Source: Candidatus Pacearchaeota archaeon
GTDB taxonomy: Archaea; Nanobdellota; Nanobdellia; Pacearchaeales; GW2011-AR1
Length of the DNA stretch: 64,000 nt
Reading direction: 5' to 3'
Assembly (NCBI GenBank): GCA_040879785.1
Contig: JBBDJR010000006.1
Location: forward strand, 192,410 to 256,409
The notes beneath the pieces are model-generated. The model searched no databases, was not told the DNA's origin, and worked only from the letters and a program-made list of their open reading frames with translations. Below are positions 1 to 64,000 of this stretch, piece after piece (the first letter of the stretch is position 1; every line of letters starts with the position of its first letter). A program made the translations under genes and the position numbers.

Positions 1-52
1 AGAAATACAAGCAACAGCAAAACCGTCGTAAATTCAACCATTTTATGATAAT

Positions 53-361
53 TTAACCTCTAAGAAAATTGTGTTTTTTGTAAAGGGCTTCAATCTTCTG
101 GTTGATTTCCTTATCTAAGTCCAAGTTGCAAGAGTTAGCCAGAATAATGGCCTCCAAAATTACATCAACAATTTCCTCTTTAAGATTATCTTCATCAAAT
201 TTTTCAGGACGAATTTTTTTGTTAGAAAGCTGTCTAGCCACCTCTCCAAGTTCTTCAGTTAGATGTATGTAGGATAATTCGGAGGTTAAATCAAACTTTT
301 TTGCTGATGCCCTTTTTCTTGCAAAGTCCACGATTTGTTTTTCTATTTCTTTTATATCCAT
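53..361 (-). CDS. MazG-like nucleotide pyrophosphohydrolase (small all-alpha NTP-PPase)
   Basis: 102-aa ORF. Acidic helix motifs TEELGEVARQL and EEIVDVILEAI fit the metal-binding pattern of MazG-type NTP-PPases. Confidence 0.55.
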   Translation of the reverse strand: MDIKEIEKQIVDFARKRASAKKFDLTSELSYIHLTEELGEVARQLSNKKIRPEKFDEDNLKEEIVDVILEAIILANSCNLDLDKEINQKIEALYKKHNFLRG

Positions 362-383
362 ATCATTAAACTAATTACCATTT

Positions 384-1334
384 TTAATTAGATTTTTCCA
401 GCTCGGCAATAATCTCGTCAGGATTAACATCATTAACACTCTCAGTAACAATCTCCATATTATTAAAATAATTATTCAACCTAACGTTTCCTGAAAAAAC
501 CATTTCCTTCCCAAGCAAGCCCTGTTTCTGAGATAAAAGTTTTTCCGGATCCTCTAAATTTGTAAGTCCCGCATCCCTAATAACCTCGTGGAACAGAACG
601 GCGCGTGTAGAATCGCTTCCATCATCAAGAACCAGTGTCATAACCGCTCTTTTCTCCGGAGCAACTTTCCCATGAGTCTTGCAAACAGAAGAATCCCCTT
701 CTTTCTCAACTTTCTTCCCGCACTCGGAACAAACCTCAAAAAACCTTGGCTCAAAAACCTGGACAATAAACGCCCTCACACTCGCACTCTCTCCTTTAGC
801 CAAATCAGATATTTTCTTTTCCTTAAACGTCTTTTCCGTTTTAATCTCATCGAAAGTCGCCTCGCTTGGCCTTACCTCCGAAAAACTCCCGAGATGCAAT
901 TCCTCTTCTCTCATGGAGCCGTTTGAAATCTCTACAGAAGTTCCTTCTTTTATTTTCCCTTCTTCAATAAGCTTTATCAGATTCGTATCCCACAAAACAA
1001 CTTTAATATTCGATGACTCGTCCGCTATCCAAAAATTAACTACTTTGGATTCATCTCCTTTTTTCGTCGTAAATGTCCTAACAGGAAACATCCTAAAAAC
1101 TTTCCCGACCGTATTGACTTTTCTCATACCTGGAAGAAGCTCGTCAATTTTCAATTTCTCGTTATCAAAAGAAATTCCCAACTCCGAAGCAACAATCTGG
1201 GCCGCGCCCTCTTTGCTAATAAATCCTGAAAGCTTGGCCTTCTTGCCCTCTATTTTCTCTTCAATATCCGAAACAGTATTCCCTGATGTCTCAGCAATCT
1301 TTTCAACGATTCTCTGGTAGTTATCCTTAGTCAT
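384..1334 (-). CDS. Replication protein A-like ssDNA-binding protein (OB folds plus zinc ribbon)
   Basis: The track ORF 384..1340 begins at TTG; the first ATG is at 1334. It has OB-fold-like repeats and a Cys/His zinc ribbon (CSECGKKV...CKTHGK), with an N-terminal helical domain as in archaeal RPA. Confidence 0.7.
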   Translation of the reverse strand: MTKDNYQRIVEKIAETSGNTVSDIEEKIEGKKAKLSGFISKEGAAQIVASELGISFDNEKLKIDELLPGMRKVNTVGKVFRMFPVRTFTTKKGDESKVVNFWIADESSNIKVVLWDTNLIKLIEEGKIKEGTSVEISNGSMREEELHLGSFSEVRPSEATFDEIKTEKTFKEKKISDLAKGESASVRAFIVQVFEPRFFEVCSECGKKVEKEGDSSVCKTHGKVAPEKRAVMTLVLDDGSDSTRAVLFHEVIRDAGLTNLEDPEKLLSQKQGLLGKEMVFSGNVRLNNYFNNMEIVTESVNDVNPDEIIAELEKSN

Positions 1335-1399
1335 TACCAAAAGAAATCCCTGTTCTTTTTAAGTATTATGATGGAGAAATAACTATAGGGATAATCACC

Positions 1400-1410
1400 A
1401 AATTTATAAA
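1400..1410 (+). promoter_or_regulatory. TATA box of the aEF-1beta gene
   Basis: aaatttataaa is centred about 27 nt upstream of ATG 1432, which is leaderless-type spacing. Confidence 0.5.
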
Positions 1411-1431
1411 CTCATTTAATTAGATTTTCTC

Positions 1432-1704
1432 ATGGGAACCGTACTAATAAAAATAAAAATGATGCCGGCCTCTCCAGAGACAAATCTTGAAGAGATAGAA
1501 AAAAAAGTGAAGGAAAAACTAGAAAAAGAAGAAGCCAACAACATTTCTTTTGAAATCCAGCCAATCGCATTTGGACTGAAGGCATTAATTGTTGGTTTTG
1601 CCTGGCCCGAAGAAAAAGAATTGGAATCCTTTCAAGAAACTCTGGAAAAGATTGAAAACGTAAACTCTGTAGAAGTGATTGATATGAGAAGGGCAATAGG
1701 ATAA
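1432..1704 (+). CDS. ef1b: Translation elongation factor aEF-1 beta
   Basis: 90 aa, with the typical archaeal EF-1beta length and pattern (VLIKIKMMPASPETNLEEI...QPIAFGLKAL...VEVIDMRR). Confidence 0.8.
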   Translation: MGTVLIKIKMMPASPETNLEEIEKKVKEKLEKEEANNISFEIQPIAFGLKALIVGFAWPEEKELESFQETLEKIENVNSVEVIDMRRAIG

Positions 1705-1758
1705 ATCTAATCCTCTCAAAACCAACAAACTTATTAAATAAATTCTCCTACTAATTCT

Positions 1759-2406
1759 ATGACACTAACTCCCGAACAAACAGAAGCAATAAAAGAACAA
1801 CTCGTCCAAAACATAGAAAAGAGTTTTCCAGAAGACAAGAAAGAATTTGCAAAAAGCCAGATTGAGTCTATGGATTCGGAACAACTTGAAGAATTCTTAA
1901 AGAAGAATAACCTCGAGGTCAAATCGGGCCAGTTAACAAGCTCCGGACAAGAAGGAACGAACTGTATTTTTTGTTCAATAGTCTCAGAAGATGTGGAATC
2001 ATACAAAATATCTGAAAACAACGATTCTATCGCCGTCCTTGAGCTAAACCCTCTATCAAAAGGCCACATAATTATAATCCCAAAACTCCACGTACCTTCA
2101 TCAGATGAAATGCCTTCCTCTGCATTCGAATTGTCAAAGAAAGTTTCTAAAAAAATAAAAGAAAAACTAACTCCAAAAAAAGTTGACGTTTCTACATCAA
2201 ATACGTTCGGCCACGAGATAATAAACATTGTTCCAATCTATGACGAAGAAACACCATCAAAAAGGAAACCCGCGAAACCTGAAGAGCTTGAAGAAATGAA
2301 AAAAACTCTTGAAATAAAAGAAGAAACTCCTGTCAAAAAAGAATCTAAACCAGAAAACATCGTGCTCGACTCAAACAACTTCTGGCTCCCAAAAAGAATT
2401 CCTTAA
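1759..2406 (+). CDS. HIT-fold protein with a degenerate histidine triad and N- and C-terminal extensions
   Basis: The core CIFCSIV...SIAVLELNPLSKGHIIIIPKLH matches the HIT fold. The position of the HxHxH triad reads GHEIINIVP. Confidence 0.5.
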   Translation: MTLTPEQTEAIKEQLVQNIEKSFPEDKKEFAKSQIESMDSEQLEEFLKKNNLEVKSGQLTSSGQEGTNCIFCSIVSEDVESYKISENNDSIAVLELNPLSKGHIIIIPKLHVPSSDEMPSSAFELSKKVSKKIKEKLTPKKVDVSTSNTFGHEIINIVPIYDEETPSKRKPAKPEELEEMKKTLEIKEETPVKKESKPENIVLDSNNFWLPKRIP

Positions 2407-2422
2407 GAATCAATAACTTCAA

Positions 2423-2698
2423 TCACAGATACCCTTTTATTTTTTCTTTGTATTCTGGGAAAAATTTCAAAATAACATTTAGATTAAAATTCTTAAGGAT
2501 ACTTCCCTTTGGTTCCCTATCAAGCAAAAACCTAAAGGAAGCCTCCACTAAATCCTCGACAGAACAATCTTCCTTAGATAATTTTTCATAATCGTCACCA
2601 CTCACAAAAACCCCGTGTTCAAACACTTCTCCATCTATTAATTTTACATCACAATCCCATCCGCCGTCCGTTTTCTCACACTTAACTTTTATCTCCAT
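2423..2698 (-). CDS. Hypothetical small protein
   Basis: 91-aa ORF with ATG start in a tight gene context. No recognised motif. Confidence 0.4.
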   Translation of the reverse strand: MEIKVKCEKTDGGWDCDVKLIDGEVFEHGVFVSGDDYEKLSKEDCSVEDLVEASFRFLLDREPKGSILKNFNLNVILKFFPEYKEKIKGYL

Positions 2699-2732
2699 AA
2701 AAAACCTAATAGAATCTAATTGAAAAATTTAA

Positions 2733-3575
2733 CTAAAATAAAGAATTCCACAACCCTGTTTCCCACAAATAAGCAAAAACCAAAAGGCTAATTAAAAAAA
2801 CCGGAGAAAACTGAACGCCATACCTGACAAGAACTTCTTTATGATTTTTCTTTATTTGCTTTATCTCCTCCTCGCTAACTCCGTCCCAATCCGCCTTGAC
2901 CTTCCCTTTTTGAACTTTAACATCTTTGTAAAGCCAATCTCCTTCCGTGAGCTGGCTCGTCTTAATTTTCTTTACCATACATGACTCATCAACTGCCTTT
3001 GTATAAACATATAAATAGGGAATAACAAAAACCAAAACTCCAAAATAAAGTAAAGCAGGCTCGTTAAAACCTAAAACCAAAAAAAGACTTGCAAGCAGGA
3101 TTAGAAGGTATGTCAGTTTTTTATTTTTCTTAAATTGTTTTGAAAACTCTTTTTTAAAAACCTTAAAATTTCTTAATCCTAGATAAACACTTGCAGACAG
3201 ACTATAAACAGCCCCTGCAATTAAAAATACTACAAGAAACACAAAAAACAATTTTACATTTAAATAAAAATTCGCTGTAAAAGGTAAAACAGCTCCAAGC
3301 GCCATCATAAGTTTCGCATCTCCTCCGGCAAAAAATCTCGCATAATAAAGAAGATGGCCTAAAATAACGAAAACCAGCAAACCTAAAAGCCCCTGATAAA
3401 AAAACCCAAAACCTACATCAGAAAAAAGAGAATGAAAAAATCTATAGCCGAGAACAAAAATAACCAAAGAAAAACTAACCCAATTCGCAATCTCCCTCGT
3501 CCTCAAATCCTGAACTACTGCAAACAGCGTCCAGACAATTGCCAATGCAAGCAAGAAATACACCTCTAAACTCAT
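2733..3575 (-). CDS. A24-family prepilin/preflagellin peptidase (PibD/FlaK-like) with a C-terminal soluble extension
   Basis: Polytopic membrane protein with the two aspartyl motifs (VVQDLRTREI and FFAGGDAKLMMALG). It lies adjacent to the pilin-like genes. Confidence 0.7.
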   Translation of the reverse strand: MSLEVYFLLALAIVWTLFAVVQDLRTREIANWVSFSLVIFVLGYRFFHSLFSDVGFGFFYQGLLGLLVFVILGHLLYYARFFAGGDAKLMMALGAVLPFTANFYLNVKLFFVFLVVFLIAGAVYSLSASVYLGLRNFKVFKKEFSKQFKKNKKLTYLLILLASLFLVLGFNEPALLYFGVLVFVIPYLYVYTKAVDESCMVKKIKTSQLTEGDWLYKDVKVQKGKVKADWDGVSEEEIKQIKKNHKEVLVRYGVQFSPVFLISLLVFAYLWETGLWNSLF

Positions 3576-3622
3576 GAAAAGATTTAGTTAAACTAATTTA
3601 TAAAATGTGCTAAAACGAATTA

Positions 3623-3757
3623 TTATTTAGAAGATTTCTTCCGACCCGAACTCTCCCTATTCCTTTCCTTTCCGCCCGTCTTATAAGGATGTCTCTTTTT
3701 TTCTTTCTTCTTGTGTTTTCTCTTCTGTCTTTTCTCAGGAAACCCATAGTCTGACAT
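3623..3757 (-). CDS. Possible 44-aa highly basic mini-protein (not in the ORF track)
   Basis: My translation is MSDYGFPEKRQKRKHKKKEKKRHPYKTGGKERNRESSGRKKSSK. A TATA-like tatttaaata lies about 20-29 nt upstream on the minus strand. Confidence 0.3.
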   Translation of the reverse strand: MSDYGFPEKRQKRKHKKKEKKRHPYKTGGKERNRESSGRKKSSK

Positions 3758-3816
3758 GCAAAAAACAATAATTAGGTATTTAAATAATTTAAGAAAATGA
3801 AAAAGACTTGTCCAGC

Positions 3817-4197
3817 TTATTCCTCGGAGTTTTCTTCCTCATCCACAGAACAGGTTATTTGTGGGCATTCACTTATACCATAGGCACTGTATTCTGGATT
3901 TGTCGCAAATTCCGAACAAGTCTCCGTCGCTACCTCTTCTCCCCCAGCTCTTAGAGTTCTCTCTTGTGAACAGAATGCGAATTTGTTTCCAAAATCACAT
4001 TCAATCTGACATTGTTGAACAATTGTATCAACATTATCCTGTTGTATCCAGGGCAACAAGGTTTGCCATCCAAAAAAGAAACCTATTGCAAGAATTGCAA
4101 GAACAATAACTCCGAGAATAATTAGAACAATTGCATTTGTACTCAAACCCTGTCCTTTTTTATCAGATAAAAAAACGTTTCCTCTTTTATTATGCAT
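3817..4197 (-). CDS. Type IV pilin-like protein (class III signal peptide)
   Basis: Basic N-terminus, then KKGQG followed by a roughly 22-residue hydrophobic helix (LSTNAIVLIILGVIVLAILAIGFFF). The globular part contains Cys. Confidence 0.55.
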   Translation of the reverse strand: MHNKRGNVFLSDKKGQGLSTNAIVLIILGVIVLAILAIGFFFGWQTLLPWIQQDNVDTIVQQCQIECDFGNKFAFCSQERTLRAGGEEVATETCSEFATNPEYSAYGISECPQITCSVDEEENSEE

Positions 4198-4273
4198 ACA
4201 AGTTATAGGGTTATTTTGTTTAAAAATGTTTTTATTCGGCTTCGCAAACTAATCTATGACATGAAAGAAACAA

Positions 4274-4582
4274 TCAGTCAGATAAAATATACCTGACAAC
4301 TATCCCTTCTCCTTCAATATGAATATGCCTTCTTCCGGCACCGTCCACTTCAATCGGAGAAATCTCATCTATTTCCTCCTCGCTAAAACCAAGTTCCCTG
4401 TACAAAGAGATTTTTTCCTTCTCAACAACCGAAGCGGACACGAGCTCGGTCAGTTTTAAACCCTCGGCGACGTCACTAGTTGAAAGATAAAAACTAAAAA
4501 TCACCAGTCCGCAAACTGCAAGAACTCCGATTACAAAAATCGTTATTGGCATATCTCCGCGTTTATTTTTTATTTTTATCAT
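4274..4582 (-). CDS. Type IV pilin-like small protein
   Basis: MIKIKNKRGD followed by a hydrophobic helix (MPITIFVIGVLAVCGLVIFSF). Confidence 0.5.
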   Translation of the reverse strand: MIKIKNKRGDMPITIFVIGVLAVCGLVIFSFYLSTSDVAEGLKLTELVSASVVEKEKISLYRELGFSEEEIDEISPIEVDGAGRRHIHIEGEGIVVRYILSD

Positions 4583-4590
4583 TTTATTTA

Positions 4591-5115
4591 TTATTCAATT
4601 TTATCTAAAATCAGTTCGACAATGTTCTCTTCATCTAAATAAACCTCTTCCGTGATAACTTGAATTACACCTACTCCAAAAAAACCTCTCCTCAATCCAA
4701 ATCCCTCTACTGCACTCGGCCTAAAACCAAAATAATCATTTGAGGGATCAATAATAATTCTTGTAGGGGCAACACCAAACCAAACACGCTCGTATTCCTC
4801 GCTATAAAAATCATCAAAAACATCAAGAGCAAGTTCTCCACTAAAATTATTTAAATTTTCTTCCTCTTTCATCTGCTCATAAACATTTACACCCTCATCA
4901 TTCTCCGTCAGCAAATACGAAAATAAAGACTTTGAAGCAAGCGGGTCGACGATATTCCTGGAACCTATCTCCTTACTTCCCTGCGGACCGAGAGTTGTAA
5001 TAAAAATAGATGCAAGCAAAATTATTATAATCGCGATTGTCGCTACTATCCACGTGACCGTTTTTCCCACCTGGGCTTTCTTTCCAATATCGTAAAAACT
5101 TTTTTTAATGAACAT
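4591..5115 (-). CDS. Pilin-like / pilus-associated protein with an N-terminal TM helix
   Basis: Basic N-terminus then TVTWIVATIAIIIILLASIFITT. Its start overlaps the upstream gene by 11 nt. Confidence 0.45.
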   Translation of the reverse strand: MFIKKSFYDIGKKAQVGKTVTWIVATIAIIIILLASIFITTLGPQGSKEIGSRNIVDPLASKSLFSYLLTENDEGVNVYEQMKEEENLNNFSGELALDVFDDFYSEEYERVWFGVAPTRIIIDPSNDYFGFRPSAVEGFGLRRGFFGVGVIQVITEEVYLDEENIVELILDKIE

Positions 5116-5623
5116 TTTTCTCCGTTTTTCTCACAATTGAGATTATGTTTACTTGAAACCGGTTTCCTTCTTCGTCCAATGAATAAAAGCTCCTTTCAAT
5201 ACAAACCGGAAGAGTCTTTCCCTCTTCTCCGCAAAAGTCTCTTAGATTTGCATCCCCTTCCTGAACCGAAAGAATATTTTCTCCTGAATCAAAATCCGAA
5301 ACGGCTGCGGCGACATAATACTGTTCTCGTTCTCTCCAATTGTAAGTATCCTCAACGTTAAATGTAATTCTGCACTCAGACAAAAAATTCTCCTGAAATT
5401 CTCCCTCAAAAATATCTTCTCTTAGATAATTATCTTCGGTCACGCAATTTGCAACTCTGTTAGCCAACGCACTTGCCTCAGCTTCCCTGATATCATACGG
5501 CTCTCCGTAAAAAGAAATAACCATAAAAGAAACGGCTGCGGCGACTATGAAAAGTATTGCAAACCAATAAACCGAAATCAGCTTATCTCCTTTCTTGTTT
5601 TTTATGTAAATATTTCTTTTCAT
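5105..5623 (-). CDS. Type IV pilin-like protein
   Basis: MKRNIYIKNKKGD followed by a hydrophobic helix (KLISVYWFAILFIVAAAVSFMVISF). There is an ATGA-type overlap with the upstream gene. Confidence 0.5.
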   Translation of the reverse strand: MKRNIYIKNKKGDKLISVYWFAILFIVAAAVSFMVISFYGEPYDIREAEASALANRVANCVTEDNYLREDIFEGEFQENFLSECRITFNVEDTYNWREREQYYVAAAVSDFDSGENILSVQEGDANLRDFCGEEGKTLPVCIERSFYSLDEEGNRFQVNIISIVRKTEKNVH

Positions 5624-6030
5624 TTTTTATCAATATGTATTACATACTCCTTATTTGTATTAGTATCCAAATTAACAGTTACATTAACATCATTAAAAAA
5701 AGAATAGCTATAACCTCCGTCTTCCCTAAGCTGAACCGTGACAACATTATCTCTAACCATGACAACCTCATCAAGATTCCTGTTTTCATCTTCGGCAATT
5801 TCTATCGCATCTTCCATATCAAGAGAAACGATTGTGTAAGGCTCCGCAGAATCAACGATAAGTGCAATTTGTTTTGCATGCTTTTCCTCTAAAACTGCCG
5901 CCCCGCCCATTTTTGAAAAAACAAATAAAACAAGTATTGAAATAAAAACAATATTAAGAATAAGAAAAATTATATTCTCGGTTAATATATTTCCCTTCTT
6001 ATTAGATTTAATCTTCCTTAATTTTTTCAT
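5620..6030 (-). CDS. Type IV pilin-like protein
   Basis: MKKLRKIKSNKKGN followed by ILTENIIFLILNIVFISILVLFVF. Confidence 0.5.
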   Translation of the reverse strand: MKKLRKIKSNKKGNILTENIIFLILNIVFISILVLFVFSKMGGAAVLEEKHAKQIALIVDSAEPYTIVSLDMEDAIEIAEDENRNLDEVVMVRDNVVTVQLREDGGYSYSFFNDVNVTVNLDTNTNKEYVIHIDKK

Positions 6031-6036
6031 TTTATT

Positions 6037-6825
6037 TTAAGCTTTTGTTATGAACTTCCTGGGAGTTGAAAGCCTTTCAGAAGTTTCCGAAGTAGGAATC
6101 ATGTAAACCTTTAAGATTAAATCCGGGTTGATAGATTCTTTTGTTCCTGCTCTGTTATCAATTCCTGTAATTATGGAGTATCTCCGGGAGGTGTCAATAG
6201 ATTCTGAAAAACTGAAATCGACCATTTCTTCCTCATCGATTCCTTCAATTACATTCGTGCCATAAATATACTGTAAATATGTTTGCGAGCCGGATTTTGA
6301 AGTAGTTCTCAGATAATCATAAAAATCAGAGTAGGAAATACCGGGGACATTTCCTTGGATATTATCGTCAAAAGAAACAATTGAGCAGATTGCATATTCT
6401 GTATTTCTCCCGACTACATCACTCTCTCCATAATTTACTTCTCCCTCACCAAACATCCACCAGCAATCTGCCATCTCTTCAGCAAGCACACTCATTACTT
6501 CTTCCTTCAACCCTTCGCCGACCGAAACATCTGCTGTAGAAGTTTCTGTTATGCTTTCACACTCTCCTCCTGCCGAAACACACAGATAATCCGTCCTGCA
6601 ATCTAAAGGTCCTCCGAACAATGAACCTTTCTCCTGAAGAAGAACCGAGTTATGACAGATTTCTTTATTATTTGTCTCGCCAAGATTCAGTCTAAAAAAC
6701 AAAAAGAGAATTATGACAAAACTCGCTATAAGAACTATTATTGTAATCAGCTGTTTTGTGGTCAGCTCCCCTTTTTTACTTCTAAAAAGATTTCTTATCT
6801 CTTCCTCTTTTTTTAATAAAACCAT
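6037..6825 (-). CDS. Pilin-like protein with a larger Cys-containing globular domain
   Basis: SKKGELTTKQLITIIVLIASFVIILFLFF at the N-terminus. 262 aa. Confidence 0.5.
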   Translation of the reverse strand: MVLLKKEEEIRNLFRSKKGELTTKQLITIIVLIASFVIILFLFFRLNLGETNNKEICHNSVLLQEKGSLFGGPLDCRTDYLCVSAGGECESITETSTADVSVGEGLKEEVMSVLAEEMADCWWMFGEGEVNYGESDVVGRNTEYAICSIVSFDDNIQGNVPGISYSDFYDYLRTTSKSGSQTYLQYIYGTNVIEGIDEEEMVDFSFSESIDTSRRYSIITGIDNRAGTKESINPDLILKVYMIPTSETSERLSTPRKFITKA

Positions 6826-6873
6826 ATATAACTAAATACAAACTAAATTATAAAGTTAACTAAATTATTTCGA

Positions 6874-6978
6874 TTACCCTAAAATACCCAGACTCCTGAC
6901 AAGAAAATAAATTCCTGTAAGCGCTATCGCAAAAAATGCTATCCAGACCATGTATTTTACAAGCTCCTCAAGACTCAT
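6874..6978 (-). CDS. Possible 34-aa single-TM mini-protein (not in the ORF track)
   Basis: My translation is MSLEELVKYMVWIAFFAIALTGIYFLVRSLGILG. The ATG overlaps the last 11 nt of the upstream pilin-like gene. Confidence 0.3.
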   Translation of the reverse strand: MSLEELVKYMVWIAFFAIALTGIYFLVRSLGILG

Positions 6979-7486
6979 TTTCCCTCCTGATTACCTCATT
7001 CTCATAATCTATCTCAAGAACTATCGGGGCATCACGTATTTTAATCGGCCCGTTAGTGGAAAAATCTGAAGGATTTTCTCTGCACGCACCTTCGTTTGAA
7101 TTTCCTTTAAGTTTCTCAATTCTTCCATCAGCTAAAGGAACAGAATCCCTCCATTCTCCAGCATCCTCGACAATGCAAATACAATTCTCCCATCCAACAT
7201 TTGAACACGCGTCAGGAACCATCCCTTCATAAGGCCACGAAACAACAACCCATCCTTCAGGATTAAAGATTTCTACATCTTCTACTTCAGCATTAATCCC
7301 TTCAAGCAAAAAATCAACAGACTCTTCCGCAAACTCAAGATCCTGAGAAGATTTGCCCGCATTATATAACGAAAAAAGCAGGAAAGCAAGAAACCCGATA
7401 GCAATCACTGAAAGAATCATCTTTAGAGTTTCTTCTGCAAGCAAAAACCCTTTTCTATCAATTAACATTTTATTTTGATTTATCAT
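6968..7486 (-). CDS. Type IV pilin-like protein
   Basis: MINQNKMLIDRKG followed by FLLAEETLKMILSVIAIGFLAFLLF. The globular part contains Cys. Confidence 0.5.
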   Translation of the reverse strand: MINQNKMLIDRKGFLLAEETLKMILSVIAIGFLAFLLFSLYNAGKSSQDLEFAEESVDFLLEGINAEVEDVEIFNPEGWVVVSWPYEGMVPDACSNVGWENCICIVEDAGEWRDSVPLADGRIEKLKGNSNEGACRENPSDFSTNGPIKIRDAPIVLEIDYENEVIRRENES

Positions 7487-7641
7487 TTCACCATTGCCAA
7501 AAAAACATTCGCAGTTTCATTTCCAACTTTAAAAAATTCAATAACATGGTCTCTAAAAAAAGTATAAACTCCAAAAATCACAACTCCGACCACAAGAACA
7601 CCTATTATTATTTTTATCAGATTTGATATCGTTAATTCCAT
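7483..7641 (-). CDS. Possible 52-aa single-TM mini-protein (not in the ORF track)
   Basis: My translation is MELTISNLIKIIIGVLVVGVVIFGVYTFFRDHVIEFFKVGNETANVFLAMVK. Its stop overlaps the ATG of the downstream gene (ATGA). Confidence 0.35.
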   Translation of the reverse strand: MELTISNLIKIIIGVLVVGVVIFGVYTFFRDHVIEFFKVGNETANVFLAMVK

Positions 7642-7642
7642 C

Positions 7643-7807
7643 TTACCTTAAAATGTCTCCTACTTTATCAATCAGTGAAACCCCTCTCTCCCTAAGGATG
7701 AAAATTGTAATCATTAAAATCGCCAAAACAGCCACAGCAATCAAAATCCACGGGAGATAATCTGCAATGATTCCTCTTTTACTTTTCTTCAAAACACCTC
7801 TTATCAT
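7643..7807 (-). CDS. Possible 54-aa pilin-like mini-protein (not in the ORF track)
   Basis: My translation is MIRGVLKKSKRGIIADYLPWILIAVAVLAILMITIFILRERGVSLIDKVGDILR, with KRG followed by a hydrophobic helix. Confidence 0.35.
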   Translation of the reverse strand: MIRGVLKKSKRGIIADYLPWILIAVAVLAILMITIFILRERGVSLIDKVGDILR

Positions 7808-7844
7808 AATTAAAAAAGAAGAAAGGAATTAATAAAGTTAACTC

Positions 7845-9995
7845 TTAAAGATTCCCGAGCACAACTCCTACCAAGATGAACAATGCTATTGTTGCAAAAA
7901 GCGCGGTGATGAAATAAAGAGTCACACCTTTCGAGAAGTTTTTCCCTGTCTCGTGAGTCTGCCTCAGCCTGTCTTCACCCGAGTCAACAGTCACAAGAGT
8001 CCTCGTCAAAATATAAATTATCTGTATCAAATACACTCCAATAATTATCTGCAAGAAGTAAGGAGGAATCATGACCTCTCTTGCAAATATATCTAAGATT
8101 GTATCTAAATTTGAAAACGCCCCCGTCTCTACACCCTCAACGGTTTGTAATTCAAGCTTTGACAAAATAGATGTTATCATCGCAGCCAGGCCAACGACAA
8201 CTCCTGAAAGAAGAGGAGCGAGGAAAGACATATTACTTTTCATATCTGAGGCAATTTCTGCGAGCATATCTTTAAGTCTTGTAGTTATCTTTCCAATATT
8301 TTTAACATACTCTGAAATGCTCATCATGCTGACAGCGGCAATCTTCAACCCCTTTTTTGAAGACTCTATCAAAATCTTCATGCTTATAGAAATTAAGTCC
8401 GAAGGATAATATGCAATCGCCCCTCTACGCTTATCAAAAATTGCTTTCTCGACGCTCATTCCTGCCTGCCGGAGATTATAACTAACTCTCCTAAAAAAGT
8501 TCTCCGTTTGAAGTCCTTTTGAAGACTCTGCAACTTTCCCAAAAACAAGTTCAGGAGGAACGCCGTTACCAAGCCGGTTTCCAATCTGGAATAGCGAATT
8601 ATTAAATTCTTTCTCCAACTGCTCCGTCTTTTCCCTCTCTTTTATCAGCTCTTTAGTTCTCTCTTTGCTAGCAACAGAAAAAAACAATGCAAGTCCGAGA
8701 GGGATAAACATACTAAGAATTAATGCGCCAACTCCAAACGGACCCTTCGTTCCGGTAGAGGTTTCAATAAATCCAAAAATCTCCCCTTCACCAAAAAATC
8801 CTAGGCCCAACTCTGTAAAAGAATAATCAGTTTGTAACCCTACCGCTCCGGGAAGAGGTGTAAACTGGAATATGAATGGCAAAAGACCTAAAATAAAAAA
8901 CGGAAGAACAAGTAAAAACGCCTTAAAGTATGGTTTCTTACTCGCATATTTATAATAAAGAGGATTTCTCTCGAGAAGTTTTGTTTCCCCATATCCTCCA
9001 GGCCTTAAAAAAATAATTTTGTCCGTAAGATAAAATACAAAAAAAGGTACAATTAGATTAAATAAAATTAATACATGAACCCATGTAAGCAACCCTCCTA
9101 ACATCGCCGTTGCAAGAGGTAACAATGCAAGTCCGAGAGTCGGAAGCACAACCCCCAACATATAAACATTTGTCAAAGGACTTTTTACAGTGTGCGTAAA
9201 TTTTAACATCTTATCCTGAACGCCATCAAGAACAACCTTCAATGATTTTTCAAGAGTGGCAATTCTCCTGGAATCATCCGGCTCATACAAACTGCTTTCA
9301 ATAAGATGGAACGACTCCACAAACTCCGTAGAATAACCTCTCCATGACTCAAGATAATTATCAAGACTCTCTTTTATTGTGGAAAATTTTCCTACCTGAA
9401 CATTATAAAAAACTTTTTTGAAATCCAGAGCGAGCGGAGGTTGTAAATGTTCCGAAGCGAAAGCTATTGCCCTCTCAAGATTTGGCGTGTGGCGCATATA
9501 AACAACAACATACAAAATCGCAGGAACCATCTGACTCGAAGCCTTTAATCTCCATTTGTGAGCCAAACGCTCAGGATAAGCCTTCATAAAATAAAATAAG
9601 AACAATGAAAATATTACAACAAGAAAGAAGAACAGCAAAGGAAATTCATTAAAACTACCTCTTATAAGAACAACCGCAATAGAAATTAAAAAACCAACAA
9701 AAAACACTAAAAGAAACGAAACAACACTTAAGGTTAATGGTTGCCACGGCTCAAGATCTAAATGCGCTCCCTCAAGATGTTCTTGTGTTTTTTTCGCATC
9801 TTCCTCAGAAACATTCAGTTTTATAATACTCCCAAGACTTTTACAAAGTTTTTCATACCGGGAAATCTCTTTTGCCCTTTCCTGCTTAAACGTAAGATAC
9901 TGCTGACTGTAACCTTTGTCCACGTCAATCTTAGACTCTATCTTTTTCCCATATTTCCTAAGGATATCATCTACTTCTTTATCTCGTACAGCCAT
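7845..9995 (-). CDS. Polytopic membrane platform protein (FlaJ/TadC/PilC-like) of the pilus machinery
   Basis: 716 aa with many TM helices and cytoplasmic helical domains. It lies between the pilin genes and the secretion ATPase. The assignment rests on topology and context only. Confidence 0.55.
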   Translation of the reverse strand: MAVRDKEVDDILRKYGKKIESKIDVDKGYSQQYLTFKQERAKEISRYEKLCKSLGSIIKLNVSEEDAKKTQEHLEGAHLDLEPWQPLTLSVVSFLLVFFVGFLISIAVVLIRGSFNEFPLLFFFLVVIFSLFLFYFMKAYPERLAHKWRLKASSQMVPAILYVVVYMRHTPNLERAIAFASEHLQPPLALDFKKVFYNVQVGKFSTIKESLDNYLESWRGYSTEFVESFHLIESSLYEPDDSRRIATLEKSLKVVLDGVQDKMLKFTHTVKSPLTNVYMLGVVLPTLGLALLPLATAMLGGLLTWVHVLILFNLIVPFFVFYLTDKIIFLRPGGYGETKLLERNPLYYKYASKKPYFKAFLLVLPFFILGLLPFIFQFTPLPGAVGLQTDYSFTELGLGFFGEGEIFGFIETSTGTKGPFGVGALILSMFIPLGLALFFSVASKERTKELIKEREKTEQLEKEFNNSLFQIGNRLGNGVPPELVFGKVAESSKGLQTENFFRRVSYNLRQAGMSVEKAIFDKRRGAIAYYPSDLISISMKILIESSKKGLKIAAVSMMSISEYVKNIGKITTRLKDMLAEIASDMKSNMSFLAPLLSGVVVGLAAMITSILSKLELQTVEGVETGAFSNLDTILDIFAREVMIPPYFLQIIIGVYLIQIIYILTRTLVTVDSGEDRLRQTHETGKNFSKGVTLYFITALFATIALFILVGVVLGNL

Positions 9996-10133
9996 TGAAA
10001 AACCTCTTTTTAGTTTCTTTATTATGATCCATCATATATAACACAGTATATCCTTAAAAAACTAATAAAAACCAGTTAATAAATTTTTAGAAAGCACTTA
10101 AAACTTATTAAAGACGTTTTTCTATAATGTTTT

Positions 10134-11150
10134 ATGAAAACCTCCTTAAGGATAGCTCTCGGGGTAATTATTCTTGCAGCTATTATCTACTTCCTAAAAG
10201 ACATTGATTTTAGAGAAGTTTATTCTCTTCTCGCCGAAGCAAACAATTTCTACCTCTTTTTAGCGTTCGTTTCTCTCGGAATCTCTGTCCTAATATTTAA
10301 CCTCAGAGGTATCTATTCCATAAGCCCCGTTGCAAAAACAGGATTCTGGTTTAACCTAAAGGCAACCCTTGCAGGGCACTTTGTCAACATAGCAACTCCT
10401 GGCGCTCAAATCGGAGGCGAGCCAGTAAGAGCATACTATCTAAGCAAACGCTACAAAAAATCTGCAACTGACTTCTTCGGCGCGATAATTGCAGACAGGC
10501 TTTTCCATGTCATCACAGCACTGATTTTTATCTTAATATCTGTTCTCTATATTTTAACAATAATTGATCTTCCTTCTGAATTAAAGGTAGGCCTTCAAAC
10601 AGCCTTAATCCTTATCCTATTTATTTCTCTTTTGGCATTACTCCTCAACTCAAAAAAAGTAAGAAGTAAGATGATAAAAATCGTGGAAATGATGGGGTGG
10701 AAAGAATTCAAAAAGAACAAGAAAGGAAAAATTGGAAAAATAAGGAATATGGTATCTAAGCACTCTAAGAAATTCTTTAAAATGTTTCTAAAAGTTATCA
10801 AAAATAAAAAAATTGTTGCTATAGGAATAACACTCTCTCTAATTCACTGGTTATTTGTGTACTTGGCTTCTTATTTCCTTTTCTTATCTTTCGGAATGCA
10901 AATAAATTTTTTGATTGTTTTAGCAGTGTATAGTGTTGGAAGTGCAATTGGAGAAGTTTCACCAACCCCTGGGGGCGTCGGGCTTATCGAAGGCTCCATG
11001 ATTCTTATGTACTCTGCTTTTGGAATAGGATTTTCCGCAGCATTTGCAGTTTCTGTCCTTAGCAGAATGATACTCTATTTCTACTTCTTAGTGTTGGGAG
11101 GAATAAGTATAATAATTCTCAATAAAGAAACCAGCAAGTTGGATAATTAA
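10134..11150 (+). CDS. UPF0104 / lysyl-phosphatidylglycerol-synthase-TM-like (flippase-like) membrane protein
   Basis: 338 aa with about 8 TM helices. The N-terminus (ALGVIILAAIIYFLKDIDFREV) and the motif GEVSPTPGGVGLIEG are typical of this family. Confidence 0.55.
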   Translation: MKTSLRIALGVIILAAIIYFLKDIDFREVYSLLAEANNFYLFLAFVSLGISVLIFNLRGIYSISPVAKTGFWFNLKATLAGHFVNIATPGAQIGGEPVRAYYLSKRYKKSATDFFGAIIADRLFHVITALIFILISVLYILTIIDLPSELKVGLQTALILILFISLLALLLNSKKVRSKMIKIVEMMGWKEFKKNKKGKIGKIRNMVSKHSKKFFKMFLKVIKNKKIVAIGITLSLIHWLFVYLASYFLFLSFGMQINFLIVLAVYSVGSAIGEVSPTPGGVGLIEGSMILMYSAFGIGFSAAFAVSVLSRMILYFYFLVLGGISIIILNKETSKLDN

Positions 11151-11196
11151 ATCTTCCTTAAACTCGGCTACACTTAGACGAGTTTCTCGGTTACAC

Positions 11197-13488
11197 TTAG
11201 ACAATTTTTCTCTTCTTAATCTCCTGGTTAAGCCATTTCTGCCACTCAGGAAAAACTCTGTCTCCGGTAGGAAGCCCGACTTCTTCCCTCACACTCTCAG
11301 AAATTCTATGGAAAGCGTGATTTGAATCAGAGCTAAACCCGGACTCAAGAATATTATTGTTCCCTATCTTTTCTGCAGTTTTAACTAACTCCTCTTTTAT
11401 CTTTGCCCTAAGAAGAATATTATCCCAAACAGCATCCCAGTTTCCTGCCCATCCTCTAACTCCTGAGGCAACGTCCTTAACAACCTCACTATCTCCATTA
11501 ATCAAATCTTCTGTTGGCTCAAGCTCATCCTTTTCAACATTATACTTCATCAAATCAACAAAACCCTTCTCTTCAAGAGGGTCTTCCTTCCAATGCTTTC
11601 TCACTTCTGAAATGCTAACAAGTCTTTTAGTAGCATGCAAACCATCTGCAGTTTTTATTGGATTCGCAACAGAAATTATGTCCGTAGCCTTGAAGCTTGT
11701 CGCAGGAACATCCAAATCATTTACAACTCTATCAAAAACACCATACGGGCTTGCTCCGTGAATTGTTCCAGCAACGACATTCGCCAAAGCCCCAACCCTC
11801 ATAGCCTCATAAAGAGCCTGAGCCTCAGTAGAACGAACCTCTCCAATTATTAAACAACTATCTCCTAATCGAAGAGATGTCCTTATCCCATCATCCGCAG
11901 AAACCTCTGTTGTTGTCTTAAGAAGAGCCGACCTAACTTTCATCCTCAAAATATCATACTTTAATTTCCTTAGAGCCTCGACGGGAAGTTCCAACGAATC
12001 CTCTATAACAATTACCCTAAATTTAGGAATTATCTCTAACATTAAACTTCCAAGTAAAGAAGTTTTACCCGAGCTCCTCGTTCCCGCAACAAGCATTGTC
12101 CTCGAACCATCAACCAAAAAACTTTGAAGGCCTGCGGCAAGAGGATTTATCATTTTATTCTGGATAAATAAAGGGAACGTCCACGGCTCTTCTCTGTGTC
12201 TCCTTATAGAATACGAAACCCCGTCAGGACTTAACGGTCTCTGAACAATTGCAATCCTGGCTCTTATTTTTCCTATCTCCAGTTGCGTGTCGAGAATGGG
12301 ATTTGCCTCATCGAGTGGCCTGCCAGAAATCATTCTAAACTTAGCTGCCCAGGAATTAGTATCCTCATAACTTGGAATTATATTAGTTAAGCATTCATCA
12401 TATTTCTGGTGTCTCACAAAAATAGGTATCATAGAAATGGGGGCATTTAAAGAAATATCCTGAAGATTCTTATCCTGCAACAAAACCTCCAAAACACCAA
12501 AACCAATTGTGTGCCTTACAAGAATCGTTGCAAGTTTATTTATATCTAAATAAGTAACTTTTATCCCCTTACTCTGCGCAAGATCCTGTAAAAGGTCTTT
12601 TGAAATATTAAAAAAAACCTGCCTCGTCCTCTCGGTATCCGTAAACTCCTCTGCCTTAGGCTGATGCTCAATAAGAACTTTCCTTGCAAAATTCAAAAGT
12701 ATCTGGTGGTCCTCATTCAAAACATTCTCAGGCGGAACTAAATGATAGATAAGTTTTGGTTCATTTGTTTTTTTAAGAATTGTGACAAGTGATTTATCAT
12801 AATCATTAATAGAAATCTCATACTGATTTATTATTTCAGCATCATTAGGAAGATCAGAAACAAGTCTCGTAAACGTGAAATTAGGTATAACATCCGGCCT
12901 GAATAATCTATGGTAAATCTCCCTATCCCCCCTTCTATAATCCTCCAAATAAGGAACTGCCGCTTTAATCAGGCCCAAATTCTCAACCATTCCGACTATC
13001 CTTTCAAGAACACCAATATAATTTTCCTGGTCAGACCTCCGGGATATTTCAAGCTTCCCTAAAAGAACCTTCCCATTTATTATTTCATTCTTCAAATCCG
13101 AATACGCAAGTAAAGGATCTCTTTTAAGATTAGTAAGGAATGAAAATATTTCATTATACCTCTTCGGGAATGCCCTAATATTCCCTTGAGAAAGTTTCTC
13201 CTTAGATAAAACATTTTCCTGTTTCAAAAGATACGTGTAAAGGTGGGCTATCTCTAAAAGGAACGAAGTCTCTTTAAAATCATAATTGTAATTCTTTTGT
13301 TGAACAAGAACAATCCGTGAAGCGTTCGGATTTTCAATAAGTGCACTTACCGCCCTTTCCATAACTTCAGGATGTTCGGCCAAACTAGGAACAAACGGCG
13401 CTCCCAAATAATTAATATGAAGAATGTCCTCTCCACCCTCTCTCTTAACTTCATAAGAATAAAGCTTATTTCCCTCTTTTGGTTCCAT
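11197..13488 (-). CDS. Type IV pilus/archaellum-type secretion ATPase (GspE/FlaI/VirB11 superfamily)
   Basis: The track ORF starts at TTG 13497; the first ATG is at 13488. Walker A is LVAGTRSSGKTSLLGSL and Walker B is FRVIVIEDSLEL. There is a long N-terminal domain. Confidence 0.85.
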   Translation of the reverse strand: MEPKEGNKLYSYEVKREGGEDILHINYLGAPFVPSLAEHPEVMERAVSALIENPNASRIVLVQQKNYNYDFKETSFLLEIAHLYTYLLKQENVLSKEKLSQGNIRAFPKRYNEIFSFLTNLKRDPLLAYSDLKNEIINGKVLLGKLEISRRSDQENYIGVLERIVGMVENLGLIKAAVPYLEDYRRGDREIYHRLFRPDVIPNFTFTRLVSDLPNDAEIINQYEISINDYDKSLVTILKKTNEPKLIYHLVPPENVLNEDHQILLNFARKVLIEHQPKAEEFTDTERTRQVFFNISKDLLQDLAQSKGIKVTYLDINKLATILVRHTIGFGVLEVLLQDKNLQDISLNAPISMIPIFVRHQKYDECLTNIIPSYEDTNSWAAKFRMISGRPLDEANPILDTQLEIGKIRARIAIVQRPLSPDGVSYSIRRHREEPWTFPLFIQNKMINPLAAGLQSFLVDGSRTMLVAGTRSSGKTSLLGSLMLEIIPKFRVIVIEDSLELPVEALRKLKYDILRMKVRSALLKTTTEVSADDGIRTSLRLGDSCLIIGEVRSTEAQALYEAMRVGALANVVAGTIHGASPYGVFDRVVNDLDVPATSFKATDIISVANPIKTADGLHATKRLVSISEVRKHWKEDPLEEKGFVDLMKYNVEKDELEPTEDLINGDSEVVKDVASGVRGWAGNWDAVWDNILLRAKIKEELVKTAEKIGNNNILESGFSSDSNHAFHRISESVREEVGLPTGDRVFPEWQKWLNQEIKKRKIV

Positions 13489-13611
13489 TTTATACAAAAA
13501 GAAGAAGAGCGAAGTTTAAAATATTTTGTATAGTCTTAAATTTAATCAGATAATTTATCAAAAAACCATTCAAACACAAACAAATTTAAACCTTTTTAAC
13601 TTTGGAAGGCC

Positions 13612-13950
13612 ATGGCCGAAGAACAACAAGATTACCAAAATCAGCTCCAGGACAGTTTCAATGTAAAGATAAGGGACCTAGAAGAAAAGAATAGGATGTT
13701 AAGAGACAGACTCCTCCTTGTCGGCCAGAACCTTATTGAAACAAAAGAAAAAACAAATGAGGATATTTTAAATATAAAAAAAGAAATAGAAAAAATAAAA
13801 AGAAATATGGAAAAGGTTGTATCGTTTTTGGAAACTGCTTCTGCAGAATTTTCAAAGTTTGCGAAAAAAGAGGATTTGGAGATTTTGTCAAAACAGGCAA
13901 AGATGTTCCAGCCACTTGAATTCGTTAGAAAAAAAGATTTAAAAAAATAA
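13612..13950 (+). CDS. Coiled-coil protein, function unknown
   Basis: 112 aa, heptad-rich and K/E-rich. It is transcribed divergently from the ATPase gene. Confidence 0.45.
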   Translation: MAEEQQDYQNQLQDSFNVKIRDLEEKNRMLRDRLLLVGQNLIETKEKTNEDILNIKKEIEKIKRNMEKVVSFLETASAEFSKFAKKEDLEILSKQAKMFQPLEFVRKKDLKK

Positions 13951-13970
13951 AGAGTTTAATATAATAAAAG

Positions 13971-14888
13971 ATGGGTATTTTAGAGCAAGTTACAGGATTA
14001 AAGGAAAGAGGTGCTTCTGAAGATGAAATTGTCAAAACGCTAAAAAATCAGGGAGTGTCTCCTAATGAAATAAGTGAAGCACTAAATCAGGCAAAAATAA
14101 AAAACGCTGTTTCTTCAGAGCAATCAGAAGGAGGCGAAGGAAAACAAGAAGAGGGAATGACTCCTTCAATGATGGGTACAGAAGAATCTACTGAAGAAAG
14201 CGGTGCGGGAAGTCTTCCTACAGAACATATTTCTGATGAGGACCTGACACCTCCGACGCCTTCAAAATCAGGTCAAAAAGGATATCAACCAGGCAAGAGG
14301 TTTAAGTCCATGACCAGAGAAGTTTCTGAAGAGCCCAAAGAAGGAAGCCAGGAAGATTATGTTCCTCGCCCACAACCACAACAAGCCCCTCAACAATACT
14401 CCGGTTACCAGGACCAGGGACAATACTCTCCCGAATACCAAGACTACCAAGGTCAGGATTACGGAGACTCATCTTACTACGGGCAGGACTCTTCAGACAA
14501 CATAATAGAAATATCTGAACAAGTATTCTCTGAAAAAATTAAAGACATACAAAAACAGGTAAATGGGTTCAATGAATTTAAGATTCTGACTGAAGAAAAA
14601 ATAGAGAATATATCCGACAGATTAAAAAGAATAGAATCCAGCATTGACCGGCTTCAGGCAGAGATTCTTGAAAAAGTCGGCTCTTACGGGCGCGGACTGG
14701 AAAGCGTTAAAAAAGAAATGGGGATGATGCAGGATTCTTTTGGAAAAGTCGTTAACACTCTTGCAGATAAGGCAGAAGAAAAACACTCTCATACATCCAG
14801 ACACTCGACACACTCTGGTGGACATACAAAACACGCTTCTTCCCACTCCAAGAAAAAATCAACTTCTAAGAAAAAATCCAAAAAGTAA
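13971..14888 (+). CDS. Protein with a UBA-like N-terminal helical domain, a Q/E/P/Y-rich disordered linker, a coiled coil and a basic His/Ser/Lys tail
   Basis: N-terminus is ILEQVTGLKERGASEDEIVKTLKNQGVSPNEISEALNQAK. The low-complexity centre and C-terminal coiled coil were read from the translation. Confidence 0.45.
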   Translation: MGILEQVTGLKERGASEDEIVKTLKNQGVSPNEISEALNQAKIKNAVSSEQSEGGEGKQEEGMTPSMMGTEESTEESGAGSLPTEHISDEDLTPPTPSKSGQKGYQPGKRFKSMTREVSEEPKEGSQEDYVPRPQPQQAPQQYSGYQDQGQYSPEYQDYQGQDYGDSSYYGQDSSDNIIEISEQVFSEKIKDIQKQVNGFNEFKILTEEKIENISDRLKRIESSIDRLQAEILEKVGSYGRGLESVKKEMGMMQDSFGKVVNTLADKAEEKHSHTSRHSTHSGGHTKHASSHSKKKSTSKKKSKK

Positions 14889-14950
14889 GAAATAATTTTT
14901 CTAAATAAGAATAAAATCTAATTATTTAAACAACAAAAAGATAAATCTGA

Positions 14951-15535
14951 TTACTTTTTTATGTCATAAGGAACTGCATATTTCGGAACCTTGAAATCTT
15001 TTTTAGGTCCGACCGAGTTCCACATTAAGGCAATTCCTCCGATAACAACTGCAATTAATATTATTCCGGGCCAGTTATCATAAAGATACCACTGCCACTG
15101 ACCTGTCCCGATTCCTGCCCACGCAAAACTCTGAGTAAGCACCACTATAAAGACAACAAGAGCACCTATGAAAAAGAACCATCCCATAAATTGACTGTCT
15201 TCCTTAGCTGGCAAGAATAATCCAAGAAGGATAAGTCCAACAAGAACTATTGCGAGACCTAAACCAAGCCGGGGAAAAATCTCCGAGAAAAATACCGGAA
15301 CAAAGTGAAACTGTAATGATAATAGCGAGACTGTAAGGGCAAGAATTCCATTTATTGATTTATTATCCTTAAACATGTTTACTCTCGTTAAAATTCCAAA
15401 AACGAGAGCGAAAATCAAAAGGAATGGAAGAACATAACTAAAAACTCCTAACTGCTCCCATCTAGCCAGAAGAAATCCTACGTCACCTCCAAAGAATCCG
15501 CCCCCAAACTGGAGACTTAAAATCTTATCAATCAT
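14951..15535 (-). CDS. Membrane protein, paralog of 15598..16110
   Basis: Probable start is ATG 15535 (MIDKILSLQ), with a TATA-like atatttaaatat about 28 nt upstream. It shares LPFLLxFxxVFGIL with the neighbouring gene. Confidence 0.5.
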   Translation of the reverse strand: MIDKILSLQFGGGFFGGDVGFLLARWEQLGVFSYVLPFLLIFALVFGILTRVNMFKDNKSINGILALTVSLLSLQFHFVPVFFSEIFPRLGLGLAIVLVGLILLGLFLPAKEDSQFMGWFFFIGALVVFIVVLTQSFAWAGIGTGQWQWYLYDNWPGIILIAVVIGGIALMWNSVGPKKDFKVPKYAVPYDIKK

Positions 15536-15597
15536 AAAAAGATTTAGTTTATAATATTTAAATATGTTTCGGGGTTGCAAAACTACCTTTCACAATC

Positions 15598-16110
15598 CTA
15601 TTTACCGCTTTTAGGTTTCAAAACCAAAACAAGTGCAATTATTATTACTGCTATAAACGAAACATTCGTCCAGAAAGCCCCGCTCCATGAACTCTGGAAA
15701 AGGAAATTAAAGATTGTATCAAACACCTCAACAGAGGTTCCAGCCGCCCAAAGAAGCCCTGCAAAAACAGCAATAGCGATAAAAATTCCTATAAACCATT
15801 TTAAAGTAGGAGGAACATTTTCAAACTTCAATCCATCTTCCCCTGCAACAAATCCCCAAAGCAAAAGACCGACAAACATAACAACAAGGGCAACAGTCAG
15901 GAAAAGTATGAGATTTGAGACGACAAGTTTAGGCGCAACAGCAACAACAAAAATCATTCCTATAATGAATGCGATTCCTGCATTAAGCTGCTTTCCCTCG
16001 CCAAAAAGCTTTGATTTTTCAAGAATACCAAAAACTATGAAGAACACCAACAAAAACGGCAGAGCAAAGTCTGTAAAAATCCAGTGTTGTAATAATGTTT
16101 CTTGAGCCAT
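15598..16110 (-). CDS. Membrane protein, paralog of 14951..15535
   Basis: 170 aa with 5 TM helices. FALPFLLVFFIVFGILEKSKLF matches VLPFLLIFALVFGILTRVNMF in the neighbour. Confidence 0.5.
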   Translation of the reverse strand: MAQETLLQHWIFTDFALPFLLVFFIVFGILEKSKLFGEGKQLNAGIAFIIGMIFVVAVAPKLVVSNLILFLTVALVVMFVGLLLWGFVAGEDGLKFENVPPTLKWFIGIFIAIAVFAGLLWAAGTSVEVFDTIFNFLFQSSWSGAFWTNVSFIAVIIIALVLVLKPKSGK

Positions 16111-16197
16111 TAGAAAAGAGTTATTTTTATAGTATTTAAATTTTCTGGGAACGCAAAATATCCTTTACTAAGATTAAACAGTCAAAAAACCAACAAA

Positions 16198-16491
16198 CTA
16201 AATCAAATCTTCACTAGAAATCTCTTCTTCCCCAGAATCGGAATCTGATTCCTGGCTTGGCAACGCCGCCTTATTAATTATAAAAATATCACTTATTGCT
16301 CTTACAAACTGGTGCGGAATAATTACTCCTCTTGCTCCGCCCATCAAAGACATAACACTTCCACCTACTTTTATTCTCCACCCGTCTACTTTGTTTTCCT
16401 GGAGATTAGCTTCCTCAACCTCTCCGAAATAATCTCCCGAATCAGTATAAACTTTAGAACCTACAGCCTCTGTTATTTTCTTAACTCTCAT
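16198..16491 (-). CDS. PRC-barrel domain protein with an acidic tail
   Basis: GSKVYTDSGDYFGEVEEANL...VDGWRI...IIPHQFV fits the PRC-barrel pattern. Confidence 0.6.
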   Translation of the reverse strand: MRVKKITEAVGSKVYTDSGDYFGEVEEANLQENKVDGWRIKVGGSVMSLMGGARGVIIPHQFVRAISDIFIINKAALPSQESDSDSGEEEISSEDLI

Positions 16492-16594
16492 AAAACAAAT
16501 TTAATCAAACTCATTTAAATACTTTTCCGTGCTGTCGAATATATTGTATTTTAACAATAACAAACTTTATAATAAAATTATCCCTAATTATTTC

Positions 16595-17221
16595 ATGATA
16601 AAAACAAAAGAGTTTCTTCCGGCAATCCTGACTGTAATAATAATCTCGTTTTCATTAGCTCTTTTCAGAGAAATCGGCCTCTTCCTGACGATTCTTCTCG
16701 CAGTATTTCTCGCAATACTCATAAACATTCTCGCCAAAAAGATTTCCGCATTTTACCTTGATTCCGAGATTGAAATCAAATTCTGGGAAATAGAAAGATA
16801 CGGATTTAGGCCGTGGATGTATTTCAAGAAACCGGTCTATTTGGGAGCATTTCTACCAGTCATAACCTCATTACTCTCAGTAGGGAATTTTGTCTGGATG
16901 GCTTCCTTAATCTTCGATGTCAAACCAAAAACATACAGAGCGGCAAAAAGACACGGACTTTACTCATTTTCCGAGATGACGGAAGACCACATCGGACTCA
17001 TTGCATCCGCAGGCGTTCTTGCCAACCTTTTCTTCGCAATAGTCGGATACCTTATAGGCTTCTCCGAGTTTGCAAAAGTTAACATTTATCTCGCTTTCTT
17101 CAGCATGATTCCTCTATCCGACCTCGACGGGAACAAAATCTTCTTCGGAAATCTCACACTATGGACGTTCCTAGCAACACTTGTATTAATAGGTCTCGGA
17201 TATGCGCTTTTTATAATCTAA
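16595..17221 (+). CDS. Site-2-protease (M50)-like membrane protein lacking the HExxH zinc site
   Basis: Start reassigned to ATG 16595, with TATA aactttataata about 27 nt upstream. SAGVLANLFFA and IPLSDLDGNKIF resemble S2P motifs, but the HExxH position reads NILAK. Confidence 0.4.
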   Translation: MIKTKEFLPAILTVIIISFSLALFREIGLFLTILLAVFLAILINILAKKISAFYLDSEIEIKFWEIERYGFRPWMYFKKPVYLGAFLPVITSLLSVGNFVWMASLIFDVKPKTYRAAKRHGLYSFSEMTEDHIGLIASAGVLANLFFAIVGYLIGFSEFAKVNIYLAFFSMIPLSDLDGNKIFFGNLTLWTFLATLVLIGLGYALFII

Positions 17222-17252
17222 CAAAAAACATTTAAAGACGAAAAACAATCAC

Positions 17253-17489
17253 ATGATAGATAAAATGAACAAACCAAGGAAATCCGGATTACATAAAGGC
17301 AAGAGCATTGCAGCAGTATTCGCAGGAGTTTCATTTATCACAGGCTTCTTTTTCCTGGACAGGGGCAGCGAAATCACAGGAAACGTGATTGTAAATGGGA
17401 ATGTTCCTCCATTCAGCATAATCTCTCTAATCGGACTTTTTCTTGTCTTTTGTTCCGCAGCTCTTGTTGTTTATATCGTTAAGAAATAA
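17253..17489 (+). CDS. Small membrane protein (2 TM)
   Basis: 78-aa ORF with two hydrophobic helices. Confidence 0.4.
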   Translation: MIDKMNKPRKSGLHKGKSIAAVFAGVSFITGFFFLDRGSEITGNVIVNGNVPPFSIISLIGLFLVFCSAALVVYIVKK

Positions 17490-17532
17490 TCTTCCCGGGA
17501 ATAAATTCAGACAATTCCTAAAACTACACGAA

Positions 17533-17543
17533 ACTTTTTATAG
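17533..17543 (+). promoter_or_regulatory. TATA box of the hef helicase gene
   Basis: actttttatag is centred about 26 nt upstream of ATG 17564. Confidence 0.5.
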
Positions 17544-17563
17544 ACAACCCTATTTTTTAGTAT

Positions 17564-19141
17564 ATGGAAATTCTAAAAAACATTTCGCCAAGAGAATACC
17601 AAAAGGAAATTTTTGAAACATGCAAAGAAAAAAACTGCCTTGTCGTAATTCCTACTGGCTTGGGAAAAACACTCATAGCTTTGATGTTAACAATTGACAG
17701 AATGAGTAAATTCCCGGGGGAAAAAGTTGTTTTTCTCGCTCCGACAAAACCTCTCGCAGAACAGCACCTTATCTATTTTAAAAAAAACCTCCCCGAACTT
17801 TATGGTGAGATGCAACTATTTACCGGAAGCGTAAACGCAAAATCAAGGCAAAAAATATGGCAGACGGCAGACATTATTTTCTCAACACCTCAATGCGTTG
17901 CAAACGACCTGAAAAAAGGACTTTACTCTCTTGAAGAAGTTTGTCTTCTTATCGAAGACGAAGCCCACAGATGTGTAAGAAATTATGATTATAATTACAC
18001 TGCAAAAAAATATATGGAACAAGCAATAAACCCAAGAATACTCGGACTTACCGCATCTCCGGGAAGTGAAGTTTCAAAAATAAAAGAAATCTGTAAGAAT
18101 CTTTCGATAGAAGAGGTAGAATTAAGAACAAGGGATAGCCCGGATGTAAATCAGTACATTCAGGAACTAAAGTTTGAAAAGATCCTTGTTGACCTTCCTC
18201 CAGAATTTCAAAAAATAAGGAGCGCGCTGCAAAAACTTTTTGATGGACATATAAGCGAATTAAGAAACAGAAAAGTTTTATGGGGTATGCCAAGCAAGAG
18301 CGAACTCATAAAACTCCAAAAAAAGATTATGTTTGACATATCAAGAAAAAATAGAGATTACAATCTTATGCTCGCCTCGAGCGCGTGTGCCACAGCAATA
18401 AAAATCCAACACGCCCTTGAACTCCTTGAAACTCAAACACTATACGGATTCAATAAATACCTAAAAGAAATCTTCAGACAAGCAGCAAAAAAAGAAAACA
18501 AAAGTTCCACCAAGCTCGTTTCAAAACCAGAATTCAATTATTCATTTATTAACTCTAACGAACTTATTGGAAAAAATATTGAACATCCTAAAGTTCTCAG
18601 AATCTCAGAAATAATCAAAGAAGAAAAGGCCAACGACAAAGACATGAAAATAATCATATTCACTCAATTCAGAGACACTGCCCATTTAATCTCGGACAAC
18701 CTAAACGAAATTGAGGGAATTAATTCAAAGGTTTTCATAGGGCAGGCAAAAAAATCTACTTCATCAGGAAAATTATCCGGACTAAGCCAAAAAGAACAAA
18801 AAAAGATAATCGACGAATTTTCCGGGAAAGAAATAAATGTTCTCTGTGCAACTTCGATTGGAGAGGAGGGTCTTGATATTCCCGAAGTCAACACCGTAAT
18901 TTTTTATGAACCTGTTCCCTCGGCAATAAGAGCGATACAAAGAACGGGAAGAACAGCAAGGCTGAAAGAAGGAAAGCTAATCATGATAATCACAAAAGGA
19001 ACAAGAGACGAGGCACATTTTTATGTTTCAAAAGCAAAAGAAAAAAAGATGCACAATGCAATAGATTCAATAAAGAAAACTCTCTCTAACAAACTCCCTG
19101 GAAAAATAAAAAATGATGTCCAAAAGAAAATAGGAGAATAA
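17564..19141 (+). CDS. hef: Hef/FANCM-type SF2 helicase (helicase half of Hef)
   Basis: Motif I is PTGLGKT and motif II is DEAH (LIEDEAHR). There is an inserted helical domain. Motif VI is QRTGRTAR. Confidence 0.85.
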   Translation: MEILKNISPREYQKEIFETCKEKNCLVVIPTGLGKTLIALMLTIDRMSKFPGEKVVFLAPTKPLAEQHLIYFKKNLPELYGEMQLFTGSVNAKSRQKIWQTADIIFSTPQCVANDLKKGLYSLEEVCLLIEDEAHRCVRNYDYNYTAKKYMEQAINPRILGLTASPGSEVSKIKEICKNLSIEEVELRTRDSPDVNQYIQELKFEKILVDLPPEFQKIRSALQKLFDGHISELRNRKVLWGMPSKSELIKLQKKIMFDISRKNRDYNLMLASSACATAIKIQHALELLETQTLYGFNKYLKEIFRQAAKKENKSSTKLVSKPEFNYSFINSNELIGKNIEHPKVLRISEIIKEEKANDKDMKIIIFTQFRDTAHLISDNLNEIEGINSKVFIGQAKKSTSSGKLSGLSQKEQKKIIDEFSGKEINVLCATSIGEEGLDIPEVNTVIFYEPVPSAIRAIQRTGRTARLKEGKLIMIITKGTRDEAHFYVSKAKEKKMHNAIDSIKKTLSNKLPGKIKNDVQKKIGE

Positions 19142-19142
19142 A

Positions 19143-19838
19143 ATGATAAAAGTCAAACCAATCACAGATATATTTTCAAAAAAGAAAGAGAAAAAAACTT
19201 CTATTGAAGAGACTACAATCACAGGGGACTACAGGGAAAAAAATTCACTAGTCATTTCCGAACTTTTCTCACTTGGAATAAAAACAGATTTCAAACAACT
19301 AAAAGTAGCAGACTATCTCGTTAAGGATGTTGCAATAGAAAGAAAAACCGTTTCAGATTTCATTTCTTCTATGATAAACCGCCGACTCCTAAACCAACTT
19401 GAAGAACTCGGACAGTATCCAAACAGATTATTAATCATAGAAGGAATATACGAAAAGGAGCTTTACACTGACTCTGAAGAAAGAACCGGGATGCACCCGA
19501 ATTCGATAAGAGGGTTCCTTCTTTCAATTCTTTTAAAATACAACGTCCCAATAATCTTCACAAAAGATTACAGCGACACCGCAAAATTTATTTCTGTCCT
19601 CGCCAAAAGAAAATCAAAAGAGCTTCCTTTAAACATAAGCAAAAAAACACTTGACAAAAAAGAACGGCTTCAATTTATTCTCGAAGGTTTCCCTGGAATC
19701 GGGCCAAAAACCGCAAAACAACTCTTAAAAAAATTCAGCACACTAAAAGAAATTTTCAATGCATCCGAAGAGGAATTAGAAGAAATCCTCGGGAAAAAAG
19801 CAAGAATAATAAATAAAATAATTAACCAAGAATACTAA
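19143..19838 (+). CDS. XPF/ERCC4-type nuclease with (HhH)2 domain (nuclease half of Hef)
   Basis: The ERCC4 signature is VADYLV...AIERKTVSDF. The C-terminus has GFPGIGPKTAKQLLKKF. The ATG lies 1 nt after the helicase stop. Confidence 0.85.
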   Translation: MIKVKPITDIFSKKKEKKTSIEETTITGDYREKNSLVISELFSLGIKTDFKQLKVADYLVKDVAIERKTVSDFISSMINRRLLNQLEELGQYPNRLLIIEGIYEKELYTDSEERTGMHPNSIRGFLLSILLKYNVPIIFTKDYSDTAKFISVLAKRKSKELPLNISKKTLDKKERLQFILEGFPGIGPKTAKQLLKKFSTLKEIFNASEEELEEILGKKARIINKIINQEY

Positions 19839-19840
19839 TC

Positions 19841-20380
19841 CTAACAATACTCTTCAATAGTCTTGTACTTCGGCCCGTTCTTTCCAAGCACAGATTCTTT
19901 CAATCTAAAACTCTTAACATTAAACCTAATCTTCGGCAAATTAATCTCTTTCAACTTTTCAACAAACTCTTCTTCCCCTCCCGCCTTAACTTCTTTAACA
20001 CGTGCAATAGTCAAATGAGACATAAATCTTTTTTCAGACTTAAATAATCCTGAAAGGGCCTCGTCGACTTTTCTCTGCAACTCTTCACAATTAACCAAAT
20101 GAAGCCAAACAATAATTTTCCTTTTATATTTGCCAGACTTCCTGTTGTCAAAAACTCCTATCTCGTCTGCCTTTGTTTCAAACGAATTAAAATTAACTTC
20201 CTTCAATCTTTTCCCTACCTCTTCAACTTTTTCCTCGCCAACCTCTCCAAGAAATTTCAGTGTTAGATGTAAATTCTCCCTCTCAGTATTCTTGCCTTTA
20301 AACTCCGGAAGACTTTCCTGAATTTTAGAAATCTTTTCTTTAACATCTTCGGGAATATCTATTGAAATAAACGCTCTCAT
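19841..20380 (-). CDS. thpR: 2H phosphoesterase / RNA 2',3'-cyclic phosphodiesterase (LigT-like)
   Basis: Two HxTx motifs are present: LHLTLKFLG and SHLTIARV. Confidence 0.75.
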   Translation of the reverse strand: MRAFISIDIPEDVKEKISKIQESLPEFKGKNTERENLHLTLKFLGEVGEEKVEEVGKRLKEVNFNSFETKADEIGVFDNRKSGKYKRKIIVWLHLVNCEELQRKVDEALSGLFKSEKRFMSHLTIARVKEVKAGGEEEFVEKLKEINLPKIRFNVKSFRLKESVLGKNGPKYKTIEEYC

Positions 20381-20398
20381 AAAAATAAACTATATCTC

Positions 20399-21085
20399 TT
20401 ACCTAAAAAACTTTCTTTTCAATTTTTCTCTTTGCTTTCTCCTCTTTCCTTTTTCAAATGCCTTCCTTCTCTTTTCTCTTTCCCTAAATTCCTTTTTCTT
20501 TTTCCTTTCTGCCCTTCTAAAATCCCTTCCTTCAACCCTATCAAGAACTATCAGAATCGCAAAACCTGCAAGAGCCAAAGCACCAATAACGAAGAACAAC
20601 GCCTTAAAACTAAAATAATCTACAACCTTAGCTCCAAGAAACGCCGAAATAGCAATCCCTATCCCTATGCTTGTGTTCCAAACAGAATATTCAAATCCTT
20701 TATGTCTTTTGTCCATATAAGTTGTAAACAAACTAAACCATGCGGGATATGCCAACGCAGTCCCAAGCCCGTAAACCGCCTGGGCAATAAAAATTGTATT
20801 CACATGGCTCGCCATCAGGTAAATGAACGGAACCAGAATTATCATAAATGTTCCAAAAAGGAGAAGTCTCGTCTGGTGCTTATTCTTATCAATCAGATAT
20901 CTTGAAAGAGGCAACTGCGCAGCAGACCTCACAATCCAGAAAATAGAGACAGCGATTCCTGCAGTAACAAGATTCCCTCCCACGAGATTTTCACTGATGA
21001 ATATCGCAAATATAGGAGCAATAAGTCCAAAACTGCTAATCATCAAAACATCCGAAAGTATCAATAACTTAAGCTTTTTATTCAT
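20399..21085 (-). CDS. Six-TM half-size MFS-like transporter with a polybasic C-terminal tail
   Basis: 228 aa with 6 TM helices and MFS-like loops. The tail is RRAERKKKKEFREREKRRKAFEKGKRRKQREKLKRKFF. Confidence 0.45.
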   Translation of the reverse strand: MNKKLKLLILSDVLMISSFGLIAPIFAIFISENLVGGNLVTAGIAVSIFWIVRSAAQLPLSRYLIDKNKHQTRLLLFGTFMIILVPFIYLMASHVNTIFIAQAVYGLGTALAYPAWFSLFTTYMDKRHKGFEYSVWNTSIGIGIAISAFLGAKVVDYFSFKALFFVIGALALAGFAILIVLDRVEGRDFRRAERKKKKEFREREKRRKAFEKGKRRKQREKLKRKFFR

Positions 21086-21145
21086 TTTCCTCTTTTACAT
21101 GTTTTATTAAGAAGTGTCGCTTATAAGCTTTAGGTTTTAACGGTT

Positions 21146-21964
21146 TCAAACCAATTCTCCTAAAATCTTCGCGCCGAGTTTGACAGTCATTCCTTTAAAA
21201 TCTTCTTTAGGATTTATCTCGACAATATCAACTGCCCTGAGAGCCCTGACTCTGTTAATCCTCTGCAAAAAATAAATAAGTTGTCTGCTTGTAAGTCCTC
21301 CCGGCTCTTTTCCAGATGTTCCTGGAGCATAAGCAGGATCAACAACTCCAATATCAATAGAAAGATAAACTTCTTTTCCTGAAGAGAACTCCATTAAAAT
21401 ATCACAAGAATCATCTATATTCTCAATAATCTGGTTAACCTTCATAATCTTCACTCCTTTTTCTTTAAGAAATGAAATCTCCTCCGCCCTAAAATTCCTT
21501 GCACCAACCAAAAAAATGTTTTCTGATGGAAAACCAGACTCAATCAAACTTCTCAACCATTCCTCGTTTGAGGGAAAATCGCCTTCTTTCTTCTTACAAT
21601 CAGGACGAGAATCAAAAACAATCAGACACGGCTCTTTCTCTGAATCCTTACAATGTTCAAAAAAAGCCCTTGTCAAAGAATAACTTATTGAATGGTCTCC
21701 TCCAAGAAAAATCGTCTTCGGTTTCGTTTCAAACATCTCTAAAGAATTCTTATAAATTAAATCATTTGTCAACTTCAAATCAGAATTATCAAGATGAATC
21801 TCCTCCAAATCAAACAACCTTACATCGATAGGAACTCCCGACTCATTGCTATGAATTTTATTCAAGGCCTCCAATACAGAAACTCCTGCCTTCTCACATC
21901 CTTCCGTTTTTCCCAATCCATTTATTCCCGGAACCCTGACTATGAATGCCATGAAAAAAACCAT
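21146..21964 (-). CDS. Arginase-family hydrolase (agmatinase/arginase-like)
   Basis: Motifs are GGDHSIS and DIGVVDPAYAPGTSG. The start is uncertain: ATG 21964 or 21952, while the track start 21967 is TTG. Confidence 0.7.
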   Translation of the reverse strand: MVFFMAFIVRVPGINGLGKTEGCEKAGVSVLEALNKIHSNESGVPIDVRLFDLEEIHLDNSDLKLTNDLIYKNSLEMFETKPKTIFLGGDHSISYSLTRAFFEHCKDSEKEPCLIVFDSRPDCKKKEGDFPSNEEWLRSLIESGFPSENIFLVGARNFRAEEISFLKEKGVKIMKVNQIIENIDDSCDILMEFSSGKEVYLSIDIGVVDPAYAPGTSGKEPGGLTSRQLIYFLQRINRVRALRAVDIVEINPKEDFKGMTVKLGAKILGELV

Positions 21965-22014
21965 CAAGAGAAGTTTATAAGATTATTTATAGGAATTCTA
22001 ACTCTAAGCTATCC

Positions 22015-24066
22015 TCAAAACCTATTTCTAAACCAACCAAGAATTCTTTGGATAAGTCCTCCGCTTACACACTCTCCGTCAAGACATAAATTACTGTCGC
22101 ACTCAAAATTATTCTCACATTGTTGCCCCTCACCTGACTGAGGAATAAAATCATATCCAAGACCGCAATACTCTTCTCCAGATCGATACCCTATTGGAAC
22201 ACAACTACCTTCTAGCTCACAAGAATTGAGGCAATCCTCAACAGAAACATTTGCAGTAGGCTGCAAATCAGAGGGGTATTTATCTGTGTAAGCTAACATC
22301 AGAGGCAACACAGCTTCCGATTCAAAAAAGTCTCGGGACCCACTCAACAGAACAAGAGAAAGGATTTTATTATCATGCGTCCATACGAAACCCTCTCTAC
22401 CATTAGAAATATAATGCCTGCCCTCATCATCTTCAACAAATATGTTCTCTTCAAGAGATACCCCTTCAACTACAAAAGTCCCTCCGGGACTATACCCTAC
22501 CTGTGCCCCCTCTCCAAATACAGATGAAAGAAAGAATTCTATAAAATCGTCTGAATCTATTTTCTCAGAATACTCTATAATATGTAACCCTACAACGGGA
22601 TAATTCAACTCACTCCAAGAAGGATAACTATATTCTGCAAAATAAAGAGAACAGTGTTCATCTGGGTTAAATCCTCCCACCTGATTAGAACATTCCTCTC
22701 CTTCAGGCAAATATGCTCCTCTCGAGAAAACTCCTTCACCAATATCCTCAGCGATTATTTTATCCTCCGAAACCTCTGGAACAGAGAGTTCTAAATTAAT
22801 CACTGCACTATTTGAGTTTTCAACCTCGCTATTCTCATTTCCGTCTCGAACAATATTTATACTCTCAACACTTACATCCACAAAAGATTCAACAGAATCT
22901 TCTGGAGTAGGAAAGTAAGGCAGATTCCTTGATCCACTTTCATTTAACTCATTCCATCCTTTTGTGATATTTGTTACAGAAAGATCATAATAAAATCTAA
23001 CTCCTCCTATCTCTGTAATTGCTATCAAAGCCTCAGGTCCTACGGGAAATCGGATTATGTCTCCTGTTTTTACCTCGTATTCTCCGTAAGAATCTATGAT
23101 TTTTGTGGAGGAAGGAGCCTCTAATGCTTCTTCCCTAAACAAACTAAAAGTTGCTTTCTTGATGCCACCAACATATTCCTGGAAAACAACGTCGTGGACA
23201 GATAAAACCACGTTTCCATCAGACAATGTTTGACTTTCTCCTGCAGACATATAGTTTGTAAATTCTGGATTAGGCATGTTTAAGGACTCAGGGTCTCTTC
23301 TTACAAAAAATGAGGCTACATCTGAATTCTTACTTGGACTATGTCCAACAAATCTTAATTCAAGAGTATATTTTATATCTCCAAGGCTTATAATCATTGA
23401 CTGCCCTCCTTGCAAAGAATAATTTTCTCCCTCCAATCCGAGACACGCTCCATCATAACATCCATTGGGACATTTATATTCCTCAGTGAAATTAGTTTGA
23501 CTATCTCCACAATATCTTTCAATAAGAGTTTGGTTATCTAAACAATATTCAGGATATGTCATATTTTCCTCGGAATTTTTTACTCCAAGATTTCCTGAAA
23601 CAGATCCTTTAACATAATAATTAATCCCTCCATCGCTATCACTACATATAACCTCTACTCTTTCTTCTTCAACAACGCACTCATAACTCTGTTTTTCAGA
23701 AGTATAATCTCCAACATTCCCTCTATCTTTCCAACCTTCAATAGTTTCCATTTTATACTCTGGAGATGCTGTTACATTTTCTCCATAAAACTTTTCACAA
23801 TATTCAATACGTCCTTCTTCTGTTTCTCCAAGTTCTGCTCCAGAAACCCCGTCAGGGTCAGTATTCCATTCTCCTGATTCAACATCAAAATGCTGGTTAA
23901 CCTTCCCCTGCCAAAATGCAACTCTCGGAGTCAAATCTTCTTCTGGACCATCATCAGTCGCACTTCCGGTTATCCCAAAAAAATCAGAAAACCAACCAGC
24001 AGAAACAATTCCGACAGAAAGAACTAATATAAGCGAGAGTGAAATTAATGCTAAACCCCTTTTCAT
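22015..24066 (-). CDS. Large secreted Cys-containing protein, function unknown
   Basis: N-terminal signal peptide (MKRGLALISLSLILVLSVGIVSA). There are CxDSDGG...YC modules near the N-terminus and a Cys-rich C-terminus (CENNFECDSNLCLDGEC). Confidence 0.5.
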   Translation of the reverse strand: MKRGLALISLSLILVLSVGIVSAGWFSDFFGITGSATDDGPEEDLTPRVAFWQGKVNQHFDVESGEWNTDPDGVSGAELGETEEGRIEYCEKFYGENVTASPEYKMETIEGWKDRGNVGDYTSEKQSYECVVEEERVEVICSDSDGGINYYVKGSVSGNLGVKNSEENMTYPEYCLDNQTLIERYCGDSQTNFTEEYKCPNGCYDGACLGLEGENYSLQGGQSMIISLGDIKYTLELRFVGHSPSKNSDVASFFVRRDPESLNMPNPEFTNYMSAGESQTLSDGNVVLSVHDVVFQEYVGGIKKATFSLFREEALEAPSSTKIIDSYGEYEVKTGDIIRFPVGPEALIAITEIGGVRFYYDLSVTNITKGWNELNESGSRNLPYFPTPEDSVESFVDVSVESINIVRDGNENSEVENSNSAVINLELSVPEVSEDKIIAEDIGEGVFSRGAYLPEGEECSNQVGGFNPDEHCSLYFAEYSYPSWSELNYPVVGLHIIEYSEKIDSDDFIEFFLSSVFGEGAQVGYSPGGTFVVEGVSLEENIFVEDDEGRHYISNGREGFVWTHDNKILSLVLLSGSRDFFESEAVLPLMLAYTDKYPSDLQPTANVSVEDCLNSCELEGSCVPIGYRSGEEYCGLGYDFIPQSGEGQQCENNFECDSNLCLDGECVSGGLIQRILGWFRNRF

Positions 24067-24109
24067 GAAACTACATAGAAATTAGATATATAAGTTTTTT
24101 GGTGATAAA

Positions 24110-25324
24110 TCACGAAGGAACCAGCGCAAAAAAGCTATACTTCTTCGCTGCCTGTTTTGCGACGGCCTTTACATCTTCAAGCTTAACCTTTTTTATGTTT
24201 TTTTCAGTTTCATAAAAATCTTTTGCGTTTCCTTCAATTTCGTGATGTAAAAGATATGCCATCTGTGCCTGAGAATCTTCCATTGAAATCTGCAAATTCC
24301 CAATCATTTCTTCTTTCGCCTGAGCCAGCTCCTTTTCGTCAAGCTCTTTAGAAACTTTCTTCATCTCATCAATAATTATCTTTTTTATATTGTTAACGTT
24401 CTCTTTTTTGGTTCCTGCATAAATAAAACTATGAGCAAAATCTCTTGCAATCTCTGAACCTCCTTTAATCGCATAAGCCAGATTCCTCTTTTCCCTTATC
24501 TCATGGAAAAGTCTTGAAGACATCCCTCCTGCAAGAATAACATTAAGAACTCTCGCGGCATAATTCTTTTCATCTTTTAGAGTTGGAACATGGAACGCAA
24601 AAACAAGGTTTGCCTGGTCTACCCCTTTTCTCTTCTCTGTTTTGGATTTGTTTCTTTTTACTATCCTCTGCCTCGATTTTTTTCCAGACATCTTCCACTT
24701 AAAATCAAAATTCTTTTCCGCAAAATCAACAATCTTCCTAAAGTCAGTATCTCCTACAACACACAAAACCAGATTCTCAGGACGGTAAAATTTTTCAAAC
24801 CTACCTAAAAGTTCTTTCCTCGTCAGAGATTTAAGTGTTTTCTCCGTCCCTATGAGAGGATCTCCAAAAGGCTCTTTGTAAAGTAGTTTTTGCATTTCAT
24901 TAAAAACATAATGAGAAGGAGTGTCTTTATACATATTTATCTCTTCAAGAATAACATTTCTTTCTCTTTCAATATCCTGCTCCATAAAAAGAGGATTTTT
25001 TACAACATCACTCAAAATATCAAAGGCAACGCCGACATGTCTGCTCGGCATCTTGCACCAGAAAGCCGTAACCGTCTCGTCCGTAAAACCATTCAAAACC
25101 CCTCCCTTTTTTTCAATGGCCGAGGCAATCTGCCTAGAGTCTCTGTTTTTAGTTTTTTTGAAAATCATGTGCTCAATAAAATGAGAAATCCCTTTTTCCG
25201 AGGAGGCTTCATCAATTCCTCCCGACCTAACCGCAAACGCCACACTCACAGTAGGAGAATCTCTTTTCTCAAAAACAACAGTCATTCCGTTCTTCAAAAC
25301 TTTACGATAGAATCTTGGCTTCAT
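24110..25324 (-). CDS. M16 (pitrilysin/insulinase) family zinc peptidase
   Basis: The inverted zinc motif HxxEH is present (GISHFIEHMIFK). The length is typical at 404 aa. Confidence 0.8.
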   Translation of the reverse strand: MKPRFYRKVLKNGMTVVFEKRDSPTVSVAFAVRSGGIDEASSEKGISHFIEHMIFKKTKNRDSRQIASAIEKKGGVLNGFTDETVTAFWCKMPSRHVGVAFDILSDVVKNPLFMEQDIERERNVILEEINMYKDTPSHYVFNEMQKLLYKEPFGDPLIGTEKTLKSLTRKELLGRFEKFYRPENLVLCVVGDTDFRKIVDFAEKNFDFKWKMSGKKSRQRIVKRNKSKTEKRKGVDQANLVFAFHVPTLKDEKNYAARVLNVILAGGMSSRLFHEIREKRNLAYAIKGGSEIARDFAHSFIYAGTKKENVNNIKKIIIDEMKKVSKELDEKELAQAKEEMIGNLQISMEDSQAQMAYLLHHEIEGNAKDFYETEKNIKKVKLEDVKAVAKQAAKKYSFFALVPS

Positions 25325-25368
25325 GCGAAGAAAAAATCAGAAGAGTATTTAAGGTTAATCCCAATCAA

Positions 25369-25584
25369 TCACGGGCCTGATTTCAATATCCAAAAAACTA
25401 TCGCAATAATCAAGACAAGAGATACACCTATAATAAATAAGAAAAAATTCTCGTTCAATTCAAAAAAATCAGGCTCAGAAACATCCTCAGATTGCCCTTC
25501 ATATGTAGGCGCTATTTCAAAATAAAGATACAAGTTAGAAAGTATCAACAAGAAAATTACAACAGCCCAAATACCTTTTTTCAT
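25369..25584 (-). CDS. Small membrane protein (2 TM)
   Basis: 71-aa ORF with hydrophobic helices at both ends. Confidence 0.35.
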   Translation of the reverse strand: MKKGIWAVVIFLLILSNLYLYFEIAPTYEGQSEDVSEPDFFELNENFFLFIIGVSLVLIIAIVFWILKSGP

Positions 25585-25615
25585 ATATCATTACAATTAA
25601 CTAAGTATAAAAATC

Positions 25616-26047
25616 TTATCCAACAAAAACAAAATAAGCTACGACTCCAAGCAAAATTAAAATTCCAAGGCCTAAAAGAACCCACATCCACCATTTTGAG
25701 CCTCCTTGTTGTGGCATGGGCTGTCCTGCAACCCCTGGCTGTGTTCCCGGAGCTCCCTGTCCTGGCATCTGACCTTGAGCGCCTTGTTGCGACTGAGGTT
25801 GTCCTGCCTGTCCCTGGGGCATTGAAGATGTTTGTGGTGTCCTTGTCTGAGGAGTTTGTGGCGTTTGCGGAACTTGCGGCTTTTGTGAATTTTGGGTTCC
25901 GGCAGATTGTTGAGTTTGAGAAGCCTGTTGAGATGGTTGTTGCCTCCGAACCTGAGAAGACTTTCTCTGTGTTCCGGACCCTTGTGAAGTTCCTGAAGAC
26001 GAACTGCTTGAAGAACTCATCCCTCTTTTATTATTCTGTTGCGGCAT
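25616..26047 (-). CDS. Q/P/S/G-rich low-complexity protein with a C-terminal TM anchor
   Basis: First ATG is at 26047 (the track start is TTG). TATA aaaatttataata lies about 30 nt upstream. The C-terminus is WWMWVLLGLGILILLGVVAYFVFVG. Confidence 0.4.
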   Translation of the reverse strand: MPQQNNKRGMSSSSSSSSGTSQGSGTQRKSSQVRRQQPSQQASQTQQSAGTQNSQKPQVPQTPQTPQTRTPQTSSMPQGQAGQPQSQQGAQGQMPGQGAPGTQPGVAGQPMPQQGGSKWWMWVLLGLGILILLGVVAYFVFVG

Positions 26048-26086
26048 AAACAAACTAAGAAAAACCCTATTATAAATTTTACTCTT

Positions 26087-26896
26087 TTATCTTTTGCAAA
26101 AAACAACAAACCTCTCGGAGCCAATTTCAAAATCATCAACAACACTAAAATTTTCCTTTATGTAATTAAGAATCCAACCTCTCCCAACCTTAAATCTCTT
26201 CCTCTTATTCATACTTTCCGTCGCGAAACTCAAAACGACTTTTGAAACAAGCGGAGCAATTTCCGAAAGAAGTTTTTTGGAATAATCTCTCTCCAACATT
26301 TCAAGAGAATCCAAGACCTTAAACAAAAAAACAACCTTGTCCTTTTTACTTCCTTTCTCTTTCTTTATTAATTCTTTAACTTTTTCGAGTTCAAACAAAC
26401 TCAAATGGACAGCCTTTCCATCAATTTTTTCTTTTCTGAAATAGTCATTCATCAAATCAACCCACTGGCCGACAGCCTCGGCAGCCACATACCTCACTCT
26501 CCTGGGAAAATAATCATAACTAAATCCGTTAATCCCTGCCCCTAAATCAAGAACAACTTTTTCTTTTTCCAGTATTTTCTTATAAATCTCATCATAAAAA
26601 CCAATCCGTTCTCTAGTTTGGCCACACCTGGACGAACTCGGAACGTCCATACGTTCTCTTGTTGAAAGGTGTTTTCTTAAAATCCATTCAGGACTTTTGT
26701 CTTTAAGACTAAGAAGCTTCCTGCTTCCGAACGCTCCAAAAACCTTATGAAGAAGTTCCCTCGTTAACCTAACTTTTTCTTTATCGCTAACCTGCCGATT
26801 TTCAAAATGTGAAAACGCCAACTCTACATCTTTCGCAGGCAAATGCGAAAAATCCCTTTTCTCAGTAATTTTCCTAATTAATTCCTCTTCGTTCAT
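26087..26896 (-). CDS. ArmA/Rmt/Sgm-family (FmrO) 16S rRNA (guanine1405-N7)-methyltransferase homolog
   Basis: LHKVFGAFGS, HLSTRER and the SAM motif VLDLGAGINGF resemble ArmA (LHQIWGSYYS, HSSTNER, ILDFGCGFNP, recalled from memory). Confidence 0.55.
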   Translation of the reverse strand: MNEEELIRKITEKRDFSHLPAKDVELAFSHFENRQVSDKEKVRLTRELLHKVFGAFGSRKLLSLKDKSPEWILRKHLSTRERMDVPSSSRCGQTRERIGFYDEIYKKILEKEKVVLDLGAGINGFSYDYFPRRVRYVAAEAVGQWVDLMNDYFRKEKIDGKAVHLSLFELEKVKELIKKEKGSKKDKVVFLFKVLDSLEMLERDYSKKLLSEIAPLVSKVVLSFATESMNKRKRFKVGRGWILNYIKENFSVVDDFEIGSERFVVFCKR

Positions 26897-27420
26897 TTTC
26901 TACTTATATGCTTATTTCCTTTAATATAAAATCTAAACTTTTTTGGGAGGTCTTTTCTAACTCCTATCCTAAAATCCTCTCCAATCTCAAAAACATCATT
27001 ATTTCCCTCTAACCACAAATCTTCAGAATCAAAAGCATTTTCCTTATGAAACTTTTTATCTATATTCATTGCTTTCGTCAACAGCCCCGGGCCTTTCGTA
27101 TTCAAATCAAAATTCAACGGCTCCAAGGCACGAATCAAAACAGCCTCTGCTTTCCCTTCTTCTTTCGTTACAAAATTCAAAATCCAGTTATCATGAACTC
27201 CATAAACAAGAATCGTTCCAGGAACCATTAACATAGTCTTCCTCAAATCCCCGTTCTGCACTGCCCGGGACGCAGGATCACTCTCTCCAAAATACGCCTC
27301 TGTTTCAACAATTTTTGCTTTCAGTAATTTACCCCCAAACCTCCTGACTAAAATCTTTCCGAGCAAATCTCTTGCAACTCTGTCTGCGGGCCGACTAAAA
27401 AACTCTTTTTCCGGTCTCAT
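26893..27420 (-). CDS. AAG/MPG-family 3-methyladenine DNA glycosylase
   Basis: FFSRPADRVARDLLGKILV...IVETEAYFGESDPASRA matches the MPG family pattern. There is a 4-nt overlap with the downstream gene. Confidence 0.8.
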   Translation of the reverse strand: MRPEKEFFSRPADRVARDLLGKILVRRFGGKLLKAKIVETEAYFGESDPASRAVQNGDLRKTMLMVPGTILVYGVHDNWILNFVTKEEGKAEAVLIRALEPLNFDLNTKGPGLLTKAMNIDKKFHKENAFDSEDLWLEGNNDVFEIGEDFRIGVRKDLPKKFRFYIKGNKHISRK

Positions 27421-27486
27421 AAAATCTTTAAGTAGAGGATATTTAAAAGATGTATGTAAAATTGATATTCTTAAAAGAATAATAAA

Positions 27487-28395
27487 ATGGCTTCAACAAA
27501 CCAATCTCCTTTCTACCAAAAAGCAGAGGCAAAGTTTTTAGCAGCGCAGACAAGCAGAGAGAAACTAAAATATCTCGACGAAATGATTCGTGAATGTCCT
27601 AAACATAAGTCTGCAGAAAAGATGCTTGCTCAGCTTAAAACGAGAAGAAAAAAACTCCTTGAAAAAATAGAAAAGGGAACAAAAAAAGGAAAGACAAACA
27701 AACAAGGAATAAAAAAAGATGATATGCAGGCAGTAATTATAGGGTTTACAAATACCGGAAAATCTTCTCTTCTTTCTGCACTGACAAACGCCGAACCCGA
27801 AATCGCTTCTTATGAATTTACAACAAAAACTCCTGTTATAGGAATGGCTCCTTTCTCAGGAACAAAAATACAATTGATAGAAATCCCTGCATTTGAATCG
27901 GAATATTATGATAAGGGAACAGTCAATACTGCAGATGTAATCCTCATTCTCGTAGAGGACCTCGCGCAAATAGAACAAATTAAAAAAGACCTTGACAACG
28001 CACCGGGAAAAAGAATAATTGTATTCAACAAAAAAGGCGACGAAGACATTAGGAAACTGGAAGCAACATTAAAATCAAAAAAATACAACTTCATAATCCT
28101 AAACGCGAAAGAACCGGGGGAAGAAACTCTTAATAAATTAAAAGAAAAACTCTTTCACAGTTTCGGAAAAATCCGCATCTACACAAAAGAGCCCGGAGAA
28201 GAAAAAAGCGAAAAGCCAATTGTCCTTGAGCCAGATTCAACAGTCAAAGATGTCGCGGAAAAAATTCTTCACGGATTCTCAAAAAAAGTCAAAACTACTT
28301 TTGTGACAGGGCCCTCATCAAAATTCCCAAAACAAAAAGTCGGCCTCCAACACAAACTCAAGGATTTGGATGTTGTGGAGTTTAGGACTTGGTGA
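27487..28395 (+). CDS. DRG/Obg-like GTP-binding protein with a C-terminal TGS domain
   Basis: G1 is [11 protein letters not shown] and G4 is FNKKGD. The C-terminal TGS-like segment is [10 protein letters not shown]...VVEF. Confidence 0.7.
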
Positions 28396-28448
28396 AATAT
28401 ACTCTTCAATACAATAATTGATTTAAATCTATAAAACATAGATTGCTA

Positions 28449-28748
28449 ATGAAACTTGTCAAAAAAGATGTTGTACAAATAATAACTACTACAATTATAG
28501 GACTCCTTCTCACTATCTTTGGTGGTTTGGCCTTAGAAAAGGATATATTAGTTGGGATAATTTCTATTTTAATTGGTTTCTCACTAGTATATATTCTATT
28601 TTACACTCTTCAAATAGAAGAAAACTCTACCAATGCCGAAAAAAACAAGGCATCAATAGAAGAATTATCAAACAAGTTCGATAGAATGGAAGATTTAATA
28701 AATATAAAAAGCGATATTAAGATGTTAAAGGAGAAAATTAAAAGATGA
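28449..28748 (+). CDS. Small membrane protein with a coiled-coil tail
   Basis: First ATG is at 28449 (the track start is TTG). Two TM helices are followed by a K/E-rich helix. Confidence 0.35.
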   Translation: MKLVKKDVVQIITTTIIGLLLTIFGGLALEKDILVGIISILIGFSLVYILFYTLQIEENSTNAEKNKASIEELSNKFDRMEDLINIKSDIKMLKEKIKR

Positions 28749-28855
28749 ATAAAAAGGGACGGTTTACTGCAAGTGATATGTTAGAGGTAATAAAAATAAT
28801 TATCATAGCAATAATTGGTTTTATAATTATTCGCGCTCTTTTAGGAGTGGCATAA
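28745..28855 (+). CDS. Possible 36-aa single-TM mini-protein (not in the ORF track)
   Basis: My translation is MNKKGRFTASDMLEVIKIIIIAIIGFIIIRALLGVA. There is an ATGA overlap with the upstream stop. It ends 2 nt before the 25-bp repeat. Confidence 0.25.
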   Translation: MNKKGRFTASDMLEVIKIIIIAIIGFIIIRALLGVA

Positions 28856-28857
28856 AG

Positions 28858-28882
28858 ATTATTCATAATTCCAGGTTTCTAA
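28858..28882. repeat. 25-bp direct repeat, left copy (attattcataattccaggtttctaa)
   Basis: Perfect match to 31043..31067. It is intergenic here, whereas the right copy is the 3' end of a CDS. Confidence 0.95.
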
Positions 28883-28953
28883 GTTTATGTTATTGAAAGA
28901 AAAAAATTGAATCTCCGATAACAGATTTCAGATTAACAAGAAGGTAGATTGAA

Positions 28954-30960
28954 TTAAGGTCTTCCAGAAGATTTTCCTGGAGAAGAAGGCGCATTTCCGG
29001 AAGATCCCGACGACGGCCCTTGACTTGCAGACGTTTTTGATTTGACTTTATCTTGTATATCTTTTATCTTGTTTCTTGCAGGGTTTTCAAGACCATTTAA
29101 AACCTCATCAATATCTGAATCTTCTTTTTCCTCGTCAGATTCCTCTCCTGTAACTCCTGCTTCTGTTTCTTCAGGTACCGGCTCTGAAGATTCGTCTGTT
29201 GTATCCTCTTCTGTTTCACTTTCGTCTTCCTTTTCTCCTTCATCAGACTCCGAAGGAATTCCTGAAGTCGGTCCTTCTCCTCGAGATTCTCTTATTGCAT
29301 TAATTGAACTTTCTCTTCCTCTTGCACTTGCTTCAATAGCCCTCTCAATCGAAGGTTTTGCAACATCCGGGACTTTATTATATACATCTCCGAGAACCCT
29401 TAAATGGGTCGACGTTGCCTCTGCCACCAACTCATCAACTGAACTTGTATTTTCCCCAAGACCTCTCGCAGTCTCAGAAACTCTTATTGAATTGTTAATG
29501 CTCCTCTCATAATCTTCAAGAGCCTTTCCTGTACCTTCTAAATCTCCTTTCTCACTTAGTGCTTCCGCCTCTGCAAGCCTCTCTTCAGAGTGTCTCACGT
29601 GAAGCTTTGCTTTTTCCAGAGGGTCAAAAGTTAATGCCAGTCCAATCCTCTCAAAAAGTCTTTCGATACCATAAAAAACATCTCCAGGTTTAGTTCCCGG
29701 ACTAACTCTTTCTGAATCTTCTTCTGTTTCCTCAGAGTCCTCTTCAGTTTCATTTGTTTCTTCAGTCTCACCTTCTGCCCCTTCCGTGTCTTCCTCAGTT
29801 ACATTAGCAACATATGCATAAGCCTCAAAAGCATCAACTCTTCCAAATCCTTGAGTGTTATCATCAAGACCCAAATCAATAGAAGTATCTCTGAAAATAT
29901 CTTTTAAATCTTCTGAAGTCAATGAGGAATCTTCCTGAAGAAGCAATGCAATTAATCCTGAAACGTGGGGTGTTGATGCAGAGGTTCCCGAACCAATAGC
30001 AAACTCTCCATCATTCCTCGTGGATATTATCGAAACTCCCGGAGCCAAAACATCTGGCTTAATTCTCCCATCGGCTGTAGGCCCTCTTGAACTCCAATCA
30101 GGAACATTATCATTATTGTCTGATGCTCCAACAGCAATACCTTTTTGAGAGCATCCAGGGATTGTGATTGTCTCAGAGTCTGGTCCAGAATTTCCTGCTG
30201 CAATAACTACTACAAGTCCTTTATCCACGGCACTATCAACTGCCCTCGACAAAACATCTGTTCCGTCACAACTATCTACTTCTGCTCCAAAACTCATGCT
30301 TGCAATGTCTGCACCATTTTCAAGAGCCCAGTCCAATCCTTCAATTATATCGCTGGAGTACCCAACTCCCTCTTGATTCAAAACTTTCACATTAAACAAA
30401 TTCGCTCCCGGAGCAACCCCTTTGTATTCTTCATCATTTGAAGCGACTATTCCTGCAACATGCGTCCCGTGTCCGTGTAAGTCATTAGTTCCTTCTCCAG
30501 TATAATCAATCTCCAAATCAACACTCAATGCAGAATGTTCATCATAAATCCCTGTATCAAAAACAGCAACATTTATCCCTTCTCCAGTAATGTTAAAATC
30601 CCATACTTCATTCGCACGAATTTTTGGAACGCTTTCATCCAACACAAGGCTAACCTCGTAATCCATTTCTGCAGATTCTACAAAAGGTCTCTCAACGATT
30701 CTATCGACAGCGTTCTTTGGAACCGAAACCGAAACTCCATTAATTACTCCATACTGATATTTGACACTCGCGCCATCTGATTTTATCGTGCTTATTTCCG
30801 AAGGTCCTGGAACCTGATTAAATAAAAGAATCAAATCAACTCTCTCACTCTGCCCTTTTGTCTCAAGAAAACTCGCAAGGCCCTCACTGACTTCTCCTGC
30901 AGAAACAAACGAAACAGCAAGAGCAAATACAAGTGCAACAATCACCAACTTTTTTAACAT
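28954..30960 (-). CDS. Secreted S8 subtilisin-like serine protease with acidic linkers and a C-terminal helical domain
   Basis: Signal peptide is present. The catalytic triad contexts are AVFDTGI, HGTHVAGIV and GTSASTPHVSG. An E/T/D-rich linker follows, then the helical segment FYGIERLFERIGLALTFDPLEKAKLH. Confidence 0.9.
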   Translation of the reverse strand: MLKKLVIVALVFALAVSFVSAGEVSEGLASFLETKGQSERVDLILLFNQVPGPSEISTIKSDGASVKYQYGVINGVSVSVPKNAVDRIVERPFVESAEMDYEVSLVLDESVPKIRANEVWDFNITGEGINVAVFDTGIYDEHSALSVDLEIDYTGEGTNDLHGHGTHVAGIVASNDEEYKGVAPGANLFNVKVLNQEGVGYSSDIIEGLDWALENGADIASMSFGAEVDSCDGTDVLSRAVDSAVDKGLVVVIAAGNSGPDSETITIPGCSQKGIAVGASDNNDNVPDWSSRGPTADGRIKPDVLAPGVSIISTRNDGEFAIGSGTSASTPHVSGLIALLLQEDSSLTSEDLKDIFRDTSIDLGLDDNTQGFGRVDAFEAYAYVANVTEEDTEGAEGETEETNETEEDSEETEEDSERVSPGTKPGDVFYGIERLFERIGLALTFDPLEKAKLHVRHSEERLAEAEALSEKGDLEGTGKALEDYERSINNSIRVSETARGLGENTSSVDELVAEATSTHLRVLGDVYNKVPDVAKPSIERAIEASARGRESSINAIRESRGEGPTSGIPSESDEGEKEDESETEEDTTDESSEPVPEETEAGVTGEESDEEKEDSDIDEVLNGLENPARNKIKDIQDKVKSKTSASQGPSSGSSGNAPSSPGKSSGRP

Positions 30961-31042
30961 TTTGACTTCTTAACAATATGATGTGACTTGTATTTAAATT
31001 TTATGGAGGAATTGTTTTAGTAGAGTAGAATTAAAGTAGGAA

Positions 31043-31067
31043 ATTATTCATAATTCCAGGTTTCTAA
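31043..31067. repeat. 25-bp direct repeat, right copy
   Basis: Identical to 28858..28882. On the minus strand it encodes the last 7 codons plus stop (LETWNYE*) of ORF 31044..31799. Confidence 0.95.
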
Positions 31068-31799
31068 ATCAATATTGTCAAAGTCATAGAATTTATTGTT
31101 AAGTAAATTGTATTGTCCAGGAAATTTGTTATCAGTTTTAAAATTGAAGGGGTTCTTTTGGAACAAATAAATCTGTGCTTTAGGTGGAACTCCCGGATAA
31201 GAAAGCAAGATCCATTTCTCTCTACCCTGAACATATTCGTTCCTAAATTTAATTTTCTTATTTAGAATTAAATAAGCCATAAGATGTTCCTCTAAAAAGA
31301 AATCTTTTTGAATTTTTGTTAATTTTCTTTTAAAGAACTTAGCATCTTCTTTCAAATATTTTTGAAACTTTTTGTCTTTTTTGTAAATATCCTTGATTTT
31401 CCTAAGATATATATTAAAATCTCCCTCAAGATTAAGATATATGTTGCCCCAAGTTTCAAAATGAAATGCATGTTGAATTTGCATCTTTTTTCTCTTTTTC
31501 CAAAAAGATTTTCTTAGACCTTTTTTATGGTGGATTGATTCTGCCATAAATTTGTCTTTTAATTTTTTTGCAGACTCTCTTGAATTTAGATACAAAAAAT
31601 CACAATAAACAAAATTTAACCCTATTTTAGGTTCTCCTACTTTGCTATCTCCAAGAAAATCAATCCAATTTACACAATTTGAGACTTTTTGTGATGTTGA
31701 AATATTAGACATGGAAATAGGAAGCCAAATAATTCCCCAATCCTTCAGAGGCTTTATATCAAAAAATTCATTCTTCTTTGGGATTTTTCCTTTTGCCAT
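31044..31799 (-). CDS. Cyclodipeptide synthase (CDPS)-like protein
   Basis: 251 aa. IWLPISMSNISTSQKV resembles AlbC LIGISAGNSYFSQKN (Ser37 pocket). NFVYCD resembles VVYVD, DFFLEE resembles NYVLAE (Glu182), and LLSYPG resembles LCYHID (Tyr202). The AlbC and YvmC sequences are recalled from memory. Confidence 0.6.
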   Translation of the reverse strand: MAKGKIPKKNEFFDIKPLKDWGIIWLPISMSNISTSQKVSNCVNWIDFLGDSKVGEPKIGLNFVYCDFLYLNSRESAKKLKDKFMAESIHHKKGLRKSFWKKRKKMQIQHAFHFETWGNIYLNLEGDFNIYLRKIKDIYKKDKKFQKYLKEDAKFFKRKLTKIQKDFFLEEHLMAYLILNKKIKFRNEYVQGREKWILLSYPGVPPKAQIYLFQKNPFNFKTDNKFPGQYNLLNNKFYDFDNIDLETWNYE

Positions 31800-31840
31800 T
31801 TTATTTATAACTAATTTTTTAGGGGTTTGTGAATCTTTAA

Positions 31841-32926
31841 CTATTTAGTAATTTTCAATTTTTTAACAACCTCATAAAGTTTTTTTGCTTCTTTATTTTT
31901 CTCGAAATGTTCTCGAACAGGTTTGATTAGTTTATCCAATTCTGTTGCACAGCTATTCTTTAAATCAAGAGGATGAAGTTTCTTATTAACAAAATCTTTT
32001 TCCATTTCATCATAGTTAGAATAAACCAATTCTCCCCCAAATTTTTCTGGACGATTAATCTTAACACTTTCAGTGTTCCTGAAGATTATGTATTTGAAAT
32101 ATTCCAATATAGGATTTCCTTCCACAATCCCTTCTGGACAGTACGCCTTACTGATTTTCTCTTTCAATTCCTTTAAGGAATCGTGCATATAGATGCATGT
32201 TTTAGGATCCGATTTAGACATCTTAGAAGCCATTAGTGTTTCCTCGTCACTTCCTTTTTTCTGAAGACCTTGAAGTCCCAAGAGAATATGATGGTGTATT
32301 GCTACAGGTTTTTTCCATCCGTGTTTTCCCGCAATATCTCTTGCCAACATATTTGCCCTACGTTGATCCATACCTAACTGACAGATATCTAAATCCATTT
32401 CAAAAATATCTGCAACCTGCATGCTTGGATAAAATAGCTGTGCGGTACTAAGGGTATCTCCCTCTTTTCTTCCTGCAATAGTTAGAGATTTTTTAGTCCT
32501 ATTGATGCTTGTAGATTTAGCAACCCTAAAAACCCTATCCCAATACTTAATATTATCCATTAGTTCGCTTGCCCATATTATTTCAACTTTTTTTGTATCA
32601 ATTCCGCACGCCTTCCAGACTTCAATAAAATATTTTCCTGCTAATTGAATCTTTTCAAGATCTCCTCCTAATTTATTATTTATAAACCCAAAATAATCTG
32701 CCAAATATAATTTAAATTTTATTCCTGTCTTTAACATATTTTTGAGATTAGTTGCCCTTAATAATCCAAAATGGATCGGAGCGACTCCAGAAGGCTCAAA
32801 TCCATCATAAGCTGTAATTGTGTCTCCTTTCTTAAAAAGATCTCTTAGCCCGTCTTCACTAACAATCTCTTGGGCAAATTCTTTTATCAAATCAATCTTC
32901 TCATCAACACTCATTTTCTTTGCCAT
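31841..32926 (-). CDS. tyrS: Tyrosyl-tRNA synthetase (archaeal type)
   Basis: The KMSKS motif is present. The C-terminal block KISKAYCPEGIVEGNPILEYFKY...RPEKFGGEL...LHPLDLKN closely parallels M. jannaschii TyrRS. Confidence 0.9.
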   Translation of the reverse strand: MAKKMSVDEKIDLIKEFAQEIVSEDGLRDLFKKGDTITAYDGFEPSGVAPIHFGLLRATNLKNMLKTGIKFKLYLADYFGFINNKLGGDLEKIQLAGKYFIEVWKACGIDTKKVEIIWASELMDNIKYWDRVFRVAKSTSINRTKKSLTIAGRKEGDTLSTAQLFYPSMQVADIFEMDLDICQLGMDQRRANMLARDIAGKHGWKKPVAIHHHILLGLQGLQKKGSDEETLMASKMSKSDPKTCIYMHDSLKELKEKISKAYCPEGIVEGNPILEYFKYIIFRNTESVKINRPEKFGGELVYSNYDEMEKDFVNKKLHPLDLKNSCATELDKLIKPVREHFEKNKEAKKLYEVVKKLKITK

Positions 32927-33026
32927 AACATCTAAAGCAATCTCTGATTATTAAAGGTTTTTATTATACTCAACGCCAGTAATATTTAACTATTGAAATA
33001 TCTTACAAAAATAAAAAGAGTTGAAA

Positions 33027-34262
33027 ATGCTCGCAGAAATAATTTTATTCCTGGGCCTTGGGATTCTTGCAGGAACGTTTACTGGATTAATTCCAGGTAT
33101 ACATATGAATCTAGTAGGAGTTACACTAATCTCAGTTTACGCTTCAATTCTCTCAGGACTCAATCCTTTATTCCTCGCAGTCTTTATTACCTCGATGGCA
33201 ATGTCCCATACATTTATTGATTTCATCCCGTCAGTGTTTTTAGGATGTCCTGACACAGATACGGAACTCTCTGTTTTGCCCGGACACGAACTTCTCAAAA
33301 AAGGTGGTGGGTTTGAAGCAGTTTCGCTAACAGCATATGGTAGCCTCGCGGCGGTCTTTCTTCTTTTTTTAATTATATATCCTTCATTTTTTCTGGTTCC
33401 AAAAATAAACAACTTCCTTCTAAAAAGCATTGAACTCTCTCCATCCCTGAGCATTTCCTTTATGCCTATTTTATTAATCCTTGTTTCTTTTCTTCTGATT
33501 TTTATGGAAGAAAAAAAGCAGGCAGGATTCCTGGTTTTTCTAATTTCCGGGGCCTTAGGTTTAAGTGTTCTTAACATAGATTTTCTTAAAGAACCTCTGC
33601 TCCCTCTTCTTACAGGACTTTTCGGTTCCTCAATGATAATTTTAAGCATAAGAGCAAAAACAAAAATTCCTCCTCAGGAAATTTCAAAACCAGAATTAAA
33701 GGGAAATTTTTTGCGTCCGTTGTTTGGCTCTCTTTTGGCTTCACCTCTTTCAAGCATGCTTCCCGGACTCGGCTCAGGACAAGCAGCAATAATAGGAAAC
33801 ACCTTCACGGGCCGCAAAGACAATCTGAAAGGGTTTCTCGTTCTGCTCGGAGCAACCAACACGCTTGTTATGGGATTTTCATTCATCACATTTTATCTAA
33901 TAGGAAGAACAAGGACGGGTGCGGCCGTCGCAATCAATGATTTAATCGGGGGATTTTCATGGCAGGTCTTAACTATCATCCTCGCAGTGGTTTTAATTTC
34001 AGGAATAATTTCTTTCTTCTTAACAATAAAAACAGGAAAAATCTTCTCGACTAAACTTCCAAAAATAAACTATCTTAAAATATCTCTTTCAGTTCTCGTA
34101 CTTCTCACAATAATCGTATTTCTTATCTCAGGATTTTTTGGATTGGTTGTTTTCGCAGTCTCGACCCTCACCGGAATTTTTTGCATAAACACTGGAGCAA
34201 GAAGAACTCAAATGATGGGTTGCTTATTGCTTCCAACCATTGTTTTTTATTTGATGTTGTAG
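33027..34262 (+). CDS. TctA/DUF112-like polytopic membrane transporter
   Basis: First ATG is at 33027 (the track start is TTG). GLIPGIHMNLV and LSVLPGHELLKKGGGFEAVSL resemble the TctA-family pattern. Confidence 0.5.
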   Translation: MLAEIILFLGLGILAGTFTGLIPGIHMNLVGVTLISVYASILSGLNPLFLAVFITSMAMSHTFIDFIPSVFLGCPDTDTELSVLPGHELLKKGGGFEAVSLTAYGSLAAVFLLFLIIYPSFFLVPKINNFLLKSIELSPSLSISFMPILLILVSFLLIFMEEKKQAGFLVFLISGALGLSVLNIDFLKEPLLPLLTGLFGSSMIILSIRAKTKIPPQEISKPELKGNFLRPLFGSLLASPLSSMLPGLGSGQAAIIGNTFTGRKDNLKGFLVLLGATNTLVMGFSFITFYLIGRTRTGAAVAINDLIGGFSWQVLTIILAVVLISGIISFFLTIKTGKIFSTKLPKINYLKISLSVLVLLTIIVFLISGFFGLVVFAVSTLTGIFCINTGARRTQMMGCLLLPTIVFYLML

Positions 34263-34273
34263 AAAGAAATTTA

Positions 34274-34837
34274 TTAGTAGCGCCGCCCCTGATAGTTTAA
34301 AGGCCTGCCAGTGTTTTTTCTTGAAGAAATATTTCTTGATCCTTCTCCCCACGCAGCAATACCTATAATAACAAGATTTACGAGAGATATCAACAACAGG
34401 ATTGCCCACCACCCTGGCCTTCCAATTCTCTCAAACATCTTCCAACTCCAAATCAGGACGATAACTATAGAAACCAGAACAAATAGATAATAAATATATT
34501 CAACCACTCCAGATATTGTATCAATGAAAAATCCGGCGATAAAGGATACTCCCATGACTACCCAAGGCCACCAGTGCATATCAGACGCCTGAAAAGCGAT
34601 AATCGTTGGGCCTATTACAGGAATCCATGCGAGTCCCGGCGTACTAAGCCCTGCCTTCTGGCCAATTCTCATATAAGCAAAGGACACGTAGATATAAAGA
34701 GCAATTCCAATCAATATTGATACAATAAGTATTGCAATAAAAAACGCCATAAGGCCTCCAAACAACTGCCCTGCTTCACCCTCACTAATTGTATGACTGA
34801 CGCTAAAAAGAAAATTCTCTAATAATGAAAACGACAT
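34274..34837 (-). CDS. Membrane protein with DUF5684-like motifs
   Basis: YMRIGQKAGLSTPGLAWIPVIGP and FERIGRPGWWAILLLISLVNLVI resemble that family. Confidence 0.4.
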   Translation of the reverse strand: MSFSLLENFLFSVSHTISEGEAGQLFGGLMAFFIAILIVSILIGIALYIYVSFAYMRIGQKAGLSTPGLAWIPVIGPTIIAFQASDMHWWPWVVMGVSFIAGFFIDTISGVVEYIYYLFVLVSIVIVLIWSWKMFERIGRPGWWAILLLISLVNLVIIGIAAWGEGSRNISSRKNTGRPLNYQGRRY

Positions 34838-34869
34838 GAAAACAAGAGAGAAACATAATTTAAAAAGAT

Positions 34870-35496
34870 TTACTTTTCAAACTTCTTAGATGCATTAAAG
34901 AACATGACTATGACCAATATTAATGCTACTAATCCCAATATCTGGGCTATAAAAAAACCCATTGTCGCAATTATGCCCAAATAAACAGACAAGTCAAAGG
35001 CACTTACATCCCACGCCCATAAATACATTGTATGAGAAATAGGATAAATAATAGAAATGATAATTGTAAAAATTCCTGTAGTTTTGGCCAATTCTACATT
35101 TTTTCCAATTTTTACAAGACCTATCCCAAAAAAGATCATTCCCACAAAAGAAGCTATAATAAGGAGCCATGAGACATTAGCGCTCCCTAAGATTAATGTT
35201 TCAAATGAAAGACTAATAAAGTATAGCACTCCTATAAAAAATAAAATAAAGAGGGTCCACGAAGCATAAACCAAAAGTTTACTCTTAAATCTCTTTCCTA
35301 ACTCGGCAAATCCGTTAACGACCAAAAGTAAATTTAAAATAAATGCCAAAAATAATATTGTTGCAAACGTTATATGCATTCCTACACTGAAAATATCTAC
35401 TCCTATTAAAGCTAGGAAAAAAATTGCAAAGGCCAAAAATGGAAGAACAATCAAACTCCAAGCAGCAACCTTCAACGGCTTTTTAATGCCAAACAT
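34870..35496 (-). CDS. Polytopic membrane protein, unknown function
   Basis: 208 aa with about 6 TM helices. Confidence 0.4.
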   Translation of the reverse strand: MFGIKKPLKVAAWSLIVLPFLAFAIFFLALIGVDIFSVGMHITFATILFLAFILNLLLVVNGFAELGKRFKSKLLVYASWTLFILFFIGVLYFISLSFETLILGSANVSWLLIIASFVGMIFFGIGLVKIGKNVELAKTTGIFTIIISIIYPISHTMYLWAWDVSAFDLSVYLGIIATMGFFIAQILGLVALILVIVMFFNASKKFEK

Positions 35497-35533
35497 GAAA
35501 CCCCCAAGATTCTAACATTTAAAAACATTCCTT

Positions 35534-38500
35534 TCAAAACCACTTCCCTAAATTTTCCTGTTGTTCTGGTTCCTTTCCAAAAACAGAATCAATATATCTT
35601 TTTGTTAACTCAAGACTTTGTTTCATATATGTTGAAAGATTGTACTTGTTCGCGATATCGAGAGCAGGCTCAAGATATTTTTTAATTCCGCCTTCATGCG
35701 TTGTAAAAATAATTTTCCCATCGCACTTTAAACACTTTCCTGAGATTGGAGGTCTCCTCATAATCTCGTTACATGCAACACACCTAAAACTCTGCATCGA
35801 AAACTTTCTCAAATTTCCTTTCATATCTTTGATAAAATGCCTTTCAATAACTAACCGCGCGGTCTCCGAAGTGTTCGCCGCGCGAATCTTTTCAACAAGC
35901 TCCATCTGATGCTGAACTTTTTCATGCATTGTAGCAAGAATCTTATAATTAGAACAGGCTACCCCATCATTAATATTATTTGTATCATGAGTAAAACCAA
36001 TATTTATGAAAGGGTCCTTACCTTCTTTTAGCGCCTGGCGAACATCATAGACCCTTACTGTAGAAGAATGCTCTCTTTTATCTGCAGCCCTATAAAGTTC
36101 AAGAGGATACTCTCTAACGAGTTCCAAATCAAGAATTTGATCGTCAACTTCTCCCGCACTTATTTTAGCATTCAAAACAAGCGGAGCATCCTGAGTTCCT
36201 CCTCTGTGACCTGGAAGAAAACTCCTCGAGAAATTCAAAAGGACATCTCCTAAAAGCATCACCGCAGCCTCGTCCCCATCACAATCTCTTCTAACCGCCG
36301 CATGCATATAAGGACTCGCAAACATTCCCAAGGTACTCGAAAAACCAATAATCCTACAAACAACACCTGCACAATTATGGGGCGCCATAAAAACACCTAA
36401 CTTCCCGACGAGGTCTTCTTTTTTCTTAACATTATATAATGGTTTTTCCCCATAAAGATTTACAAGAGTATCATCAATAAAATTACAAACTCTCGTGAAA
36501 ACCTCGTCAGCCCTTCCTTCGGGAGAATGAGGGGAACTAGGAAGAAGAACATCATGAGGCTTCAGTTCAAGTATCTGGTCATCTCTTGCAAGCTCATTTC
36601 CCTCAATATCTTCAGTATACCCAATCTCTCTAAGCTTTTCAATACTCACAAAAATCTCTTTAGGTTTAAATGAAACAAGAGGCATTTCTGTTGCATCAAA
36701 TCTTACTGTGCCGTCCTTATTTACCTGTAAATCATGAATCGCTCTAAAAATCCCTTTTTCAAGCGGCTCTATCGAATGACTTTCAGAACTTGTTCCCCTA
36801 ACACCTTTAATCAACTGAGGCATTTCAGAATCTTTCAAACCCACTCTCTCTTTTGCCTTCTCCATATAGTGCCTTATATCTATTGGCCTAAAATAGTTCG
36901 GCCGCGAAGTTGGAAACTCTTCATTTTTATGTTTTTCACAAACCTCCAAACTTGTTCCCTCACATTCAGAACAATAAAACATCTTTTTACATTTACTTCC
37001 ACAATCCTCACAAACAGGATAAATTGTTTCCTTTTTACAACCTTCAGAATCACAAAAATACACAGGGAAATTATTCTTTATTGTTCCAACCTCACACGCC
37101 TCCTGAACGCTTCTAAACCTTCCTCCTTCATTCCCAACAGGAAATAAAACATTGGGGCTTCCGATTAACTTTCGAAGTTTTGCTTTCTCCGGACGACCCA
37201 TCCTCGCCCCTACAAAATCCCCTGCCTTGTCTCTTATTTCAAAATGAGAAACATGATTAATTGCAGAAAGAATTATCTCTTTTTCATCCTCTTGTTTTGA
37301 ATTATCTTCTTTATAAAAAAATTCCTTTAATTTTTTCTCAGTTTCCAGCATCTCTTCTTTAATAGATTCCTTTTCTTCAATAGCGAGAGGATTAATTCCT
37401 AAATTTACAAGAAATGCCTTTGCCTCATCACAGCCTATAATAACATTTTCTATAGTGGTTCGGTGTTCGATTCCTAAAAGTTCTAATGCCCTTTTACCTT
37501 CCACAAACTCCTCTTGATCTTTTTTCCCATAAGGAAGAATTATCTTTTTATCAACATTAGATCGTTTAAGCCACGAAACCAAACCTAAAAGTTGTTCCTT
37601 AGAAAGTTCGGTCCAATAAAAAATATACTTTGGATAAAGTGAAACTCCATTCTCCTCACTCATCTTCAACGCATCGTCAAAACCAACATTGAAGGAATTA
37701 ATTTTTTTCTCAAGCCTGGGATTCTTTTCTCTCAACTCAAGCCCCCAGATTTCTTCAACATATCCTGGCTTAATCAGAGTAGCATTCCTGTTTGTCACGT
37801 CGCTAAAAGGGAATAACAAGTCTCCAATATAAATTATCTCTTCGATATCATTATAGATTCTCTTAGCTTCTTCCTTATCATAAATTCTCTTCACGCTTCC
37901 ATCAAATAACTTAACTATCGGACCCTCAATACTATCACAAGAAGTAACGATACACCCTTTTGTAGGTTTCTCGATTTTTAACTGAGTTCCTATCGCAAGA
38001 AACCCGTCTGTAATCTCCATAGTTGCAGGATGAATCGCCACTGCACTAAATCCAGAGCTTCTTCCTCTTCCATACCTAAACCTAAACGCACCTGACTCTG
38101 AGGGGTGTCCGAAAATAGGTCTGCCTGCAACAATATCATTAATGTACGTCGGAGAATCATCAACTTTTCCTTTATCTCTCTTCTCGTGGAGTTCTATATA
38201 CTCATCAAGAAAATCAAAACCCGAAGATTTCAATCCCTTTACCTTCATGCTTTTTAACAATCTAAGACCTTTTGCAGCTTTCTGTGCAAGCCCTTCCGAG
38301 AAAATCAAACACATTCCTCCCCTAATCCTATTCGTCTTAACTCTCTCCAGATTCTTATAGTTTGAAACTTCAAACTTTTCTGTAGGGTCTCCTTCTACCT
38401 GAATTGGGAGATTTTTAGCTAAGAAAACTGCTTCCTCTTTTGTAGGCATGTACTGCAAATTTGTGACCCTATCATGATAATCCTGATTCTCAACAACATA

Positions 38501-39058
38501 TCTCTGAATCTCGTCTTCTGAAGGATCGTATTTTGCATACCCAAATGTTTCCCTAAGATAATCTATTAACATCAAGACTAAACAAGATGCGGTCGTTCCT
38601 GCACTCCTTATTGGTCCTGAAAAATAAGCTACAAAATAATCCTTGCCTTCTTTTGTTTTTTCTGTTTTCAGTCCGGTAAATCCTTCAATCGGAGAAGAAA
38701 CAACCCCTAGAGTTGTATAGGCAAAACCCACTCTTATCCCTGCTTCAATCGCCTCAATCAAAGATGAAAACTTACAATATTTTTGTTTGGCTACCTCTTC
38801 CGCTATGACAAAAGAAACCATCGGATCAAGCTTCCCGTGTTCTTCCTCAAGCTCAAGAATTCTCTTTGCGATTCCCGTCCCTTCCATCTGAGGACAAACT
38901 GTAGAAATAAGCCCAACAACCTTTTCAGCCAGGCTTCTTGCAAGAGGGACTTCTACCTTAGGCACAGGATCAAATCCTTTCGCCCTCGCTTTGTTCATAA
39001 CATCGTAGACCTTTCTCGTCTGACTTTCTATTTCACTAAGATATTGTTGCGTGTTCAT
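35534..39058 (-). CDS. dp2: DNA polymerase II (PolD) large catalytic subunit DP2
   Basis: 1174 aa. It has multiple Cys clusters (CDSEGCKKE..CEDCGSKC, CVACNEIMRRPPISGKCLKCDG) and PolD-typical blocks (GRPIFGHPS, RRDCDGDE). No intein is evident. Confidence 0.9.
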   Translation of the reverse strand: MNTQQYLSEIESQTRKVYDVMNKARAKGFDPVPKVEVPLARSLAEKVVGLISTVCPQMEGTGIAKRILELEEEHGKLDPMVSFVIAEEVAKQKYCKFSSLIEAIEAGIRVGFAYTTLGVVSSPIEGFTGLKTEKTKEGKDYFVAYFSGPIRSAGTTASCLVLMLIDYLRETFGYAKYDPSEDEIQRYVVENQDYHDRVTNLQYMPTKEEAVFLAKNLPIQVEGDPTEKFEVSNYKNLERVKTNRIRGGMCLIFSEGLAQKAAKGLRLLKSMKVKGLKSSGFDFLDEYIELHEKRDKGKVDDSPTYINDIVAGRPIFGHPSESGAFRFRYGRGRSSGFSAVAIHPATMEITDGFLAIGTQLKIEKPTKGCIVTSCDSIEGPIVKLFDGSVKRIYDKEEAKRIYNDIEEIIYIGDLLFPFSDVTNRNATLIKPGYVEEIWGLELREKNPRLEKKINSFNVGFDDALKMSEENGVSLYPKYIFYWTELSKEQLLGLVSWLKRSNVDKKIILPYGKKDQEEFVEGKRALELLGIEHRTTIENVIIGCDEAKAFLVNLGINPLAIEEKESIKEEMLETEKKLKEFFYKEDNSKQEDEKEIILSAINHVSHFEIRDKAGDFVGARMGRPEKAKLRKLIGSPNVLFPVGNEGGRFRSVQEACEVGTIKNNFPVYFCDSEGCKKETIYPVCEDCGSKCKKMFYCSECEGTSLEVCEKHKNEEFPTSRPNYFRPIDIRHYMEKAKERVGLKDSEMPQLIKGVRGTSSESHSIEPLEKGIFRAIHDLQVNKDGTVRFDATEMPLVSFKPKEIFVSIEKLREIGYTEDIEGNELARDDQILELKPHDVLLPSSPHSPEGRADEVFTRVCNFIDDTLVNLYGEKPLYNVKKKEDLVGKLGVFMAPHNCAGVVCRIIGFSSTLGMFASPYMHAAVRRDCDGDEAAVMLLGDVLLNFSRSFLPGHRGGTQDAPLVLNAKISAGEVDDQILDLELVREYPLELYRAADKREHSSTVRVYDVRQALKEGKDPFINIGFTHDTNNINDGVACSNYKILATMHEKVQHQMELVEKIRAANTSETARLVIERHFIKDMKGNLRKFSMQSFRCVACNEIMRRPPISGKCLKCDGKIIFTTHEGGIKKYLEPALDIANKYNLSTYMKQSLELTKRYIDSVFGKEPEQQENLGKWF

Positions 39059-39064
39059 TTTAAT

Positions 39065-40048
39065 TCATTGAAGAACCACTTCGTGGTCTGCTTCGGTTTC
39101 CTCTCTTTCTTTTTCTAAAAGATCCTCATACTCCTTTGATTTCTCTGACAGGCAAAAAAGATTTCCTTTTTGGACAAACCCCGGATCAACATGTCTAAAT
39201 TTTTTAATTAATTTTACGCTTTCGTGATTTGAAATATCTTTTTTTGAGATAATATTAAATCCATTTTTTAGCATTTCAAGCTTCCCTTTTATTTCTCTAC
39301 TTGATTTTTCTTCTAGCACGTCAAGTATCTGCATATCTGTAGAATTAGAAACTCCCTCAAAAGAAATTATTCCTTCCTCTATAGATTTTCTCAGGATTTC
39401 TGAAAGAATATGATATCTTGCTCTTGCCTCATATCCCGCCCAGTGATTTTTGTTTAAGTGAATATAATATTTAGCAAACTTCTCCGCAGATATCTGGGAA
39501 CAAAAAACAATCTTTTGATTAAAATTTCTCAAACATTCATAAAGATCCTTAGCATCTTTCTCAGAATGAAGTAATGAAATTTCTCTTAAAGAATAATCCA
39601 CCCTATCAGCACACAACTCGGGGGCGGGCCTTTCAAGAAGAGAAAAACTTTCTATATCTGCTATTTTCTTAGACTTAAACCCGTACTTTTCCAATATTTC
39701 TGCTAACTCACTTTTTTTGATAAATTCTTCTAAAATTTCATCTTGATAGTTCTCCTTAGAAGGGTCTCCTACCATCTGATCAATAACATGAGAAAATGCG
39801 GTGTGAGAAACATCGTGAAGAAGTCCTGCAACCTGTTCCTCTAAATTGGCTCCAAGCCTCCTAAGCAAAATAAGAGTTCCTAATGAATGTTCATACCTAG
39901 AGAACACCTCATCTAGATGGTAATAGTCTTTAGGCATTCCAAATTGAGACACCCCTTTCAGTCTTTGAAGAGAAGACGAACCCATAAGTTCAACTAAGAC
40001 AGGCTCGTTAATTTCTTCTTCTCCATAGACTCTATCTTTTATTTTCAT
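39065..40048 (-). CDS. HD-domain phosphohydrolase of the COG1078/SAMHD1-like type
   Basis: KDRVYGEEEINEPVLVELMGSSSLQRLKGVSQFG...FSRYEHSLGT...AGLLHDVSHTAFSH. There is an ATGA overlap with dp1. Confidence 0.65.
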   Translation of the reverse strand: MKIKDRVYGEEEINEPVLVELMGSSSLQRLKGVSQFGMPKDYYHLDEVFSRYEHSLGTLILLRRLGANLEEQVAGLLHDVSHTAFSHVIDQMVGDPSKENYQDEILEEFIKKSELAEILEKYGFKSKKIADIESFSLLERPAPELCADRVDYSLREISLLHSEKDAKDLYECLRNFNQKIVFCSQISAEKFAKYYIHLNKNHWAGYEARARYHILSEILRKSIEEGIISFEGVSNSTDMQILDVLEEKSSREIKGKLEMLKNGFNIISKKDISNHESVKLIKKFRHVDPGFVQKGNLFCLSEKSKEYEDLLEKEREETEADHEVVLQ

Positions 40049-41631
40049 TCAAAATCCAAAATTTTAATTTCTCCTGTTTTCATATTCATCATAGGCACCT
40101 TGCAAAAATCAGGTTTGTTTCCTTTCCTCTTCTGATATTCGGTCTCAGATTCCCATGCTGCGGTGGAAACGATAAGAATATTATTATAAGAAGAAACAGC
40201 ACACTTATGAGAATGACCGGAGACAAAAATATCAGGGACGTTTTTTATCACAAGTTCATCTTCTTCATAAGGGATATACTGAACAGAGGAGTGTGTTGGG
40301 GCAAGATGCCTGTGTTTCATGAGATATTTCATTATGTCCTCAGGAGCATTCATTCCTTTTTGAATCAGACTAGGAATATTGTTTGCATAAAAGGGGTAAG
40401 AAAACCCATGATATGTCAGAACATCAAACCCTGGAAAATCCCCTTTCCCGCCAAGGTTAATTGTTGCAGGGTTTCCAGTCATTATGATGTTTCTCAAATT
40501 ATAGAGGGGCCATGCATATTTCTCATCTAGAAACGGCTGTGGCTCCAAAAGCCTCACTCCATCGTGATTCCCTGGAGAAACAATTATTTTTATGTCTTTT
40601 CTTATCTTTCCCAAAAGTTCTGCAATCCCTTGGAATTGCTCTTCTAAATCTTTAATTTTAAGATCCTTAAATTGCGAGGGATAATTCCCTACACCAGAAA
40701 CCAAATCTCCAACGATAAAAAGATATTTTATTTTATCAACCTCTCCACTATTAGGTGTCTTCCCATTCAGATAATCAATGAATTTCCTAAAACTATCCTC
40801 TAAAAAAAGGTGGCTCCCATAATGAATATCTCCCACAAACAACACCCTTTCATCTTTAGGAGATTTCTTCTTATCTAAAATGACGGCATCAGGAAAAACG
40901 ATGTTGTTCGCAAAGAAAATCTCCCTGTCTCCCGAACCAATAAAACCAAGAACAGAATCTGGAGTTATATCTTCTGCTTGTTTGTAAATATCAGGTTTGT
41001 TTTGATTTATTAAAACTCTTGTTCTTCCGGTTAAATCCTCTATGTCGAGAAGAATATTCCCATTCTTTGTAACCCTTTTCTCTCCGACCATCCCTATTAT
41101 AGAAACTCTCTGGCCTTTTGTAAGTTTACTAACTGAAACGAGATTCTCAAGCTCCCTATGTTCCTGCAAGATATTCTTCAACCCAATAAACTTGCTTCTC
41201 AAATTTCCCACAAAATCCTGAACTTCTATTTTTTTCCTAAATGGTTTTGAAACTGTAGAAAGAACTTTTACACCATCGGAGGAATCTAGTTCTTCACTTT
41301 TTCCAATGACATATTCTTCTTGTTGAGACTTAGGCATGGATTCTTCTGAGAACTCTTTTGAAATCTCTATCTTCAAACCCAATTTAACCTTAAGCCTCTC
41401 TAAATTTCTTTTATTCTCTTCAGGAAGTTTAAAAAAAAACTCACTTATGCTCTCTTTATTTTCCTCGACCAACCTCTTAGTTATTACCTTTTTTTGAGTG
41501 TGGTTTTTAAGTTTCTCTATAATCAGCTTTACAGATTCTCCATCATTAGTTTCTTTGAAGAGATTGAGGACTTCGGGTTCTATCAATAAACCTTTTTCAA
41601 CACAATAATTTAATATCTCTTTTGAATCCAT
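40045..41631 (-). CDS. dp1: DNA polymerase II (PolD) small subunit DP1 (Mre11-like phosphodiesterase plus OB fold)
   Basis: Calcineurin-like motifs are present: LFVGDIHYGS, FIVGDLVSG, PGNHD and VSGHSH. The N-terminal helical domain is typical of DP1. Confidence 0.85.
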   Translation of the reverse strand: MDSKEILNYCVEKGLLIEPEVLNLFKETNDGESVKLIIEKLKNHTQKKVITKRLVEENKESISEFFFKLPEENKRNLERLKVKLGLKIEISKEFSEESMPKSQQEEYVIGKSEELDSSDGVKVLSTVSKPFRKKIEVQDFVGNLRSKFIGLKNILQEHRELENLVSVSKLTKGQRVSIIGMVGEKRVTKNGNILLDIEDLTGRTRVLINQNKPDIYKQAEDITPDSVLGFIGSGDREIFFANNIVFPDAVILDKKKSPKDERVLFVGDIHYGSHLFLEDSFRKFIDYLNGKTPNSGEVDKIKYLFIVGDLVSGVGNYPSQFKDLKIKDLEEQFQGIAELLGKIRKDIKIIVSPGNHDGVRLLEPQPFLDEKYAWPLYNLRNIIMTGNPATINLGGKGDFPGFDVLTYHGFSYPFYANNIPSLIQKGMNAPEDIMKYLMKHRHLAPTHSSVQYIPYEEDELVIKNVPDIFVSGHSHKCAVSSYNNILIVSTAAWESETEYQKRKGNKPDFCKVPMMNMKTGEIKILDFE

Positions 41632-41698
41632 TTTGATTTTTGTAATTTAGGAACTCTCAACTCTTTTCAATTAATCTAAATATTTTAATATATTCATC

Positions 41699-42910
41699 TC
41701 AATTATAATTAATTGAATCTTCAAGTATTGCCCTTGCTTTCTCAACTATTCCTTTCGCGATCGCGAGTTTGATTTCTCTCATCCTTCCTCCTCTTCCTTT
41801 TGAAATCACTCTCACATTAATTATCCCTAACATATCAAACTCCTGAATTATATCCCCCACACGACGCTGAGTAAGAACCTCTGACTTGTTCTTCAAACAA
41901 AGCTCCTGATAATAATTATAAACATCTCCTGTAAAATAGGACCCGTCAGGATTTTTATCTGAAAGCTCGATTATAGAATACAACACATACTGAAACTGCC
42001 TGGGCTCTGATTTGATTATATCGAGAATCTTGTCTTTTTCTATTTTAGTATTTGATTCATCTATATGTTTCAGGAGTATTTTATCAGACCCGTCTCTCTC
42101 AGCCAACTCTCCGGCAATTCTAAGAAGGTCCAACGCGCGTCTGGCATCTCCATGCTCTCTCGCAGCAAACGCAGCACACTTTTGAATAACTCCTTCCTGA
42201 ACGACCGTTTCTTTAAATGCCTGCTCTGCCCTCTTACTAAGAATTTCCTGAAGCTGTAATGCATTATATGGAGAAAAGACAATCTCCTCTTCCGACAAAG
42301 AACTCCTTACCCTCGGATCTATCCCTTCCAAAAACGTTAAATCGTTACTAATCCCCACAACCCCTACCTGAGCCTTAGAAAGCTCTGAATTAATTCTTGT
42401 TAAATTATATAAAAAATCTGTAGATATTTTTTTAACTGCCTGATCAACCTCATCAAGAATTAAAATCAAAAATTGTTTTTCAGAATCAACAAGGTCTATA
42501 AATCGATTATAAACTGTTTCTGTTGGAAGCCCTGTTTCAGGAACGCTCCCCCCTAACTTTTTAATAAGCTCTGCCAAAATTCTATATTCTGTATCTGAGA
42601 CTTTCCTTAATTTACAATTTAAATATTCTATCTTAATTTTATAATCAGCGTCTTTCTTAGCCCTTTTCAACAACTCCTCCTTAACATAATTCATTGATAA
42701 TGTTTTCCCTGTCCCTGTCTTTCCATAAAGAAAAAGATTGCTTGTCCTTTCTCCTCTTAAAACCGGAGCTAACATGGAAGCAACTTGCTTTATTTGTTCG
42801 CCTCTATGAAGAATCTCATTAGGCATATAATTCGATTGCAAAATTGACTTGTTTTTAAAAATCAAATTATTGTCAAAAGATTCGAAAATTTTATCAAGTT
42901 CAGACACCAT
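41699..42910 (-). CDS. cdc6: Orc1/Cdc6 replication initiator
   Basis: First ATG is at 42910 (the track start is GTG). AAA+ Walker A is GKTGTGKT and Walker B is ILILDEVD. There is a C-terminal winged helix. It lies adjacent to the candidate origin. Confidence 0.9.
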   Translation of the reverse strand: MVSELDKIFESFDNNLIFKNKSILQSNYMPNEILHRGEQIKQVASMLAPVLRGERTSNLFLYGKTGTGKTLSMNYVKEELLKRAKKDADYKIKIEYLNCKLRKVSDTEYRILAELIKKLGGSVPETGLPTETVYNRFIDLVDSEKQFLILILDEVDQAVKKISTDFLYNLTRINSELSKAQVGVVGISNDLTFLEGIDPRVRSSLSEEEIVFSPYNALQLQEILSKRAEQAFKETVVQEGVIQKCAAFAAREHGDARRALDLLRIAGELAERDGSDKILLKHIDESNTKIEKDKILDIIKSEPRQFQYVLYSIIELSDKNPDGSYFTGDVYNYYQELCLKNKSEVLTQRRVGDIIQEFDMLGIINVRVISKGRGGRMREIKLAIAKGIVEKARAILEDSINYN

Positions 42911-43049
42911 TTTCACAAGTTATTATTTTTGTCATTTTTATTTAAAGGCCCACACGTTGATTTCGTATGGAAAAAAGATTTTACAATCAAAACCTAACGG
43001 GAAAAAATTTATTTCCTATATAAAGACTTATGACCACTAATAAAGAAGG

Positions 43050-43068
43050 ACACCTAGATTTCCTGTGG
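43050..43068 (-). promoter_or_regulatory. ORB-like Orc1-binding box 1 (minus-strand reading CCACAGGAAATCTAGGTGT)
   Basis: Matches box 2 at 15 of 19 positions in inverted orientation. It contains the ttcctgtggaa dyad. Confidence 0.5.
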
Positions 43069-43308
43069 AACCCATAGAACAATAACAAAATACTACTACT
43101 GCCCTACATGTTCTACATGTTCTACTGCTAATATTTTACTCCCCTTATTATTCTTCTACCGCTAATTTTACAATTACTCTTACTTTTACTAATACTACTT
43201 ATATTATTATTATTATTATTATTATTACTTATCTATATACTATATAATATAAAAATTTATAAATAAAAATTAAAAATTAAAAAATCGATTTTTTCTTTTT
43301 AAATGTTT

Positions 43309-43327
43309 TCATAGGAAATCAAGGGGT
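43309..43327 (+). promoter_or_regulatory. ORB-like Orc1-binding box 2 (TCATAGGAAATCAAGGGGT)
   Basis: A GGAAAT core plus a G-string, as in archaeal ORB elements. It is inverted relative to box 1 and lies about 240 bp away. Confidence 0.5.
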
Positions 43328-43370
43328 GAGGCAAAACAATGTTGATTTAAACTCTATTTAGTTTTACAGA

Positions 43371-43382
43371 AAAGTTTATATA
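43371..43382 (+). promoter_or_regulatory. TATA box of the PRC-barrel gene
   Basis: aaagtttatata is centred about 27 nt upstream of ATG 43404. Confidence 0.5.
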
Positions 43383-43403
43383 TCATTTCCGTTTGGGTTA
43401 GAT

Positions 43404-43661
43404 ATGCAAGAAAAAAACCCCTTTAATTCCGTTGTAGGGAAAATGATTGTTACCAAAGAAGGTAAAAGACTTGGCTTCGTCAGAGACATAACTTTTGAAA
43501 CGAGATCAGGCGAACTTATTAATGTTGTTGTCAAAGATTCAACCCCTTATACTAGGAATCTTAATTTAGAAAAATCTTCCGACAAAGAACTTCTTGTTCC
43601 TTATAGCGCGATTATAGCAATCGGAGATTTTGTCGTCGTCTCAGAAGAAGATTTGATTTAA
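43404..43661 (+). CDS. PRC-barrel domain protein
   Basis: VVGKMIVTKEGKRLGFVRDITFETRSGELINVVV...LVPYSAIIAIGDFVVV fits the PRC-barrel pattern. Confidence 0.6.
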   Translation: MQEKNPFNSVVGKMIVTKEGKRLGFVRDITFETRSGELINVVVKDSTPYTRNLNLEKSSDKELLVPYSAIIAIGDFVVVSEEDLI

Positions 43662-43745
43662 TTCTAATCACCTGATGATATATTCTATTAAAATATATTT
43701 TAAGACTAAGGAAATATTTAAAAACGCTTTTTTTGTTAGTTTATC

Positions 43746-44162
43746 ATGAAAGTTGTTGGTTTTAATTTTTCAAAGATAAGCATAGAAAGAATGAAAGATT
43801 CTTTAAATTCGAAAGAAGAGCTCAAAGCAAATACCTCTATAGATGTTTCTGAAATAAAAGAGGTTAAATCCCACATACTAAAAACCAAAGAGCAGGTACT
43901 TGACGCCAAATTCACTTATGGTATAAAATATGACCCTGGTTTCGCAGAGATAAATATAGGTGGAAATATCATTGTCACAATAGAACCAAAACTCGCTAAA
44001 GAAGTTCTCAAACAATGGAAGAACAAAAAGATGCCTGAAGATTTCAAAGTATTCTTATTTAATACAATTCTAAAAAAATCTACACTAAAAGCGCTATATC
44101 TTGAAGAAGAGCTTAACCTACCTCTTCACATGCCTTTACCTTCATTTAAGAAGAAAGGTTAA
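43746..44162 (+). CDS. Hypothetical protein
   Basis: 138-aa ORF with a TATA-like aaatatttaaaaa upstream. No secure family assignment. Confidence 0.45.
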   Translation: MKVVGFNFSKISIERMKDSLNSKEELKANTSIDVSEIKEVKSHILKTKEQVLDAKFTYGIKYDPGFAEINIGGNIIVTIEPKLAKEVLKQWKNKKMPEDFKVFLFNTILKKSTLKALYLEEELNLPLHMPLPSFKKKG

Positions 44163-44218
44163 GCATTTCGTTTATTTCTAATAAAAAACTAATTAAAGCC
44201 CATCTGTGATTATCTTCT

Positions 44219-44485
44219 ATGAGAATATCCAAAGAAAAACAAGAGAAGATCTCAGAACATATTCTTGAAACAATTTACTTAAACTCACCTTCAGCTCTTT
44301 TTACGTCCCATATATCCAAAGAAGTGGCCAGGGACGAAGAATTTGTTAAGAAGATTCTCCACGAATTAAAAAAGAAAAAACTTGTGGTTAAAATAAATAA
44401 AAACCCTCAAGGAGAGCCTTATTTAAGAAGGTCCCGGTGGAGATTAAGTGATGCGGCTTACAATATATACAAAAACCACAGATAA
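44219..44485 (+). CDS. Small winged-helix DNA-binding-like protein
   Basis: 88 aa with a helix-turn-helix-like segment (FTSHISKEVARDEEFVKKILHELKKKKLV) followed by a basic wing. Confidence 0.4.
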   Translation: MRISKEKQEKISEHILETIYLNSPSALFTSHISKEVARDEEFVKKILHELKKKKLVVKINKNPQGEPYLRRSRWRLSDAAYNIYKNHR

Positions 44486-44511
44486 TAATAGTTATATACT
44501 AGACCCTGAAA

Positions 44512-44522
44512 GTTTTTATATA
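44512..44522 (+). promoter_or_regulatory. TATA box of gene 44542..45324
   Basis: gtttttatata is centred about 25 nt upstream of the ATG. Confidence 0.5.
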
Positions 44523-44541
44523 GGCAACTTCTAATTTAGAC

Positions 44542-45324
<783 letters not shown>

Positions 45325-45603
45325 ATCCCAGTTTTCGCTTAACCGAATAAGTCTAATCCTCTCTTTTACAATATATCTTCTGATTATACCATCTAATATC
45401 CTCTTATTTTAGCCCATTTCTCCCACCTTAGAGCCCTAAACTCTCTTTTTGTCGTTTTATTCTCTCATAGATCCTCTTTACACCATCAAAAGCCAGATAT
45501 ACCTCACTTTTACCTCTTTTTTCACATAAATCAGGATATAATCTCTAAAATTAAACCAAATCAACTCTCACTTTTTTAATTTTTATCTATTCTTAACCCC
45601 CTT

Positions 45604-46218
45604 TTATTCATCTCCTTCGCTTTTTTTCTTACTTCTAACTCTCACTTTTGCCTTTTTTAAGAGTTTTTCCCTCGTTTCTTCAGGAATAAACACCCTTTTT
45701 TTCCCGTTTTTCTCTACTACTTCCTCAACCAAACCATCACTTTTCTGTTTTATCCGGTTTATATGGCCCCTCACAGTTGATCTCTCCTTTCCAAGTATTG
45801 ACGAAATATCATCATAACTAAGCCTCATGTCCGAATTAAGTAACACCCAAAGTATTGCTCTCTCAGTTACTGAAAATTGGTCAAAATTTGGTGTTTGAAC
45901 ACCTGTTTGAACACCTGTTTGAACAGCATAAACACCTGTTTGTTTATCAAACACCTGTTTGGCTGTTTGTTTTTGCTGTTTAGGTTTGAGCTCATTCATG
46001 ATAGAAACAACATTTTTTATACCTTCTATCTCTTCATTTATCGTCGATAAAGTTTCTTTTATTTCTTCAATGTCTTCTTTTTGTAAATTTCGCTCAGAAT
46101 CAAGGTGTTTAATCCATGTACTCATGGAATTTATGTCTTTTTTAACTAAATCAAAACTGTTTTTTGTGTCCTCTTTTAGACTTTCAACATCTTTTTTCTT
46201 AAAAAACCACCCAAACAT
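45604..46218 (-). CDS. Coiled-coil / repeat-linker / C-terminal wHTH protein (paralog B)
   Basis: Same architecture as 44542..45324. It has a coiled coil, a QTGVYAVQTGVQTGVQT linker, and the C-terminus FSVTERAILWVLLNSDMRLSYDDISSILGKERSTVRGHINRIKQK. Confidence 0.5.
   Translation of the reverse strand: MFGWFFKKKDVESLKEDTKNSFDLVKKDINSMSTWIKHLDSERNLQKEDIEEIKETLSTINEEIEGIKNVVSIMNELKPKQQKQTAKQVFDKQTGVYAVQTGVQTGVQTPNFDQFSVTERAILWVLLNSDMRLSYDDISSILGKERSTVRGHINRIKQKSDGLVEEVVEKNGKKRVFIPEETREKLLKKAKVRVRSKKKSEGDE
45897..45960. repeat. Four copies of [g/a]aacacctgttt within the CDS 45604..46218
   Basis: Copies are at 45897-45908, 45909-45920, 45930-45941 and 45949-45960. Confidence 0.9.
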
Positions 46219-46313
46219 GGATTTATTTATCTAACCATGTTTAAAAACCTTTCTCTTTTCCGTCGGAGAAAAGAATGATTGTCCATAATAAAACCTCCAA
46301 TATTTTATCTAAA

Positions 46314-46431
46314 AAACACCCTCCAAAAATACACTTTTATCATAAATCAAACACCTAAACACCCTTTAAACACCATCAAACAGCCTGTTTAAACACCCCC
46401 AAACAGCTGTTTATTTTTTAAACAGCTGTTT
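46314..46431. repeat. Iteron-like array upstream of gene 45604..46218: five aaacacc half-sites and three aaacag(c)ctgttt palindromes
   Basis: aaacacc is at 46314, 46349, 46357, 46368 and 46391. aaacagcctgttt is at 46378-46390. The perfect palindrome aaacagctgttt is at 46401-46412 and 46420-46431. Confidence 0.85.
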
Positions 46432-46525
46432 GGTTCTTAAAAATCTATTCTATCTTTCCGTCGACAAACTTAGAAAATCTAAGATAAATATCATAAAAAA
46501 CAGCCTCTTTTAGTAAACCTTAACT

Positions 46526-46544
46526 AAGATAACCTAAGTGAACA
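46526..46544. repeat. 19-bp repeat copy 1 (aagataacctaagtgaaca)
   Basis: Matches copy 2 at 18 of 19 positions and copy 3 at 18 of 19. Confidence 0.85.
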
Positions 46545-46574
46545 TGCCCCGCCCTTCAAAAAGATCAGTTAAAA

Positions 46575-46588
46575 ATTTCGGCCGAAAT
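46575..46588. promoter_or_regulatory. Perfect 14-bp palindrome atttcggccgaaat upstream of gene 46658
   Basis: It lies about 16 nt upstream of a TATA-like catttaaatta. The gene itself has a strong SD (ggaggtg at 46647-46653), which is unusual among the leaderless-type genes here. Confidence 0.4.
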
Positions 46589-46657
46589 CTAAGGAAAGAA
46601 ACATTTAAATTAGGAAAAAACTACATATTTTCATAAAAGGATGAAAGGAGGTGTAAA

Positions 46658-47002
46658 ATGTCAAATTTAAAAAACGCAGGTAAGTGGTCATTCATAATTG
46701 GTCTTGTAATAGCTATTTTGGCTGCCCTAATAACTGTTATTGATCAATCGATTGTCCTTATAGTGCTGTTTATTTTAGGTCTTGGGGTAGGTTTCCTAAA
46801 CATATCTAACAAAGATTCGACAAAATTCCTAACAGGACTTATTGCTCTTTTCCTAATCGGCGCTACAAGCCTTGGAGCTTTAACAATCCTAGGGGCTGTT
46901 GAATCATATGTTGATAGCATCTTGGAGAACTTCCTTGTATTTGTAGGATCTGCAGGACTGGTTGTTTCAATAAAGGTAATCTTTGAGACCAGCAAACAGT
47001 AA
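46658..47002 (+). CDS. Small membrane protein (3-4 TM)
   Basis: 114 aa, hydrophobic. It is preceded by a GGAGGTG Shine-Dalgarno. Confidence 0.5.
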   Translation: MSNLKNAGKWSFIIGLVIAILAALITVIDQSIVLIVLFILGLGVGFLNISNKDSTKFLTGLIALFLIGATSLGALTILGAVESYVDSILENFLVFVGSAGLVVSIKVIFETSKQ

Positions 47003-47046
47003 TTACACAACAATTTTTTATTTTATTTTATTTTTTATTTCTAATT

Positions 47047-47065
47047 AAGACAACCTAAGTGAACA
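47047..47065. repeat. 19-bp repeat copy 2 (aagacaacctaagtgaaca)
   Basis: Same orientation as copy 1, 521 bp downstream of it. Confidence 0.85.
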
Positions 47066-47131
47066 GAGGCAGTTTTCTGGACAAGCACAGAACACAATAA
47101 TTCTTAAAAAGTCGAGATATTTTGAATTTTT

Positions 47132-47410
47132 ATGCATAGAGATTCAGCAAATAGGGAGCTAATTAAAGGAGAATATTATCATGACACGCTCTCTACAAGG
47201 GTTTTTCATTTTACTGGAGAAGATGATAGCGGCAACGCACTTCTTCAGGATTTTTCAGAAAAGATAAGTCCTTACACACCAGGGTTTACATCTGACCTAA
47301 GAGGGATTTATGATATCAAAGAATATGTTTCAAGGAGAGAGCAAGAAATCTCCTGGTTACGTGGGAAAATCTCAATGTTAGAGGAAAAAGGAAAAGAATC
47401 ACAAAGATAA
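47132..47410 (+). CDS. Hypothetical 92-aa protein
   Basis: ORF with ATG start. Its stop codon lies inside 19-bp repeat copy 3. Confidence 0.4.
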   Translation: MHRDSANRELIKGEYYHDTLSTRVFHFTGEDDSGNALLQDFSEKISPYTPGFTSDLRGIYDIKEYVSRREQEISWLRGKISMLEEKGKESQR

Positions 47411-47422
47411 CCTAAGTTAACA
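47404..47422. repeat. 19-bp repeat copy 3 (aagataacctaagttaaca)
   Basis: Same orientation, 357 bp downstream of copy 2. Confidence 0.85.
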
Positions 47423-47456
47423 CAAACAAAAAACAAGGCAGAGATTTCCTTCCATA

Positions 47457-47579
47457 AGGCTAGATTTTAACCAAAAAACGCTCAAAATACAGTTTTCTAG
47501 CCTAAAACCCATTTTACGCGTAAAAGATTCGCATAATGTAGATTGTGCGAAGTCCATATATTGGGCATGTTCGAACGTG
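47457..47579. other. Cluster of four inverted repeats in a noncoding region (candidate structured RNA or protein-binding sites)
   Basis: aggctaga (47457-64) pairs with tctagcct (47496-503). The palindrome ttttacgcgtaaaa is at 47512-25. ttcgca (47528-33) pairs with tgcgaa (47546-51). The near-palindrome catgttcgaacgtg is at 47566-79. Confidence 0.35.
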
Positions 47580-47656
47580 ATTTATCTCAAAAAATCTCGA
47601 AAATACAAATTCTTAAAAATTTATTTTTACCAAATCTACCACCCCTTATTCCTTAA

Positions 47657-48103
47657 TTAAATTCTCAAACCAGAAACACTAAGAAGAACGAAAATCCACC
47701 AGGAGAGGAAGGAGATAATCATGCTTGTTGCTATTTTGTTTTGTAGGGATGAATGAAGAAGGACATTTTTTCCTGCAAGTTTGTCCAATCTCGGGCTAAC
47801 ATAAAAAGATAAGAAAGAACCATTTAAGGCCATGATTACCAATAGGCCAGATTTTGCCAGGTTTAATGTGGTAATGCCCTCTCGCGGGAAGATAAATACA
47901 AATGTTGCAATTAAGAGAAGTGAACCAATCCAGATTAACGGCTTTGTAACATGATGCGCCTGAATCGTTGTCCGAGTCCACTTTTTGTCTTTTCTGGATA
48001 TAAAACCCATCAAATCAATTACAGTAACAGCCCCTAGTCCGATAATTATGCCTGCAAAATGAAAAAACAAAAGCCAGTCAATTTCTAAAATAAAATCTAT
48101 CAT
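47657..48103 (-). CDS. Membrane protein (4 TM), unknown function
   Basis: 148-aa hydrophobic ORF. Confidence 0.45.
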   Translation of the reverse strand: MIDFILEIDWLLFFHFAGIIIGLGAVTVIDLMGFISRKDKKWTRTTIQAHHVTKPLIWIGSLLLIATFVFIFPREGITTLNLAKSGLLVIMALNGSFLSFYVSPRLDKLAGKNVLLHSSLQNKIATSMIISFLSWWIFVLLSVSGLRI

Positions 48104-48181
48104 TTATTACTAAGCAGAATCTCACTTAAAACCCTTTCTACAACACCAATATTTTTTAAGTGCAGATTATTTACCTTTTCC

Positions 48182-49378
48182 ATGACAATCTTAAACTTCC
48201 TGAAAAAATTTGCTCGAAAGAAGAAGGCGCCAGAGCCCGAGCCAGAGAAACAAAAGCTGAGCTTTTCGGAACTTGGTGCCTGGCTGGATGAAAAAGAGAA
48301 AGAAAACAAACAGAAAGAGAAAGAGATATTTTCCTCGATTAAAGAGAGAACAGATGCTTTTGAAAAAGAGGCGGAAGAAAAAATAAAAGTTCTTGAAGGA
48401 GTTGATGTTGATTCAAAAAAAGCGGACGAAAGGCTTAAGTCGCAGTCAAAAGAAGGAAGGGAGAAATATGTTGGTTTTGTAAAAGAGTTGATACAGAATT
48501 TTAAATCACTTGAAGAAGAAAGCCTGCAACAGACAGTTTCAAAATTTGAGAGTCTTTTTGCAACCTTCGCCAAAAAAGCAGGAAAAAGCTATGAGAGAGC
48601 AACAATTCTTATAGGGAAAGAAGCCAGAGAACTCCACGAAACAACAAAAGAATTCTCTAACAAACTAAAAAATATATTCAAGAATAACGATGAACTAATC
48701 CAAAAATCAAAAACGATTTCTCTTCTTAAAAAAAGGCTGAAATATATCAGGCACGCGGATAGCGAGACTGAAAAATTCCAAAAAGAGATTGAGGAAGCTG
48801 AAGAAAAAATAAAAGAGAAACAGGAAGAAAGCAAAAAACTTCTAAAAGAAACCGAAGAGATAAAAGAAAGCAACGACTACAAAAACTATCTTGAAAAACA
48901 AAACAAACAGAGATCTTTAAGAGAGGAAATTGACCGAGATATTTTCTCTTTGAGACAGCTAATTGATTTTAAGACTCTCGGAAATTTTTACCACCAGTTT
49001 TCCGATAAAATGGAAATTATTAAGTCATACAGAGATGATTTTAGAGATTCTTTTAATGAGGATAAAGGAAAAAGAATTCTTGAACTAATTGAAAAAGCTA
49101 ATCTTCCCAACGAGAGGTTTAAAGAAAAAATAAACAAGATTGAAGATAGAAATAAAGAACTATCAAATGTTGAAGATGAAATAAAAGAGGACAAATCAAG
49201 ACGGAGACTAAGTGAATTGACATCTAAAATAACTAATACTACAATGGAATTAGGCGGGCTAAGAAGCAAAAAATCAGTCCAAGAAGCCAAACTCGAAAAA
49301 CTCAAGATTAATAAAGGGCAAATTACTGAAAAAATTAAGGAAGATGTTAATAACGTCGGTGCAGAGATTACAAACTGA
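48182..49378 (+). CDS. Long K/E-rich coiled-coil protein
   Basis: 398 aa, heptad-rich throughout. The antisense Ser-rich ORFs are shadows of this gene. Confidence 0.5.
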   Translation: MTILNFLKKFARKKKAPEPEPEKQKLSFSELGAWLDEKEKENKQKEKEIFSSIKERTDAFEKEAEEKIKVLEGVDVDSKKADERLKSQSKEGREKYVGFVKELIQNFKSLEEESLQQTVSKFESLFATFAKKAGKSYERATILIGKEARELHETTKEFSNKLKNIFKNNDELIQKSKTISLLKKRLKYIRHADSETEKFQKEIEEAEEKIKEKQEESKKLLKETEEIKESNDYKNYLEKQNKQRSLREEIDRDIFSLRQLIDFKTLGNFYHQFSDKMEIIKSYRDDFRDSFNEDKGKRILELIEKANLPNERFKEKINKIEDRNKELSNVEDEIKEDKSRRRLSELTSKITNTTMELGGLRSKKSVQEAKLEKLKINKGQITEKIKEDVNNVGAEITN

Positions 49379-49500
49379 CAATTAAATTCTTTGGGTTATT
49401 GCCTTATGGCACTTTACTCTAGCTTTACTATTCTAGTAAGGCCAGGAAAAGAAGGAAAACAATAAGCTTAAAAGAAACTTCCTGTTGAAAATTATGTAAA

Positions 49501-50928
49501 ATGAAAACCTTTGAAGAATTAGGACTCGGAAAAGAATTGTTGGAGATAGTCGGAGATGCAGGATTTGATTCTCCGACGGAAATCCAGGAAAAAGCAATTC
49601 CTCTCGCGCTTGAAGGGAAAGATGTTATTGGAGGAAGCGCCACAGGCTCGGGAAAAACCCTCGCCTTTGCAGTACCAATCATAAAAAAAGTAAAGCCAAA
49701 TGAAGGAATACAATCACTCGTTTTAACACCGACGAGAGAGCTTGCCCAGCAGGTCTCACAAGCAATAAGAGATTTTTCAAAAAATAAACATCTTAATATT
49801 GCCACAGTTTACGGAGGAGTTTCAATAGAAGACCAGATAAGAGATTTGAGAAGATCAGAAGTTGTCGTCGGAACTCCGGGAAGAATCCTGGACCATCTTT
49901 CAAGAAAAACAATAGATTTATCGAATGTAAAAGTTCTTGTTCTCGACGAGGCAGATAGAATGTTCGACATGGGATTTATTCATGACGTTACAGACATTAT
50001 TCAGTTCTGTCCAAAGGAAAGACAAACCCTGCTATTTTCTGCAACAATCTCTTCAGATATTGCAAAAATATCAAAAAGATATATGAAAGACCCTGAACAA
50101 ATCTCTGCAGAGCCAGAAGTTGACCCCTCAAAACTAAGCCAGGCATTTTATGATGTTCCTCAAAGCCAGAAGTTCTCACTATTAGTTCATTTACTTCAAG
50201 AAGAAGGCTCGAATCTTGTAATGGTTTTCTGTAACACAAAAAGAAATGCAGACCTTGTTACTGCTAATCTTGAAACACAAGGATTTGATGTAATGGCTCT
50301 CCACGGGAATCTAAGCCAGTCAAAAAGAGAAAAGGTCCTTAAACATTTTCACAAAAGCCAGAAGTTTATTCTTGTTTGTACTGACGTGGCTGCGCGAGGG
50401 CTCGACATAAAAGGAGTTTCGCATGTTTATAATTATGATTTCCCAAACACAAGGGAAGATTATACTCACAGAATCGGAAGAACCGCCAGAGCAGGAAAAG
50501 ACGGGAAAGCAATAACAATTCTAACTTCGAGAGATTATCAGAATTTTAGGAAAGCAACGAGATACATGCAACAGAGCATAGAACAAATGTCTCTTCCTAA
50601 ATTTGAAAGAGTTTATTTTAAAGCCAGCGAAAATGCAAACAAACCAAGAGGTCAACAAAGGTCAAGAAGGCCTGGAAGACCGGATGGGCAAGGTCCACGT
50701 CCCGGAAGAAGATTTCCCTCAAGAGGAGCCAGAACAACTCACGGAAGCAGAGATTCAAGAGGCGGAAGAAGCGGGAGAGATAATCGTGGCGGAAGCAGAG
50801 GATTTAGAAGCAGAGACGGAGGGTCTTCGGATTCAGGAAATCAGAGAAGATTCCATAAAAGTAGAAGTTCAAATCCCCAAGGCAGAAAAATAAGAAACGC
50901 CAGAAGGCAGGGTTCCGGAAGAAGATAG
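49501..50928 (+). CDS. DEAD-box RNA helicase with an RG/RGG-rich C-terminal tail
   Basis: The Q motif region is present, along with GSGKT, DEAD (VLDEADRM), SAT and HRIGRTARAG. The tail is RGQQRSRRPGRPDGQGPRPGRR...RGGRSGRDNRGGSRGFRSRDGG. Confidence 0.9.
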   Translation: MKTFEELGLGKELLEIVGDAGFDSPTEIQEKAIPLALEGKDVIGGSATGSGKTLAFAVPIIKKVKPNEGIQSLVLTPTRELAQQVSQAIRDFSKNKHLNIATVYGGVSIEDQIRDLRRSEVVVGTPGRILDHLSRKTIDLSNVKVLVLDEADRMFDMGFIHDVTDIIQFCPKERQTLLFSATISSDIAKISKRYMKDPEQISAEPEVDPSKLSQAFYDVPQSQKFSLLVHLLQEEGSNLVMVFCNTKRNADLVTANLETQGFDVMALHGNLSQSKREKVLKHFHKSQKFILVCTDVAARGLDIKGVSHVYNYDFPNTREDYTHRIGRTARAGKDGKAITILTSRDYQNFRKATRYMQQSIEQMSLPKFERVYFKASENANKPRGQQRSRRPGRPDGQGPRPGRRFPSRGARTTHGSRDSRGGRSGRDNRGGSRGFRSRDGGSSDSGNQRRFHKSRSSNPQGRKIRNARRQGSGRR

Positions 50929-50971
50929 TTCTTCCTTATATATTAAATCTGATTATAAAATAAGTATATTT

Positions 50972-51619
50972 ATGAACATTGTTCAATCTGGATTATTTAT
51001 GGAAAAAGTTGGACAAGGATTACAATTTAATGTTTATTCTAATAGAAATAAAGTAATCAAAAAATCCACATCTAAAATTCAGAGGGCTTCAAAGTTGATT
51101 AAATGGACACCGGGTTTATTATTGAAACCAATTAAATTAATGAACGAAATAAACAAATCTGTTTTAATTGGAAAAAACTCAATTGATAATATTCGGAAAT
51201 CAGGAATTGATTTGGAGTTGTTAGCAAACCCCATTTTTAATAAAAATGAAATTCAACAAGATAAAGTTGAGATTCTGAGTGATTACTTAAGGAGAGATTT
51301 TGAAAAATCAAAAATTTGGATTGATAAATTCATAGAGTTAATGGTTGAATGCTGGAAGAATGGTTTTTCTGAGAGAGTTTTTAATTTGACAATAAATAAT
51401 GGAGTTGATAAAGAAGGGAGAGTTGTTTTGATTGATCTTGGAGAATTAACATTTGAGAAGAAAGAGGTTAGAAATGCAATTAAAATTAAGAGATGGGAAA
51501 AAAGTTGGAGTTTTAATTGCGATATGAACAAAGAAGTTAAAGAATATTATAAAAAACAAATGAGAGAAAGATTAACATTACACAACTTAAATAAATATTG
51601 GAATTTAAATAAAAGATAA
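50972..51619 (+). CDS. Hypothetical AT-rich gene; possible degenerate protein-kinase-like fold
   Basis: VGQGLQFNVY...VIKK (Gly-loop/Lys-like) and RVVLIDLGEL (DFG-like) are present. The catalytic HxD position reads SER. The call is weak. Confidence 0.35.
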   Translation: MNIVQSGLFMEKVGQGLQFNVYSNRNKVIKKSTSKIQRASKLIKWTPGLLLKPIKLMNEINKSVLIGKNSIDNIRKSGIDLELLANPIFNKNEIQQDKVEILSDYLRRDFEKSKIWIDKFIELMVECWKNGFSERVFNLTINNGVDKEGRVVLIDLGELTFEKKEVRNAIKIKRWEKSWSFNCDMNKEVKEYYKKQMRERLTLHNLNKYWNLNKR

Positions 51620-51645
51620 TCTAATTATTTGTCTTAGAACAATTT

Positions 51646-52143
51646 TTACTGAGAATCTGCCGCCTCTGTTCCTTCACTTGCTCCTGCTGAACCTGCACCT
51701 TCTTGAACATCTACAACTTCAATATTAAAGAAAAGGTCTTTTCCTGCAAGAGGGTGGTTAAGGTCAAGGGTTATCGTTTCTTCTTTAACATCAACAATTT
51801 GTGCAGGGAACTGCTGTCCTTGAGGTGACTGAACCATCAAAACCATTCCTGGCTCCGGCTGTTTTCCGTCAGGGTTTTCAGGAACAGAACTTTTTGGAAT
51901 ATCTTTTTTTAAATCATCCCTTTTTTCGCCATAAGCCTGATCTGATGAAATTTTGAATTCTTTTTTCTGTCCTTTTTCCATTCCCTTTACAGCATCTTCA
52001 AATCCAGGGATAACCTGTTTTGCCCCAACCTCAAATTCAAGAGGCTGGCCTTGCTCTCCCTGTTTGGAACTATCAAAAACCTGTCCGTCTTCGAGCTTTC
52101 CTTCATACTCTACTTTTATCTTATCTCCATCTTTTATAGCCAT
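51646..52143 (-). CDS. FKBP-type peptidyl-prolyl isomerase (SlyD-like, with inserted flap domain)
   Basis: GDKIKVEYEGKLEDGQVFDSS...PLEFEVGAKQVIPGFEDAVKGM...LNHPLAGKDLFFNIEVVDV. Confidence 0.85.
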   Translation of the reverse strand: MAIKDGDKIKVEYEGKLEDGQVFDSSKQGEQGQPLEFEVGAKQVIPGFEDAVKGMEKGQKKEFKISSDQAYGEKRDDLKKDIPKSSVPENPDGKQPEPGMVLMVQSPQGQQFPAQIVDVKEETITLDLNHPLAGKDLFFNIEVVDVQEGAGSAGASEGTEAADSQ

Positions 52144-52267
52144 GAAATATCCAATAAGAGACCCCTTTTAAGTTTTGCGGGTTTATTTTACATTTTAACA
52201 TACAGAAAATGTTCGATATATTTTTAAGCTAGGACGGCTCTAATAAATTAGGACAGAAGAGGGAAAA

Positions 52268-52813
52268 ATGAAAATATTTGATAAAAATTTTAAAGAAATC
52301 TTTTCAGCCCAGTTTTTTGCAATTATAGGAGGATTGGTTTCAGGAATTGTCTTGGTAGTATATTTAGATAAAATTTTTATTATTCCTGGAATGCTCATTA
52401 TCATCCCGGGGTTTATGGCAATGAGGGGGAATATAAGCGGAGGCCTGGCATCAAGGGTAACTGTCGGACTTCTTCTCGGGCTTATAAGTCCTGATAGAAA
52501 AAACGACAGAATTGTTAAAGGAAATCTTTCTGCATCACTCTTCCTCGCAGCAATCATTTCACTCCTTCTAGGTCTTGTCGCATTCACATTTAATTATTTT
52601 GTTTCAGGCATAATCACACCAAAAATAATCCTTGTTCCCCTACTTGCAGGCATCATCTCAACATTCCTCCTCGACCATATAACACTTTACGCTACAATTA
52701 AACTATTCAAAAAAGGCTACGACCCTAACAATATGATGGGTCCTTTGGTAACAACAGCGGGAGATGTTACAAGCATTCTTTCCCTACTCATAATAATTTT
52801 CCTAATCGTTTAA
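52268..52813 (+). CDS. MgtE-type divalent cation transporter membrane domain protein
   Basis: PGFMAMRGNISGGLASRV and TTAGDVTSILSLL resemble the MgtE TM domain. It is a tandem paralog of the next gene. Confidence 0.55.
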   Translation: MKIFDKNFKEIFSAQFFAIIGGLVSGIVLVVYLDKIFIIPGMLIIIPGFMAMRGNISGGLASRVTVGLLLGLISPDRKNDRIVKGNLSASLFLAAIISLLLGLVAFTFNYFVSGIITPKIILVPLLAGIISTFLLDHITLYATIKLFKKGYDPNNMMGPLVTTAGDVTSILSLLIIIFLIV

Positions 52814-52814
52814 A

Positions 52815-53522
52815 ATGAAAATGATAACAAAAGAACTGAAAAAATATTTGCAGGACATAAGAAAGCTTGAGAGAGAGAAAAATCATGATCTGATTCATAA
52901 AGTTCACAAAAAACACGGCATCTCTAAGCAGACATTATTTTATGTCAAAGAGTACGGAAAAAGTAAGAACGTTTCGGGAACGATAATAAAAGAAAGTATA
53001 AAGATACTAATCCTTGCATCAATCATAAGCTCTTTTGGAGGTTTTGCACTTAATAGTATAGAAACACTTTTCCTTTCCATTTTCCCTCTCGTTCTTCTTT
53101 TACCCGCGCTAAATAATATGGTAGGAAATTATGCAACGGTGGTTTCCTCAAGATTCTCTGAGATGTTATATGACGGAAAAGTAAAAAAGAAGTGGTGGAA
53201 AACACCGGATTTAAGAAAATTATTTTCACAGATTTTAATAATGGCAATCTTTGCGTCTGTTCTAAGCTCTCTTGTTGCAATTGGAATTACATATTTTTCT
53301 CCGGAAGGGATTGTTTTAGGAGTTGCAATAAAAGTATTTTTGATAGTTTTTATAGATATGATTCTCCTTACAAACATTCTTTTTTTGGTAGCGGTTTTTT
53401 CAGGACTCTATTTTTATAAAAAGAACGAGGACCCCAACAACTTTTTGATTCCAATTACTACGGGCGTGGCTGATTTTTCAAACATGGTTGTTCTTGCAGT
53501 TCTTGTTGTGATTCTTTTTTAA
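52815..53522 (+). CDS. MgtE-type divalent cation transporter membrane domain protein with an N-terminal extension
   Basis: LPALNNMVGNYATVVSSRF and PITTGVADFSNMVVLAV are present. It starts 1 nt after the upstream stop. Confidence 0.55.
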   Translation: MKMITKELKKYLQDIRKLEREKNHDLIHKVHKKHGISKQTLFYVKEYGKSKNVSGTIIKESIKILILASIISSFGGFALNSIETLFLSIFPLVLLLPALNNMVGNYATVVSSRFSEMLYDGKVKKKWWKTPDLRKLFSQILIMAIFASVLSSLVAIGITYFSPEGIVLGVAIKVFLIVFIDMILLTNILFLVAVFSGLYFYKKNEDPNNFLIPITTGVADFSNMVVLAVLVVILF

Positions 53523-53564
53523 TCAACAGCTTTTTATAAGCAGTTCTTTTTATTCCTGAATAAA

Positions 53565-54233
53565 ATGGATGAATCCCAAAGAAAAATAAATTTTAAACTT
53601 TCTCCGAGTTCGCTAAACCTAATGAAAGATTGCCCAAGATGTTTCTGGCTCGAAAAACACGGAGTCTGGAAAAGGCCCGCAGGAATATTTCCAAGCCTCC
53701 CGTCAGGAATGGATAGAGTTCTAAAAAAACACTTTGATAAATTCATGGAAAAAGATGAGCTTCCTCCTGAAATAAGAGAACATCCCGACTGCACAGAAAT
53801 GAAACTTTTCAAAGATAAGGATCTTCTGACTGCCTGGCAAAATAACTGGAGAGGAATCTCATGGATTGATGAGAAAGGAAATTTACTTAGGGGCGCGGTA
53901 GACAACATTCTTCAAAAAGGAAACAAATTGATTGTTCTTGATTATAAAACTCGCGGATATGATTTAAAGGAAAACACACACGAGCACTACCGGCTTCAAA
54001 TGGATTTGTATAATTTCCTTCTCAGGAAAAACGGCTATGAGACTGAAGATATTGGATTTCTGCTTTTTTATGTTCCAAAGGAAGTTACGGAAACAGGAGA
54101 AGTCATTTTTGATACAACACTTAAGAAAATGCACACAGATACGGAAAATGCAGAAAAAGAATTTAGAAAAGCAATTAATCTTCTTGAAAGCGAATGCCCC
54201 TCTGAAGGGTGCGAATGGTGCCAAAGAATTTAG
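53565..54233 (+). CDS. PD-(D/E)XK nuclease of the Cas4/RecB-like type with Cys cluster
   Basis: N-terminus has CPRCFW. The core is GAVDNIL...LIVLDYKT...RLQMDLY (QhxxY). The C-terminus has CPSEGCEWC. Confidence 0.6.
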   Translation: MDESQRKINFKLSPSSLNLMKDCPRCFWLEKHGVWKRPAGIFPSLPSGMDRVLKKHFDKFMEKDELPPEIREHPDCTEMKLFKDKDLLTAWQNNWRGISWIDEKGNLLRGAVDNILQKGNKLIVLDYKTRGYDLKENTHEHYRLQMDLYNFLLRKNGYETEDIGFLLFYVPKEVTETGEVIFDTTLKKMHTDTENAEKEFRKAINLLESECPSEGCEWCQRI

Positions 54234-54237
54234 TTAT

Positions 54238-54666
54238 TTAATCCGTAATTTTGATAGTTCCTTTAAGCCCCGGATTTCTATGGTCATGATATTCCCATGT
54301 TCCTAATCTCTCAAAAGTAAAACTCCAACTTTCCCCTGGAGAGATTCCTTTTCTTGAATCAAATTGAGGATAAATGTCATGAACAGGGTGGGCGTCAGAT
54401 GCAGGCCAATGAGACCTTGTTCCTACATTAACGAAAGTAACACTATCCCCTTGAGAGATTGTAATCTCCGATGGAGAAAAACTATCAGAGCTCATCTCAA
54501 TAACCACTCCTTCCGTTTCTTCAGGATTTTGAATTGCTTCTTGTCCAATATTTTCAACAGTCTCTCCCGTCGCGTTTTCTCCAGGACCTAAAAACAACGT
54601 TAATGAAATTCCTGCAATTATAATCAGTCCTATTACAATTCCCACAATCATCTTTGAATTGACCAT
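54238..54666 (-). CDS. Secreted/anchored cupredoxin-like domain protein
   Basis: N-terminal TM helix. ITISQGDSVTFVNVGTRSHWPASDAHPVH...WEYHDHRNPGLKGTIKI resembles a cupredoxin-like fold. Confidence 0.4.
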   Translation of the reverse strand: MVNSKMIVGIVIGLIIIAGISLTLFLGPGENATGETVENIGQEAIQNPEETEGVVIEMSSDSFSPSEITISQGDSVTFVNVGTRSHWPASDAHPVHDIYPQFDSRKGISPGESWSFTFERLGTWEYHDHRNPGLKGTIKITD

Positions 54667-54739
54667 TATCTAAAGAAATAATCCTTATATTTAAATTTAA
54701 CCAAATCCTTATAAACAAGAGTTCGTATAATCTTCTAGA

Positions 54740-55387
54740 ATGGAACAAGAAATAAAAGCGGTGATTTTTGATATGAACGGCGTTCTTTCATTGGATGTTG
54801 AGCTTAAGCCAGGATCCAGCCTTTCAAAAAGTTTTCATAACCTCATGGCGAAAAGCCTTAAGATTGACTTGGATAAATGGGTAGATTCAATCGATAGAGT
54901 TTATGAAAGGAGTATTGAGGGGAAGGTTTCCGAGAAAAAAACTCTGAACACCATAGCAAAAAATCTTGGCATGGAACCCAAAAAAATAGAAAGAATAATC
55001 GTTAAAAATTACAAAAAGACTTTTAAGAATAACAAGGAGCTTTACACTTATGCATTCAAACTTAAAAAAAGAGGATATAAGATTGCAATACTCTCCGACC
55101 AATGGCATTTTTCCAAAAAAGCTTTACTCGATAAAAAGAAAGCAGATAAATTTGATGCTGTGATTGTTTCTTGTGATGTGGGAATAAGAAAACCAGATCC
55201 AAAAATATACAATCTCGCTTTAAAAAAACTAAAAGTTAAACCTTCAGAGGCAGTTTTTATTGACAACAGGGACTGGAATACAAAACCTGCAGAAAAGCTC
55301 GGGATAAAAACAATTTTGTTTAAAAACAATGAACAGACTTTTAGGGAACTTGAGAAAATCCTCAAAGATTCTCGAAACATAAAATGA
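54740..55387 (+). CDS. HAD-superfamily hydrolase
   Basis: Motif I is VIFDMNGVL, motif II is AILSDQ, and motifs III/IV are IRKPDP and FIDNRD. Confidence 0.7.
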   Translation: MEQEIKAVIFDMNGVLSLDVELKPGSSLSKSFHNLMAKSLKIDLDKWVDSIDRVYERSIEGKVSEKKTLNTIAKNLGMEPKKIERIIVKNYKKTFKNNKELYTYAFKLKKRGYKIAILSDQWHFSKKALLDKKKADKFDAVIVSCDVGIRKPDPKIYNLALKKLKVKPSEAVFIDNRDWNTKPAEKLGIKTILFKNNEQTFRELEKILKDSRNIK

Positions 55388-55710
55388 CTAGAATGTGGAA
55401 CCTTCCTCCAGAAATATTGTGTAACCAGCACCTGCTAGGAGAACATAAAGAACTCCATCAGGCAGTAGGAAGCATGAACAAAGGAAAAAGCCTTAAAGGA
55501 CATATAGAGATGGGCCAGATAGAGATTCATAACATAAAGAAGAGACACGACGAACTAGTTACTGAAATGATAAAAAGAGGATTCGTTCATATGTCGCCCT
55601 TACCTAAATTTAAATCGTTTAATGCAGGATATATTGACAAGGATTTTAATAAAAGAGATTTAATCTCAAGGTGTAATCAGTGTAAGAAGAGGTTTGAAAA
55701 TGGAATCTAA
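55384..55710 (+). CDS. T4 endonuclease V (DenV)-like pyrimidine dimer DNA glycosylase
   Basis: MTRMWNLPPEILCNQHLLGEHKELH parallels the N-terminus of T4 endoV (MTRINL...DQHL.AEYREL). There is a 4-nt overlap with the HAD gene. Confidence 0.65.
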   Translation: MTRMWNLPPEILCNQHLLGEHKELHQAVGSMNKGKSLKGHIEMGQIEIHNIKKRHDELVTEMIKRGFVHMSPLPKFKSFNAGYIDKDFNKRDLISRCNQCKKRFENGI

Positions 55711-56527
55711 AAAATTTCTCGAAAAAGTTGAAACAGATATAAAAATCTCAAGAGCCTCAGAACATACCTTAAAAAATTACATTAGGGCAAACAAAGAGTT
55801 GCTTGATTTTACCCGGAAAAATCCTGAAGAAGTCGATGAAGACGATGTAAAAAGGTTCATGGCAGAAAAACTCTCTGACAAAGCATCGTCCTCAGTCACT
55901 CTTTTCCTTTCTGCAATAAGATATGCATTTTCAAATGTTCTTAAAAAAGACCCTACACTCGGAATTAAAAGACCAAGAAAGGAAAAAAGAATCCCGTCCG
56001 TCTTAACAAGAGCAGAGGTAAAAACTCTTTTGAATTCTATAGACAATAAAAAATCTAAACTTATGATTTCCATGATATATGCTTGTGGGTTCAGAGTTTC
56101 AGAACTTGTGAGTCTTAAAATAAATGATCTAGACATAAAAGAAAAAACAGGAAGAGTTGTCCAGGCAAAAGGAAAAAAGGACAGGTTATTCAACATTCCC
56201 TCAAATCTTAAGAAAGCACTTGTAAAACATATCGAGGAACAAAAACAAAAAGAACAAGAGTATCTGTTCTCTGGACTGAGAGGAAGAATGACTGAAAGAA
56301 ATATACAAAAAATCCTGAAGAAATATGTAGGTAAGGTCGGAATAAAAAAAGATGTTCATCCCCACACATTAAGGCACAGTTTTGCGACACATCTTTTAGA
56401 GAAAGGAGTTGATATAAGAAAAATCCAGGAATTGCTTGGACATGCCGATCTCTCAACGACCCAAATTTATACCCACATCTCAAGTGAAGAATTGAAGAAA
56501 ATAAAATCTCCTTTGGATGGACTTTAA
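55700..56527 (+). CDS. xerA: XerA-type tyrosine recombinase
   Basis: First ATG is at 55700 (the track start is TTG). The catalytic region is HPHTLRHSFATHLLEKGVDIRKIQELLGHADLSTTQIYTHI, and an ACGFRVSEL box is present. Confidence 0.85.
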   Translation: MESKKFLEKVETDIKISRASEHTLKNYIRANKELLDFTRKNPEEVDEDDVKRFMAEKLSDKASSSVTLFLSAIRYAFSNVLKKDPTLGIKRPRKEKRIPSVLTRAEVKTLLNSIDNKKSKLMISMIYACGFRVSELVSLKINDLDIKEKTGRVVQAKGKKDRLFNIPSNLKKALVKHIEEQKQKEQEYLFSGLRGRMTERNIQKILKKYVGKVGIKKDVHPHTLRHSFATHLLEKGVDIRKIQELLGHADLSTTQIYTHISSEELKKIKSPLDGL

Positions 56528-56824
56528 ATGAAAGAATGTTTTAATGAACGCTGTTACATTTTCCTTAAGAAAGTCCCAAAAGGAAAAGTCACAACATATA
56601 AAGAAATTGCGAAGTCCCTCCAACCAAAAGCATATCGCGCGGTTGGAAATGCAATGAATAAAAATCCTCACAAAGATGTCCCATGCCACAGGGTTGTGAA
56701 ATCAGACGGAGACGTTGGAGGATTTGCAAAAGGGACAAAAGAAAAAATAAAATTACTTAGGCAGGAAGGAATAGAGATTAAAAAAGAAAAGGTAAATCTT
56801 ATTAAACACCTTTACAAATATTAG
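56528..56824 (+). CDS. ogt: O6-alkylguanine-DNA alkyltransferase, C-terminal (DNA-binding/active-site) domain only
   Basis: The active site is VPCHRVV, preceded by TTYKEIAKSL...RAVGNAMNKNP. The ATG directly follows the xerA stop. Confidence 0.8.
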   Translation: MKECFNERCYIFLKKVPKGKVTTYKEIAKSLQPKAYRAVGNAMNKNPHKDVPCHRVVKSDGDVGGFAKGTKEKIKLLRQEGIEIKKEKVNLIKHLYKY

Positions 56825-56831
56825 TATTAAG

Positions 56832-57035
56832 ATGAAAAAGAAAAAGAAAAACAAAAAACTATCCAAAAGAAAAAAACAGGTTCCTGAAAACCAGAAACCA
56901 AATTACCGTGTCGTGGTTTATTCAATAATCGCTCTGGGATTTATTGCCTTGTCTTTCACTGTTAACTGGCTTTACATAATTCCTGCAGTCATTTTAATGA
57001 TTCTTAATCAAAGAGAACTAATCAAGAAAAGATAG
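56832..57035 (+). CDS. Small polybasic single-TM protein
   Basis: 67 aa. A K-rich N-terminus is followed by a hydrophobic helix. Confidence 0.3.
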   Translation: MKKKKKNKKLSKRKKQVPENQKPNYRVVVYSIIALGFIALSFTVNWLYIIPAVILMILNQRELIKKR

Positions 57036-57041
57036 ACATTT

Positions 57042-58697
57042 CTATTTTTTCCTTAGTTTTTTACCGCTCTTTTTTCTGCTCTGATTTAAAACACTAAAGC
57101 CTTCACGAGCCACAAAAATACCCAGAACAAACATCAATACAGAGATTATTGTAAGAGAGTAATTCCCTTCACTTATATATCCTCCTGGGAAGAACGTCAG
57201 GTAAACCAGTGCAGACAGGGTTGTGATAAGCACAAATATCGCAGGAATTACTATGAATTTGACCTTAGTCGTTTTTTTAGAAATAAAGAATGCAGAAACA
57301 CCTATCATTGTTATTGAGGCGATAAGCTGATTGCTCGTTCCGAAAAGCCTCCAAAGGGTTTCGTAAGAATTTGTAACTGCAAGAAGCCAGGCAGGAACAA
57401 GAGTAATCATCGTTATAAGAACTTTGTTTTTGAGTTTTGGGAAAAGGTTTTCTGATATGATAAATCTTCCAAGTCTTGTTGATGTATCTACAGATGTAAG
57501 TATAAACTGATTCACCATGAAAGCTCCGAGAAGAGCTGCAATACTGACACTTAAAACCGGAACTATGTTTCCTACAATATTTCCAAATCCGGTAGAGAAC
57601 AGGACAATCCATCCCTGGTCAAGAGTTCCCTGGAAACTTCCAGCCCCAGAACCCCAACTTAGTCCGGCTATCGCAACAATCGTTACGAGTATAGCAAGAA
57701 GCCCTTCAAGAATCATACTTCCATATCCAACCGCTCTTCCGTGACTTTCCTTGGATAACTGTTTGCTTGTCGTTCCCGAGGAAACAAGCCCGTGGAATCC
57801 TGAGATGGCTCCGCACGCAACTGTAATGAACAGTATCGGCCAGAGAGGGAACGCACTTCCAGAAACATAAACAGGTGCATTAATCACCGGTCTTGCAATA
57901 AGAACTGCAAGGAATCCTAAACCAAGAATAAGAGTCATTTGTATCGCACTCAAATAATCTCTCGGCCTTAGAAGAATCCAGACCGGAATTATTGAGGCAA
58001 GGAACGCATATCCAAAGATGATTGTTACCCACGTATTTCTCAACAACATTGGATTTTCTATTGGAAGTGTTAAAGGGAACATGTTTCCTATCCAGACAAA
58101 AAAGAAAATAAGGATTATTGCAACAACACTAGAGATTTTATAATTCCAATCATATTTTCTCACCCCGAATCCAAGAGCCACTGCAATTAGTGTTATGGCA
58201 AGAAGAGGTATCACTAGGTCGGGTTTTTCAATGATGCTTTCTGCAGCAGACACGCTAAATACAGTTATGATAAGAATTAATGTAAGCAATATCATCACCC
58301 CAAAAATCCAGCCTGCCTTTGAACTAAGATATTTTTTTGTTATAACCGAAACACTTTTTCCCTTGTTTCTCACAGAGGCCATCAACGCAGTGTAGTCGTG
58401 CATCGCTCCAATTAAAACAGCACCAAGTAAAACCCATAAAACAACAGGGCCCCATCCAAAATAAGAAACTGCGAGGATTGGCCCGATTATCGGTCCTGCC
58501 CCTGCGATAGACGCGAAATGATGTCCAACGAGGAAGGGTTTTGTCGATGGAGAATAATCAATATCTTCTTTTTGTGTTGTGGCAGGCGTTTTATTTTTAT
58601 CACTAATCTTTAGCCTTTTTTCAATAAATCTCCCGTAGAAACGGTATCCTATAAAAAACCACACAAATGCAATAACTAAAATCCAGACAGCGTTCAT
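57042..58697 (-). CDS. cstA: Carbon starvation protein CstA-family transporter
   Basis: VGHHFASIAGAGPIIGPILA and SGFHGLVSSGTTSKQL are typical CstA blocks. 551 aa, polytopic. Confidence 0.85.
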   Translation of the reverse strand: MNAVWILVIAFVWFFIGYRFYGRFIEKRLKISDKNKTPATTQKEDIDYSPSTKPFLVGHHFASIAGAGPIIGPILAVSYFGWGPVVLWVLLGAVLIGAMHDYTALMASVRNKGKSVSVITKKYLSSKAGWIFGVMILLTLILIITVFSVSAAESIIEKPDLVIPLLAITLIAVALGFGVRKYDWNYKISSVVAIILIFFFVWIGNMFPLTLPIENPMLLRNTWVTIIFGYAFLASIIPVWILLRPRDYLSAIQMTLILGLGFLAVLIARPVINAPVYVSGSAFPLWPILFITVACGAISGFHGLVSSGTTSKQLSKESHGRAVGYGSMILEGLLAILVTIVAIAGLSWGSGAGSFQGTLDQGWIVLFSTGFGNIVGNIVPVLSVSIAALLGAFMVNQFILTSVDTSTRLGRFIISENLFPKLKNKVLITMITLVPAWLLAVTNSYETLWRLFGTSNQLIASITMIGVSAFFISKKTTKVKFIVIPAIFVLITTLSALVYLTFFPGGYISEGNYSLTIISVLMFVLGIFVAREGFSVLNQSRKKSGKKLRKK

Positions 58698-58769
58698 TTA
58701 ATCCCTCTTTATTTTTTAACTAGAAAACCGCTGTATAAAAACTTTCTTGATTTTTGTTTAGGAATCAAT

Positions 58770-59927
58770 CTACTTAAAGAAGACTTCCCTCGATTCTTTT
58801 AAACTCTTTTCAACCAGCCCTTGAATATCAATTCTCTTTACCTCTCTTTCAAAATCTTTCATTTTTGTTTTTGTTGAAGGTTTCTTCGAGAGAATACTAC
58901 AACAATCTTTATACTTCTGTATGCTTATATCATACATTCCAATATTCTTTGAGAGTGAAATTATTTCCTGTTTGTCATAAGTAATTAAAGGCCTAAGAAT
59001 AGGAACGCTAATTTCGTGTGATGAAGCTCTTAGATTTTCTATTGTCTGACTCGCAACCTGGGCAAGATTATCTCCTGTTACAATCGCATCATACTTTTTT
59101 TCCAAAGCAATTTTCTCAGCGACTTTCATAATATAATGTTTGAATACAACCAAATCAAGACCCTGCATAACCTTGCCTTGGCTTTCAATTTCATAAAGAT
59201 GATAGGGGATGAAATACACTTTGGACTTTACCTGATATGAATTTATTGTTTCTATAACATTTTTCATCTTTGTTTTCAAAACTTCCTTTTCATTTTTATT
59301 AGCATAGAAGTGTAAAAAATCTACTCTACATCCTCTCTTCATCGCAAGCCACGCTGCTACTGGAGAATCAATTCCTCCCGAGAGAAGAACAAGAACCCTT
59401 CCAGAAGTTCCCACAGGCAAACCTCCGTTTCCTTCAACTTTTTCGGTATACATAAAAACTCTCGTCCCTATTTCTATGAAGAGAATATTATCTGATTTGT
59501 AATTTACTTTCATTCCAAGGCTTGTCGCAATATCCCCCAATTCCTTATTTATTTCAAGAGAATTCATTGAAAACTTCTTATCTCCTCTTTTTGTTTTAAA
59601 CGCAATCTCTTTTTCTTCCATTCCTAAGAGAATCCTTTTTGCCTCTTTCCTAATACTTTCAATATCTTTTTTTGATTCAGAAACAAATGCAAAATACTTT
59701 ACTCCAAACACGCATTTAAGCGCACCCTTTATCTTTCTTCTGATTGAATCGCTATCTCTCCCGTCAAACTCACAAAAAATCTTTTTATCTTTTCTTTTAA
59801 TTTCTTTCAACGATAAGCCATCTTTCTTACAAATCTTTCTTACATTTTCCACTAACTTCTTTTCAAAATATGAAAAATTGCCTCCCTTTAACCCAATCTC
59901 TGCATGATGAACTAAAACTTTGACCAT
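58770..59927 (-). CDS. thiI: tRNA 4-thiouridine synthase ThiI (THUMP plus PP-loop ATPase)
   Basis: The PP-loop is LLSGGIDSPVAAW. There is an N-terminal ferredoxin-like/THUMP region. 385 aa. Confidence 0.85.
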   Translation of the reverse strand: MVKVLVHHAEIGLKGGNFSYFEKKLVENVRKICKKDGLSLKEIKRKDKKIFCEFDGRDSDSIRRKIKGALKCVFGVKYFAFVSESKKDIESIRKEAKRILLGMEEKEIAFKTKRGDKKFSMNSLEINKELGDIATSLGMKVNYKSDNILFIEIGTRVFMYTEKVEGNGGLPVGTSGRVLVLLSGGIDSPVAAWLAMKRGCRVDFLHFYANKNEKEVLKTKMKNVIETINSYQVKSKVYFIPYHLYEIESQGKVMQGLDLVVFKHYIMKVAEKIALEKKYDAIVTGDNLAQVASQTIENLRASSHEISVPILRPLITYDKQEIISLSKNIGMYDISIQKYKDCCSILSKKPSTKTKMKDFEREVKRIDIQGLVEKSLKESREVFFK

Positions 59928-59961
59928 GCTTTTGCGAGATTATTCCCCTATAAAAAACTAC

Positions 59962-60357
59962 TTATTCTTCTTTACTTTCTTCAGATTCTTTCTCTTCTTG
60001 TACTTCTTCAGGTTTTTCCTCGGAGTTGTTCTCTTCCTTTTTTTCAGGCTCTGCTTCTGGCTTCTCTTCTGCTTTCTGAGGAGATTCTTTTTTCTCCTCT
60101 TCTTCATTCTTTGGAGGCCTTGCTTCTTTTACAGACAGAGGTCTTCCTTCAACCTCTTTCTCGTTCATGCCTTCAATTGCCTTGTCCGCATCCGCGTCAT
60201 TCTTAAAAGTTACGAATCCGAAACCTCTGGAACGACCGGTGTACTTATTGGCAATAACAATTGCGTCTTCCATGTCTCCATAAGACGAGAAAAGCTCTTC
60301 AAGCTTGTCCTTGGTAACACTCCAAGGTAAATTTCCTACATAAATTCTTTTACTCAT
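59962..60357 (-). CDS. RRM (RNP-type) RNA-binding protein with an acidic E/K-rich tail
   Basis: RNP-2 is IYVGNL and RNP-1 is RGFGFVTF, within an approximately 80-aa RRM. Confidence 0.8.
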   Translation of the reverse strand: MSKRIYVGNLPWSVTKDKLEELFSSYGDMEDAIVIANKYTGRSRGFGFVTFKNDADADKAIEGMNEKEVEGRPLSVKEARPPKNEEEEKKESPQKAEEKPEAEPEKKEENNSEEKPEEVQEEKESEESKEE

Positions 60358-60425
60358 TTACCCCTCCGTTTCATTTATTTTCAGAACAAGACTAAGTCTG
60401 TCCATCTACAATTAGAAAAAACCCC

Positions 60426-60437
60426 AATTTTATAAAG
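60426..60437 (+). promoter_or_regulatory. TATA box of gene 60458..60979
   Basis: aattttataaag is centred about 27 nt upstream of the ATG. Confidence 0.5.
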
Positions 60438-60457
60438 TTTACTAAACTAAAGAATAT

Positions 60458-60979
60458 ATGAAATGTGAAAAGTGCGGTCATGAATCAGATTCAAATAAAG
60501 AGATTTTGGGTGTTTTTCTTTGCAATATTTGTTATAAGCTTTCTCCAAGTGATGAAAATTCATTCGAGGAATATCTAAAAGAGAAGGTTGAGGGAGTCCA
60601 TCTTGAAAGCTTTAGAAAGCATTTCAAACCAGGAGAAAGACAACTAAACGGAATGGTAAAGAAAGCGATTAAAGGAAGCATTATGTCAAGGGCTCCTTTC
60701 GGATATAGAATTGAAAAAGGGAAACTCGTGCCGGCAGAAAACTCAAAAGAGGTGGAAGAAATATTTGAGGAATTTCTGAATGAAAACCTAAGCCTTAGAA
60801 GAATTGCAGATAAACACAAACTTTCCGTTAACGGTCTAAAAAAGATTCTTAGGAATTTCGCATATATAGGAAAGATAAAATTCAACAATCAGGTTTTTGA
60901 AGGAACCCACGAGCCAATAATCTCTTCAACTCTTTTTAATCATGTTCAGAACAAGCTTGAGAGGATTGGCGTTAAATAA
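60458..60979 (+). CDS. Zinc-ribbon protein carrying only the 'recombinase domain' of large serine recombinases (no resolvase catalytic domain)
   Basis: N-terminus has CEKCGH...CNICY. APFGYRIEKGKLVPAENSKEVEEIFEEFLNENLSLRRIADKHKLSVNGLKKILRNFAYIGK matches the recombinase-domain pattern. Confidence 0.55.
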   Translation: MKCEKCGHESDSNKEILGVFLCNICYKLSPSDENSFEEYLKEKVEGVHLESFRKHFKPGERQLNGMVKKAIKGSIMSRAPFGYRIEKGKLVPAENSKEVEEIFEEFLNENLSLRRIADKHKLSVNGLKKILRNFAYIGKIKFNNQVFEGTHEPIISSTLFNHVQNKLERIGVK

Positions 60980-61029
60980 ATACTTTCCACAACACAATTC
61001 TTTATAACTGATTTTTTATTATATAACCT

Positions 61030-61560
61030 ATGCTGAAAAAAGAGGTGCTCTACATTGGTATGGATGAGTCAAACCATGGAGAAACAAAACCCAGGATAGG
61101 AGAAATAATTGTTGCATCTTATTCTTACGATAGTTTTTTCTGGGAAGAAAAGAAACACCCTAACCGGAGAAATTACGCAAGAGTCGTTGAATGCATGGAA
61201 AATGATTTCAATTATGTTTTTACGATTGTTCCTCACGGAATGGCAAAGATAAATTATTCAAATCTCTCCAATGTAGCTCCTTTTTTAATAAAAGAGATAA
61301 TATCTGATAAAGATAAACCGGATAAAGTAAAGTTGGGTCTTGATGGAGAACTAAAAAGAAAGGATAGAAGAGGATTCCTTGAGAAGATTGCAGAACAAGA
61401 CCTTGATGTTACTCTAAAAAACTTTGTTAAAAGAAAAGGAGTTCACCAGTGTCCGGAACTAATCTATTTATCTCACCAAATTGCAAATAACCTACTTAAT
61501 AAATCACCACTGGTTGAAATTGCAAGAAATCTCCATTATATTCCTTTAAACTTTGATTAA
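61030..61560 (+). CDS. Hypothetical protein with an N-terminal GMDESNHGE motif (possible RNase H-like/DUF3800-like fold)
   Basis: 176-aa ORF with TATA upstream. The resemblance to GIDEAGRG-type motifs is weak. Confidence 0.35.
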   Translation: MLKKEVLYIGMDESNHGETKPRIGEIIVASYSYDSFFWEEKKHPNRRNYARVVECMENDFNYVFTIVPHGMAKINYSNLSNVAPFLIKEIISDKDKPDKVKLGLDGELKRKDRRGFLEKIAEQDLDVTLKNFVKRKGVHQCPELIYLSHQIANNLLNKSPLVEIARNLHYIPLNFD

Positions 61561-61983
61561 CTACCTCTTAGAACTCTGTCTCTTACTTCTTGCCTTGCTG
61601 TCTCCGGGTTTGTATCCTTCTTTTCTCCTAACATCGGCAACAAGAAGATTTCTATCATAACCAGTGAATGATTTTTCAATATCTTTGTTTTTTGTGAACG
61701 CGATTATTGCTCTTGCAAGTGAAAGTCTTGCAGCCTCAATCTGGCTTACCGAGCCCCCTCCTTTAACGCTAATAGAAATGTCAAAATCAAAATTATCTTT
61801 TCCAAGAACGTCTTTTGAAATTCTTAAAGGCTCTTCAATCTTTAGCTTCTCTAAAAATTTAAGATTTTCATAATTCTTTTTGTTTATTGTTATTATCCCT
61901 GTACCTTTTTTAGCTACCGCTCTTGCGACGGCCCTTTTTCTTTTTCCTGAAGTAACTATTCTATCCATTTTATTTTTATTCAA
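61561..61983 (-). CDS. rps9: Ribosomal protein uS9
   Basis: GGGSVSQIEAARLSLARAI is present, and the C-terminus is basic, ending in KR. Confidence 0.9.
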   Translation of the reverse strand: MNKNKMDRIVTSGKRKRAVARAVAKKGTGIITINKKNYENLKFLEKLKIEEPLRISKDVLGKDNFDFDISISVKGGGSVSQIEAARLSLARAIIAFTKNKDIEKSFTGYDRNLLVADVRRKEGYKPGDSKARSKRQSSKR

Positions 61984-62384
61984 TTTCTAAGTTTACCCGA
62001 AATTTCTTTAACCTGAACAAACCGGGATTTAACTCCTTTTCCAGCAACAATCTTCTTTTTGTCTTCAAATTCCTTAGGAATTCCAGAGTAACATTTTATT
62101 TTTTTGAATGCAATTTTTCCCCTTCCTGATCTATGGTCTGGCAACATGCCTCTAATAGCTCTCTTAACTATTAAATGAGAAAGTCTTGAATGTTTCGGAC
62201 CCTTCTGCCCCGAACCGACTCTCTGCCTTCTTTTACACCATTTATCTTCTATATCTTTTCTTCTTCCGGTTACTATAACACTGTCACAATTGAGGACAAC
62301 TATTTCCTCTCCCTTTAGAGATTCCTTAGCCACATAACTTGCAAGTCTCCCCAAAACAGCGTTCTTTCCATCAATTATCTTCAT
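61980..62384 (-). CDS. rpl13: Ribosomal protein uL13
   Basis: IIDGKNAVLGRLASYVAKESLKGEEIVVLNCDSVIVTG is present. There is a 4-nt overlap with uS9. Confidence 0.9.
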   Translation of the reverse strand: MKIIDGKNAVLGRLASYVAKESLKGEEIVVLNCDSVIVTGRRKDIEDKWCKRRQRVGSGQKGPKHSRLSHLIVKRAIRGMLPDHRSGRGKIAFKKIKCYSGIPKEFEDKKKIVAGKGVKSRFVQVKEISGKLRN

Positions 62385-62785
62385 TTTTTGTTTGTTATAA
62401 TCTTTATTTTTTTACCTTCAGGATTTTTCCGGATTTCTTCAAGTATTGTTGAATGAGTAATTTTAGACTTTAATAGTTTCTCCCTTGCCCCTCTCGAGAA
62501 ATTTAATGCCGCAATTTTTACCTTTTTATTTGGGTCTCCCTGAGAAAGAATTTTTCCCGGAACAACAACAGTCTCCCCCTCTTCAGATATAGATTCTAGG
62601 TCATTTAAGTTAACATTAATCCTTTTCTTCCTTGGCCCTGAAAGTAATTCGGCAACCCTCTGCCACCCTTTATTTTTTTGTGCCGCAATTATTGTTTCAA
62701 CTAACTGAGGATCTGTTTTTCTTTTTATCTGATTATTTATTTTCGCTTTAGTTTTCATTTTTTTATTATTTGAATCAATTAACAT
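62381..62785 (-). CDS. rpl18e: Ribosomal protein eL18 (L18e)
   Basis: The pattern TDPQLVETI...LSGPRKKRINVNL...VVVPGKILSQG fits, as does operon order with uL13 and uS9. Confidence 0.8.
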   Translation of the reverse strand: MLIDSNNKKMKTKAKINNQIKRKTDPQLVETIIAAQKNKGWQRVAELLSGPRKKRINVNLNDLESISEEGETVVVPGKILSQGDPNKKVKIAALNFSRGAREKLLKSKITHSTILEEIRKNPEGKKIKIITNKK

Positions 62786-62864
62786 TAACAGAACTAAAAA
62801 GTCCCGCTAACGCCGAGTTCTCAACTCGCAGGTGTAAATGTCCACAATTTACAGTATTTAAAAC

Positions 62865-63866
62865 TTATGCATCAACAAATCCTTTCTCCTCAATTGTTTT
62901 AAGGACCTTCCCTAAAGATTTTTTCATATCGGTTGTTTCTAGAAGAAATGCTGAAGCTTTCTGATGCCCTCCCCCTCCAAGAGCTTTTGAATATATGGTT
63001 GTGTCCAAATCTTTACTTCTAAAAGAACCTTTAATTTCTCCTTCAAGTTCTGTCAGTATAAAGATTAAATCCCATCCGGCCATGCCCTGCATACAAATCA
63101 CACCTAATCTCAAATCAGAAACCTCAAGGCCTAACTCTCTCCACTCATCTTTTGTTGCGTAACTATAGAAAATATTTTTTCCTCCAATAACTTTTCTTTC
63201 CATATTAGTGAGGAGAATTCCGTGAAACTTTTTTAATTCCCAGGAATCACTTCTTAAGATAGGAATCACAAACTCTTTTTGAAAATTTATCTCTCCTTTT
63301 TTTACAAGGAAAGCCATTTTTTCAAGAGAATCCGCAGAATCTCTGTACTCTCCAAAATTAGTGTCAGTACAGATTCCTAAAAGTAATGCCCTGCATATTT
63401 TGTTGTCAAACTCCACCCCTATTTCTTTAAACATTTCAACCAAAACAGAAGCACAAGAAGGAGCGTTACTATTTACATAATTCATCTTACCATAAAAGGA
63501 GTTTGTTTCATGATGGTCGATATTAACCATTTTTTCTTTAATTCTCTCGCTATTTATTATTTCTTCAGAATGCCCGCCTAAAGTTCCATGGTCCAGAAAA
63601 ATAATAAACTCAAATTCTTCTAAGTCAAAATCTTCAAGTTTTTTTTCAAATTCAATCTCATCAGAATAAAATCCCTTGAGGTTTTCGTTAACCTGGTCTC
63701 TACTTATTAATCTAACTTCCACACCTTCTTTTTCAAGAGCAGTTTTCATAGCAATACATGAACCCTGGCTGTCTCCATCTGGTTTTGGATGTAAGGTTAT
63801 TAAAACTTTTTTTGAGTCTTTCAAAGTATTCCAGATTTCTTCAAAGGAATTATTTTTTCTTTCCAT
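62865..63866 (-). CDS. DHH/DHHA1 phosphoesterase (NrnA/RecJ-like)
   Basis: Motifs are HPKPDGDSQGS, ICTDT, NIDHHETN and LGGGGHQKASAF. Confidence 0.75.
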   Translation of the reverse strand: MERKNNSFEEIWNTLKDSKKVLITLHPKPDGDSQGSCIAMKTALEKEGVEVRLISRDQVNENLKGFYSDEIEFEKKLEDFDLEEFEFIIFLDHGTLGGHSEEIINSERIKEKMVNIDHHETNSFYGKMNYVNSNAPSCASVLVEMFKEIGVEFDNKICRALLLGICTDTNFGEYRDSADSLEKMAFLVKKGEINFQKEFVIPILRSDSWELKKFHGILLTNMERKVIGGKNIFYSYATKDEWRELGLEVSDLRLGVICMQGMAGWDLIFILTELEGEIKGSFRSKDLDTTIYSKALGGGGHQKASAFLLETTDMKKSLGKVLKTIEEKGFVDA

Positions 63867-63927
63867 ATCTCTATCTGGAAACCTGATTTAAAAATATTGG
63901 GATTGAAGACATCTCAAGAGGAATTCA

Positions 63928-64000
63928 TGCGGGCGAAAGGATTCGAACCTGAAAACCACCTGCGGGTTTTCGATCCTGCGACCGTCGAATCCTGAGTGCG
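63928..64000 (-). tRNA. 3' portion of a tRNA gene, probably intron-containing, truncated by the window end
   Basis: The minus strand ends ...AGGTTCGAATCCTTTCGCCCGCA (consensus T-loop, 7-nt acceptor strand, discriminator A). The complementary 5' acceptor strand GCGGGCG is not within the 73 visible nt. Confidence 0.45.

Follow-up and report, generated by a model that had tools for sequence, protein, structure and literature searches.

The window analysed here is a 64,000-nt stretch of the genome of a Candidatus Pacearchaeota archaeon (G000), whose assembly amounts to 552,617 bp in 6 contigs and is 73% complete. It was compared with 41 congeners, giving a set of 42 genomes of the genus in which G014 is the closest relative. 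In this genus, the locus runs from oriC/cdc6 through three wHTH genes and an array of repeats, hereafter D, to the recombinase gene xerA (Table 1). The array, with two or three co-oriented copies, was found at this one syntenic locus in about 32 of the 42 genomes, and D is also present upstream of xerA in at least seven other genera, in which the variants ACCAAAGTGCAC and ACCTAAGAGCAC were observed. In G000, the array is located 3.2 kb from the ORB-like boxes and about 3.5 kb from oriC. ORB elements have the consensus TTCCAnTGGAAA together with a G-string and lie on either side of an AT-rich unwinding element next to orc1/cdc6. The boxes of the probable oriC span 42951-43328 and are unlike D, and the assignment of D as an ORB or origin element was rejected, as the canonical ORB-like boxes sit upstream of cdc6 and D bears no similarity to them. 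Neither a tRNA nor a known RNA family was found at the site, an Rfam gathering search of the window returning no match.

Table 1. Features of the origin-proximal locus of G000, with positions counted in the window
Feature	Position	Strand	Remarks
orc1/cdc6	41699-42916	-	directly beside the probable oriC
probable oriC	42917-43403	no strand	AT-rich stretch upstream of orc1/cdc6, surrounded by the ORB-like inverted boxes TTTCCTGTGGAA and GGAAATCAAGGGGTG
F6, 88-aa wHTH gene	44219-44485	+	synteny kept
F2, 260-aa coiled-coil wHTH gene	44542-45324	+	synteny kept
F0, coiled-coil wHTH gene	45604-46218	-	divergent from the array; conserved left border genus-wide
D copy 1	46519-46544	+	25-bp dyad (12+1+12), centre 46531, plus one more conserved base
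unit 1 gene, 114-aa multi-pass membrane protein, family f72	46658-47002	+	GGAGGTG precedes the ORF
D copy 2	47040-47065	+	left half degraded (T-rich, TAATT); right half ACCTAAGTGAAC intact
unit 2 ORF, 92 aa	47132-47410	+	TAA stop (47408-47410) inside D copy 3
D copy 3	47397-47422	+	shares bases with the stop codon of unit 2
noncoding stretch after the last D	47511-47627	+	conserved with G014; contains the dif-type site; counterpart of the region upstream of xerA in relatives
canonical dif-type site, 11-6-11	47526-47553	+	GATTCGCATAA-TGTAGA-TTGTGCGAAGT; 105 nt after D copy 3
BRE/TATA-like ACAAATTCTTAAAAA	47605-47619	+	inside the noncoding stretch 47511-47627
xerA tyrosine recombinase	55694-56527	+	Phage_integrase and SAM-like N-terminal domain; RHSFATHL...GH...Y motifs present
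Zn-ribbon and Recombinase-domain fragment	60458-60979	+	related to ORF 2 of the module with a serine recombinase that other species have after the array

The sequence-only reading of this DNA had described three co-oriented copies of a 19-mer, and these were confirmed on the + strand as AAGATAACCTAAGTGAACA (46526-46544), AAGACAACCTAAGTGAACA (47047-47065) and AAGATAACCTAAGTTAACA (47404-47422), spaced 521 and 357 bp apart. With up to three mismatches allowed, the window contains these three matches against 0.00 expected from 100 dinucleotide shuffles, and a search of the whole assembly added one 2-mismatch match elsewhere and no other. The exclusion of a CRISPR array made in that reading also held, considering that the intervals are 521 and 357 bp long and each filled by a protein gene, whereas CRISPR arrays present repeats of 24-48 nt and spacers of about 25-70 nt, and that no cas domains were found by Pfam in the 20 ORFs between 35.5 and 61.6 kb. 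Similarity among the copies reaches about 5 nt further to the left (24 nt in all), and their flanks are dissimilar. Judged by its sequence, the 19-mer is the right half and centre of the 25-27-bp dyad D, with the consensus GTGCACWAAG-nnn-ACCTWAGTGCAC and half-sites laid out as 12-1-12 (or 10-7-10); dyad symmetry in copy 1 was counted at 8 of the 12 half-site positions. D is predicted to be a conserved, dyad-symmetric protein-binding site, for which the products of F2 and F6, and also that of the adjacent F0, may be candidate binders.

Each interval contains exactly one small ORF, for a 114-aa membrane protein and a 92-aa protein with its stop codon in copy 3, as had been noticed from the sequence. 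The f72 gene of the array belongs, as an accessory paralog, to a family of small membrane proteins that is widespread in the order, and it is bracketed by D only in G000 and G014, whose orthologs share 81% identity with a dN/dS of 0.085. The 92-aa ORF, on the other side of copy 2, had no homologs in the 41 congeners or among 5.8 billion proteins. In the presence/absence comparison with relatives, the f72 unit was restricted to G000 and G014 and the 92-aa unit to G000. The motif TTCTTAAAAA at 47102-47111, about 25 nt upstream of the ATG of the 92-aa ORF, suggests by its position that the transcript is leaderless. G000 and G014 differ by one unit, composed of the 92-aa ORF unit and one D copy (357 bp), and the breakpoints coincide with D copies: the alignment breaks exactly at 47065, and the right flank of D copy 3 is homologous to the right flank of the second D copy of G014. 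This is the one clean copy-bounded indel documented.

Across species, the genes between copies vary, with at least 12 families plus orphans, and the left flank is conserved. The first-position units f27 and f11 are widely shared and the orphan 92-aa unit adjoins the last D, which suggests an age gradient along the array. The order of units is mostly kept (f27, then f11, then a variable unit, then f25), and shuffling is therefore rare. When all genome pairs were considered, homology breakpoints at D were modestly enriched (116 versus 80 +/- 9), which lends weak support because a conserved island surrounded by variable DNA will in part produce such breakpoints anyway.

T-rich tracts precede D, and D follows upstream stop codons after a short and fairly regular gap, about 42-59 nt after f11 and f72 in hosts and with a median of 44 nt in the mobile elements described below, as would be expected if D were a transcription terminator, that is, an RNA 3'-end hairpin after each gene. 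The near-perfect palindromes of viruses would also fold, with a strong predicted structure of -17.9 kcal/mol. However, the three copies of G000 gave only 0 to -0.9 kcal/mol, with no folding beyond that of shuffled controls, the host copies conserve the sequence of one half and not base pairing, and copy 3 overlaps a stop codon, all of which makes a terminator very improbable.

A canonical dif-type site was identified just after the array. [quoted passage not shown] The site at 47526-47553 is identical to Escherichia coli dif at 21 of 28 positions and unique in the assembly, and its version in G044 matches Thermococcus kodakarensis dif at 20 of 24. It is single-copy in seven of the eight genomes with a match, all of them XerA-positive, and lies 49-63 nt upstream of xerA in G022, G015 and G049. 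From its sequence and setting, we consider it the probable dif of Pacearchaeota, new here. The likeness to archaeal XerA/dif and to the difSL-XerS and difH-XerH modules, which consists of an 11-6-11 dif near xerA, fits this site and not the 19-mer. In Thermococcales, conserved repeats flank the archaeal dif, which is placed at the terminus (PMC2958812), whereas the Pacearchaeota site is near oriC. A review of archaeal tyrosine recombinases describes dif as single-copy and does not mention IMEX. The identification of D itself as dif was rejected, since the real, separate dif stands 105 nt away, D and T. kodakarensis dif agree at no more than 15 of 28 positions, and D occurs in two or three copies per genome, as opposed to a single copy co-occurring with xer. 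At least 10 genomes that have neither xerA nor dif still retain a conserved D, whose conservation therefore needs a host binder other than XerA.

In relatives, the array is followed directly by dif and xerA or by a serine recombinase, and the serine-recombinase module has replaced dif-xerA at least three times. By domain content, the only recombinases near arrays are XerA orthologs (275 aa) and the serine recombinase (about 250 aa), and those on elements are Phage_integrase proteins. The earlier statement that no recombinase gene is adjacent consequently holds for G000, with its distant xerA and recombinase fragment, and fails for relatives, in which xerA or the serine recombinase adjoins the array. 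G000, G014 and G046 have 8-11 kb inserted between dif and xerA, the distance in G000 being 8.1 kb, and xerA adjoins the array in 11 congeners; the spot just after the array is a recurrent insertion and replacement hotspot. In other genera, repeat-punctuated DNA was found upstream of xerA in 8 of 22 cases versus 1 of 28 downstream. Strong dyads of any kind were also sought ahead of xerA in other genera and showed no enrichment (8/27 versus 54/145 in controls).

The spacing between the last D and dif is 99-126 nt in seven genomes, regardless of the position of xerA, which is found from 49 nt to 8 kb after dif. At cer and psi, ArgR or ArcA boxes stand about 100 bp away from the core. By analogy, D could be an accessory site of Xer/dif, the last copy binding an architectural protein that controls XerA at dif and the upstream copies being duplicates of it. 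The pairing of D with dif-arm-like repeats on mobile elements and the conserved repeats around the dif of Thermococcales (PMC2958812) would agree with such a role. This explanation is nevertheless improbable: D persists where dif and xerA are missing, D1 and D2 are 0.4-0.9 kb away from dif, and the D copies at viral capsid promoters are not accompanied by a dif.

About 100 contigs of viruses or mobile elements contain near-perfect D palindromes, located upstream of genes for divergent integrases, terminases and capsid scaffolds. The viral form, TGTGCACTAA-GGTNACC-TTAGTGCACA, contains TAA-N7-TTA, in agreement with the TAA(N)6-8TTA feature of archaeal Xer sites (PMC11840125), and the site of the viral contig L059 is identical to the 19-mer of G014 at 19 of 19 positions. 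In 19 element contigs, D is placed 105-180 nt upstream of a tyrosine integrase gene, and 18 of the 19 integrases read away from it; on such contigs, D follows a P-loop ATPase gene by 15-70 nt and is flanked by dif-arm-like repeats, which are 11-fold enriched there. The integrases beside near-identical D copies share only about 28% mutual identity, and D is therefore not their private core site. A common core sequence is present both beside the element integrase and in the host chromosome, as in attP/attB pairs. Viruses carry at most two D copies. In at least six viral contigs (L055, L063, L081, L087, L096 and L129), a scaffold-like gene precedes the major capsid gene, and D is positioned exactly between its start codon and a consensus TATA box; in 12 contigs further D copies head the terminase operon.

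No D-flanked integrated element, excision circle or host-virus junction contig was found in the genomes and contigs examined, and no contig joined host near-origin genes to viral genes. The element ATPase, the element integrase and viral structural genes were absent beside 32 arrays and across the 42 genus genomes, and a search for D-bounded proviruses yielded terminase homologs in 5 out of 301 genomes from the order, in no case close to D; the absence of an attL/attR-bounded copy has to be read considering that MAGs may lose regions with integrated elements. The proximity of arrays and viral palindromes to contig ends, taken as population variability, was discounted because the host breaks fall inside the repeat-rich F0 and perfect palindromes can break assemblies.

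The placement of viral D between TATA box and ATG corresponds to operator geometry, and D could be the operator of a dimeric transcription regulator, such as the adjacent wHTH protein F2 or F6, heading small host transcription units and being used by viruses and elements for their integrase, terminase and capsid operons, with the indels arising from ordinary homologous recombination between repeated promoter-operators. The distances from D to the promoter or start codon, however, vary from 4 to 210 nt in hosts, the first copies being included in the far range of 80-210 nt, and D is about 80-190 nt upstream of the integrase, TerL and xerA promoters. Start codons are close in some families (4-50 nt past D for f90, f39 and f25), and a TATA-like left flank was observed in 15 of 41 later host copies against 4 of 32 first copies and 66 of 640 in the background, which makes an operator position plausible for some of the later host copies. 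D is always intergenic, has the orientation of the downstream genes, adjoins three conserved wHTH genes, and is conserved independently of which recombinase is present, in addition to heading the terminase operons mentioned above. On the other hand, an operator would be present at only two or three sites per host genome in a single locus, its 12-bp half-sites would be long for an archaeal regulator, the host and viral contigs have no common regulator, and the fixed spacing to dif and the recombinase neighbourhood would be left unexplained. On balance, we regard the operator as the main, though rather unlikely, alternative. LexA boxes occur at phage and integron-integrase promoters. As with such reused host-regulator boxes, one palindrome stands ahead of recombinase, small membrane-protein and viral late genes, but D has only two or three host sites at one locus, with inconsistent promoter geometry. 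Of the shared regulatory or terminator element that the sequence-only reading had offered as an alternative, the regulatory part gains from the viral D between TATA box and capsid-module start codon, while the terminator hairpin was rejected for G000.

Four ORB-like boxes adjoin D on the contig L100 and suggest that this region is a viral origin. Together with the clustering of two or three palindromic, genus-conserved sites 3.5 kb from oriC/cdc6 and next to genes of coiled-coil wHTH proteins, this could indicate a site near oriC that acts like a centromere or in chromosome organisation. An origin-proximal coiled-coil wHTH protein would bind it, viruses and plasmid-like elements would carry it so as to hitch-hike on host segregation, and the small genes would merely lie between sites. 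A precedent exists in the sopC sites of the phage-plasmid N15, which are close to late promoters. Still, a ParA-type ATPase is not linked to the locus, and the co-orientation of the copies, the one-sided decay that affects left half-sites, the fixed dif spacing and the copy-bounded indel would have no explanation, so that a centromere-like function has a low likelihood.

The reading tentatively preferred here, which we hold at somewhat less than an even chance, is that D is an attachment or module-junction site in an Xer-linked gene-turnover zone. Because D is present in the viruses of the lineage and in integrase-carrying elements, it probably marks junctions at which small modules are gained and lost. 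The cassette-like organisation suggested by the sequence-only reading is retained as far as the repeat-bounded indel, the variable genes between conserved copies and the link to dif/xerA and integrases are concerned; no excision circle or integrated element was seen. D-bearing DNA would arrive through the viruses of the lineage, small integrase-bearing elements or strain-to-strain exchange, and the incoming D would recombine with the chromosomal D. Each insertion would add a co-oriented D copy and a small self-contained gene, with its own promoter, ORF and T-rich end, upstream of the last D-dif pair, and units would be lost again through recombination between D copies, the ancestral position of D being just upstream of xerA. 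Strand exchange would take place at D, and the proteins binding it may be element integrases acting in trans, XerA or the neighbouring wHTH proteins. The central 7-mers are unlike between the D copies in 24 of 29 arrays, and tyrosine-recombinase exchange between resident D copies would therefore be blocked.

A more specific and unlikely version of the module-junction reading is that of a gene-capture platform beside the Pacearchaeota origin, in which D, at a fixed distance from dif, would be the landing and exchange site for single-gene modules, common to tailed viruses and small integrase-bearing elements and served by an interchangeable recombinase (XerA, element integrases or the serine recombinase). 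It would represent an Xer-linked archaeal analogue of integrons and pdif modules without IntI or attC. The attC sites are imperfect palindromes of 55-140 nt that fold as single strands (R''-L''...L'-R'). An attC assignment was rejected for D, as similarity extends over only about 25 nt, the copies fold no better than shuffled sequences and Rfam gave no match. Integrons and CALINs, including the archaeal ones (Ghaly et al. 2022, PMC9668308), resemble the D array in that tandem, co-oriented short ORFs are split by a repeated site, the content varies among relatives, and the first site is systematically unlike later ones. They differ in that the D array has no IntI, its sites are 25-bp duplex-type dyads and not folded attC, its units appear to have their own promoters, and the recombinase gene (XerA or serine) is downstream of the array. 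Acinetobacter pdif modules are likewise very small, one- or two-gene modules bounded by short dyads linked to Xer recombination (PMC7399989), although they are plasmid-borne, with true XerC/XerD sites in alternating orientation, whereas D copies are co-oriented, chromosomal and distinct from dif.

The integration of LME-1 at the Legionella dif leaves one intact and one modified copy of the site (PMC9765430). As in such IMEX, co-oriented repeated sites flank inserted DNA at an Xer locus and the inserts have no integrase (PMC9765430), here with three copies and two units 105 nt from dif; later copies are modified whereas the first is intact, and the site is also found on mobile DNA. Unlike the attachment site of IMEX, which mimics dif and is recombined by the host Xer enzyme, D does not look like dif and is conserved without XerA. 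D is a separate dyad about 105 nt from dif, the inserts are single small genes and not phage-sized, no integration event was observed, and the host is archaeal, with the locus beside oriC rather than at the terminus.

The genomes of DPANN archaea are tiny, and the acquisition and loss of accessory genes in them are poorly understood. The locus described here is a conserved zone close to the origin in which small genes turn over between copies of a specific 25-bp site, and it is tied to the dif-xerA module of the chromosome. If D is a recombination junction, it would constitute an archaeal Xer-linked gene-exchange system; if it is an operator, it would reveal a regulatory code common to host and viruses in an uncultivated lineage. 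Whichever holds, the probable Pacearchaeota dif, strikingly similar to the bacterial one, has been located beside oriC, and D provides a sequence tag that ties about 100 uncultivated viral and element contigs to this host group.

The three 19-bp repeats described in the sequence-only reading were recovered at exactly the positions claimed for them, all on the plus strand (starts at 46526, 47047 and 47404; spacing of 521 and 357 bp), and they were the only matches in the window at up to three mismatches (0.00 expected from 100 shuffles). Across the assembly of this low-GC archaeon (G000; 552,617 bp in 6 contigs, 73% complete), the search returned these three copies and one match with two mismatches 118 kb off. 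Similarity among the copies reached about 5 nt further left (24 nt), and none was found in the flanks outside these 24 nt. It was also borne out that each interval contains exactly one small ORF. The first, with GGAGGTG ahead of it, encodes a 114-aa membrane protein (family f72) and is a real gene, since its dN/dS against the closest relative, G014, was 0.085; it is an additional paralog in a family of small membrane proteins that 35 of 41 relatives possess. The second, of 92 aa, does have its stop codon (TAA) inside copy 3, and no relative of it was found in 41 congeners or among 5.8 billion proteins.

The genomes compared were all MAGs. The 19-mer was found in 15 of 24 congeners at up to two mismatches, a degenerate motif pattern matched 38 of the 42 genus genomes, and a position-matrix scan detected 2-3 co-oriented copies, on one contig each, in about 32 genomes; multi-copy matches came only from MAGs labelled Pacearchaeota, Woesearchaeota or Nanoarchaeota. 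The aligned site was a dyad of 25-27 bp, hereafter D, with the form tGTGCAC-W-AAG-nnn-ACCT-W-AGTGCAC-a. First copies were the most symmetric (ttTGCACAAAGATAACCTTAGTGCACA), and later copies kept the right half and had a degraded, AT-rich left half (TTAACTAAG): for the right half, agreement with the ideal half-site was 11.6 of 12 positions (first copies) and 11.1 (later copies); for the left half, it was 9.5 and 8.0. Since the right half matches better than the left, the 19-mer is the good half of D plus its variable centre. A terminator was suggested earlier as an alternative; that D is a terminator hairpin is highly improbable, as the copies in G000 do not fold. From the previous stop codon to D there were -12 to about 100 nt, less than the 4 to 210 nt between D and the next start codon.

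The array lies beyond a set of replication genes and an AT-rich gap with ORB-like boxes, near which the GC skew turns and which is the probable oriC; small genes, including three wHTH genes, occupy the space between this gap and the array. D did not resemble ORB boxes and was rejected as one, and a search of the window found no tRNA and no Rfam family. The nearest recombinase genes were indeed xerA and a recombinase fragment, at 55.7 and 60.5 kb.

Features surrounding the D array in the window
Feature	Position	Strand	Remark
orc1/cdc6	41699-42916	minus	follows PolD DP2, HD protein and DP1; upstream of the array
Probable oriC	42951-43328		AT-rich gap with ORB-like inverted boxes
F6 (wHTH)	44219-44485		
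F2 (wHTH)	44542-45324		
F0 (wHTH)	45604-46218	minus	array comes next
Canonical 11-6-11 Xer site	47526-47553		within conserved noncoding block
xerA	55694-56527		8.3 kb beyond the repeat array
Recombinase fragment	60458-60979		only the Recombinase domain

Other elements were observed around the first copy. A AAACAGCTGTTT palindrome and iteron array lies between F0 and D copy 1 (46340-46435) and also within the F0 coding sequence (45887-45961), and several congeners retain CAAACAGCCTGTTT ahead of their first D copies. A second conserved element comes after the first copy (46560-46590; 35-45 nt past first D copies in relatives), a GCCC box followed by a palindrome; the palindrome reads ATGCAAAAAATTTGCAT in many species and AAATTTCGGCCGAAAT in G000, the dyad being kept while the sequence differs.

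The left side of the array was syntenic in every genome with enough flank (families f6, f7, f8 for F6, f4 for F2, and f1 for F0 on the minus strand), and the gene content between D copies varied among genomes. Families f11 (55 aa, 2 TM) and f27 (about 93 aa, TM) were mostly found in the first interval, f39, f90, f110, f113, f69 or species-specific orphans in later ones, and f25 (45 aa, TM) downstream of either the second or the last D copy. A diverged D variant (CTTAGGGCACCCTAAGTGAAC) with a TATA-like box ahead was observed 40-150 nt after f25 in the arrays of G020, G016 and G021, so that the matrix scan undercounts the decayed or variant copies in the arrays. When the presence of both units was checked in relatives, f72 was an array gene only in G000 and G014, and the 92-aa ORF occurred only in G000. 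The alignment of these two genomes runs from F0 through copy 2, ends exactly at 47065 and restarts 89 nt past copy 3, and the second copy of G014 is flanked on the left like G000 copy 2 and on the right like G000 copy 3; therefore, the 357 bp made up of the 92-aa unit and one D copy are a copy-bounded indel. The proposal of cassette-like units thus stood as regards variable content and copy-bounded gain or loss, but neither an integrated D-flanked element nor an excision circle was seen, which counts against a junction role for D.

In G000 and G014, a block of conserved noncoding DNA comes after the last D copy; it contains the canonical Xer site, GATTCGCATAA-TGTAGA-TTGTGCGAAGT; the inverted pair in this block was dropped as an accessory motif, being this same site. 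It agrees with E. coli dif at 21 of 28 positions. The version in the congener G044, TTCGTATAA-TGTACC-TTATACGAA, shares 20 of 24 positions, the entire spacer included, with the dif of T. kodakarensis, which was validated by ChIP (PMC11840125). The site occurs once in the G000 assembly and, genus-wide, only in XerA-positive genomes, once in each except G022. It is probably the chromosomal dif in G000, a Pacearchaeota genome; it does not sit at a terminus but only about 4 kb from oriC, and xerA has become separated from it by 8.1 kb. The layout is F0, D-unit-D-unit-D, dif, xerA. Since the canonical dif was found separately, D is not dif. Where xerA adjoins, dif lies 49-63 nt upstream of it, and in seven genomes dif is found 99-126 nt past the last D copy, whatever the dif-xerA distance. 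That D would serve as an Xer accessory site is unlikely.

Additional dif-like sequences were observed elsewhere. G022 carries two extra sites 4 kb apart (G022:C1:192587-192610 and 196618-196641), 117-121 kb from its dif-xerA locus, which could be the borders of a dif-flanked inserted element. In locus L187 (genome G058), xerA is preceded at 702 nt by a full dif-type site and at 55 nt by a half-dif, with a good left arm and a different right arm (TTCGCACAATCCAATATATGAAAA); L186, L197, L209 and L212 contain similar half-sites. Full and half sites of this kind resemble the intact and modified copies that an insertion at dif leaves behind.

The XerA ortholog (family f19, 58-67% identity) was encoded within 2.5 kb past the last D copy in 11 genomes, starting 130-196 nt past it in four, and about 8 kb from the array in G000 and G014. 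In at least 10 other genomes (G021, G009, G020, G024, G007, G042, G043, G016, G047 and G018), a serine recombinase of about 250 aa with resolvase and Recombinase domains (f12) took its place, often with an HNH/Recombinase-domain ORF. None of these 10 had an intact xerA (G024 had only a fragment, at a contig end), and dif was not detected in any of them. A tree of flanking proteins gives the swap at least three origins; G046 carries xerA as well as the serine recombinase, the former 11 kb away. D arrays were also found upstream of xerA in at least seven other genera, and across the family direct 18-mer repeats were commoner upstream (8/22) than downstream (1/28) of xerA. Many arrays have HNH-endonuclease ORFs alongside xerA or the serine recombinase, and in two species (G001:C49:1579-3500 and G017:C18; L026, L030) XerA reaches 620-640 aa, its match interrupted by some 350 aa of inserted sequence that looks like an intein.

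D was also carried by 11 IMG/VR contigs and 114 metagenome contigs, mostly as a near-perfect palindrome (TGTGCACTAAGGTNACCTTAGTGCACA). One of them, L055, belongs to a head-tail virus and encodes a terminase, a portal and a major head protein. D lay about 140-730 nt upstream of TerL in 12 contigs, and in at least six it stood 0-36 nt ahead of a gene of 133-141 aa preceding the major capsid gene. D falls exactly between a TATA box and the ATG in L055 and L063, a geometry with the appearance of an operator, which counts against a junction; that D is the operator of a putative regulator is the main alternative, with a somewhat lower probability than a junction. Another class (33 of 89 contigs) has D 15-70 nt past the end of a P-loop ATPase gene, and a tyrosine integrase follows D in 19 contigs, its start 105-180 nt away; dif-arm-like repeats (GGATTGTGCGAAC) were 11-fold enriched around D in this ATPase/integrase class. 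Among themselves, the D-adjacent integrases are only about 28% identical, and neither they nor the ATPase were found in the genus genomes; no D-bearing contig joined host near-origin genes to viral genes. A noncoding palindrome, AGTTATTCGGTACACCGAATAACT, was observed near D in L073, L082, L083, L107, L135 and L149, which include terminase- and integrase-class contigs and thus tie both classes to one element kind. The viral contig L100 has four ORB-like boxes (CTCCACTGGAAAC) immediately next to D (about 2720-2830, minus-strand view), upstream of TerL; they are probably a viral replication origin using host Orc1/Cdc6-type recognition.

These observations tentatively favour D as a junction or attachment site, because co-oriented copies bound variable, integrase-less units, a copy-bounded orphan unit adjoins the last D, D is a single locus per genome, its coupling to dif is fixed, insertion or replacement recurs just beyond the array, and D adjoins integrase genes on elements. 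Against this role, the central 7-mer differs between resident copies in 24 of 29 arrays. A centromere-like site is an improbable alternative. The array was rejected as an archaeal integron, for which IntI and folded attC sites are required (Ghaly et al.; PMC9668308), since neither was present here. A review of archaeal tyrosine recombinases treats dif as a single-copy site and makes no reference to IMEX. Our own tests found dif upstream of xerA, and repeat-punctuated DNA enriched there. The attachment-site reading parallels the biology of IMEX and LME-1 (PMC9765430), with the difference that the site here is distinct from dif. D is also used by the mobile DNA of the lineage. Its conservation extends to genomes that lack xerA and dif, and it is therefore clearly under selection in the host, most probably as a protein-binding site.
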